Source: a virus (Duplodnaviria > Caudoviricetes). From it: a DNA stretch of 39,291 bases. The position numbers and the translations under genes were made by a program. Numbering within the stretch: the stretch's first letter is position 1; the number at the start of each line of letters is the position of its first letter. The notes beneath the pieces are model-generated. The model saw only the letters and a list, made by a program, of their open reading frames with translations. It was not told the DNA's origin and searched no databases. Positions 1-39,291 of the stretch are shown one piece after another. The stretch covers positions 1-39,291 of the IMG/VR virus record IMGVR_UViG_3300005713_000009. One strand, given 5' to 3'.

Positions 1-120
1 GTTTTTCAGAATCTTTCAAAGCGTTCACCCGGGTTCACATCTGATAACAGAATCAACCAAATATCACAATAAATCGGGACCGTGCAAGCTCTCGTTTCAC
101 ATTCATTCACAAGTAGTGCC
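1..120. repeat. Terminal direct repeat, left copy (assembly circularisation overlap)
   Basis: Bases 1-120 are identical to 39172-39291. Confidence 0.95.
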
Positions 121-195
121 AAAGAGTTTTACCATTAAATTACCATTCGGCATCCGATGCCGAGGTATTAAATTCTTGAGTCGAAAACGTTTTCC
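1..195. other. Putative attP region, continuous with 39123-39171 across the junction
   Basis: AT-rich non-coding DNA directly downstream of the integrase. Contains repeated TTCAC motifs (24, 34, 96, 106), a TTACCATT repeat and the palindrome TCGGCATC-C-GATGCCGA (147-163). Confidence 0.55.
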
Positions 196-224
196 TTGAA
201 AGCACAATAATAGCAATGTACTAT
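196..224 (+). promoter_or_regulatory. Sigma70-like promoter overlapping an operator-like palindrome
   Basis: TTGAAA-N17-TACTAT; contains TAGCAATGTACTA (211-223). Confidence 0.6.
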
Positions 225-339
225 TGAGCGCAATTTAACCCCTTGGCAGCCGCCCCGACTATCGTTGCTCTTTGGCCTTCGCTCGCACGCCGGCGAAGAG
301 AAAACATCAACCAATAAAATCGCAGGATATGGAGACTAT

Positions 340-582
340 ATGCTCCCTCATGATCTTGGGTTTCATGCCCACCTATGGACCCTTGCCCATACCAGTTACC
401 TCATACTCGCGGATCCGGAGACACCTAAGGCTTTACGTCGCGGCGTGAAGAAAATGATTCGCATAATAATGAAAAAATTGCCGCCCGAGGCAATAATCGA
501 GGTCGCCGCCGCCGAGGCGGAAGCGGCGATCAAGGCGGCGGAGCATCTTCAAGATTTCCGGCGACTAGATCCGGATTCCTGA
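340..582 (+). CDS. Hypothetical protein, convergent with the RHH regulator
   Basis: ORF 265..582. ATG at 340 is preferred because GGAG precedes it and a promoter lies upstream. Confidence 0.5.
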   Translation: MLPHDLGFHAHLWTLAHTSYLILADPETPKALRRGVKKMIRIIMKKLPPEAIIEVAAAEAEAAIKAAEHLQDFRRLDPDS

Positions 583-824
583 CCCTGAGAGAGCTTGGCG
601 AGCAGGTCTGCTCGTTGACGTTGAATCGTGGCTTTCTCAATCTTTCGAAGTTCGTTTATCAAGTCGACGAGCGTCTCCGCATAAAGGTCTAAGGCCGTAA
701 TAGCAAATTCATTCGCCGAGGCGAAGCCAGCCTTAGGCGCAAGCCTGTTTAATCGGTCAATAAGCTGATCGGGGGCGCGCAAATTCCATTGACGCTTTTC
801 GGTCTTTTCGGTCAGTTCGGCCAT
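549..824 (-). CDS. Arc/ribbon-helix-helix regulator, probable immunity repressor
   Basis: GGAGG SD before ATG 824; QWNLRAPDQLIDRLNRLA...SANEFAITAL fits the RHH pattern; C-terminal coiled coil. Confidence 0.7.
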   Translation of the reverse strand: MAELTEKTEKRQWNLRAPDQLIDRLNRLAPKAGFASANEFAITALDLYAETLVDLINELRKIEKATIQRQRADLLAKLSQGQESGSSRRKS

Positions 825-877
825 GTCGGTTCCTCCGTGGCGTCGATTATGGACGAATAGCCGAATAAACAAAAGTG

Positions 878-926
878 TTGACAGGTATGATAGGAAAATG
901 CTATTAAGAATCATAGCGATTTACTA
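878..926 (+). promoter_or_regulatory. Early rightward promoter with two operator-like sites
   Basis: TTGACA (878-883)-N18-TATTAA with an extended TG; imperfect palindromes TAGGAAAATGCTA (891-903) and TAGCGATTTACTA (914-926). Confidence 0.65.
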
Positions 927-948
927 CATCAAGCAGGAGAGGGAAGGA

Positions 949-1137
949 ATGAAAAAGCAAGATCAAATTCCAGCTCAAGACGATGACCTCGAAACGACTC
1001 AGGTCAACATCCGGCTGAGGAGAGGTACGGTCAAATGGCTTGCGGCGAAGCCCGATAAGAAGGCGAAAACAGTTCCGGCCAAAGTTCGCCGCATGGTCGA
1101 ATCTGCCCAAGACGAAGAAGAGAAAAAGGGCGGCTAG
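949..1137 (+). CDS. Small Arc/RHH-like regulator in a Cro-analogous position
   Basis: Purine-rich SD; TQVNIRLRRGTVKWL...TVPAKVRRMVE fits the RHH pattern; divergent from 549..824. Confidence 0.65.
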   Translation: MKKQDQIPAQDDDLETTQVNIRLRRGTVKWLAAKPDKKAKTVPAKVRRMVESAQDEEEKKGG

Positions 1138-1147
1138 ACTTTAAGCT

Positions 1148-1760
1148 CTCGCGCTCGTCGGTTCCTCCGAAGATCCTGACCGAGCGCGAGTGAGGGGGCC
1201 GGGGCGGTTTTTCAGTTGCCGGTGGAACTCCCCGGCCTTCATTCTTTGAATTATGGGGGCTTTTGGAATGCGAGCGCTCGCGGTCACGAGTATCGATACG
1301 TGATCTCTCCGGCCCCCGCCAATCTCCACGCGCGCCGACCGCAAAATCCAATCAAGGCGCGCTCCCGCGCGAGATCGAACGGGGCAATAATCAAGACGAT
1401 CTCGCGCGGGCTTCCTATCTGCGGGGACGCTCGGGGATCGCTGTCATGCCAAATGGGGGAGGAGGCAGCGCTCCCGAGATGCCCGCGATCCCGGCGCCTC
1501 AGCGGGCATTACTGGGGCCTGATCTTTTCAGGTTTGCGCGGGGATGGTTTACCCGGTTTGTGAATGGCCGGGGTTTCTACTCGCGCTTGCATGGGTGCGA
1601 AGTGCCGGCAGGACTCATACCCCCGCCAAGTCGGGCGCAAATCCCGAGCCCATGCATAGATTTTGATCCGCAAGGATTGAACGCTCAGGCCGCGGGCGTT
1701 ACGAGCGCGCGCTCGAGGCGGCTGCTTTATGACTTTTTCATAACGGGCTGAGGCCGCGGG
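1148..1760 (+). ncRNA. Candidate large structured non-coding RNA
   Basis: Near-continuous series of helices, G-U pairs and a GCAA tetraloop on the + strand; no credible ORF (see findings). Confidence 0.5.
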
Positions 1761-1811
1761 CTTATTCAATCTCTTCATTCGCTGGCCCGGCCCGGATTTT
1801 TCTTTTCTGCC

Positions 1812-2747
1812 GTGGCTGTTGAATTCATTACGATCGTCTGGCGCTCATCTCCATATCGCGCGGAAAAACTACTCGTACAGCTCGCCCTGGCCGACTGGTC
1901 GAATCTCGATGGCGAATTTCATCCGACATACAAGCAGATCGCCGAGAAAGCCCGCATCACGAGGCCGGGCGCGATCGGCATCATCCAGGCAATGATCGAA
2001 GACGGCGAAATCGTAATGGTTGAACATAGCGCCGGGGGCGGCAGGGGGAAGCGGAACCATTTCCGCTTCGCCGAGAAATACTGCGCGGCCGTCCGAGAGC
2101 TCTCCCGAAGATGGTCCTCGAAGCGGGCCGAAAGAGTAAAGCAGGATGACTCTTTTAAGGGGGCGGAAAGAGTAAACGAGGATGACTCTTTTAAACCGAA
2201 AAGGGTCAAGGGGGATGACTCTTTTCGGGCGAAAAAGGGTAAACGAGAAACTGCGCATATAAGGAATAAACCGTCATGTTTGCCTGCAAATCCGTTATTG
2301 CAGCAGCAGGCAGCAGACCCGCCCGAGCAATTGCCTGCTGCTGCCTACAATGACGCTCACTCATCCCGCTTTCCATTCCCGGATGTCGAAGCCTTCGTTG
2401 AAGCCACAAAGCCGCACATCAAGAATCCTGGGGGCCTCGCTCGAATCATCTGGCGCAGCGGTGAAGAAGACGAGCGGATCGAGCGATGGACGAAGCGGCA
2501 GCAAAAGCGCCAGGAGATCGAAGAGCGGCAACCGTCGCCCGAAATCGCGGCGGACTTTTCGATGGACGATTGGATCGATGATCTGATCGCAAATAACTGG
2601 ATCGCTCAGCTCGAGAACGAGCGAGAGCAGATCGAAGCCAAGGGCGGGCCGAAGCTCGATTACGAGCGCAAGATCATCGCCTATTTCAACAACAGGGCGG
2701 CGAGTGAAGCCGCACAACAAGGAGGTAACCAGTGGAGAAAATCTTGA
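1812..2747 (+). CDS. Phage replication initiator (N-terminal winged HTH, lambda O-like organisation)
   Basis: KLLVQLALADWSN..G...PTYKQIAEKARIT is an HTH typical of replisome organisers; the gene contains internal iterons. Confidence 0.8.
   Translation: MAVEFITIVWRSSPYRAEKLLVQLALADWSNLDGEFHPTYKQIAEKARITRPGAIGIIQAMIEDGEIVMVEHSAGGGRGKRNHFRFAEKYCAAVRELSRRWSSKRAERVKQDDSFKGAERVNEDDSFKPKRVKGDDSFRAKKGKRETAHIRNKPSCLPANPLLQQQAADPPEQLPAAAYNDAHSSRFPFPDVEAFVEATKPHIKNPGGLARIIWRSGEEDERIERWTKRQQKRQEIEERQPSPEIAADFSMDDWIDDLIANNWIAQLENEREQIEAKGGPKLDYERKIIAYFNNRAASEAAQQGGNQWRKS
2131..2245. repeat. Iterons, putative replication origin
   Basis: Three copies of the imperfect palindrome AAAGRGT-N11-ACTCTTT at 2131, 2167 and 2200, a half copy at 2234, then an A-rich stretch. 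Confidence 0.75.
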
Positions 2748-3085
2748 CCAGTAATGAGAAAACTGAGCGCCTGGTAGTTCACGCCAGCCGGCTGAAGGTC
2801 TTCGCGGAGAAATTAGGCGAGCGCGGGCGAGGCATGATCGAGGCCGAGGCCTATGCGATCCTCGAAGTATTCATGCCGAGGCCGCTCGCGATCCTGCGCT
2901 ACGCCAGGCGCGGATTTAAGCAATGGCGCCTCTCGAAGTGGATCACGCTCGAGGTCAATGCTCGCATTTGGTGGTATCAGCGGGTGAAGGGGCTCGAGAC
3001 TGAGGCGGCGATCAATCTGGCCTGCGCCGCGGTCGGGGCGAGAAATGGGGCGAAAGCGTTCCCCACGCAGAAAGGGGGCGCGTGA
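2732..3085 (+). CDS. Hypothetical protein
   Basis: GGAGG SD; overlaps the end of the rep gene. Confidence 0.65.
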   Translation: MEKILTSNEKTERLVVHASRLKVFAEKLGERGRGMIEAEAYAILEVFMPRPLAILRYARRGFKQWRLSKWITLEVNARIWWYQRVKGLETEAAINLACAAVGARNGAKAFPTQKGGA

Positions 3086-3360
3086 TGTGGATTTTTCCGA
3101 TTGCGCCAGAAGATTTGGCCCACCCGAAGCAGTGCGCCGACTGCGGCAAGCCGATCATTTGGGCGAAGACAGGGAAGGGTAATCACGTCGCGATCAATCC
3201 TGGCTTCAAGGTTCTTGAGACGCTCGAATTCGGCGACGACGGCTATTTACATTTGATATCGCGCGAGGCCGCGCATTACGTCACGTGCGAAGAGCGCGCC
3301 GAACCACAGCCGGCCCTGACAAGGCGCGGAAGGAGGAAGAAAGCCGATGTGGATTTATGA
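3082..3360 (+). CDS. Small Zn-binding phage protein (paralogue 1)
   Basis: CxxCG.PIIWAKT.KG...H..TC motif; coupled start/stop with the upstream gene. Confidence 0.7.
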   Translation: MMWIFPIAPEDLAHPKQCADCGKPIIWAKTGKGNHVAINPGFKVLETLEFGDDGYLHLISREAAHYVTCEERAEPQPALTRRGRRKKADVDL

Positions 3361-3613
3361 GCCCGAGCCTGAGGCGCTCGCGCATCCGAAGAAATGCAAG
3401 TGCGGCGCCGAGATCGTCTTTTGCAAAACTAAAGCCGGCAGGATGGCGCCGCTCGAGGCCGGATTCGAAATAAGAGGCAGAATGAAAATGAGCTATTTCG
3501 AGCTCGTCGACGGCGAGCAGAAAACCATTAGCCTCGAGCTCTGCGAAGTGGACAATGGGGCGAATCACTTTTCGACCTGCAAATTCGCTCACTCATTCAG
3601 ACGGAGGAAATAA
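3347..3613 (+). CDS. Small Zn-binding phage protein (paralogue 2)
   Basis: MWIY.P.PE.LAHPK.C.CG..I.F.KT..G...HFSTC, clearly similar to the preceding ORF. Confidence 0.7.
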   Translation: MWIYEPEPEALAHPKKCKCGAEIVFCKTKAGRMAPLEAGFEIRGRMKMSYFELVDGEQKTISLELCEVDNGANHFSTCKFAHSFRRRK

Positions 3614-4704
3614 TGGGAAGAAAGAAAGCGAAGCAAGACGAATTGCCCGGCATGGAGCGGCGCGACGTGCCGGAGATCGAACAGGCCGCCGACAGTTATC
3701 GCCAGATCAGGGACGAGCGATGCGCATTGTCGAAGCGTGAGAGCGAAGCGAAGGCGGCATTGATTCAGGTAATGAAAAACAAGGGGCGCGCCTATTACAG
3801 CTATAACGGACTGATTGTGCAATTGAGCAATCAGGAAAACGTGAAGGTCAAAGCGAAAGACGAAGACGATGATGAGCCGATCGGGACCTTCGTCGGGCGC
3901 GATCGCGAGATTGAGGCCGAGGAGCGGCCCGAATGGGCGTCGCCCATTCCGCCTGAGCCAGAGCAGGCGGAGCCGAGCGAGGAGGAGCGCGAGCGCCTGC
4001 ACAGGGAGGCCGTTGCGACCTGGCGCAGAGAGAGGCCTGCATCGATCGAAGATGAAGACGACGGCGGGACGCCATTGCCGACTGAGTTCGATGAAGTGGC
4101 AATGAAGCGGATAGCAAGCCATTTGATCGGATTCGACGGTCTGCATAAGCCGGTCAAAATCTGCCAGGTGCTTGGCCAGCCACATATCATCGTCGGCATC
4201 GACAGTGAAGACGCGCGCGTGATTAATGCCTATCCGATCCTGCCGCTTCAGAACGTCGGCGAGGATGAAGAAGCAAGACTCAGCTCAGGCGAAGATGTCT
4301 ACATCGGGCGAAGGATCAATTGCGGATCGAAGAAGCGACCGGACCCGTGGGTGATCGTAGGACCGGAGACAATTTTTAAGCTCAGGCCGGCAGCCCAAGC
4401 TGATGACTTCACGGCCCCGCGCTGCAATGAATGCAAGATGATTGACGGCGCGCACACGAAGGAATGCCCGAACAATCCCGATCGGCTGACCTATGAGGAT
4501 TACTTGGGCTATTGCAAGACGCAGTATAAAACCAATGCGGCGAGCTATGCGCGCAAGATGGAATTGATTCGCGATCCCGGACAAGATGAGTTTGTTCGAG
4601 AATGGAAGCAGCGGCAGGCAGGCAACAGCGCCGAGGCCGAGCCAAAGGGGAAGAAATCGAAGCGCGGCGGGCTCACGCTCGTCGAGCAGGCAATCGACAG
4701 ATAA
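3613..4704 (+). CDS. Multi-domain hypothetical protein (acidic linker, CxxC..H...C motif)
   Basis: 363-aa ORF, GGAGG SD, TAATG coupling. Confidence 0.75.
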   Translation: MGRKKAKQDELPGMERRDVPEIEQAADSYRQIRDERCALSKRESEAKAALIQVMKNKGRAYYSYNGLIVQLSNQENVKVKAKDEDDDEPIGTFVGRDREIEAEERPEWASPIPPEPEQAEPSEEERERLHREAVATWRRERPASIEDEDDGGTPLPTEFDEVAMKRIASHLIGFDGLHKPVKICQVLGQPHIIVGIDSEDARVINAYPILPLQNVGEDEEARLSSGEDVYIGRRINCGSKKRPDPWVIVGPETIFKLRPAAQADDFTAPRCNECKMIDGAHTKECPNNPDRLTYEDYLGYCKTQYKTNAASYARKMELIRDPGQDEFVREWKQRQAGNSAEAEPKGKKSKRGGLTLVEQAIDR

Positions 4705-4722
4705 AGGGGGATAAAGAATTTT

Positions 4723-5010
4723 ATGGCTGAGAAACTTTCTTATACCGATGCGCTGCACGGCATTCAGACCGGCATCGCGCTCGAGATCGAGCGGGGCTCG
4801 ATGTGCGCGAATCCGAAACATCTTCGAGTGGGCCTTAACGCCTCGAAGAGCGATCAGGCCGGCCTCGTGCGCCTGCTCATCGCCAAGGGCATTTTCACCG
4901 AAGAGGAATACATCGAGGCGGTCACCGATGAGATCAATCTCGAGCTCGAGCGAGAAGAGAAAACGGTCAATGATCTCTATAACGCCTACGGCACAATCAA
5001 ACTCAGATGA
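4723..5010 (+). CDS. Hypothetical phage protein
   Basis: Clean ORF within the operon; PKHLRVGLN motif. Confidence 0.7.
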   Translation: MAEKLSYTDALHGIQTGIALEIERGSMCANPKHLRVGLNASKSDQAGLVRLLIAKGIFTEEEYIEAVTDEINLELEREEKTVNDLYNAYGTIKLR

Positions 5011-5024
5011 GGGGGAAGGGAGCG

Positions 5025-5315
5025 ATGAATAAGCGATCATTCAGGCGAGGTCTGAAAGACCCGGAACTGCGCGAAGGATGGACGCGGGTGATCGAGCAAG
5101 TCGAAGGATTCGAAGCCCCGACAATCGAAGCGGCTCTTCAATGTTGTTTCGAGAAAGTCTTGAAAAAGACTATCGACGAAATCAACCGGCAGGCCGCCGA
5201 AGAAATAAGCGGCTTGCCAATACAAGCATGGGGCATAATCACCGGCAAGACGGGTCAATCATTTCGAATAACGATCGACTGCGAGCCGCCTTCGATTGAC
5301 CCCAATCTAAATTAA
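5025..5315 (+). CDS. Hypothetical protein
   Basis: GGGAG SD before ATG 5025. Confidence 0.6.
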   Translation: MNKRSFRRGLKDPELREGWTRVIEQVEGFEAPTIEAALQCCFEKVLKKTIDEINRQAAEEISGLPIQAWGIITGKTGQSFRITIDCEPPSIDPNLN

Positions 5316-5483
5316 ACGACCGCCCCGGCCCCTGCTTGCGACAGGAGCCGGAGCTTCACGATCAACCAGCAGGTTAAGGCACGGTTGACCGCTAGCCGCA
5401 AAAGCGGCGCGGATACTCTCCCCCGAGCAGGGAAGGGGAGTCAAGATTACCGTGTCTTCTCTTAAATTTAGGGGAGACAGAAA

Positions 5484-6155
5484 ATGAACTCAGTTCAAGA
5501 TGCTTTCAAGTACAACAAAGCTCGAAAGAACGTGATCGTCGGGGGCATGGTCATCCTGATTTGCATCACGGCTCTCTCTTGCGTGTCGTCATTTATGATC
5601 TACCGGGCCGGCTTCGGCGATATGCCATTCATCTTTCAGCAGGCGCTCGCGCTCTTCGCCGTCGTCGTCGTCGAGGGCGCCTTCGTCTGGCTCGTCTATG
5701 GCTTTACTCGCGCTTTTTCATCCGGCCTCGAGCGATTGATTGCCCTCGGCGGCATGGGCTTTCTCGTGACCGTGATGCTCATCAATCTCGTGACTCACTT
5801 CATGATGATCAAAAAGGCCGAGCTCAGCCAATTTCAACTGGAGTGGATTGATTGGGGCGCCGTGACGGTCTTCATCGCCGTCTTGCTCGTCGTGCTCTTC
5901 ATTACCCTGGCGGACCCGGTTATTCGCCTCATTCGCCTCGAGCTCAGATATAAAGGCAAACAGGAAGAGAAGATTCTCGAAGCAAAGACCGAAGCGCTTG
6001 AAAGTGGGAAAATTCAGCAGGCGATGAAGCAGCGCGCGACTTATGAGGCCGATCGCCTGGCTGATCAGATCGTCGGCGAAGCCGATTTCCCGCCCGAGCT
6101 CGAGGCCGCGACGCGCGAGACCGGGCGATTATCGGGAAAAGACATCCGCCGATAG
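5484..6155 (+). CDS. Four-transmembrane protein with cytoplasmic coiled coil
   Basis: Four hydrophobic segments followed by a charged helix; GGGGAG SD. Confidence 0.8.
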   Translation: MNSVQDAFKYNKARKNVIVGGMVILICITALSCVSSFMIYRAGFGDMPFIFQQALALFAVVVVEGAFVWLVYGFTRAFSSGLERLIALGGMGFLVTVMLINLVTHFMMIKKAELSQFQLEWIDWGAVTVFIAVLLVVLFITLADPVIRLIRLELRYKGKQEEKILEAKTEALESGKIQQAMKQRATYEADRLADQIVGEADFPPELEAATRETGRLSGKDIRR

Positions 6156-6721
6156 AGGCGGCGGACGTCCGCATCCCCGGAAAAAGGGAGCAAGTTCCGA
6201 TTGCTCCCCAGGGAGCAAATATATCAGGTCCGGAGCAGGAATTACCATCGTCGAAATCTGCTCCCCAGGGAGCAAAAGAGCGACCGCTCCCCTCAAATGT
6301 CGTGCCCTTTGCTCCCCAGGGAGCAAAGCAAGCTAAAAGCCCGAAAGCAAAGAAGAAAGCCCGGGGAGCAAAGCGCTCGAGCTCCCCAGGGAGCAGGGAA
6401 GTCGAATGGCTCAAATCTCTGCTCCCCCCGGCGAAGGGAGGATGGTGGGATGTGGCCGAAGATGGTAAAGGGTGGAAGCTCGGCCTCCGATGGCGAGAGG
6501 GGAGCATCCAGCGTAAGCTACCGATGCCGCGGATCAGCGCGGAGCATTTTCAAACATTGAAGGAGGCGAATCATGAGAGAGCGAAATGGCTCATCGCGGA
6601 TCGAATCTTCGGACACGTCGAGGACCTCTGCTCCCCCGAGGGAAGGCGAGCCGAGCGAGCCCGAGCGGCTGCCGAGAGGCTCGGGTTTGCTATTAGAAAC
6701 GATCTTCATGCTCGCGCGTGA
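6140..6721 (+). CDS. Probable -1 frameshift extension of the 4-TM protein (Pro-rich linker plus Trp-rich basic domain)
   Basis: Frame is open 6065-6721 with no ATG/GTG/TTG before 6302; slippery G_GGA_AAA at 6134-6140 and a hairpin at 6145-6165. Confidence 0.55.
   Translation, partial: RHPPIEAADVRIPGKREQVPIAPQGANISGPEQELPSSKSAPQGAKERPLPSNVVPFAPQGAKQAKSPKAKKKARGAKRSSSPGSREVEWLKSLLPPAKGGWWDVAEDGKGWKLGLRWREGSIQRKLPMPRISAEHFQTLKEANHERAKWLIADRIFGHVEDLCSPEGRRAERARAAAERLGFAIRNDLHARA
6185..6430. repeat. Cluster of 16-bp palindromes TGCTCCC-CA-GGGAGCA
   Basis: Full copies at 6202, 6259, 6310 and 6380 (first base differs); half copies at 6185, 6286, 6363 and 6420. Confidence 0.85.
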
Positions 6722-6833
6722 GATCCAGGCGGCCAATGAGCTCGATCAGGCGCAAGCGCTCGCGGCGAGCATCGCCGAGGACGTCGGGGAACTGATCGAG
6801 CGATATAATCGGCAGATGAAAATCGCAGCATAG
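6573..6833 (+). CDS. Small helical hypothetical protein (start 6573 or 6708)
   Basis: AGGAGG SD before ATG 6573; fills the gap before 6844. Confidence 0.45.
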   Translation: MRERNGSSRIESSDTSRTSAPPREGEPSEPERLPRGSGLLLETIFMLAREIQAANELDQAQALAASIAEDVGELIERYNRQMKIAA

Positions 6834-6843
6834 GAGAAAGCAG

Positions 6844-7251
6844 ATGAAACAAGGACAATCAATCGAAGAATTCCGCAACGACCTCAAACGTATGTCGGCG
6901 CGCACCCATGAACTCGAGCGCCAACTCGCCAACTGCGCAAACGGCAAACTGCCCGAAGACGCGCGACTCGACCCGAGCATGATCATGATCAGCTCAATGG
7001 TCGCCTCTTTGACGGGCGAGCCGATGGTTATGCTCCGATGGTTTACGCACGTCGCGCAGATTACGGCCGATCAGGCGCGCGAGCTCGCTTTCGATCTGAT
7101 CGACGTGGCCGAGGCGGCAAAGAGCGATGCTTTCCTGATGCAGTTTATGAGCAAGCTCACCGGCAGGCCTAATGCCGGCATGGCGGTCATCGCAGAATTC
7201 AGGGAGTTTAGGTGGCAGCAGGCAGGCAAAACGAGCGAAAAAGAAAGGTGA
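6844..7251 (+). CDS. Hypothetical protein
   Basis: AGGAG SD; clean ORF. Confidence 0.7.
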   Translation: MKQGQSIEEFRNDLKRMSARTHELERQLANCANGKLPEDARLDPSMIMISSMVASLTGEPMVMLRWFTHVAQITADQARELAFDLIDVAEAAKSDAFLMQFMSKLTGRPNAGMAVIAEFREFRWQQAGKTSEKER

Positions 7252-7254
7252 TTT

Positions 7255-7629
7255 ATGAGTATCGCAAATTTGCGCGAATTGGCAAAACGTCGCCAAGTTC
7301 CGACCGTCAATGAAGTTGAAGCAGCGCTCGCAGAGCATGATGAGGCTCTTCGGATCTCTGCTGATAGTCGCGCGAGACTGCTAGAAGAAAATCAAAAACT
7401 GCGAAATGAACTCGCAGCCGCCGTCGATCGCGCCGAGAAAGCCGAGGCGCAGGCGGCAGCAATGCGCGCGGCGTTGGAAAAGGTGGAATGGCTGTGGATT
7501 GGCACGAGCAATCAGGCCGGGATGACGGAATTGATTTGCCCGTGGTGCAAGAATTCCCCCGACTCAACCGGGGTTGAGTATTCAAAGAGAGGCCACAAGC
7601 CCGACTGCAAGCGCCAACGCGCTCTATGA
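7255..7629 (+). CDS. Coiled-coil protein with C-terminal CPWC..H..DC Zn motif
   Basis: AGGTG SD; last gene of the early operon. Confidence 0.7.
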   Translation: MSIANLRELAKRRQVPTVNEVEAALAEHDEALRISADSRARLLEENQKLRNELAAAVDRAEKAEAQAAAMRAALEKVEWLWIGTSNQAGMTELICPWCKNSPDSTGVEYSKRGHKPDCKRQRAL

Positions 7630-7745
7630 TAGTCGTACTTCAGAGAATGATTCCGGCGATTGATTGACGCTGCTGCCTGCTACCTACTATTCTTCTTATC
7701 TTCCAGGCATACCGATATTTTTTGCAGCCCGTTTGAGGCAGACGC

Positions 7746-7763
7746 AAAAAGGGCCAATGGCCC
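7746..7763 (-). terminator. Intrinsic terminator for late transcription
   Basis: Minus strand reads GGGCC-ATT-GGCCC-TTTTT. Confidence 0.55.
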
Positions 7764-7765
7764 AA

Positions 7766-7808
7766 GAAGCCGCCAGCGACTTTCGAGTTACTGGCGGCTT
7801 CCCTTTTT
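7766..7808 (+). terminator. Intrinsic terminator of the early operon
   Basis: GAAGCCGCCAG...TTCG...CTGGCGGCTTC long stem followed by CCTTTTT. Confidence 0.75.
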
Positions 7809-7834
7809 CCCACATAACAACTATTATCGGACGC
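7807..7834 (-). other. dif-like XerC/XerD recombination site
   Basis: Minus strand reads GCGTCCGATAA-TAGTTG-TTATGTGGGAA, the 11-6-11 layout of E. coli dif (GGTGCGCATAA-TGTATA-TTATGTTAAAT). Confidence 0.55.
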
Positions 7835-7867
7835 GATTGATATAGCCCGACTTATGAGCTTTATTCA

Positions 7868-8617
7868 TCATCTGACCCTGCCCTCGATCCAAATAGACCC
7901 GCTCCATAGCTTGAGCAGCGGCGTCATTTCAGCTATGCGCCCGGCGACGTCGAAGAGCCCTATCAACCCGCGCGGAATCGCCGGATGCAGAAAGTCTCTC
8001 ATCGCCAGCTTTTCCACCGCATAGCCCGAATCCTCGAAGACCTCGCGCAATTCCTCGGGATGGAAAGCCATCTCATCAGGGCTGATGCCTCGCGCCTTTC
8101 GTTTTTCCAGGTCGGCAACGAAGTTATAGTATTTGTTGATCGGATTCAGAATGTTCGGCTCTGAGAATGCGAATCGTGCGCCCGGCTTGCACTTCCATCG
8201 CAATGCGCAAAGGGCGGCAGGCAGATTCAGGTGATGGAGCACTGAGACGCCGAGGATCGCGTCAAAATAGCCATCTTTCAATTGAGTCGGATTCTCAAGA
8301 TCGTCTTCGACAAATGAAAGGCCGGGATTCGAGCATTGCCGCCTTGCCTGCTGCAAGAGGTCGGGCGAGATGTCCACTGCCGTGATCTCGGCGCCGCTTC
8401 GCGCGAGCTCTCGAGAGAAAAGGCCTAGACCGCATCCGCACTCGAGGGCGCGCATGCCTGGCCGCAAATCGCAGGCCTCGATGAGCCACTCGACGCGCCG
8501 CCTGACGCGCTCTTTGCCTGCGGGAGTTCCCCACCCCCATATTTCGCTCGCTCCCCCGGCAAGGAGCAATTTGCCGTGTTCGCGCTCCGCTTCGATGTTG
8601 CCGCCTCGTGATTTCAT
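7868..8617 (-). CDS. Class I SAM-dependent methyltransferase (small-molecule or glycan type, not a DNA MTase)
   Basis: ALECGCGLG motif I, AVDIS motif II, FDAI...VLHH and EPN motifs. Confidence 0.9.
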   Translation of the reverse strand: MKSRGGNIEAEREHGKLLLAGGASEIWGWGTPAGKERVRRRVEWLIEACDLRPGMRALECGCGLGLFSRELARSGAEITAVDISPDLLQQARRQCSNPGLSFVEDDLENPTQLKDGYFDAILGVSVLHHLNLPAALCALRWKCKPGARFAFSEPNILNPINKYYNFVADLEKRKARGISPDEMAFHPEELREVFEDSGYAVEKLAMRDFLHPAIPRGLIGLFDVAGRIAEMTPLLKLWSGSIWIEGRVR

Positions 8618-8628
8618 GGGCCGAGATT

Positions 8629-10203
8629 CTACGCTTCCTTAATCCTGAAGGAAATATCAACCGCGCAGCTTGAATCGGCTTCCCACCTGAGATTCGAGTC
8701 GAAGTAACAGACGATCCATTTCTTTCTCAAGCGATCGAGCAAGATGAATCGCTTCCCCGGATAATAGAACTCCCAAAAAGCGAGCGCCCGCTCCAGATCG
8801 GCGAGGTCTTTGTTGATGAAAGAGACCTCGCGCGTCTGGAATGAGAGACCGTCTTTATCTTTGACCCGGCTCGTGCGCGTGCGGTCCTCGGCAGTCTCGA
8901 TGATCGCGGTTTTTTGATGCTCCGCAGTGATCGGCGCCGAAGGATCATCGAAGACGAACCCCTCGAGGATCTCAATATCGCGCGTCGCCACAAATCCCCC
9001 GCCCGATGCCGTGATGCGGATCTTGCGATCGACGCCCCCGGCCTGAATCCATTTCCCTGTCGCCGGATCAATTCCGCTCTCTGCGCCCTTCGGCGCGATC
9101 CAGAATCCGGTAATAGCATTTATCTTGCCGTCGCCGGCAGTCCATGCCGGGTTTGGAATATTCGTGGACAGATCGACTGCCTGGCCAGGCGCGACCGCGG
9201 TGTATGCGGGATTGATCACTGCCGGCACGGTGATTGTCAGGTCGGCGATTGAATTCGTGACGGCGGACGTCGCCCTTATGACTGAAGTTCCGGGCGTAGT
9301 CGGCGCCGTGTATTCGCCGAGATTGAGCGACCCGCCTCCGGAAAAGATTGAGAGCGCCACGATCGTATTTTGCGCGTCGTCATAGTTCGTCTTCGGCCTG
9401 ATTCGGGCGCCTGGCTGGAGCGTAATCGCATTCTCGCCGAGGATCTTGAGCGGCGGCGTCGACATCAGCGCGATTGCCCGCTGAATATTATTCGGGTCCT
9501 GTCCGGAGGCGAGAGATGCGAGCAGCAGATAATCGCCGGGCGCGGGCGAGCCTGTATATTCGATCTTCGTCGGCGAGATCAGCGCCGTCGAGCCGCCCCC
9601 ACCGATTATGAAGACGACCGGAGCGTTAGGATCTATTCTCCAATCCCCGATGAGCGCGGGCGGCGCGATCGCCGGACTGCCGCCGACAACGGGCGTCAAG
9701 AGTGAGGCCGTGTATGTGCATGGAAAAGAAATCGCGGGCGTGCCGGTTCGCGCGAAGAGCTGGCCGAATCCGCTCACTGTCAGCCGGAAGAAATCCCCGA
9801 TATAAACACTAAAAACATCGCCCGTCGTCGGGGTGTAAGATTGCGTGAAGAGCGTGATGCTCGCCTCATCCTTGATGATGATCTGGGAGCTCGTAATCTG
9901 GACCTGAAATTTGAGCGAGCCGCTCGAGTTCGAAACCGTATAAGTGAGCGCGCCCGTGCTCGTCGGCTTCTGATTATCGTTGATCGTCCACTCGAGGCGC
10001 CCGCCCGCGCTATAGAGCGCATTGCCCGATAGCCCTGAGACCGTTCCCGGCGCCGTGACGATCTGAAGGCGAGAGTCGGTCTGTATCTGCCCGTTCGAGA
10101 TCGTGTGCCATAGCGGCGGGGGTGGAAACGCCTCGATCGAGACGATCTGCTTATCTTGAGGCAAGACGGTAATCCCTGCCGGCTTGAGTTGTATTCTGCT
10201 CAT
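8629..10203 (-). CDS. Tail protein with beta-rich/Ig-like domains and a C-terminal distal-tail-like domain
   Basis: Ig-like GxYTAP..GT..IRATS repeats; C-terminal AFWEFYYPGKRFILLD..VCYFDS resembles gpM/Dit-type domains. Confidence 0.6.
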   Translation of the reverse strand: MSRIQLKPAGITVLPQDKQIVSIEAFPPPPLWHTISNGQIQTDSRLQIVTAPGTVSGLSGNALYSAGGRLEWTINDNQKPTSTGALTYTVSNSSGSLKFQVQITSSQIIIKDEASITLFTQSYTPTTGDVFSVYIGDFFRLTVSGFGQLFARTGTPAISFPCTYTASLLTPVVGGSPAIAPPALIGDWRIDPNAPVVFIIGGGGSTALISPTKIEYTGSPAPGDYLLLASLASGQDPNNIQRAIALMSTPPLKILGENAITLQPGARIRPKTNYDDAQNTIVALSIFSGGGSLNLGEYTAPTTPGTSVIRATSAVTNSIADLTITVPAVINPAYTAVAPGQAVDLSTNIPNPAWTAGDGKINAITGFWIAPKGAESGIDPATGKWIQAGGVDRKIRITASGGGFVATRDIEILEGFVFDDPSAPITAEHQKTAIIETAEDRTRTSRVKDKDGLSFQTREVSFINKDLADLERALAFWEFYYPGKRFILLDRLRKKWIVCYFDSNLRWEADSSCAVDISFRIKEA

Positions 10204-11642
10204 GGCGTCAATGCTCCCTGTCTCGGCCCGTGCGCGATATCGCTATAGAGCGCCGTGTCAATCCGCTGCAATGTGAAATCGCTCCTGTCTGCGCCGTCTT
10301 CGCCGCTCACGAGATTCGCCGAGAGCACGAGGCAGAGCTGATAATCCCAATCGAGCAGCGAATGAGTGACCATCACGAATCGGCCCGGGAGTATATGCGC
10401 CGAGGATTCATCCCCGCTGAGCGTGCAAATCACCGGGTTGTCGCACTCTAAGCGCTTCCAGCGATCCGCGATCCGCTGCGCCTGCGATTGATTCATATTC
10501 GGCAGCGTGCGGACCTCTTTCACTTCCCCGACCTGCTTGATCAGATCGAGCGCGCGAACTGGAGGCGTCGCCGCGAATCCTAAATAGGTGTCATCAAGAT
10601 CGCGATACCTGGCGACTAACACATTAGGCTGAGTGCGAAGATCGCGCGGTTCTGCCGATGGCGCGCCGACGATGTTCAATTCGTTGAACCAATGAATCGG
10701 CGTCTGATCGGCCGGGGAATAAAAAACAAACCGCTCGCCGTCGAACTGCCACCACGCGCCGCAACTGGCGCATATCCGATCGAGGGCGTCGGCGAGCGAG
10801 AGATCGTCCGTGAATGCGATATGGCATTCGAAGCGAGGAATTGAAACAACCGACGTTCCGTTATCCCATGAGATCGCCTGGGCGTTGAATTTCGCCCAAT
10901 CATCTACCGACTGCCAATCTACCTTTTCGAGAAGTTTCGTTTGAGCGAGTGCGATATTGTCGCGATGTTTGAACTCATAGTAAGCCCTGATCCGGTCTAT
11001 GGCGACATATGCCGGATTCGTCGAATAGGCATTCGTGGCAATGACGTTGCCCGAGCCATCATAGGTGTTGATTCGGCGCCCTTTATATCTGCCCTTGATT
11101 TTATCCGGTCTGTTCTCCGAGGCCCTCGAATCCGACAATCTGACTGCGATATAACAGGTCCCCGAATAGGCAAGCCCATTTGGGAGAAACGCGTCAACCT
11201 GCTGAGGCCCGCTCGATACGCCCGTGCTGATGAATCCATTGTAAAAGCGATAGCCGTCAGTCGAGCCGTTGGGCGAGACTGAGAGCGCATCGCCGGCATA
11301 ATAGACGGCGAGCGCGGCCTCGCATTCGCCGTGCTGGCCGAGATTTCCCTGCCCTTCGCCTAGCCCGATTAAGGCAATGAGCACGTCAGGCACGCCGGGG
11401 GTGAATTTCCGCACGAGCTCGGTTCCGGCGATCACATGCTCGCCGTAGAAAATCGCGAGCTTTCCGCCGCCTTCCGCGGTGTAGTCTTCGATGAGTTGCG
11501 CGCTCGCTTCGGCAGCGGCAGAAGTCGAGCCCCCGCTCACGTCGCCTGGATCAATCGCGGGCGAGGCGCCGGACTGAGCCGGCCCCGGCTGGAAGCTCTC
11601 AAAAGGGTCAATCCCCTCGAAATCTGACTGTTGAAAGGCCAT
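10200..11642 (-). CDS. Tail tip / hub protein (gpJ- or GTA tail-like)
   Basis: IFYGEHVIAG, YSGTCYIAV, STNPA, N.LVARYRD, SQAQRIA and PG.FV.V motifs. Confidence 0.75.
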   Translation of the reverse strand: MAFQQSDFEGIDPFESFQPGPAQSGASPAIDPGDVSGGSTSAAAEASAQLIEDYTAEGGGKLAIFYGEHVIAGTELVRKFTPGVPDVLIALIGLGEGQGNLGQHGECEAALAVYYAGDALSVSPNGSTDGYRFYNGFISTGVSSGPQQVDAFLPNGLAYSGTCYIAVRLSDSRASENRPDKIKGRYKGRRINTYDGSGNVIATNAYSTNPAYVAIDRIRAYYEFKHRDNIALAQTKLLEKVDWQSVDDWAKFNAQAISWDNGTSVVSIPRFECHIAFTDDLSLADALDRICASCGAWWQFDGERFVFYSPADQTPIHWFNELNIVGAPSAEPRDLRTQPNVLVARYRDLDDTYLGFAATPPVRALDLIKQVGEVKEVRTLPNMNQSQAQRIADRWKRLECDNPVICTLSGDESSAHILPGRFVMVTHSLLDWDYQLCLVLSANLVSGEDGADRSDFTLQRIDTALYSDIAHGPRQGALTP

Positions 11643-11643
11643 C

Positions 11644-12294
11644 TTATAAAGTCTTCAGCCGATTCTGACTATTGAGAAAGGCCATGCCGCCGTTCTTGGC
11701 TAGATTGTCGTTTCCACTGTGGCGCGCCGAGCAGCCGTCCGCGTGATTGAGCAAAAGATTGCAGGTTGCAAGTGTGCTAGTTGATTGACAGGTAGAAAGG
11801 TCTTTGTAGATCCACTGGCAAATCGGACTGACGCTCCGAGATGCTCCGACCGAAATATTCGCATAGGCCTCAGAGACGGCGGCGAGCCTTACCGCATCCT
11901 CCGCGACTCGAAAGCCGACGACAGGCCCGGTCAAAAAGACTTTATGGCCCTCGAATCCGCTCATAAGATCGCGCTCGTATCGTCCGAGCTGAAACTCGGC
12001 GCCGAAGATCGCCGAGCCGAGCGAGAGAAATTCGAGCCCGATCGCGGAATCCGCGTTAAATAGTTCCGCCGTCGCCTGATCGGCCGCGCGCGAAAGCGAG
12101 GCCCTGATCTGATCGCCCCGGCGCAAGAGCGGCAGCCAGGTGACGTTTTGCAGCAGCAGGCGGGCAGTCGCAAAATAGTAAGTGCGAATAATTGAGGGCG
12201 TCTCGACCGAGATTTTCAGAGTCGAGTGAGACTCGATCTGTTTATCTCTTCGCTTCGAAAGCTCGATCCACCCCGATGGCATTTTTCTCGACAT
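11644..12294 (-). CDS. Minor tail protein (gpL / baseplate-hub-like, C-terminal Cys cluster)
   Basis: CQWIY....C....C......C..RH..N..GG pattern; directly after the tape measure gene. Confidence 0.7.
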   Translation of the reverse strand: MSRKMPSGWIELSKRRDKQIESHSTLKISVETPSIIRTYYFATARLLLQNVTWLPLLRRGDQIRASLSRAADQATAELFNADSAIGLEFLSLGSAIFGAEFQLGRYERDLMSGFEGHKVFLTGPVVGFRVAEDAVRLAAVSEAYANISVGASRSVSPICQWIYKDLSTCQSTSTLATCNLLLNHADGCSARHSGNDNLAKNGGMAFLNSQNRLKTL

Positions 12295-12295
12295 A

Positions 12296-15259
12296 TCAGA
12301 GTTCCCTGTTGAGTCGCGCCGTTTGAATTTGCTTGACGACGACAGAGCGCCCCTTTTCGCCGCTCCCGCCCGCGACAAACACATCTTCCGCGCTGATGCC
12401 GATGACGAGCTTTTCGATAATGATGTCGCCGCCCATATCGAGCCCCCGGCCCATTGTCCCGCCCTGATCGAAATTGGCATTCTGCCTGACGCCCGGCACT
12501 CCGGCGCGCTCGAAGATATTCGCCCCCGCGATCGAGCGCATGATTGCCTGCTGCTGCAAATTCACTATCTTTTCGCCACGATGCAGGAACGCGAGGCCGC
12601 CTATCGTCGTGCCGCCGGTTGCGAATTCGGGGATGAGGCGCGCATCAATGGCCGCGTTTTGCCTTAGCCTTGCCTGCTGCGCGAGCGCCCCGGGCAGGCG
12701 CGATTCGAAGACGTTGCGCAGATCGTTGACTTGATTGTTGAGCCTCGACTGAACCACGGATTTAGTCTTGAGCGTTTTGATCTGCTGTATGAACTGCTGA
12801 AGAATCTGATTCTCGAAGATTGCCGTTGCCTGGCTGCCGCTGATCGAGCCGCTCGAGACCTGGGACATCAGTTGCTCTATGGACGCGAGCGCCTGCGAGA
12901 GAAATTCCCCTGACACCCGTTCGTCGTTTTTGCGCTGGCTTGCCTTGCCGAGAAAGAAACTGCCGATCAGCAGCGGCGCGGCGAGAATCGGATTGAACGC
13001 CGCGAGCGCTCCGCCGATTCCGCCGAGGATCTTGCCGGCTGTGGACGTCCCGCCGAGTGATGAGCCGAATGATAGGCCGAGCAGCGGCGCCGCGCTGGCG
13101 AATGATCTGCCGAGCGCGCCGAATGAGAAGCCGCCGGATGAAACGCCAGGGGCCGTGGCGGCGGCCGCGCGGCCGCCGCCACCGAATAGATTTAATGCGT
13201 TGCCTATGGCACTACCGGCAGTGGATCCGGCCGCCGATATTGCGCTGACTGACGGGGGCGCCGTAATCCCGCTCCCGGCGAACGCGGATGAGAATAGCCC
13301 TGAAGCGCCGCCGAGCAATGGCCCGATCGTCTGCCGCACGAGGTTCTGGAGCGCAGACCCGAGCAAGTCGTTGAAGAAACCGAGGACGGCCTGCTTGAGA
13401 CTATTGAAAAGGTCGCGCACGTTGCCGAATGCGCGCGCGACGTTGGCGCCGAATCGGTCGAAGGCGTCGCCGACGCTCTCGACCTGGCTGTTGAAGCCGC
13501 GCATGAAGCGCTCGGTATTCGAAATCGAGACGCTCAAACGATCCATCAGTTCTATTTCATCGCGCAAATCGTCGAGCTTGTCCGGCGAGACATTCGGCAG
13601 GGCCTCGCGCAATTGGCCGGCAAGTCTGCCCGCGGCGCCCTGCCTCAAAAGCTCGGCCTCGCCGGCCGTGATCCGGCCGCGCGCGATGGCGTCTTCGATG
13701 AAAGCTCCCGAACGGCCGAAGCCTCGGCGAGACGTGCGCAGCAGGGCCTCGGCCTCCGCGCGCCTCGTATTCTGTTCGAGCCTGGCCGTTTCGATGTCTA
13801 TCTTGCGAATGCGCTCGGCCTGAGCCACGTTGAATCCCGCCAGTTGTCGGTCGCGCGGCTCCCTGCGAATATTTTCAATATTGGCGCCGGTAATTATGTT
13901 CGAAATCTCTTCAAGGTCTTTGAGCGTCGAATCGGCGAAGTCTTCGATTATTGCGTCCCGGATCTTTTCCCGCATGTCCTTGATTTCCTGCGCCCGCTTC
14001 CTGGCCTCGGCCGAGACTGCCGCGGACCTACCGCCGCCGGCGCCGCCTCCCCCGCCGCCGCCCCCGGCTGCGGACTTCCCGCCACCCCTGAGCTCGCCCA
14101 GCGCGTTGATGGTCGCAATGAAGTTGGAGAGTCTGCTGTCTGGCTTGGTCAGCTTTCGCTCGGCTTCGATAGCGGCGAGCTGGCGCTCGAATTCCAGAAG
14201 TTTCGGTCCCTTTTCGAAGGTGAACAAGTTCCCCCCGCTAGAGTCTACGATGTCCTGAAATTCGGCGGCGGCCCTGCCCAAAAATTCGGGGATCTTCAGT
14301 TTTAGCGCGAGCTCGCCGAGCGAGATAGTCGCCTTGCCCATTTCGACTGTCATCTGCGCGATCTGCTTCGTCGAGGCGATGATGTCGTTTCTATTGTCAC
14401 GAAAAACCTCGGCCGAGGTAGCGCCATATTCTTTGACTGATTTTATCAGCTCGTCGAAAGTGGGGATTAAGATTTTGGCGATTTGTTCCCCGACCGGCGC
14501 GAGCGCGACCTCGAGGCGATCTTTCAATTTGTCGAACTGCCCGCCGATCGTCTCAACCGCGTTTTTCAGCGCGGAGTTTGTTTCGGCGGCCTTCACGAGT
14601 TCCTCGGCGAGCTTTTCGACGGTAGTGACGCCGAGGCGCTTCGCCGCCGCGCGAATCGCTTCGGCGTTCGTCGGATTATCGACATTGAAGATTTGCGCGA
14701 GCAGTTTGCCGGCGATCGGCGATTGCCCGACAAGTTCCTTCAGATCGGCGCGCTCAAAGTTTTGGCTGATGAGCTGGGTCAGGTTGTTTACGAACTGTCG
14801 AGGATCGCCGAGCGGGCTTATCGCATTCAATCTGCCGACCACGGGCAGTAATTTATTGATCGTCTGAGTGCTAACGTTGAAGACGCGCAACTGAGCATCG
14901 AGCGTCGTGGCGAGAGATGTTGTTAGCCCCGGTGTTTGCTGAGCGATCTTGAAGAGCTCTTGAAATCGCCTCGTGGCGGCCTCGGCTGAGCCCGTGAGCG
15001 CCTTAAGTGAGCTCACCTGACGATCGACATTGATCGCGGCCCGCAGCGCGAATTCGCCGAATTGCTTGAGCGCCGTGACGGCGGCGGCAATACCGAGCGC
15101 GTTGAGCGCGGTCCGCAGATCGCCGAGCGATGAGCGAAGTCTGCCGGCGCTCCCCGTGCTCGAATCAATCGCGCTTTTGAATTCGCGCTCGAACTTTTTA
15201 AGGTTCGCGTCGGCCTGCTTCGAGTCGACGACAATCTCGATTTTGATTGTTCTCGCCAT
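12296..15259 (-). CDS. Tail tape measure protein
   Basis: 987 aa, Ala/Gly-rich and helical; tape-measure N-terminus and C-terminal FATGG..GGLAFLHRGE motif. Confidence 0.9.
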   Translation of the reverse strand: MARTIKIEIVVDSKQADANLKKFEREFKSAIDSSTGSAGRLRSSLGDLRTALNALGIAAAVTALKQFGEFALRAAINVDRQVSSLKALTGSAEAATRRFQELFKIAQQTPGLTTSLATTLDAQLRVFNVSTQTINKLLPVVGRLNAISPLGDPRQFVNNLTQLISQNFERADLKELVGQSPIAGKLLAQIFNVDNPTNAEAIRAAAKRLGVTTVEKLAEELVKAAETNSALKNAVETIGGQFDKLKDRLEVALAPVGEQIAKILIPTFDELIKSVKEYGATSAEVFRDNRNDIIASTKQIAQMTVEMGKATISLGELALKLKIPEFLGRAAAEFQDIVDSSGGNLFTFEKGPKLLEFERQLAAIEAERKLTKPDSRLSNFIATINALGELRGGGKSAAGGGGGGGGAGGGRSAAVSAEARKRAQEIKDMREKIRDAIIEDFADSTLKDLEEISNIITGANIENIRREPRDRQLAGFNVAQAERIRKIDIETARLEQNTRRAEAEALLRTSRRGFGRSGAFIEDAIARGRITAGEAELLRQGAAGRLAGQLREALPNVSPDKLDDLRDEIELMDRLSVSISNTERFMRGFNSQVESVGDAFDRFGANVARAFGNVRDLFNSLKQAVLGFFNDLLGSALQNLVRQTIGPLLGGASGLFSSAFAGSGITAPPSVSAISAAGSTAGSAIGNALNLFGGGGRAAAATAPGVSSGGFSFGALGRSFASAAPLLGLSFGSSLGGTSTAGKILGGIGGALAAFNPILAAPLLIGSFFLGKASQRKNDERVSGEFLSQALASIEQLMSQVSSGSISGSQATAIFENQILQQFIQQIKTLKTKSVVQSRLNNQVNDLRNVFESRLPGALAQQARLRQNAAIDARLIPEFATGGTTIGGLAFLHRGEKIVNLQQQAIMRSIAGANIFERAGVPGVRQNANFDQGGTMGRGLDMGGDIIIEKLVIGISAEDVFVAGGSGEKGRSVVVKQIQTARLNREL

Positions 15260-15266
15260 GCGCCCG

Positions 15267-15295
15267 AGTATCCCCCAGGCCCGCCATTTATTTTT
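15267..15295 (-). promoter_or_regulatory. Late promoter motif (tape measure gene)
   Basis: AAAAATAAAT-N13-GATACT-N7-ATG. Confidence 0.6.
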
Positions 15296-15353
15296 CGCCC
15301 GGGTTGGGGCAGAATTCCCGCCGACACCCCTTTAATTTCGGGAGACAGAGACC

Positions 15354-15545
15354 ATGAAAATATTCACCGCTTGTTTGATGGCCGGCTGCCTGGGCTTTCT
15401 GATTTATGCGATCACTATGGCTCTGCACGGCTTTATAGTGCGCACGGCCTTTATGCTCTTTATGTCCGGGCTGTGCCTCATCGGGTTTGCGATCGCCTAT
15501 TTCATCAGCCGCGCGAGGTCATCCGCGCATCATTCGCGCTTCTAG
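15354..15545 (+). CDS. Small two-TM membrane protein (moron-like, opposite orientation to the late genes)
   Basis: GGGAG SD; two hydrophobic helices; inserted between the tail chaperone genes and the tape measure gene. Confidence 0.6.
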   Translation: MKIFTACLMAGCLGFLIYAITMALHGFIVRTAFMLFMSGLCLIGFAIAYFISRARSSAHHSRF

Positions 15546-15863
15546 GGCCGCCTGCGCCGAGCCTTGCTGCTGCTCCCGCTTCCTTGATTGGAGATCCTTT
15601 TCTTGATCTTTCGCCCGGGCGTATTTCAAGGTCAGGAAGGCTTCCCACTCGAGCGGCGTGAAAAAACTCGGGTATTTGGGGGCGACATTGCTCTCAGAGA
15701 GCGCCTCGATTCGATATGCCGTGATGACGAGCTGTGCGACCCGCATCGGAATATTGCTCGGCTTCGTCGGCAGCAGGTCGCAGCCCGCGCAAATCTCCTC
15801 AATCGGCCTCGACTTGTCGCGCAGGGGTCCAGTGACGGCGCAGACCTCTTCACCCTTGCACAC
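15519..15863 (-). CDS. Tail assembly chaperone partner (lambda T-like position)
   Basis: Lies between the chaperone and tape measure genes; its frame stays open upstream into the end of the chaperone gene. Confidence 0.55.
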   Translation of the reverse strand: MCKGEEVCAVTGPLRDKSRPIEEICAGCDLLPTKPSNIPMRVAQLVITAYRIEALSESNVAPKYPSFFTPLEWEAFLTLKYARAKDQEKDLQSRKREQQQGSAQAALEARMMRG

Positions 15864-15925
15864 TTCCCCGCCCTTCCTGCGTCGCGCTTCGAAATAGCGG
15901 TCCAGATATTTTCGAAGCGCCCCCG

Positions 15926-16669
15926 TCAGTCCGATATTTGAGCCTCAAATGAACCCATGAGGGTTTGAATTACGTTGCGCTTCCAGAGTGGATCGATCGC
16001 GGCGAGAAATTCCCTGCGATTCGAGGAAGAGAAAGTTTCGCCCGCAACTGTCGCGCCTCTGATGTCCTGAATCAGCGCGTCATAAAGCGCGATATTGGGC
16101 TTGAGATGCGTCTGCACTTGCCCTTGCTCGGTCCTCGCGCCCGTGATCAACATCGTCGTTGATTTTGCCCGGTCATATTTGGCCCGCTCATCCTCGTCGG
16201 GCTCTCGCAGGATATGATAGATAATGTAATCCGGTTCCTTAGCCCATCCGATTTCCTGCCTCACGGTCCAATCGGTCGGGCCGAGGGGTACGTAATCACC
16301 TTCGCCCTCGATCACGGAGCGCGCGGCGTACATAAAAGCGATTGCGTCCGCCTTATGCGCCGGGTTGAGAATCCTCTTCATCTCGTCGGTTAGTTCCTGC
16401 CATTCATCGGAGTTCTCATACCCTCGGACGGCCTCAGCGATCTGATCCCACAGCCATATGTCTGCCGGGTTCTGATAGGTCCTGACGCCGGTCGCCCGGG
16501 AGTTGACTTTCTCCGTTTCGGTCTTGATCAGGTTCTCTCGCTTATGCAATTCATCGAGGGTCGGTGAGCGCAGGCGATGAGAGACGGTACGGGTTCCGCC
16601 CTTCCTCGTCGTGGCGGGAAAACTGACTTCATGAATCTGTTCGTCGAATTCGAATAATTGATTTTCCAT
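15926..16669 (-). CDS. Putative tail assembly chaperone
   Basis: Position upstream of the tape measure gene; ATG 16669 lies 7 nt after a -10 box; internal two-fold repeat (HRLRSPTLDE / HILREPDEDE). Confidence 0.6.
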   Translation of the reverse strand: MENQLFEFDEQIHEVSFPATTRKGGTRTVSHRLRSPTLDELHKRENLIKTETEKVNSRATGVRTYQNPADIWLWDQIAEAVRGYENSDEWQELTDEMKRILNPAHKADAIAFMYAARSVIEGEGDYVPLGPTDWTVRQEIGWAKEPDYIIYHILREPDEDERAKYDRAKSTTMLITGARTEQGQVQTHLKPNIALYDALIQDIRGATVAGETFSSSNRREFLAAIDPLWKRNVIQTLMGSFEAQISD

Positions 16670-16676
16670 GCGGCGG

Positions 16677-16705
16677 AGGATAGCGAGGACGCTGGATTTA
16701 TTTTT
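16677..16705 (-). promoter_or_regulatory. Late promoter motif (tail chaperone gene)
   Basis: AAAAATAAAT-N13-TATCCT-N7-ATG. Confidence 0.6.
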
Positions 16706-16723
16706 GCGCGTGATAGAATGAAA

Positions 16724-16846
16724 TTGAGTGGCGGAACTGGAATACGCAGGCGGGCGATTTATCGCAACGTCAAGTCGGGTGATTAAATCCGGCTGCCTTC
16801 CGATGGGCGGGGAAACCAATAGGGGTTCGAGTCCCCTCTCAGCGAG
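16724..16846 (+). ncRNA. tRNA-like RNA (Leu/Ser-type D arm, canonical T arm, anticodon loop replaced by two hairpins)
   Basis: D arm TGGCGGAACTGGAATACGC; stem GGCGG/CTGCC; T arm AGGGG-TTCGAGT-CCCCT; short acceptor TTGAG/CTCAG; extended -10 TGATAGAAT at 16711-16719. Confidence 0.7.
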
Positions 16847-16859
16847 CATCGGACATTTT

Positions 16860-17225
16860 CTATCCGAGCGATGTGCGCACACGCGGGCCGAAGATAATGA
16901 CGTCGCTAAAAACCATAGTCGAAACATTGCTCGCATCGAAGACTTCCAGATCGAATTTATACTCGACATCCGCCAGGGCGTTTGCCGTCTCAGTCTTTGT
17001 AAAAGTGAAGGTCATAATGGCCGGGGAGCCGCTGCCGCCCTGCTGAGTAATCTGCCCGTCCGCCGATAAGGTCGTCGTGATCTGCTTCGAGAAGAGCGCG
17101 CCGGCGTCCGAATCCTCCGGCTTGCGCTTGGCCGTGAACCTGGCGCGAGGAATCGCCCTCGAGGTCGTAATCGTGAATTTCAACCCCAGATCATTGCCCC
17201 GAAATATTCCAGTTATTTTCGCCAT
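16860..17225 (-). CDS. BppU-N-like baseplate/tail accessory protein
   Basis: RGND..LKFTI...ARFTAKR...KQIT...YKFDLEV pattern. Confidence 0.65.
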   Translation of the reverse strand: MAKITGIFRGNDLGLKFTITTSRAIPRARFTAKRKPEDSDAGALFSKQITTTLSADGQITQQGGSGSPAIMTFTFTKTETANALADVEYKFDLEVFDASNVSTMVFSDVIIFGPRVRTSLG

Positions 17226-17381
17226 TTAGCACTCCGGCGCCGCCGCACTGATGTCAATCGGGTCCCATTTCGCCGTAAGCAGGAAGCAGAGCATGAATTG
17301 AGTGTTGAGCAAAACGTATGTCGTTTCGCGCCCGTTCCATTCGGCGCCATTCCACTGAAAGCCGTTCCATCCTTCATTCAT
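17226..17381 (-). CDS. Small virion-associated peptide with WNG repeats (51 aa, not in the ORF track)
   Basis: MNEGWNGFQWNGAEWNGRE...; ATGA overlap with the upstream stop, and its own stop abuts the next start. Confidence 0.55.
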   Translation of the reverse strand: MNEGWNGFQWNGAEWNGRETTYVLLNTQFMLCFLLTAKWDPIDISAAAPEC

Positions 17382-18445
17382 CTCAACCTCTCAATCGAAG
17401 CGCCGACGAGCTGCACGCTATTGCCGGCCGCCGCAGTCCCCCACTGGGCCGTCACATCGAGGGTCTGCGACACGGTAAAATCAACGCCGGTGAGATTGTT
17501 GCCTCTGAAATTGGTGAGCGTCACGATTCCGGTCAGGGCGGGAGAAATAGCGCCGATCATCTCGACGCGAACGCTCCCCGCCGCGCCGACGACATAGACG
17601 AATAAATATGTATCAATTACAAATGAGCCGTTTGAGTTATTGGGAGCGGTAATCGCCGTGCTGTCGCCGACGACTGTAGTTCCAAACTTAATTCGGAATT
17701 GAATGGTCGGGGTTCCGGTGGTTTGGAAAGTTCCCTCAATGCGCAGCCTATATATGCTGCCTGCCGCCGTCATTCCCGCCTCTATTGTCCGCGTTGATCC
17801 TGGCGATACCGATGCCCCGGTGAATAGAGACGTTTCCGCTGTGCTGTTGGCGACGGCCGTGCCGAGACTAGTATTGCTATAGAGGCACGTCACTACGGGA
17901 AATTCGCCTGAGCTGAGCGCCTGCAGTGTCGTCCCGCTGGCCACCTTCAGCGGGTACTTTACGAGTACAAGTCCCGGCTCGGCATTACCCGTTCCGCGTC
18001 CTCCTGCCATCCGGAAATTATTCCCGGCCTGATTCGTTCCGCTCACGTCGAGGGGGCCGAGCGGCGTGCCATAGCCGATTTTCTGTTCGATGGCGAGCAG
18101 CAGATCAACGAGCGCCGTATGATGCCGGGCGACGGGGCGCATTACGACCGTGGCGCCTGCGGAGAATGCGCTCGCCGTCGTGCCGTATTGGCCGCGGAGG
18201 ACACCCGTCAGATCGTTGCCGCTCTTTCCCGTATAAGTGATTATCTCGATCAGCGTTGGCGAGGCCGGATTATCAATAATCGTGGCTATGCCGGAGGTCG
18301 TGAATGCGGTCGCCGACGTGAGTGAGATGGTCGTTGAGCCTGAGGTAATGCCTGAGGCGAGCGTAGTGATTGCGTTATTCGCCGCCCGGATTAGAGTATC
18401 AGCGTCATCGAGCGAGGCCGGAAAATTGATTACCCCTACAGCCAT
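17378..18445 (-). CDS. Tail fibre / receptor-binding-like structural protein
   Basis: INFPASLD N-terminus, EIITYTGKSGNDLTGVLRG domain, Thr/Gly-rich jelly-roll-like C-terminus. Confidence 0.65.
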   Translation of the reverse strand: MAVGVINFPASLDDADTLIRAANNAITTLASGITSGSTTISLTSATAFTTSGIATIIDNPASPTLIEIITYTGKSGNDLTGVLRGQYGTTASAFSAGATVVMRPVARHHTALVDLLLAIEQKIGYGTPLGPLDVSGTNQAGNNFRMAGGRGTGNAEPGLVLVKYPLKVASGTTLQALSSGEFPVVTCLYSNTSLGTAVANSTAETSLFTGASVSPGSTRTIEAGMTAAGSIYRLRIEGTFQTTGTPTIQFRIKFGTTVVGDSTAITAPNNSNGSFVIDTYLFVYVVGAAGSVRVEMIGAISPALTGIVTLTNFRGNNLTGVDFTVSQTLDVTAQWGTAAAGNSVQLVGASIERLR

Positions 18446-18449
18446 TTAT

Positions 18450-18710
18450 TCACCATTTATTGAGCGGGCATCTGACATCGAGTATTCGCCATTTCGTTCT
18501 CAGATCAGATAGAAACCATTGAGGGCAGCGGCAGGCAGAGCAATAAATGCCGGATTGCGTCTCGATATGTTCTGGGCAGTCGAGGCATTCGGCCTTGCGC
18601 AGCGTATAGGTCCGCAAGCTGACCTGGCCGCGCCGGAGCGACCAGATCGCGCGCAGGAACAATCGAGCTTTATCCGCAGCATTTCGTATCCGCGACAAGA
18701 GCCTTTTCAT
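18450..18710 (-). CDS. Small Cys-rich protein (R...CxxC...CxxCxC...CP..KW)
   Basis: Conserved-looking Cys pattern; sits inside the operon. Confidence 0.65.
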   Translation of the reverse strand: MKRLLSRIRNAADKARLFLRAIWSLRRGQVSLRTYTLRKAECLDCPEHIETQSGIYCSACRCPQWFLSDLRTKWRILDVRCPLNKW

Positions 18711-18957
18711 AATTCTCGCCTAGAATCTCGATCGCCTGCGCTTGCGTGAATATCTTCCCATTGGGCAATGTGCTCTCATCCCCGACGAGAATCGCCGCGC
18801 GGCGAAGCAGGTAATAGACGCGCTTCGATTCATCGTCGAAGCCTTCCACTTCCCCGGTGAAATCGAAGACGCGCTCGGCGGGGTCTGCCTGCCCTGCCTG
18901 CTGCTGCTCTGGCTCGGAGATTTCTTCCAGTTCTGTTGGTCTCATTCTCTTAGTCAT
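18670..18957 (-). CDS. Hypothetical protein
   Basis: Overlaps the tail tube stop codon and the next gene. Confidence 0.6.
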   Translation of the reverse strand: MTKRMRPTELEEISEPEQQQAGQADPAERVFDFTGEVEGFDDESKRVYYLLRRAAILVGDESTLPNGKIFTQAQAIEILGENYEKALVADTKCCG

Positions 18958-20368
18958 AGTTCGAAGTATCCGTGTTTACGACCTCGATCGTGAGCGCGCT
19001 ATTCGAGGTCGTATCGAAAAACGGCTCGATCGTCAGTTGCAGCGCGGCCTCGCCTTCGACTTCAGTTTCGCTGAGGTCTGAGACTCGGGCTTTCGGCATG
19101 ATCATCGCCAGGCTATGCCGGAACGAACTCGCAATAATTGGCCCATTCGCGCGGAATGTGACGTCGGTGAGCTGATCATTCGTCATATAGGTGAACCAAT
19201 CGGGGATAGTATCGTCCATCAGGATTGTGACCTGCGCGACCGGACCGCGGGCCATATGCTTCATCTTTCGCACATGAGATGGCGTCGTCGTGAGCGCGCC
19301 GTCTGTGACGGTGATGGTCGGATCGCCCGCGCATCGGTCGTTGAGGCGCGTGTTGTTGCCGTTCTCCATCGCCATCGACATGATCGTGCAGCCCGAGCCG
19401 GTAAGCTGCTGAAGCCCGTTCTGATCAGTCCAGAAAAATTCCGTCAAATTTCCATCGAAGCAAGGCAGAGTCAGGGCCGTCGTCGGGAGCGTCTGCGCGC
19501 CCGTGGTTGTGTTGGCCGAGGTCGGCGTCGCAGTGATGCCGGTGCTCGTATCATTGTCTAAGGCCACATTCATTGTGGCGTCATTCGCCGCCGCTTTTAC
19601 CGCGGTCAGAGCGATCGCCGTGCTCGTGCCTGAAATAGTGAAAAAGGCGCCGGTCACGACATCGGCGGCGAGCGCGGCCCGGGCGCTGATCGCCCAGGTC
19701 GCGGGCGGATCGGAAGAGCTGACGGCAAATCGCACGACGCGGGGCGATCCTGGCATGCCCGCCGCCGTGACGGTGGCCTTCCCAAATCCGGCGCCGGTCA
19801 CTGTCCCGGTCGCTGTCGCGGTTTCGACCTGCTTGACGTCAATTCCGTTCGGAGTCAGGAATCTGCCCGAGCCGATCAGATCGGATGAGTATCGCGGGAC
19901 GTCATTCCGGGTCTGCTCCATCCTGAAGCGATCGCAGACAAAATCGGCGAATCTGTAATCCGCGCCGCCGAGAATCGAAATGACCGAGGTGAGGGGCAAT
20001 TGCCGCGTGATGAGCGCATCGAGCATCACCGCCTTGTGCTTCCATGCCGCCGTTCCACCCTGCTGAGTGTCCACCACGGCGCCGCCGACGTTGCGCAGTG
20101 CGAGCCGGCCCGCATAGGTCGAATTGACTTCGTCCGAGATCGTGATCGCGGGATGCCTGATAAACTCCGCGCACTGCTTCGTGGCGAACTCATGGGAGTT
20201 GCCGGGGCGCCCGGCGTCGTTTCGATAATTGATCTTCGGCAGGATGAATGCGGCGGGCTCGAATACGGTCTTCAGGTAATCAGTGCCCAAAGTGTAATCG
20301 CCGCCCATCGTCAATTGAGGCCGCTTGCTGATATATATCCCGACTTCCCTGACTAAACGATTGCCCAT
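18950..20368 (-). CDS. Major tail (tube) protein with an inserted Thr/Ala-rich domain
   Basis: GAGG SD; position after the neck genes; tube-like termini (IEVVNTDTSNY). Confidence 0.75.
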   Translation of the reverse strand: MGNRLVREVGIYISKRPQLTMGGDYTLGTDYLKTVFEPAAFILPKINYRNDAGRPGNSHEFATKQCAEFIRHPAITISDEVNSTYAGRLALRNVGGAVVDTQQGGTAAWKHKAVMLDALITRQLPLTSVISILGGADYRFADFVCDRFRMEQTRNDVPRYSSDLIGSGRFLTPNGIDVKQVETATATGTVTGAGFGKATVTAAGMPGSPRVVRFAVSSSDPPATWAISARAALAADVVTGAFFTISGTSTAIALTAVKAAANDATMNVALDNDTSTGITATPTSANTTTGAQTLPTTALTLPCFDGNLTEFFWTDQNGLQQLTGSGCTIMSMAMENGNNTRLNDRCAGDPTITVTDGALTTTPSHVRKMKHMARGPVAQVTILMDDTIPDWFTYMTNDQLTDVTFRANGPIIASSFRHSLAMIMPKARVSDLSETEVEGEAALQLTIEPFFDTTSNSALTIEVVNTDTSNYD

Positions 20369-20381
20369 CTTTCTTACCTCT

Positions 20382-20858
20382 TCAAATCTGCTCGACGACG
20401 AGTCGCCCCGTCGCGTAGTGCAAAAGCTCGCCGCCTAAGACCGCCAGATCGAGCTTGAATTGCGGCTCTCCGTCTTCTCTCACGCGCCTGAGCTCGAGCG
20501 GCAGGCTCGAGGCGATCACGAACGCCTGAGAGATCGCATCGAGCTCGGCGTTGAAGACGACATCGCTGCTGCTCGCATTCGTGCTCGTCTCGTCGTAATA
20601 GCGGAATCCCCAAATCGCATAAGTGAATATCCGCCTGACGCATTCCGAATTCCTGCGAATCCCTTCGCTGTTGACCCGCGTCACGATGTAGCCATGAACC
20701 TTGTTCGCGTCCGGCCCGCTCGAGGGTTTCAGGACGCCCGGCCATTGGTTCGGGTCATGCCCGAGGACCCACCACGGAAAGATCACGGCGTTCGGCGCGG
20801 CGGCAGCAAGTACCGTTTTGATCGCGTCTCTGATTTGCAATTCCGTGAAGACCGGCAT
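20382..20858 (-). CDS. Putative tail terminator / completion protein
   Basis: QIRDAIKTVL N-terminus; position before the tail tube gene. Confidence 0.6.
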   Translation of the reverse strand: MPVFTELQIRDAIKTVLAAAAPNAVIFPWWVLGHDPNQWPGVLKPSSGPDANKVHGYIVTRVNSEGIRRNSECVRRIFTYAIWGFRYYDETSTNASSSDVVFNAELDAISQAFVIASSLPLELRRVREDGEPQFKLDLAVLGGELLHYATGRLVVEQI

Positions 20859-20866
20859 CTATTCCC

Positions 20867-21034
20867 CTACTCATCGCCTTCATTGCCGAGGCCGTCTACT
20901 GCATCAATCAGCGTATCGAGCAATTCGCCTCCGCAGCAGCCAGGATCGCCATCGAACTCATCATAAGCATCAAGAAATGCTCGCGCCGCATCGGCCACGG
21001 CTTTAACGTTCTTTGTCTCTTGCTCGACCGTCAT
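20867..21034 (-). CDS. Small acidic hypothetical protein (55 aa, not in the ORF track)
   Basis: MTVEQETKNVKAVADAARAFLDAYDEF...; fills the intergenic gap exactly. Confidence 0.55.
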   Translation of the reverse strand: MTVEQETKNVKAVADAARAFLDAYDEFDGDPGCCGGELLDTLIDAVDGLGNEGDE

Positions 21035-21427
21035 CTATTCCCTCGAGCTTTGAAGAATCCCGCCCCTCTCGAATCTCTCGATCACGCCCTCGATTGCGGG
21101 CTCGACGTAGGGCCTCGCGGCCATCTTCGATGTGCCGAACTCGAGCGCTTCGGCATATTCGGCCGGGATCGTGATCTCGGCCTCAGTGTCCGAGATGATT
21201 CTCGACTGAATCGAATTGATCAGATGACCCGTATCTACCGCCGGCGCTTCGCCCGGCGCGCTCGCCGTATGAGTGCGGCTCCCTCGAGGGTATTGCCTGC
21301 CGTGCTTTGGTTGAGTCATCGAGAGTTTTATCTCGGCTTCGATTCCGAATGCGATCTCTTTGACGATTCGCGCGAGCTCTGTCTTATCATTGCCCGTGAC
21401 CTGCACTTTGACCGTAAAATCACTCAT
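21035..21427 (-). CDS. HK97 gp10-like neck/tail component
   Basis: SAPGEAPAVDTGHLINSI...YAEALEFGTSKMAARPY signature. Confidence 0.85.
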   Translation of the reverse strand: MSDFTVKVQVTGNDKTELARIVKEIAFGIEAEIKLSMTQPKHGRQYPRGSRTHTASAPGEAPAVDTGHLINSIQSRIISDTEAEITIPAEYAEALEFGTSKMAARPYVEPAIEGVIERFERGGILQSSRE

Positions 21428-21783
21428 CCCGCCGCCCCTTTCTGCGGAGCGAGCCGCAGGATATAGCCCGCGCCGAGTTGCTGTTGCGGCAGGCATTTGA
21501 CGATCGCGTATCGCGTCGTCGAGCTCCCGATTGTGATCACGGCGACGCCTGCGACCTTGAGTTGCGTGGGAGTAATTGAAGCGTCCCCCGCGATAATGGC
21601 AGTCACGCCCGAGCCGTCTATCTCGGCGCCCGCTTTGCGCTCGCGGACGAATACGAAGCCTTCGGTCAGCGTAGTGATTAAGACCTCACCCGCTGTCGGC
21701 GAGACGCTATAAAACGCGATCGCCGCGCCCACATAGAGCGCGTTCGTGATCGAGTTCAAGATCGCTTTTGTCAGAAGCGCCAT
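21424..21783 (-). CDS. Putative head-closure protein
   Basis: Size and position between the adaptor and gp10-like genes. Confidence 0.5.
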   Translation of the reverse strand: MALLTKAILNSITNALYVGAAIAFYSVSPTAGEVLITTLTEGFVFVRERKAGAEIDGSGVTAIIAGDASITPTQLKVAGVAVITIGSSTTRYAIVKCLPQQQLGAGYILRLAPQKGAAG

Positions 21784-21786
21784 CTG

Positions 21787-21996
21787 TTATTGGTCTCTCA
21801 GCCGTTCGTACTTCTCGCGGCCGTCAAAAGAGTTGTGCACGAGCATTGCGACCCCATTGGTCGTTTCTACCTTCGGGCCGCACTCGCACATCTCATCGCT
21901 GATATGAGGCTTCTTATCCTTTTCCGGCACGACCTCTATAGCGACGATGCGCCCCGTTACTCGATTTCGATATGTGTCCCGCCGCCACATCATCAC
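21787..21996 (-). CDS. Small His/Cys protein (H....CxCxP...HNSFDGRE)
   Basis: Coupled to the upstream stop; metal-binding-like motif. Confidence 0.55.
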   Translation of the reverse strand: MMMWRRDTYRNRVTGRIVAIEVVPEKDKKPHISDEMCECGPKVETTNGVAMLVHNSFDGREKYERLRDQ

Positions 21997-22526
21997 CCCC
22001 TCATCAGCTCATTTCCCGCGACGAGCCCCGAGATCAGCGCTCGAGCGCGAGAATCATCAACCGTAGCGACCGCGCCCTGTCCGGCGAATTTCACGTTGAG
22101 CCCGTCAACCGTGAATGACTCGATCGCGCCGGCGCTCGCGCCCCCGCCCCCGCCGCTCAAGAGCACGAGCGCGAGCTCCGCTTGAGCGTCCTTGACGGGC
22201 TGCGGGATCTCATCGCTTCGATAATGCTCTCCACAGTAATAGCCATAGCCGTAACCCCATCCATAGCCCGGCCCCACTCCGTCAACCTTTGCGACGCCGA
22301 TTCGCGGCCAGGCGAGCCGCTGAATCGAATTGACCCGAGAGCCGAGCCAGTTCTCATCCTGCAGGCGGGCCGCCGCCGAAAGAAGCGCCCGCTGTTTGTC
22401 CGCCGTAATTGCCGCCGTCCACTTCGTCACATTGAGTTGATCGTCGAAATAGGAATCGGCCGCCGCGACATCGATGTATGAGTTCGCATTGGCCGCGCCT
22501 ATTGTTGTAATGATTGTGCTCGGCAT
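21993..22526 (-). CDS. Head-tail adaptor (DnaT-like phage family)
   Basis: ANANSY.DVAAADSYF, W.GSR...QRLAWPR and IP.PVK.AQ.ELA signature. Confidence 0.8.
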   Translation of the reverse strand: MPSTIITTIGAANANSYIDVAAADSYFDDQLNVTKWTAAITADKQRALLSAAARLQDENWLGSRVNSIQRLAWPRIGVAKVDGVGPGYGWGYGYGYYCGEHYRSDEIPQPVKDAQAELALVLLSGGGGGASAGAIESFTVDGLNVKFAGQGAVATVDDSRARALISGLVAGNELMRG

Positions 22527-22852
22527 TATCCAATCGTGAATCCGGTCATAGTGACGGCGCCGATCTGCGTCGCCGTCCCGGAGGCGGCGAGCGATAATTC
22601 GGCGAGCGAATTGACCGAGAGCTTGAGCGGTCTTTCGAAGACGATATCCCGCTGATTGTGTACGTGAAAATTGCCGATGATCGTCGCGCCGTCTTTGAGC
22701 GTCATCAGTTTGCCCGCGACCGCCGCACTAAAACTGCCGGAAATTGACAAAATGCAGTGCTGCTTGCCTGCTTCAGCCGCCCGCGTGACAGTCGCCGCGG
22801 CGTTGTCTGCGGTGGTTGTAATTGACCATTCGGCAAAGTCTCGGATGAGCAT
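22526..22852 (-). CDS. Small beta-rich structural protein (possible head decoration)
   Basis: Coupled ORF downstream of the capsid gene. Confidence 0.55.
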   Translation of the reverse strand: MLIRDFAEWSITTTADNAAATVTRAAEAGKQHCILSISGSFSAAVAGKLMTLKDGATIIGNFHVHNQRDIVFERPLKLSVNSLAELSLAASGTATQIGAVTMTGFTIG

Positions 22853-22854
22853 CG

Positions 22855-23379
22855 TTACACTCCGGCGAGCTTCGCCAAACTGCGATGAAAGCCCGCATCA
22901 TTCGAGGCGCCCTCGGCCCGCGCGCTCGCGATGTGGGAGAGCGCCGCGCCGAGCTCGTTCTCGACCTGCTGAAGCTCGGCCGCTCTTGCGGCGAGCTCCT
23001 TTTTGAATTCGGCCTCGCGCTCCGCGAGCGCTTTCCGCAAAGCATCGCGCCGAGTCTCCGCTTCATTGAGGCGCTCGAGATTCGCCGCGTCTTCGGCGTT
23101 CGCGAGCTCATGCCGCGCATTCGTTTCGGCGAGCGAGGCCGCGAGGAATAAGCCCGGCAGTTCGACCTTGCGCGCCGTGAATCGCCCGAGCCCTTCCACG
23201 TCGCCGTTTTGAATCGCCGTCCGGATGCTGCCATCTATCTCGGCGAGCTCCGCCTCGAGCTCGCGCCGTTCTTGCCGTCGCGCATCGTGCCGGGTCCCGA
23301 GCCCCTCGGGTGTCCACTCTGTAGGCGATTTGACGGGCGCCTTATCTTCGGCGCCCGCCTGATCGTTTCTTTTTGCCAT
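22855..23379 (-). CDS. Coiled-coil hypothetical protein
   Basis: GAGGG SD; heptad-rich sequence. Confidence 0.7.
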   Translation of the reverse strand: MAKRNDQAGAEDKAPVKSPTEWTPEGLGTRHDARRQERRELEAELAEIDGSIRTAIQNGDVEGLGRFTARKVELPGLFLAASLAETNARHELANAEDAANLERLNEAETRRDALRKALAEREAEFKKELAARAAELQQVENELGAALSHIASARAEGASNDAGFHRSLAKLAGV

Positions 23380-23422
23380 AGTCCCTCATTAATCGAGCCG
23401 CGTTGCCTGCCTGCTGCTGCAA

Positions 23423-24574
23423 TTAGCCGAGCAGCAGAGCGGTGTGCTCGCTCTTGATGCCCTTGACGCCCCAGGAAGCCGACACTTCGATAAATTCGGC
23501 GTGGTATCCGAGATACATCGCAATGTCGAAAGTAATGCCCGAGATAGGGTCTGAGATTTGCATCCGGTCAACCGCCATGTCTCTTCCGCCCGGTAAATAT
23601 GGGCCTCTCGCGAGCAGAATGAGCGATGAGCGATGGAAGGCCATATTGAGAGCGGCGACGTTTCCGACTGTGAGCGCGGTCGCTGAGGCGGGGATCGCTA
23701 CTCTCAAGCCCGGTTTTGCGAGCACGATCGTGCCGGGCGCCGAGACTCCTGTCTCTATCACATAGATATTCGGGTCGCCCGCGAAGGTCACGCGATCGCC
23801 GGCGAGGATCGTACCCGTGCCCGTGATGATCGGAATCGAGGTCGTGCCTATGGCAAAGCCCGCGGCCGTCGTCGTATAGGCTGAGCCAGTGCCCTTCGCC
23901 GGCGTCTTGATGCCGGCAGATTGGCGAATCGAGAAGTTGTGAAGGTCGCGCAGTTCGCCGCGTCTGAGCGTCACATCCGTCCCCGCTTCGCTCACCTTCG
24001 TGAGCTGCGTATGCTTACCCAGGTTGACTCCGGCGCTCGTATTGATGACGAGTTGCCGGCCGAATTCGGGCGCGCCGTTGTCGTCGAGAATCTTTTTCAA
24101 CTGCGCGCTGTCGCCGAGATCGGCGCCGCCGAATGGAGCAGTGCCCGCGGTTCCGAAAGCTCTCGAGGCGTTGATATATAATCCGCCGAGATCGGATTCC
24201 ATTTCATTCACAAGCGTTCTGATCGCCTGCGTGGTCTGATCCTTGAGAATGTTATTGATTCCCGGCCCGTTCTGATCAACTGATTGCTGCTCTTCACCTG
24301 ACCATGGGAGGGGCACGGCCCTCATTTTCGTGATCGCCATTTCGACGAAGGTGATGGGCACGCTATTCGGAGTGGGCGGCGTCATCGCCGGGACGATGTC
24401 TTGCGCCGGGACCTGAGGCGTGATCGTGACGCGCACGGGCTGATTGAGCGCGGCGCGAGCTGAAGAGGCGTCAATAGTGACGGCATTAATCAATCCGACA
24501 AGCTCGCGCGAGACTTCATCTCGCGCGGCGTAGAAAGTAGGGATTAGCCCTGTCAACGTATTCGGCAACGGCAT
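23423..24574 (-). CDS. Major capsid protein (P22 coat-like, HK97 fold)
   Basis: VSRELVGLI, LDDNGAP, NMAFHRS..L.AR and WGVK.IK.EH..LLLG motifs; follows the scaffold gene. Confidence 0.88.
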   Translation of the reverse strand: MPLPNTLTGLIPTFYAARDEVSRELVGLINAVTIDASSARAALNQPVRVTITPQVPAQDIVPAMTPPTPNSVPITFVEMAITKMRAVPLPWSGEEQQSVDQNGPGINNILKDQTTQAIRTLVNEMESDLGGLYINASRAFGTAGTAPFGGADLGDSAQLKKILDDNGAPEFGRQLVINTSAGVNLGKHTQLTKVSEAGTDVTLRRGELRDLHNFSIRQSAGIKTPAKGTGSAYTTTAAGFAIGTTSIPIITGTGTILAGDRVTFAGDPNIYVIETGVSAPGTIVLAKPGLRVAIPASATALTVGNVAALNMAFHRSSLILLARGPYLPGGRDMAVDRMQISDPISGITFDIAMYLGYHAEFIEVSASWGVKGIKSEHTALLLG

Positions 24575-24613
24575 TGCTACGTCTCCAAAGTCCCTACTTT
24601 ATGAAGCGGGACT

Positions 24614-25270
24614 TCAATCAATGAGTCGAGCAGTCCCTTTGGCGTGATCAGCCATAAACGCATCCTTTTGCGCCTGAGTCATTGCCTCGAATGACTCGCG
24701 GGTTAGCGTGCGCTGTCCTGGGCTGCCTTTGCCGCCGTTCTGAGCGCCGCTGCCTGCCGCTTTGGAAGCCTCGAACGCCCATGGGAGCTCTTCTCTCAAG
24801 TAAACTTCGAAAGCCCGCTCGGGCTTGATATTCGTCGGGTTTCCGTTTTTGTCTCTGAAGACGAGAGTCTTGTCTTCGAGATCGAAACGGTTTTGAGCGC
24901 GAAGCAAGGTCATTACAGCGTCGAGCCGATCGCCCATCACCCCGTATTTCGCGGCGAGTCCTCGAACCGGGTCCCAAATCTCGTGCTCGCGATTTGCCAT
25001 CTCGAGCGCCGCGATGCGGTCATCTTTTTCTTTGAGCTGTTTATCAATGTCCTCGCTCGTGCTCTTGCTCTTTTGATCAATCGTCTTCTGTTTCTCTTCG
25101 AGCTGTTTTTTCTCGTCGAGAAGTTTTTTATTCCTGTCGACTAAAGGCTTCGCCTTTATCTCGGCATATCTCTCGACGTCGAGAATGTGCTTTCCATCCT
25201 TTTCGACGTATGCGCTTCTGATCTCTTCCTCGACGGTCGTGAGATCGGTAACTTCGTGTGCAACGGCCAT
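24614..25270 (-). CDS. Capsid scaffolding protein
   Basis: YVEKDGKHILDV N-terminus, coiled coil, GSGA..G linker and TRESFEAM C-terminus. Confidence 0.8.
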   Translation of the reverse strand: MAVAHEVTDLTTVEEEIRSAYVEKDGKHILDVERYAEIKAKPLVDRNKKLLDEKKQLEEKQKTIDQKSKSTSEDIDKQLKEKDDRIAALEMANREHEIWDPVRGLAAKYGVMGDRLDAVMTLLRAQNRFDLEDKTLVFRDKNGNPTNIKPERAFEVYLREELPWAFEASKAAGSGAQNGGKGSPGQRTLTRESFEAMTQAQKDAFMADHAKGTARLID

Positions 25271-25402
25271 GTGATTTTTCCTCAGCCCAACTTTGGTGAA
25301 TCACCTATGGGTTGTTGCCGGCCCAACCGGCAAAGGCGTTGATAAAATTGCCATCGGCCCAACCGATAGCGTTATGCTGCCGACTCAATCAGCAGCGAAA
25401 AC

Positions 25403-25430
25403 ACGATATATCAAGGGAAATATTTATTTT
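25403..25430 (-). promoter_or_regulatory. Late promoter motif (scaffold/capsid operon)
   Basis: AAAATAAAT-N13-TATCGT. Confidence 0.6.
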
Positions 25431-25437
25431 CCCCGGG

Positions 25438-26934
25438 TCATTGCTCATCTGGAGCGGGCGCGCGATCGAGGGTCTTCGCCATCCGTTCGGTCGCCGCGTC
25501 CATGTCCTTTTCGATCTGCGCACGCTCTTTCTTCGGATCGAAATCGGCGGGGAGTCTCCCTGCTGCTGCCAAAATCTTCCAAAGCGTTTCGAGCGTAATC
25601 TGATTCGCGCCGACCATCGCGCTATAGGCCTGAACCTCTTGCGGCGCGAGGATCAGATCATCGAGCGCCGCGCCGAGCTCGACATTGCCGCCAGTCTCGG
25701 CGGATGAATTGAGATATTGCGCATGGAATTTGAGCGCCTGCTCGATCGCATCTTGAAGACTGCGGGCCGCCGTCGCCAGGTCGGATGACTCCTCGAGCTG
25801 ATCGTTTTTCTCCTCGGTCGCCGTGATCGGTCCGGAGGTCTGCTTGACGAGCAATGACAGCCCGAGAATCGACATCCGCTGCTCTATGTCTTTGAGGTCC
25901 TCGCTCGAAGGCTTGAGCCCGGCGCCGGTCGGTTCCGCATACCAAATATTGCCGTTATCTGAAGTCTCCATCACCGCATAAGCGCTCAGGTCCGTGACCG
26001 GCTTAGCTGGAGCGGCCGGCTTGCGGCAGAGGATCGGGCGGCAGAGATGAATGTAGATCGAAAAATCGTTGTATTTCTGATAATGGCTGATATTGAGTAA
26101 GGCCAGGTCTAAGAGCGGCGGCTGCGAGGTCAGCCATCCGGTCTTTCGGCTGTAGACGATGGCGACGGGAATCTCGGCAAGCGATGTGGGGCCGCCCTTT
26201 TCGAATTTGATCTCTCTTTTGGCGCCCGCTGAACTGATCTCACGATATAGCTCCCACTTGCCGGGCCTGAGCACGCGATAGCGAATTACTTTTTCTTCGC
26301 CGTATTCGCCGTCAGATTCATAGGTCTCTTCTTTGAACACGATGAGCGCGAGCCGCTTCTTGCCGTTCACGATCTCCGTGCGCCAGTTGATGATTTTATC
26401 AGCGCAATAGCTCACCCAATTCGGACGGCGCCCGGCTCGATTCTCATCGGCTTGATTGGGAATCTGGCTCGCATCCGCGCTTTCTTCGAGTGGCGGCGGA
26501 TAATCAACGAAGATCGCCGCGTGACCGTCGCGCATCGCATCGCTGAAGAGTTCTTTGCAGAAAACAGCGCCATGCGTTCCGGCGTTATCAATATTCTCCC
26601 ACTGGCCCTCGACTCGGGGGGTTGCCTCGTCGCCTGCCGATTCCCTGCCCCGGATAAATTCCGGAACGTTCTCGCCGAGCTTCGGCTCATTTCTGAAGAC
26701 CATGCCCGTCAATCCGTTGAGCGTCCTGTCGACGGCATTGAAGAAAGTGGCGCGAGCCAGGCGATACGCATAATGCTCGGGCTTTTCGCCGGGTTCCTTC
26801 GGCAGATAGAGCTCGCGCTTCTCGCGCATCCGGAGAGTGCCGGCCACTGTGTCGGACATGATCTCCCAGGCGGGCGCCATATCCTTGTAGGCTTTGCACT
26901 TCCAATCAGCTTGATTTTTCGCTTCATCTGGCAC
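25438..26934 (-). CDS. Portal protein (DUF4055-like)
   Basis: YLPKEPGE...YAYRLARA.FFN, IINWR, PPLLDLA.LN.SHYQ motifs. Confidence 0.9.
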   Translation of the reverse strand: MPDEAKNQADWKCKAYKDMAPAWEIMSDTVAGTLRMREKRELYLPKEPGEKPEHYAYRLARATFFNAVDRTLNGLTGMVFRNEPKLGENVPEFIRGRESAGDEATPRVEGQWENIDNAGTHGAVFCKELFSDAMRDGHAAIFVDYPPPLEESADASQIPNQADENRAGRRPNWVSYCADKIINWRTEIVNGKKRLALIVFKEETYESDGEYGEEKVIRYRVLRPGKWELYREISSAGAKREIKFEKGGPTSLAEIPVAIVYSRKTGWLTSQPPLLDLALLNISHYQKYNDFSIYIHLCRPILCRKPAAPAKPVTDLSAYAVMETSDNGNIWYAEPTGAGLKPSSEDLKDIEQRMSILGLSLLVKQTSGPITATEEKNDQLEESSDLATAARSLQDAIEQALKFHAQYLNSSAETGGNVELGAALDDLILAPQEVQAYSAMVGANQITLETLWKILAAAGRLPADFDPKKERAQIEKDMDAATERMAKTLDRAPAPDEQ

Positions 26935-26940
26935 GGCGGG

Positions 26941-26969
26941 AGAGTAAGACAGGCTGAAGATTTATTTTT
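26941..26969 (-). promoter_or_regulatory. Late promoter motif (portal gene)
   Basis: AAAAATAAAT-N13-TACTCT-N6-GTG. Confidence 0.6.
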
Positions 26970-26982
26970 GAAGCAGGCAGGC

Positions 26983-27022
26983 AAAAAGAAGCGGCCACGT
27001 CGAACCATCAACCGTGGCCGCT
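26983..27022 (-). terminator. Intrinsic terminator after terL
   Basis: AGCGGCCACG / CGTGGCCGCT stem followed by TCTTTTT on the - strand. Confidence 0.65.
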
Positions 27023-27102
27023 CTCAATCAATTACTGGAGGATAACCCGCAGGGAGATTATCATATTCGCGCGGGTTTTTGTTTGCCTGCCTGCTGCCGC
27101 CT

Positions 27103-28590
27103 TTATCTGAAGTAATCCCACTGCTCGAATTGGCCGCTCAGCGCGAGATCGTTGAAGGCGTCCGCGGCGCTATCTACTTGATCCTTGTATTTGCCGCGCG
27201 GGAATTGGCGAAGCTCTTCGATGAAGGCTTTATTCCATCCGCCATTGAGAAGTTTGACATTGCCGATGTTCACCTGAGCCGAGAATGCGAAGGCGCGCGC
27301 CTCCTTCGAGCCGCTGGCCGGCTCGGTCTTCACATTGAATCCGGAGAGCATTCGCGCGAGTGAAATGCTTTGCTTTTTGCCTGCCTGCCCCGGATCTTGC
27401 GGGATGTGAATTCGCACGCCGATTCCGTCGCGCCGGGCAGTGCTCAGGAGTTGAGTTTCAACATCATCGCTCGACCATTGGCCGCGGGCCACATCAAGCA
27501 CATACCAGATGCCTTTGCCATCCTCGCCGATCAACACGCCAGACGTGAACGCCCCGGCGCCCTCGGTGCTCGCCAAGTCCCAACCGCGACACATCAGCAA
27601 ATCTGCCGGGGCCGCATCCACGATTTCGAGCTTCGAGACCTTGAAGAAATCACCCTCTTTGGCGGTCGGTCGCTGCTGAAAGAGCGCATCGAAGAAGTAT
27701 TGTCCGATCCGCTTTGCGATCTTCAGCAATTTTTCGAGGGGCCTGCGCTCCGGACATAGAGCCTCGCCGGGTCGGCGCCAATCGGGCTCAACTGTACAGT
27801 TCGCCGGGAATTGGTTGGGGTCCGGCTCTTCAGCGATCGCCGGCAGATTGACGATATGCCAGCGCTCGCAATCTTCGTCATCTTCGGCCTTGCGCTCCTG
27901 TTCGAGCAGCCAGCCGGCAAGATCGTCTTCATGCCATCGAGTTTGGACGATGATTATGGCGCCGCTCGGGTCGGTATCGGACCAAGGCTCTTCGCGTGTA
28001 TACCATGTCGAGTTCCACCAATCTTGAAGTTTGGCGCGAATGACCTCTGATGCGGCCTCTTCAGCATTCTTGATCGGGTCATCAACCACGAGAAGATGCG
28101 CGCCCTTTCCCGTTACCGGGCCGCCCGCGCCGGTCGCCCATAATCCGCCGCCCTGCCCTGTCTCCCAGTGCTGAACGCCGGCCGCGTCGGGCCTAATCGT
28201 ATGGCCGGCCAATTTGTAGTTATCACGGGCGTTGCGGGAGAGAGTATTGGCGAGGTCGGCGGCGTAACTGCTCAGTCCGACCCATCTCTCGGGATAGCGG
28301 TGAAGGAAATACGCAGTGAAGAGGCGGGAGATCGTTTCGCTTTTGCCGTGGCGCGGGGGCTCGAAGACCATGAGCCGCTTAATCTCGCCATCGGCGACGC
28401 GCTGCAGTAGATCGGCGAGGACCTCGCAATGGCGATACCAACGGTAGCGGGGCGAGACTCTGGCAATAAATTGCCGGAAACTGACTGGATCGGCCGCGAT
28501 CGTCTCATTTATTGCCGCTTGTGGGAGCGTCAGACCCCGACGCATCATCTCCTGCAAGTATGCCCTTTGCCGCGGCGATAAGGTCCTCAT
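27103..28590 (-). CDS. terL: Terminase large subunit
   Basis: Walker A PPRHGKS, Walker B LLVVDDP, TRWH.DD, nuclease WDLA and DQVD motifs. Confidence 0.95.
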   Translation of the reverse strand: MRTLSPRQRAYLQEMMRRGLTLPQAAINETIAADPVSFRQFIARVSPRYRWYRHCEVLADLLQRVADGEIKRLMVFEPPRHGKSETISRLFTAYFLHRYPERWVGLSSYAADLANTLSRNARDNYKLAGHTIRPDAAGVQHWETGQGGGLWATGAGGPVTGKGAHLLVVDDPIKNAEEAASEVIRAKLQDWWNSTWYTREEPWSDTDPSGAIIIVQTRWHEDDLAGWLLEQERKAEDDEDCERWHIVNLPAIAEEPDPNQFPANCTVEPDWRRPGEALCPERRPLEKLLKIAKRIGQYFFDALFQQRPTAKEGDFFKVSKLEIVDAAPADLLMCRGWDLASTEGAGAFTSGVLIGEDGKGIWYVLDVARGQWSSDDVETQLLSTARRDGIGVRIHIPQDPGQAGKKQSISLARMLSGFNVKTEPASGSKEARAFAFSAQVNIGNVKLLNGGWNKAFIEELRQFPRGKYKDQVDSAADAFNDLALSGQFEQWDYFR

Positions 28591-28987
28591 CTGAAAGTTT
28601 TCGTAGATTCACGTCGAATTGATCACGATATTTCTCGGGCCGACCGCCCTTTAACAGAAAGATCATCAGCGTATCACTATACTCCCGCTCGTAATACTGC
28701 TCGCCCGTCGCGGGATCAATAATCGCCGCGCCTTCATGGAATTTCTTTTTGATCAGGCCGTCATGCGCGCGTCGCCGGGCCTCCAATTCCAGCGCATCAA
28801 GCGCCTCGTCAAGCGCCTCATTCCAGGCCTTTGCAAACTCAGCATCATCGGCGCGCCATGCATATGCCGCGGTTCGGCCAATCTTCGCCATCTCGCAGGC
28901 ATATGAAATAACACCCGTTTTTCGCAAGCCATTAAGAAAGAGTTTGCTCTTTTTAGGTGTTCGCACTGTTCGCTTGCCCTTAGACAT
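28505..28987 (-). CDS. terS: Terminase small subunit
   Basis: HTH (AC..AKIGRTAAY.WR..D.EF), LE.EARRRA.DG and YSDTLMIFLLKG.RPEKYRD motifs. Confidence 0.85.
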   Translation of the reverse strand: MSKGKRTVRTPKKSKLFLNGLRKTGVISYACEMAKIGRTAAYAWRADDAEFAKAWNEALDEALDALELEARRRAHDGLIKKKFHEGAAIIDPATGEQYYEREYSDTLMIFLLKGGRPEKYRDQFDVNLRKLSDEDLIAAAKGILAGDDASGSDAPTSGNK

Positions 28988-28996
28988 GATAAGCGC

Positions 28997-29024
28997 AAGA
29001 TACCGGAAGGATTGACTTTATTTC
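28997..29024 (-). promoter_or_regulatory. Late promoter motif (terS)
   Basis: GAAATAAAG-N13-TATCTT-N9-ATG. Confidence 0.5.
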
Positions 29025-29065
29025 GGAAGTGGCGCGAAAAGGTGAGATTATTTGCCTGCTGCCTG

Positions 29066-29392
29066 CTATAAGAGCTCTTTTCCAGCCTGAAATTGATTGC
29101 TGTCGGCGTCCTTGATAAAGCGCCGGGCGAGCTCGAGGAGGGCCGGATCATTCGTATAGGCGCCCGTGATCGTCACCTGGGGCTCGCCCTCGAGCGGGAT
29201 CCGGATCTCGGCGAAGACCTCGCGGCCGTCTGCGCGGTCCTCCCACTCGCCGGCGAGTGGGATCCATCCGGCGGTTAGGACCGCGGATTTCAGATCGTAG
29301 CGACTGATCGGCGTTCGAATGCCATCGATCACCAGATCGAGGAACGGATAACCGTTTCGATCAACCCTATATTTTGCCGACGTTATATTCAT
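29066..29392 (-). CDS. Putative immunity protein for the MuF toxin
   Basis: Small ORF starting 5 nt after the MuF-toxin stop codon. Confidence 0.5.
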   Translation of the reverse strand: MNITSAKYRVDRNGYPFLDLVIDGIRTPISRYDLKSAVLTAGWIPLAGEWEDRADGREVFAEIRIPLEGEPQVTITGAYTNDPALLELARRFIKDADSNQFQAGKELL

Positions 29393-29397
29393 TTCTC

Positions 29398-31953
29398 TCA
29401 GGGATTTTTCCGATAGCCCAAATATTCAAACGAGATGCCCTCGGGCAAAAAGACGAATTCATTTTCTCCATCGCCCATGAACATGCTGTCGCCGGAACCC
29501 GGCGACCGCTCAAGTAAATAGCTCGAGGTAATCCGGTAATGAGGAACATATTGGACGGTCGTTTCAGTTCCGAAGGGGAAAACGGCCTTGTAAAGGCTCG
29601 CCGACTCGTGCGCCCCGCGGAGCAATAGCCGATTGGCCCCGGGAGTCAACTGATTGAACTGCATGACCTGAATATTCTCCGTGCGAATCAGCCTCAAGAG
29701 CTTCTTCTTGCGGTCATTATAACGCAAATCGACCTTGTTTAATAATTCAAAATGGAAAGCGTGCTGAATCTGCCATGCCGCCTTGATCCGGTCTTCGCCC
29801 AATTTCTCGACTGCCTTCGCATAGCGCTCCGTTGCGCTCTCAAAACTCGTTTTCCACCAATAACTTGACGAATCAGCCTCGCGCTGCTTGACCCAAAAGG
29901 CCTTAATCGCGGCCGGAATATTATTCCACGAATTGCCGGCCTGATCTGAGGCGAATCGGCTGATGATCTCGTGATTCGTTCCAGAGCGGCGCATATATTC
30001 GGCCAGATCGCTAATGAGCGAGCCAGCCCCGCGCAGATGATCGAAGCGCAGCCCATTTTCGTCTTTCGGCGTGACGCTCGAGCCTGCCTGCTTCAATGAA
30101 TTCGGCATCCTGGCCACAATCCCATCTTTGCGAATGCCGATCACATGCTTCGTAAAGCCGTCCGTATAATCAGCGACCCATTTATCCTCTTTGAAGGTCT
30201 TCGCCGTCTTGCCGATATACTGCAGTTGCTCGAGCCGACTCTTGACGGTCTCTTTCAGGTCCTCGGGGAGACTTTTGATGAGCTTCGTGCGCTTCTTTGC
30301 GATGGTCTCGATCTGGTCTCCAATGTCATAAATATTCAGACCGCCGAAGACCTTCGCGGTCTGCCGATTGACGCCCCTTTCTCTGAGCGACCAGAGCTCG
30401 GAGGGATACTGGTTCCATTCATCCGCCGTCTTTCTCGCGCCCTGAGCCCGGAACCGGAGGGCCCCGCCGTTATCAATCCGATAGACCTTGCCCTTCTTGC
30501 CGAGGAGGATATTATCTTCGCCGAGGCCGATCACGTCCCAATTTCCGAGCAAGGCATCGGCCGCAAAATGCTTCCTGAGTTCTTCCTCGGCTTTGGCTCG
30601 AGCTTCCCCTGTCAAACTCTTGAGCGGCTTTCCCTCGATGAATTCGGCGAGCTTCACCGGGCCGGTCGCCGTCTCATAGAGCTTCGCCTTCGGCACATTT
30701 ATGCCGAGCGCCTGATATGCCTGATCCGCGGTAAATTCTTCGCGCAAGTGCTCCGCGCTCGAGCCGCGCTTGAGCACGAATTGCTTGCCGGTCGCCGGGT
30801 CGCGCATGAGCGTGGCGCCAGTCGAGCCGCCCAGGGGTTTGACGGTCTCGAGGCCTTCGATTGAATCGGGGAACGGTTTCGGCTTTGCCTGCTTTTTCGG
30901 CTTTTCTGCAGGCGGCGGCGCGGGCTCGGGCGGCCGGGCGGCGTCGCCAGGAAAGCGCCCCTCGCCGGCGAGAGCCCGCTTGACGCTCAACTGATGATAA
31001 CTGTCGCCCCATCTCGGATTCTGCTCGAGGCCTACGAAATCCTCGAGCTTGAGCTTGCCCGCCTTGAACGCCTCGAAGCCGGCATTAGTCCCGATGATCT
31101 CGCGCTGCATCTTCTCATCCTGGCGCTCGAACCAATTGACGCCGCGGTCTACTTCGACACCTCGAACGCTCGGGATCATCGTGCAACGGCAGCGCACATG
31201 GAATTTCTGCGGCTCGCTTACCGGGTGAAACGTTCCGTCGAGGGCAATGCAGGCGGCGCAGGACCTGCTCGAGCGAGCGCTGCGCCAGGTCCAGCCGCGC
31301 ACGATGTCTGCATTCGCCTTATAGTTCTGATGACTCGCCGTGCGATACGCCCTGAGCGTTTCTGTGCGACTGATCATCAGAGCGCGCATTCTATTGAAGT
31401 CGAGCCCCTCGCGGATCTCCCGCGCCGTCTTCGCCGGATTCCATCCGAGCGCGACGGCTTCGACGAGGCCCTTCGCGACGATCTGCCGGCCGTCTCGAGG
31501 CAATTCATCGAGAAGTGATTTGAGCGGCGAGCCATCTCCCAGGAAGCCGACCATGTTCTCGATGGCAGCAGCAGGCAATTTATTGAATGTCGCGCCGATG
31601 CCGGCATCGAGAGCCGCCTTTTCCATCAGGCGGGCAGAATCGGCGAGCCCTTGCCTGCCTGCCTGCCGCTGCTGCCGGGTAATCGTTGAATCTGCGATCT
31701 GGGCGAATCGCTTCATCTGCTCGTCAACCTGGCGCAAGAGATCGCCGTAGCGTTTCTGGCGATAGAGCCATCCCTCGCTTACGATCTCGCCTTTTGCGCG
31801 AGCCTCTGCGATTTGCTGATTGAGGGCGGAGATTTGTTTTAGAAGGCGGGCTGAGATTTGATCATAGGCCGCGATCAGGCGAGACGCCGCGCCGCGCTCA
31901 TTTCGCAGTGCGACGTCTCTGAATTGATTTGCGAGTTCGATAATATCGGGCAC
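29398..31953 (-). CDS. MuF (SPP1 gp7-like) minor head protein fused to kinase-like and ADP-ribosyltransferase-like domains
   Basis: MuF: ISRTE..RAY, C..C..LDG, HVRCRC. Pro-rich linker. Kinase-like: GGST, FVLK, EE, NWD..G...DNILL, IDNG. ART-like: LIRTE, ESAS, ENEFV. Confidence 0.8.
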   Translation of the reverse strand: MPDIIELANQFRDVALRNERGAASRLIAAYDQISARLLKQISALNQQIAEARAKGEIVSEGWLYRQKRYGDLLRQVDEQMKRFAQIADSTITRQQRQAGRQGLADSARLMEKAALDAGIGATFNKLPAAAIENMVGFLGDGSPLKSLLDELPRDGRQIVAKGLVEAVALGWNPAKTAREIREGLDFNRMRALMISRTETLRAYRTASHQNYKANADIVRGWTWRSARSSRSCAACIALDGTFHPVSEPQKFHVRCRCTMIPSVRGVEVDRGVNWFERQDEKMQREIIGTNAGFEAFKAGKLKLEDFVGLEQNPRWGDSYHQLSVKRALAGEGRFPGDAARPPEPAPPPAEKPKKQAKPKPFPDSIEGLETVKPLGGSTGATLMRDPATGKQFVLKRGSSAEHLREEFTADQAYQALGINVPKAKLYETATGPVKLAEFIEGKPLKSLTGEARAKAEEELRKHFAADALLGNWDVIGLGEDNILLGKKGKVYRIDNGGALRFRAQGARKTADEWNQYPSELWSLRERGVNRQTAKVFGGLNIYDIGDQIETIAKKRTKLIKSLPEDLKETVKSRLEQLQYIGKTAKTFKEDKWVADYTDGFTKHVIGIRKDGIVARMPNSLKQAGSSVTPKDENGLRFDHLRGAGSLISDLAEYMRRSGTNHEIISRFASDQAGNSWNNIPAAIKAFWVKQREADSSSYWWKTSFESATERYAKAVEKLGEDRIKAAWQIQHAFHFELLNKVDLRYNDRKKKLLRLIRTENIQVMQFNQLTPGANRLLLRGAHESASLYKAVFPFGTETTVQYVPHYRITSSYLLERSPGSGDSMFMGDGENEFVFLPEGISFEYLGYRKNP

Positions 31954-31960
31954 ACGTTAA

Positions 31961-32677
31961 TCAAAAGATCGAAAAGGCCACGAACGGCCGGGCGATCCAG
32001 TCATATTCCCGGTAAGCGTCGCAGGATGTATTTGCGCAAGCTCGATAAGAGACGCGATCCGCTTCGGCGCCGATCTTAATGTGCAGTCTGCCTCTCAGCT
32101 TGAAGACATAACTCGCGCCGATCCGGTCGCCCTTCAGTTCGGATGATTCCAGATAGCTCGAAAGCGCGCCGCTCGGGAGCTGCACGGGAATGCTCTCGCG
32201 GTTGAGTCTGTCTTCGAAGAGCCGCGTATAGAAGACCTCGTAGCCGCCCGCGCGAGCCCCGAATGTGAGCGTAGGATTGAGCGTGCTATATGGAGCGTCG
32301 CCCAGGCCGAATTGACGCCCATATTCGAAGCCGGCCGCCACGAATGGCTTGAAATAACTCTCGGTCGAGAGATTCCATCGCACTTCGGGCGCAATCTTCA
32401 ATTCCCCGCTCGGTTTGCGAATTCCGCCGTCGCGCGTGAAGAGATCGCCGAGCTCGGCCGTTTTCGAGAGCTTGCCGCGGGCGCGCAATTGAACAGTCGA
32501 GTCTTTGAATTCGGCAATCTTGAAGCCGATGGCGCCATAAGCGTCGGGGAAGCCGACTTTTCTATCGTTCGAGCCGTAGGAAGCGGCGACGCCCGCCTCG
32601 ATGAAGGTTCCGGTCTGAGCGTCGGCAATAATCGCAGTCACAAGAATGACGAAGATGAAGAAAAATATGCGTTTCAT
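31961..32677 (-). CDS. Outer-membrane beta-barrel protein (Lom/Ail-like)
   Basis: Sec signal peptide, amphipathic beta strands, KPFVAAG motif and C-terminal Phe (FVAFSIF). Confidence 0.75.
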   Translation of the reverse strand: MKRIFFFIFVILVTAIIADAQTGTFIEAGVAASYGSNDRKVGFPDAYGAIGFKIAEFKDSTVQLRARGKLSKTAELGDLFTRDGGIRKPSGELKIAPEVRWNLSTESYFKPFVAAGFEYGRQFGLGDAPYSTLNPTLTFGARAGGYEVFYTRLFEDRLNRESIPVQLPSGALSSYLESSELKGDRIGASYVFKLRGRLHIKIGAEADRVSYRACANTSCDAYREYDWIARPFVAFSIF

Positions 32678-32690
32678 AAACTCCTTTGGG

Positions 32691-33152
32691 TTATTTGCTT
32701 GCGCCGACGATGAGCGCGACGCCTGCCGCGACTCCGAATATCAGCGCGAATTTGCGAGCGCGGCCGAGCCGCTTTTCGAGACTTACGAGACGTTTTTCTT
32801 GCTCGGCTTTAGCCTTGATAAGAATCGCCTTCGCATCTCGCTCGGCCGCGATAACTGCTTCAAGTTTGGCGGCGCGCTCGCTCTGCATCTCTCCAATCTG
32901 ATGGAGCGCTTCGATCTCCTTGCGCGCGAGCTCGATGCGCTCATCCGCCGCCGTGATGTCTTCTCGATAGGCTTTGATCAGATCCCGGGCCGCCTTCAAT
33001 TCTTTTGCAGCAGCAGAGCAAGCTCGAGCCGCCCCTTCGCAGTCATTTGCTTGACTGCTCGCAGGGGTAGCCGAGCTCTGAAAGCTGGCGGCATAAATCT
33101 GCGCAGGATATGGCAGCAGCAGGCAAAGCAGGAGCATTGCGGATTTCTTCAT
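32691..33152 (-). CDS. Exported coiled-coil protein with C-terminal TM (spanin-like partner)
   Basis: GGAG SD; signal peptide, Cys pair, coiled coil and hydrophobic tail; overlaps the upstream gene by 110 nt. Confidence 0.55.
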   Translation of the reverse strand: MKKSAMLLLCLLLPYPAQIYAASFQSSATPASSQANDCEGAARACSAAAKELKAARDLIKAYREDITAADERIELARKEIEALHQIGEMQSERAAKLEAVIAAERDAKAILIKAKAEQEKRLVSLEKRLGRARKFALIFGVAAGVALIVGASK

Positions 33153-33504
33153 AGATTTTCTCCAGCGGCATATAGACCGTGCGGGTCTTTTGCAGCTTGA
33201 CATCAGCGGATTTCGCTTGAAGCTCGAGCTCAGCCAGTCGGGCATATTTGGCAATCAGCGCGGTTTTCAGAATGCCTGCCTGCTGCTCCAATGCCTTCGC
33301 TTTTGCTTCAGCTTGCTCGATTCGCTTATCGAACTCATCCAGGCTTTTGTAGTAGCGAGAGCGCTCGATGCTCTCAGCGATGCCGTAGATAATGAATCCG
33401 GCCAGTAGTGCGCCGACAATGATGAGCGCAAATTTGATCAGCTTATTGCGATTCTCTCGGGCATACTCCCCGAGGCGGTATAGGAAATTGCGAAGCATAG
33501 TCAT
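33043..33504 (-). CDS. i-spanin-like protein
   Basis: Single N-terminal TM, long coiled coil and C-terminal Cys residues. Confidence 0.55.
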   Translation of the reverse strand: MTMLRNFLYRLGEYARENRNKLIKFALIIVGALLAGFIIYGIAESIERSRYYKSLDEFDKRIEQAEAKAKALEQQAGILKTALIAKYARLAELELQAKSADVKLQKTRTVYMPLEKIYEEIRNAPALPAAAISCADLCRQLSELGYPCEQSSK

Positions 33505-33797
33505 CTCTCCGTGCGCAGTTCTCGAATCAGCGATTTGACCTCGATGAATCCATCCTTGACGTCAGTTCGCAATGAGGCGATCTCCGATTTCAATTCCTCG
33601 CGCGTGGCGAACTGCTTCGCCGCGCCCTCGAAGACCGTGACGCGATCGCGGATCGGCGCGATGATGCGCTTGTCGAAATCGTCGAGCTTGCGCTGAAAGC
33701 TGAATGAGGCGATGAGCCAGCCGATCGCGGCGAGCAGTAAATCTTTGACTACCTCTCCGAAGATTTCGGTCGGATTCATCGTTTCGATTCTCTCCAT
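33501..33797 (-). CDS. Single-TM coiled-coil protein (holin- or XhlA-like)
   Basis: TM LLLAAIGWLIASF followed by FATREELK...; first gene of the late region. Confidence 0.5.
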   Translation of the reverse strand: MERIETMNPTEIFGEVVKDLLLAAIGWLIASFSFQRKLDDFDKRIIAPIRDRVTVFEGAAKQFATREELKSEIASLRTDVKDGFIEVKSLIRELRTER

Positions 33798-33843
33798 TGG
33801 CGCGCCTCTAAAGGGGACGTGCGGAATTTGCTTCAGCGGTGAA

Positions 33844-33871
33844 AGGCTACCCGTAAGGTGAGATTTATTTT
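33844..33871 (-). promoter_or_regulatory. Late promoter motif (lysis-like operon)
   Basis: AAAATAAAT-N13-TAGCCT. Confidence 0.6.
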
Positions 33872-33949
33872 GAAGAGGGGACGGGCGCCCGCGGGAAGGC
33901 GCCCTTTTCGGAGAAACAAATGACTGAGGGCATCGAAAGCGCGGGGATA

Positions 33950-34369
33950 TTACTCGGAGCGCGATTGATATTTTTCGCTCAAGAAATAAAGCGGCCGGCG
34001 AGCGCCTCGAGCTTGTTCGGTCTTTCCGCCCTGGCGGCGCATTTCGATGATGCCGCGCTCGACGAGATCCTCGAGGATCGGGGCGACTCGGCTCGGCGGG
34101 AGCATCGTCTCGGCGGCTATATATTCCGGGTCATTCGCGCCCGCCTTGATTACCTCGAGGATGTCGCGCTCATCAGGCGTCAGGGCATGCAGCAGGTCGC
34201 CATGCTTCGCCTCTTGCTCGAGGATCGTTCGCCGGACCATCCGAAAAAGCCATGCCGATGTAGACGGCGCGCCGTCGAGCATCGTCGCCCGCTTGAATAA
34301 ACGGTAGAGTGATTTTGATAGCCCTTTAATCTCGACTGAACTGCCTCGAGCCATAGATGTTGACGACAT
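33950..34369 (-). CDS. Transcription regulator (RHH-like N-terminus plus winged HTH)
   Basis: VEIKGLSKSLYRLFK N-terminus; LTPDERDILEVI...IAAET.LP.SRV..ILEDLVERGII wHTH. Confidence 0.75.
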   Translation of the reverse strand: MSSTSMARGSSVEIKGLSKSLYRLFKRATMLDGAPSTSAWLFRMVRRTILEQEAKHGDLLHALTPDERDILEVIKAGANDPEYIAAETMLPPSRVAPILEDLVERGIIEMRRQGGKTEQARGARRPLYFLSEKYQSRSE

Positions 34370-34569
34370 AATTTCTCTCGAAAAAAGCGGGGTATTTTCC
34401 CCCGCGCTCCCCCCGCGTCTCCCCCGCATCCCCCTGAAACTGATTTCTCTATATCATAGCGCCTGAATACTTCCAATCATATCGCTCTGCCGATCAATTG
34501 CCTGCCTGCCTGCTATTGCCGTCTATTCACTTTTAATGCTCTTTTTTCTCCTTTTTGCTATTTTTCCTC

Positions 34570-34597
34570 TTGCATTGTGCTAGCAATTTGCTATTAT
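34570..34597 (+). promoter_or_regulatory. Early promoter containing a perfect operator palindrome
   Basis: TTGCAT-N16-TATTAT with an extended TG; TAGCAA-T-TTGCTA at 34581-34593; T-tracts upstream. Confidence 0.65.
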
Positions 34598-34630
34598 ACG
34601 CCTATTGAAATCGAAGCAATCGGAGGAACC

Positions 34631-34846
34631 ATGACCATGACCACTTACACAATCAAGAGACGCGATGAAGAGACCGAATGCTCGGATTGCGCATATCCGC
34701 TCTTCATTGATGACAAGGCTTATATGAGCAAAGACGAGAAGTCGGTCTATTGCTCGAAGACCTGCCACGACAGGGCCGAGCGCAATGAGGCGCCGCTCGT
34801 CAAGCCGCAACCGAAGGGCGTGCGCGTGGGCTGCTTCGATGTTTAA
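34631..34846 (+). CDS. Small Zn-finger protein (CxxC...YCSxxC)
   Basis: GGAGG SD; TRASH/MYM-like Cys pattern. Confidence 0.7.
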   Translation: MTMTTYTIKRRDEETECSDCAYPLFIDDKAYMSKDEKSVYCSKTCHDRAERNEAPLVKPQPKGVRVGCFDV

Positions 34847-34970
34847 GACCCCGGATTGGCCATCCGGCGCGCGCGAGGCCCCTGGGCGCCAGGCCTGCGC
34901 GTGAATTGAGGCGCCCATCGGTCGGGGCGGTTCAGGGGGAGCCGCCCCGGCGATAACAACCGGAGGGAAT

Positions 34971-35402
34971 ATGGCGACTTGCAATCTGCTGATAAACAAC
35001 CTGCTTGTGATCCCCGCCAACCGCGACGACTTGCGCAAGGGCGACGGGCGCGCATACGTCGCGTTCTACGGCGCGCGAAACGGGAAAACCTTCGACGCCT
35101 GGAGTTCGAGCTTTATGGCGCCCGAGCGCGCCATGAGATTGCGCGATCGGATCGTGCGGCGCCACAAGCGCCAGATCGAGCGCCGAGCCTTCATTGAGTT
35201 TCTGGCGGAAGCCCTGGACGGCGCGACGGGTGAGGGGCCGATCTCCGTGCATGTGCGCGGGCGGCTCGTGCTCCTGACGGAACTGCGCAACTACACCGAT
35301 GATGGACCGCTCTACGAGGGGCGGTATTTCCATAAGCTCGCGAGCTGGCCGGTCGCCGAGAGTGCGCGCCCATGGCCGGGCTTCGGCTGCGACTGGCGAT
35401 AA
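34971..35402 (+). CDS. Hypothetical protein
   Basis: GGAGG SD. Confidence 0.7.
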   Translation: MATCNLLINNLLVIPANRDDLRKGDGRAYVAFYGARNGKTFDAWSSSFMAPERAMRLRDRIVRRHKRQIERRAFIEFLAEALDGATGEGPISVHVRGRLVLLTELRNYTDDGPLYEGRYFHKLASWPVAESARPWPGFGCDWR

Positions 35403-35458
35403 ATCAACCGCGCGACGTCCGCCTGAGGCGCCGCGCTTCATCAACAACGGAGGAAACC

Positions 35459-35980
35459 ATGAACAGTTTGAGCGAAGAAATAATGACGGCGGCAGTAATC
35501 GAAAAGACATTTGTCAACGAGACGAAAGAGCAGACCGAACTTGAGAAACTGATCGCGGATTCAATCGCCGCGCGTGATGCGAAGATCGCGAAGGAAGAGG
35601 CCGAAGCTGCGGTGGAAGAGGCGAGATACGACGCCATCTTTCACTCGCTACTGGAAGGGGCCGTTGAGGCCGTGAAGCCCCTGATACCGGAGCCGCTCCG
35701 GCCTTACGTCCTCTACGATTATTGCAGGCCGTCAAAAGACCTGCTCGATGCGCGAACCTGGGCGCCGACGACAATGCATATCAAACACGCGCCGAAGCTC
35801 GAAGAGATCGCAATCCACATCAACTGGTATGGCGACGGCAGAGGTCCGGAAATTTACACGATCGTGAGCGGCGCGAGCTTCGAGGGCGACGAGTGGGGCG
35901 AGGCGATTTGCGCCGCTCATGACCGCTACCACAATCGCCGCGCCGAATACTCGAAGGCCGCGCGCGCATTGGATTACTGA
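35459..35980 (+). CDS. Hypothetical protein
   Basis: GGAGG SD before ATG 35459. Confidence 0.7.
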   Translation: MNSLSEEIMTAAVIEKTFVNETKEQTELEKLIADSIAARDAKIAKEEAEAAVEEARYDAIFHSLLEGAVEAVKPLIPEPLRPYVLYDYCRPSKDLLDARTWAPTTMHIKHAPKLEEIAIHINWYGDGRGPEIYTIVSGASFEGDEWGEAICAAHDRYHNRRAEYSKAARALDY

Positions 35981-36133
35981 CGAGATCGCCCGGATATAGG
36001 GCCGGGCGAGCGCCGCGCGTTCACCATCTTATAGGGCGCGGCGCAACTGGAGCTCGGATCGCTGCTCGCTTGCGAAGTGGACTAACGGGAGAGCGATCGG
36101 CGATCCGGGCGTTTTTCGAGAAAGGGGCAATCA

Positions 36134-36535
36134 ATGGAGGCTCAAGCGGCAGCAAAGCAGATCATTTACGCGAGACCGATCGCCGAGATCATCTCCGATC
36201 TCAAGAAGCCCGTAGCCGAGCGTCATTTGAAGACGCGCAAGCAGGGCGGCTCTATGCTCAGCTATATCGAATGGCATACGGCAGTGAAATACCTCGATCT
36301 GTTCGCGCCCGGATGGTCCTATTACGTCAAGAGCGTGCAACTCGTCGGCTCGCTCGTCACGGTCATCGCCTCGATCTCGATCCCCGCCGCCGAGGGCGTA
36401 ATCACGCGCGAGGCGACGGGCTGCGAGGATGCGGACGCGAAAGGCTATGGCGACGCCATAAGCAATAGCGAAGCGATGGCGCTCAAGCGAGCCGCGAGCA
36501 AATTCGGACTCGGACTTTATCTTTATCAAAAATAG
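36134..36535 (+). CDS. Rad52/Rad22-family single-strand annealing protein
   Basis: LSYIEW...LD..APGW...REATG...YGD..SNSEAMALKRAASKFGLGLYLY signature. Confidence 0.85.
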   Translation: MEAQAAAKQIIYARPIAEIISDLKKPVAERHLKTRKQGGSMLSYIEWHTAVKYLDLFAPGWSYYVKSVQLVGSLVTVIASISIPAAEGVITREATGCEDADAKGYGDAISNSEAMALKRAASKFGLGLYLYQK

Positions 36536-36543
36536 GGGGAAAG

Positions 36544-36795
36544 ATGCAGCAGCAGCAAGCAAAGGCAGCAGCAAAGCAGCAAAAGCGCAATATCTCAACG
36601 TCGGCGCCGATCACAGACAGGAAATTGCCGGATCGGCCAACTGTCGCCGAGATCGCGCAATGGCTTCGCAGGTCAAGGAATACGATTTACAAACTGGTAC
36701 GCGACGGCGCGATACCATGCAAGAAGGTCGGAAGGATATACATCTTCGATAAACGGGCTTTGCTCGAGTGGGCGAGGCCGGAGGAGGCGGCATGA
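36544..36795 (+). CDS. Excisionase-like HTH protein
   Basis: TVAEIAQWLRRSRNTIYKLVRDGAIPCKKVGRIYIF...LLEW. Confidence 0.8.
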   Translation: MQQQQAKAAAKQQKRNISTSAPITDRKLPDRPTVAEIAQWLRRSRNTIYKLVRDGAIPCKKVGRIYIFDKRALLEWARPEEAA

Positions 36796-37058
36796 ATCGA
36801 GAGGTCATAAAAGAGTCTGTCAGAAAGTCACTCGAGTCGAAGAAGCGCAATCAGGAATTGCGAGAAAAGGCCGTCAAGGCTTGCAAGGAGATCAACACCG
36901 AGAACCCGATCGCGGCGGCCGAGGCGATGCCGGGGCTACTCATAGCGGCGAAGGGTGCGCTCGCAGCACTCACTCAAAATAAAACATTCCCGGCTGACAT
37001 CGCAGCAGCAAAGAAATGGCTGAGCGAGGCCATCGCCAGGATCGAAGCGAAGGAGTGA
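36792..37058 (+). CDS. Hypothetical protein
   Basis: GGAGG SD; ATGA overlap with the upstream gene. Confidence 0.65.
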   Translation: MNREVIKESVRKSLESKKRNQELREKAVKACKEINTENPIAAAEAMPGLLIAAKGALAALTQNKTFPADIAAAKKWLSEAIARIEAKE

Positions 37059-37059
37059 T

Positions 37060-37299
37060 ATGAATAACGGAAACATCCAAATCTCACCCCTCGCCCGCGC
37101 CTATCTCGCCGCCGTGCGCTCAGGCCAGGTCACCGAAGATTCGCCGGAGCGCCAATTGATGGATGCGGCGGCGTACATCTGCCGATGGGGCGTAAGCGGA
37201 TGCACGGCTGATGTGCTGCGCGTCGTGGCGGCATTGTGCGAGGCGGCGGCGGAATTGAAGGAAGGGGACAAGGAAGTAAATGATTCAATGCCAATTTAA
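37060..37299 (+). CDS. Hypothetical protein
   Basis: AGGAG SD; sits inside the operon. Confidence 0.6.
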   Translation: MNNGNIQISPLARAYLAAVRSGQVTEDSPERQLMDAAAYICRWGVSGCTADVLRVVAALCEAAAELKEGDKEVNDSMPI

Positions 37300-37921
37300 G
37301 CCAATAGAAAAATGGCCGTCGAAGCCAACGCCGAGTTGGGGGCGGCAACACAGCCGATTCAAAGCAGGCTGGACAGAAACGCTTGATCTGCTCGAAAGAG
37401 AACTGAGTCGCCTCAAAGCGAAAGATATCATCATCGAGGGATTCTTTACTCACGCGCAGATTCGCAACGACGGCTGGCCGAAGTCGAGCGCCAGGCCGAA
37501 TCAGCCCGGCGTCATTCTGAGTTTTGGGACGAAGAAGGGCAGGATGGTTATGCCCTGCGATAAGTTCACGGACTGGGAGGCGAACCTCCGCGCGATCGCT
37601 CTCACCCTCGAGCACTTGCGCGCCGTCGAGCGCTACGGCGTTACCACTGAAGAGCAAGAACAGTACACGGGATGGCTGAAGCTCCCGGCGTCGGCGCCGG
37701 TGGACGAAGCGACCGAGCTAGCTAAGAAGCTCATCAATTTGGCCTGTGTCGGCTATTACCCTTCTCAGGTTCTCACAGAGAAAACCATCTTCGATAAGGT
37801 TTGGACAGAGGCGTTTCGACGCAACCACAGCGATACGGCGCCGGCAGGCGGGAGCACGAGCGGATTTCAAGACGCGCTTCACGCTCGAAATCGGATCAGA
37901 GAATTAAAGGGATGGAACTGA
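37280..37921 (+). CDS. Phage protein with a degenerate C-terminal J-domain-like segment
   Basis: CDKF..WE.NLRAIALTLE.LRAVERYGV family motif; C-terminal HSD..GGS...F in place of HPD. Confidence 0.7.
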   Translation: MIQCQFKPIEKWPSKPTPSWGRQHSRFKAGWTETLDLLERELSRLKAKDIIIEGFFTHAQIRNDGWPKSSARPNQPGVILSFGTKKGRMVMPCDKFTDWEANLRAIALTLEHLRAVERYGVTTEEQEQYTGWLKLPASAPVDEATELAKKLINLACVGYYPSQVLTEKTIFDKVWTEAFRRNHSDTAPAGGSTSGFQDALHARNRIRELKGWN

Positions 37922-38000
37922 TTCCGTAAAGAATTGACCCGGCGCGCGGCCACGGGGCACAATCCCCGCGCACGGTCTTCGGTTTATTACTGGAGGCAAT

Positions 38001-39122
38001 ATGGAGAAAACCCAAAGAAAGCGCCTCGGCGGTGTCTGGCTCGATCCAGATTCCGGCGTCTGGCGCTATCGGTTTATGCACAAAGGCCGTCGCTATTTCG
38101 GGACGGTCCCGAACGCAAAGAACAAGACAGAGGCGAAGGCCGCTCGTGATCGGCGCCGGATCGCCGTCCGTGAAGGCCGGGAAGAGAAAGCCGAGGCGGA
38201 CACGAATTTTAAAGTGTTTGTCGAAGAAACCTTCCTGCCCTTCATCAAGACGAATAAGGCGGCCGAGACCTACCGCGGTTATAAGTGGCGCTCGGCCCGG
38301 CTCGTTAAAGCATTCGGCTCGCTCGATCTCGCGCAAGTTTCAACGTTCGGCGTCGAGCGATTCAAACTGAGCGAGCTCAAGCGGGAGACGAAAATGGGGC
38401 GGGCGCCTACTGCCGGCACGGTCAATGAATGCCTGACCGTTCTCGGATCGATCCTGACGCTCGCCGAAGAATTGGGGCTCATCGCGAAGAAAGACCGACC
38501 AAAGATTGCGATGATGAGGACAGACAACAAACGGCTCAGGTATCTCTCAACCGACGAGGAGCGGAGATTGCTTGCTGCTGCTGCTGCCTGGCCTTATTTG
38601 CAGGATTTGATCATGGTCGGCCTGGCGACCGGACTGAGGCGGGATGAGCTCTTTTCACTGCGGAAAGAAGATGTCGATCTGAGATTGAATCTGGTCAACG
38701 TAGTCTATGGGAAGGGCGGCAAATCAAGGTCCGTACCCGTAGCGCCGGCGAGCCCAGCCTTCACTGTGCTCTCGAGGCTCACCCGTGGCCGGGGCGAATG
38801 GGTCTTTCATTCGCCCCTGTCCAGGGGGAAGATGCGAGGCGTTGACTTGTCGCTCAAGCTGGCCTGTGAGAAAGCGGGCATCCAGGGCGTCACGCTCCAC
38901 ACGCTCAGGCATACATTCGGGACTCGGCTCACGGCATCCGGCGTAGACCTGCGGACAGTACAAGAGCTCATGGGCCACTCGAACATCAAAACCACGATGA
39001 TCTATGCCCACATCGTTGAAGGCAGCAAGCAGCAGGCAATCGCCCGGCTCAATAACTACCGGGAGAATTGCCACGAAATTACCACTCCCGAGATCGTCGA
39101 ATTAAACGCTCGGCGGGCGTAA
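38001..39122 (+). CDS. int: Tyrosine recombinase (phage integrase)
   Basis: TGLRRDEL, GKGGKSR, HTLRH, LMGH and IYAH catalytic motifs; N-terminal arm-binding and SAM-like domains. Confidence 0.95.
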   Translation: MEKTQRKRLGGVWLDPDSGVWRYRFMHKGRRYFGTVPNAKNKTEAKAARDRRRIAVREGREEKAEADTNFKVFVEETFLPFIKTNKAAETYRGYKWRSARLVKAFGSLDLAQVSTFGVERFKLSELKRETKMGRAPTAGTVNECLTVLGSILTLAEELGLIAKKDRPKIAMMRTDNKRLRYLSTDEERRLLAAAAAWPYLQDLIMVGLATGLRRDELFSLRKEDVDLRLNLVNVVYGKGGKSRSVPVAPASPAFTVLSRLTRGRGEWVFHSPLSRGKMRGVDLSLKLACEKAGIQGVTLHTLRHTFGTRLTASGVDLRTVQELMGHSNIKTTMIYAHIVEGSKQQAIARLNNYRENCHEITTPEIVELNARRA

Positions 39123-39171
39123 AGATAGTGGAAACAGCATGATCGAGGGGTGAGCGGTGGAAGTTTGAAGG

Positions 39172-39291
39172 GTTTTTCAGAATCTTTCAAAGCGTTCACC
39201 CGGGTTCACATCTGATAACAGAATCAACCAAATATCACAATAAATCGGGACCGTGCAAGCTCTCGTTTCACATTCATTCACAAGTAGTGCC
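39172..39291. repeat. Terminal direct repeat, right copy
   Basis: Identical to bases 1-120. Confidence 0.95.

Follow-up and report, generated by a model that had tools for sequence, protein, structure and literature searches.

Lambda Cro acts on DNA to turn down both the repressor gene and the recombination/integrase operon. In lambda (tR1/nutR) and in HK022 (putR), the early rightward transcript contains a structured RNA immediately past cro; neither of these RNAs is known to contain an antisense loop directed against cI. Among the non-coding RNAs of phages, GOLLD and ROOL are long and prophage-borne, the sar RNA of P22 is encoded opposite its target, and the C4 RNA of P1/P7 and the CI RNA of P4 are processed by RNase P to a discrete small RNA. 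C4 is an antisense RNA that corresponds to Rfam family RF01695 (PMC2864571, PMC8201110) and regulates antirepressor expression (PMC8201110), and lambda OOP acts on cII and favors lysis when overexpressed (PMC12197685). The phage antisense RNAs described in the literature covered act on the antirepressor, cII, Q or host genes, and none of those found there acts on the ribosome-binding site (RBS) of the repressor itself from the lytic message.

The region considered here is the gap between a cro-like gene and the replication gene (rep) of a phage with an integrase gene. This gap is a conserved and undescribed RNA-level element, not one large non-coding RNA gene, and probably belongs, as an untranslated and modular stretch, to the early message that runs from cro to rep. 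On the basis of sequence complementarity and modeled folds, we propose with a probability of roughly 55% that its first hairpin is a pro-lytic antisense module acting in trans against repressor translation, i.e., an “RNA Cro.”

The window, by which we mean the whole stretch of 39,291 nt that was analysed, is a whole virus record of 39.3 kb that has direct terminal repeats and carries an integrase gene, lambda-like head and tail genes and an O-like initiator. At the end of its tail operon (7868-10203, minus strand), a methyltransferase-like gene is accompanied by a 524-aa ORF that has no family match. Blastocatellia metagenome-assembled genomes (MAGs) contain relatives of rep and of a leftward 91-aa gene, and the host is therefore likely an acidobacterium. 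The switch region consists, in order, of this leftward ribbon-helix-helix (RHH)-like gene (549-824, minus strand), a promoter region, a rightward 62-aa RHH gene (949-1137, plus strand), the 674-nt gap and rep (1812-2747, plus strand), an O-like replication initiator (phrog_391, E 1.9e-8). The 91-aa gene, for which five further homologues were found, has no match in Pfam, PHROGs or PDB; its position and weak leads to CopG/RHH look-alikes suggest that it codes for the repressor. Pfam, PHROGs and PDB likewise gave no match for the 62-aa gene, for which the name cro is suggested by position and by weak Atlas feature matches to RHH_1/RHH_3 clusters (0.93-0.94). A putative promoter/operator word (868-883, plus strand) is made of an AACA-N4-TGTT palindrome (868-879) overlapping a TTGACA, and its AAGTGTTGAC core is common to the window, to the related prophage L024 and to the IMG/VR phage L002. 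A second early operon, which contains an Erf-like gene, a xis-like gene and the integrase gene, follows a promoter-like TTGCAT-17-TATTAT (34570-34598, plus strand) that was read from the sequence and has a similar counterpart in L002. A small helical ORF (340-582, plus strand) converges on and overlaps the end of the repressor-like gene; it is kept in L024 and in the L002-type phages, has no family match and may belong to the switch. The gap was also considered as an origin of replication and rejected, as the iteron-like repeats sit within rep instead (internal 36-nt repeats, 2121-2225).

A preliminary description of the locus had placed a densely structured non-coding region at 1148-1760; the true span of the gap is 1138-1811. 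All six stem pairings listed there are perfect Watson-Crick helices, and each of the listed hairpins folds when excised. The stretch 1140-1770 folds at -290 kcal/mol, with a z-score of -3.66 on the plus strand and -2.20 on the minus strand (20 shuffles each). However, in a coarse scan of 500-nt windows (eight shuffles per window), the z-score was -2.2 for the initial 500 nt of the gap and lower in three of 14 other phage windows (-3.0, -3.1, and -5.2), so that folding alone is weak evidence. The z-score of -5.2 belongs to 24538-25037 (plus strand), within the scaffold and major head genes. Two of the proposed helices (1197-1237 and 1536-86) are not among the whole-gap helices above a probability of 0.5, and the long-range helix 1496-1503/1747-54, which was thought to close a multibranch domain, appears in the whole-gap minimum free energy structure but has a probability of about 0.14 and lacks its partner at that place in L024. 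The RNA family, which the preliminary description did not recognise, has no Rfam match either: no family reached its gathering score in the gap (best E 1.5 in 900-2000), and 13 related loci gave one tRNA and nothing else.

The most informative relative is L024, a prophage adjoining a tRNA gene in a Blastocatellia MAG, with the same gene order as the window and a gap of 458 nt (fold z-score -3.0) that aligns in blocks of 75-81% identity. A 14-nt word resembling a tRNA T-arm (16822-16835) also occurs in the tRNA adjoining L024. The ORFs that overlap the gap do look non-protein-like, as had been suggested: the four of them lack a Pfam match, and 11 of the 13 indels between the window and L024 are not multiples of three, which argues against coding. 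ORF 1263-1751, which shares the frame of rep and is separated from it by one TGA, was rejected as coding, the frames diverging across the next conserved block; the open frame leading into rep in L024 shares PAIPAPQR..LGPDLF..AQAAGVTSARS with it, and this short stretch may still be coding. The ATG at 1480 is not kept in L024. A minus-strand gene behind the word at 1160-1169 was likewise rejected, there being no start codon at Shine-Dalgarno distance in the window or in L024.

Read along the plus strand, the gap is a succession of modules. The first hairpin, H1 (1148-1190), is followed by H2 and a U-rich tail (1197-1247), a tR1-like terminator candidate whose stem is kept in L024 and to which a similar second hairpin with a U-rich tail corresponds in the L002-type phages. 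A three-way junction, H3 (1255-1317), and a cluster of hairpins that includes a GCAA tetraloop (1536-1681) are each missing from L024 as a whole unit. Between them, the conserved core H4-H7 (1322-1533) has an invariant run of 22 nt (1322-1343), an invariant 10-bp H5 stem and a covarying upper H6 stem. A conserved block of short hairpins (1686-1743) contains invariant runs of 26 and 18 nt, and single-stranded runs of 18-26 nt are invariant between the window and L024. Finally, a terminator- or processing-site-like element (1744-1808) has a 16-bp hairpin with a 17-nt loop and then, after a 2-nt spacer, a U-tract just before the start of rep, which, as first described, has no Shine-Dalgarno sequence (no GGAG within 25 nt of its GTG). 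Its arms (1744-1760 and 1778-1794) pair with a probability of about 0.8 in the window and 1.0 in L024, where five of five changed pairs still pair. A terminator scan called neither this hairpin nor H2. Mapping of the 86 window-predicted pairs onto L024 left 67 unchanged, four changed on both sides, six changed on one side and nine broken; with 10 of 19 changed pairs kept (p ~0.10), the covariation proposed as a check on the structure is not significant between these two sequences. The word AATCAAG recurs in predicted loops (window 1350-1356 and 1389-1395, the H5 loop of L024, and a post-cro loop of the more distant locus L073), and TCAAG precedes the stop codon of cro by about 205-216 nt in the window, L024 and the L002-type phages; these words are possibly protein-binding or boxA-like signals.

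A search for repeats brought to light, post hoc and among other repeats, that 825-837 is identical to 1157-1169 on the plus strand. As 825-837 is the Shine-Dalgarno region of the leftward repressor-like gene (target 1, minus strand), a plus-strand RNA containing H1 would be antisense to it: all 13 nt of 1157-1169 are complementary, without a mismatch, to the stretch that precedes the repressor ATG. Shuffling produced such a match in none of 3000 trials with the first 140 nt and in one of 3000 with the whole gap. In addition, 1160-1170 is complementary over 11 nt (5 of 2000 shuffles) to the RBS (34620-34630, plus strand; target 2) of ORF 34631-34846, with which the second early operon begins. 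The complementary nucleotides of H1 (1157-1170) include most of its apical loop (1165-1171), which is predicted to be unpaired with a probability of 0.7-0.96 and would expose an anti-Shine-Dalgarno seed; five of the 13 matched nucleotides lie within a stem. The 10-mer core of the match is present exactly three times in the 39 kb, twice in the sense orientation at the two RBSs and once in antisense in H1, and occurs 19 times per 6.3 Mb and 15 times per 10.2 Mb in host MAGs. Of the 41 start regions compared, none forms a better duplex than that of the repressor (-29.9 kcal/mol), and the exact match of target 2 is the second-longest. The net gain after unfolding is small in cofolding of short fragments (-2.6 kcal/mol in the window and -0.2 kcal/mol in L024). 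In L024, the H1 loop is invariant and forms a duplex of 11 bp with the repressor leader, including one G.U pair (4 of 600 shuffles), the exact match without the G.U being 6 nt only; one flanking position is altered together in loop and leader.

The choice of RBS in these phages affects how such matches are to be read. CGGAGGAA is found at 4 of 10 GGAGG-ATG sites in the phage vs. 276 of 6987 in five host-lineage genomes, a tenfold enrichment. Early genes of these phages commonly have CGGAGG as their RBS (7/10, 9/12, and 9/15 sites; host, 1604/5282), and a motif so widespread deprives 8-nt matches of most of their meaning. In the early operons of L002 and of the similar phage L003, a C precedes most GGAGG-ATG sites (9/12 and 9/15, respectively; host, 30%), often as ACGGAGG; this C-preceded GGAGG is a phage-specific RBS tag.

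A second clade, found in IMG/VR via the integrase, is made up of L002, L003 and L060, which are about 97% alike. These phages share the layout, the promoter words and a cro-like gene with the window and carry a different rep. BLASTP gave no alignment between the repressors of the window and L002, which are 26% alike, and a profile comparison established their homology (probability 95.5, E 1.3e-8). The post-cro stretch of this clade is about 140 nt long (138-140 nt; z-score -3.75) and consists of two hairpins and a U-rich tail. Its first hairpin corresponds to the 8-bp base stem of H1, of which all eight pairs are kept in the four sequences compared, two of them with changes on both sides (21 of 500 shuffles, a control that relatedness can inflate). 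The pairs of its H2, read from single folds, show two both-sided changes among the L002-type phages, with an invariant loop word; RNAalifold on a MAFFT alignment, in which H2 was misaligned, gave none. The loop word of L002, L003 and L060 differs from that of the window and is antisense to their own repressor leaders over 10, 9 and 10 nt, respectively, a marginal result (34, 85, and 29 of 3000 shuffles; p 0.01-0.04), and this match is located in H2 rather than in H1. Their leaders carry the matched word twice, each time over an ATG. Exact matches across clades do not exceed 7 nt, so that the two clades use different sequences for the same loop-leader relation. In the sense orientation, the match to the own leader is 5 nt in the window, L024, L002, L003 and L060, and the match of the second clade to the other early leader is 7 nt, at chance level.

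The five positive loci form only two clades, and the other four of the nine loci tested (L072, L073, L074, and L078), whose repressors are more distant homologues, have no cognate match (5-6 nt). The test left out L039 and L042 (orphan repressors without cro or gap), L046 (where rep follows directly), and L070, L071, L075 and L076 (no clear cro-like gene by eye). In L074 (G003:C753), the 248-nt post-cro gap is tiled by hairpins with CU-rich, anti-Shine-Dalgarno-like loops that leave its own leader unmatched, and in L073 (G029:C9) a long post-cro hairpin is built of GGGATGA/TCATCCC heptad repeats (fold z-score -8.3).

How does the locus compare with the systems described above? The preliminary description offered both C4/CI and GOLLD/ROOL as analogies, and the former is the better lead. 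Like C4 and P4 CI, the element would, judging from its sequence, steer lysis-lysogeny through short complementary sites on phage mRNA that face single-stranded parts of the RNA; it has no covariance-model match at the gathering score. However, the logic appears reversed: C4 restrains an antirepressor and thereby favors lysogeny, whereas the predicted targets here are the RBS of the repressor-like gene and the first gene of the operon containing the integrase, whose roles are putative, and the effect would thus be pro-lytic. The element also lies in the cro-rep gap and not in a region such as the immI of C4. Base pairing that blocks a switch gene is likewise the principle of P22 sar and lambda OOP (PMC12197685). 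Both overlap their target on the opposite strand, whereas H1 (1148-1190) does not overlap its targets (825-837 and 34620-34630), the first of which lies about 330 nt away, and its matches are of 10-13 nt and to two operons. With tR1/nutR and putR, the gap shares its place just after cro on the early transcript, and no likeness in sequence or in Rfam was found.

If H1 is such a module, firing of the rightward promoter would yield a plus-strand transcript through cro and H1, the loop of which would seed on the repressor Shine-Dalgarno sequence; the upper stem would then open and ribosomes would be excluded. The repressor would silence the transcript and the transcript the repressor, a double-negative loop that would lock in lysis, and the same RNA might turn down the recombination/integrase operon via target 2. 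H2 with its U-rich tail may terminate a short cro-H1 transcript, and the remaining 570 nt would probably be an accreted leader that tunes read-through into rep, or its translation, via the 1744-1794 hairpin. More tentatively, and with less confidence than we place in H1 itself, the loop may be re-matched in each clade as an RNA-level immunity specificity, grown here into a 450-670-nt riboregulator that gates a rep without Shine-Dalgarno sequence, in an all-RHH switch of Acidobacteriota phages whose lytic message would carry the off-switch for the repressor and the integrase operon. Such an arrangement would supplement the classic two-protein switch with an RNA arm, in phages of a phylum that is abundant and barely studied, and a module of 45 nt aimed at a named target of 13 nt would offer a function for part of a 670-nt gap without an Rfam family.

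Of the other readings, the best placed, although unlikely, is that the region acts exclusively in cis, as an attenuator, an antiterminator (lambda tR1/nut- or HK022 put-like) or a processing leader governing entry into rep, and that the anti-Shine-Dalgarno loop is incidental. The position directly after cro, the two conserved hairpin-plus-U-tract elements (1197-1247 and 1744-1808) and the absence of a Shine-Dalgarno sequence from rep all fit, as do the distant loci without a match, which keep post-cro hairpins (fold z-scores of -2.0, -3.3, and -8.3 in three of the four). An antiterminator could be drawn in the window, where 1496-1503 is a possible partner for the 5′ arm of the last hairpin (probability 0.14 vs. 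0.8 for the hairpin itself), but this pairing is not conserved in L024; the GCCUCAGC segment of the core 1322-1533 has alternative partners in both phages, and only in the window does one of these partners overlap the last hairpin. Moreover, the last hairpin, with its 17-nt loop and 2-nt spacer, is uncalled as a terminator, and a purely cis-acting leader leaves the clade-specific matches between loop and leader unexplained. For the downstream 570 nt, a cis-acting leader is compatible with the antisense reading of H1.

It is distinctly less probable that the repeated words are DNA operators of RHH proteins, which bind short repeats, with one copy at the repressor start, one past the second early promoter and one as a road-block after cro. 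The word of the window forms a weak palindrome (CGG-N5-CCG), target 2 is situated about 16-26 nt past the likely start site, and the two copies of the L002-type leader word are 22 bp apart. Nevertheless, in every case (twice in the window, in L024, and in the L002-type phages) the copy that follows cro is antisense to the target message and sits in the loop of a hairpin with a covarying stem that DNA binding would not need; this consistent orientation and loop position disfavor operators. The L024 difference is G.U-compatible, and a better candidate for an operator is the separate palindrome AACA-N4-TGTT (868-879).

A stand-alone large non-coding RNA gene of fixed architecture, as first suggested by analogy with GOLLD and ROOL, is very improbable. 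The gap is a long, GC-paired and prophage-borne non-coding stretch, its predicted structure is dense (z-scores of -3.7 and -3.0 in two phages) and its single-stranded runs are invariant, but its length ranges from 674 to 458 to about 140 nt, whole modules have been acquired or dropped and the helix that was to close the multibranch domain is not conserved, which points to a modular part of the cro-rep message. It matches no family model, is embedded in an operon with no sigma-70 consensus promoter found in 500-2200, has no further copy in 401 genomes (DNA) or 87 genomes (models), and no tRNA gene was called in the window. What holds up from the preliminary description is a structured, non-coding and undescribed RNA bearing on rep or on the lysis-lysogeny switch. 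The least credible reading, that of neutral GC-rich sequence or a decayed insert with hairpins and matches due to chance or local duplication, could invoke the other windows that fold equally well, the covariation p of ~0.10 and the lack of a gap in L023 and L046, but fails to account for L024 blocks about as conserved at the DNA level as the start of rep, for the clean loss of whole modules and for an H1 stem kept between clades with such divergent repressors.

The element has a narrow distribution in the collections searched. INPHARED gave no match to the gap, PLSDB five short chance matches only, and IMG/VR, scanned with rep, the repressor (P0021, A3) and two DNA patterns, no window-type relative, the pattern matches (6 and 5) having been discarded since they did not extend or looked coding. 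An alignment of rep retrieved 19 non-self loci, several with little upstream DNA, and L024 is the one locus among them that has the gap as well. The gap is absent from L046 and from L023, the nearest remaining rep relative (72%), so the element is dispensable for this rep family. A DNA search of 401 genomes of the class returned G001 and one 23-nt chance match, and two-sequence RNA models run on 87 genomes returned G001 only, with two weak extra matches that look coding; a match in G002 (L027) was rejected because it falls in a coding region. The sequencing runs listed as containing the sequence included no RNA run, and DNA contigs of sequencing runs contained no variant of the gap. No published description of the element was found in the literature covered, which excluded most subscription journals; a catalog of over ten thousand candidate phage RNAs could include it in its supplements (PMC10690425). 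Long, apparently non-coding stretches also lie upstream of related rep genes in L006 (~2700-3580) and L014 (~2900-3340), without sequence kinship to the window gap or an Rfam match. In host contigs, L039 (G002:C128) and L042 (G001:C469) each carry an orphan repressor-like gene with its RBS and a promoter-like word, and are possibly domesticated immunity genes.
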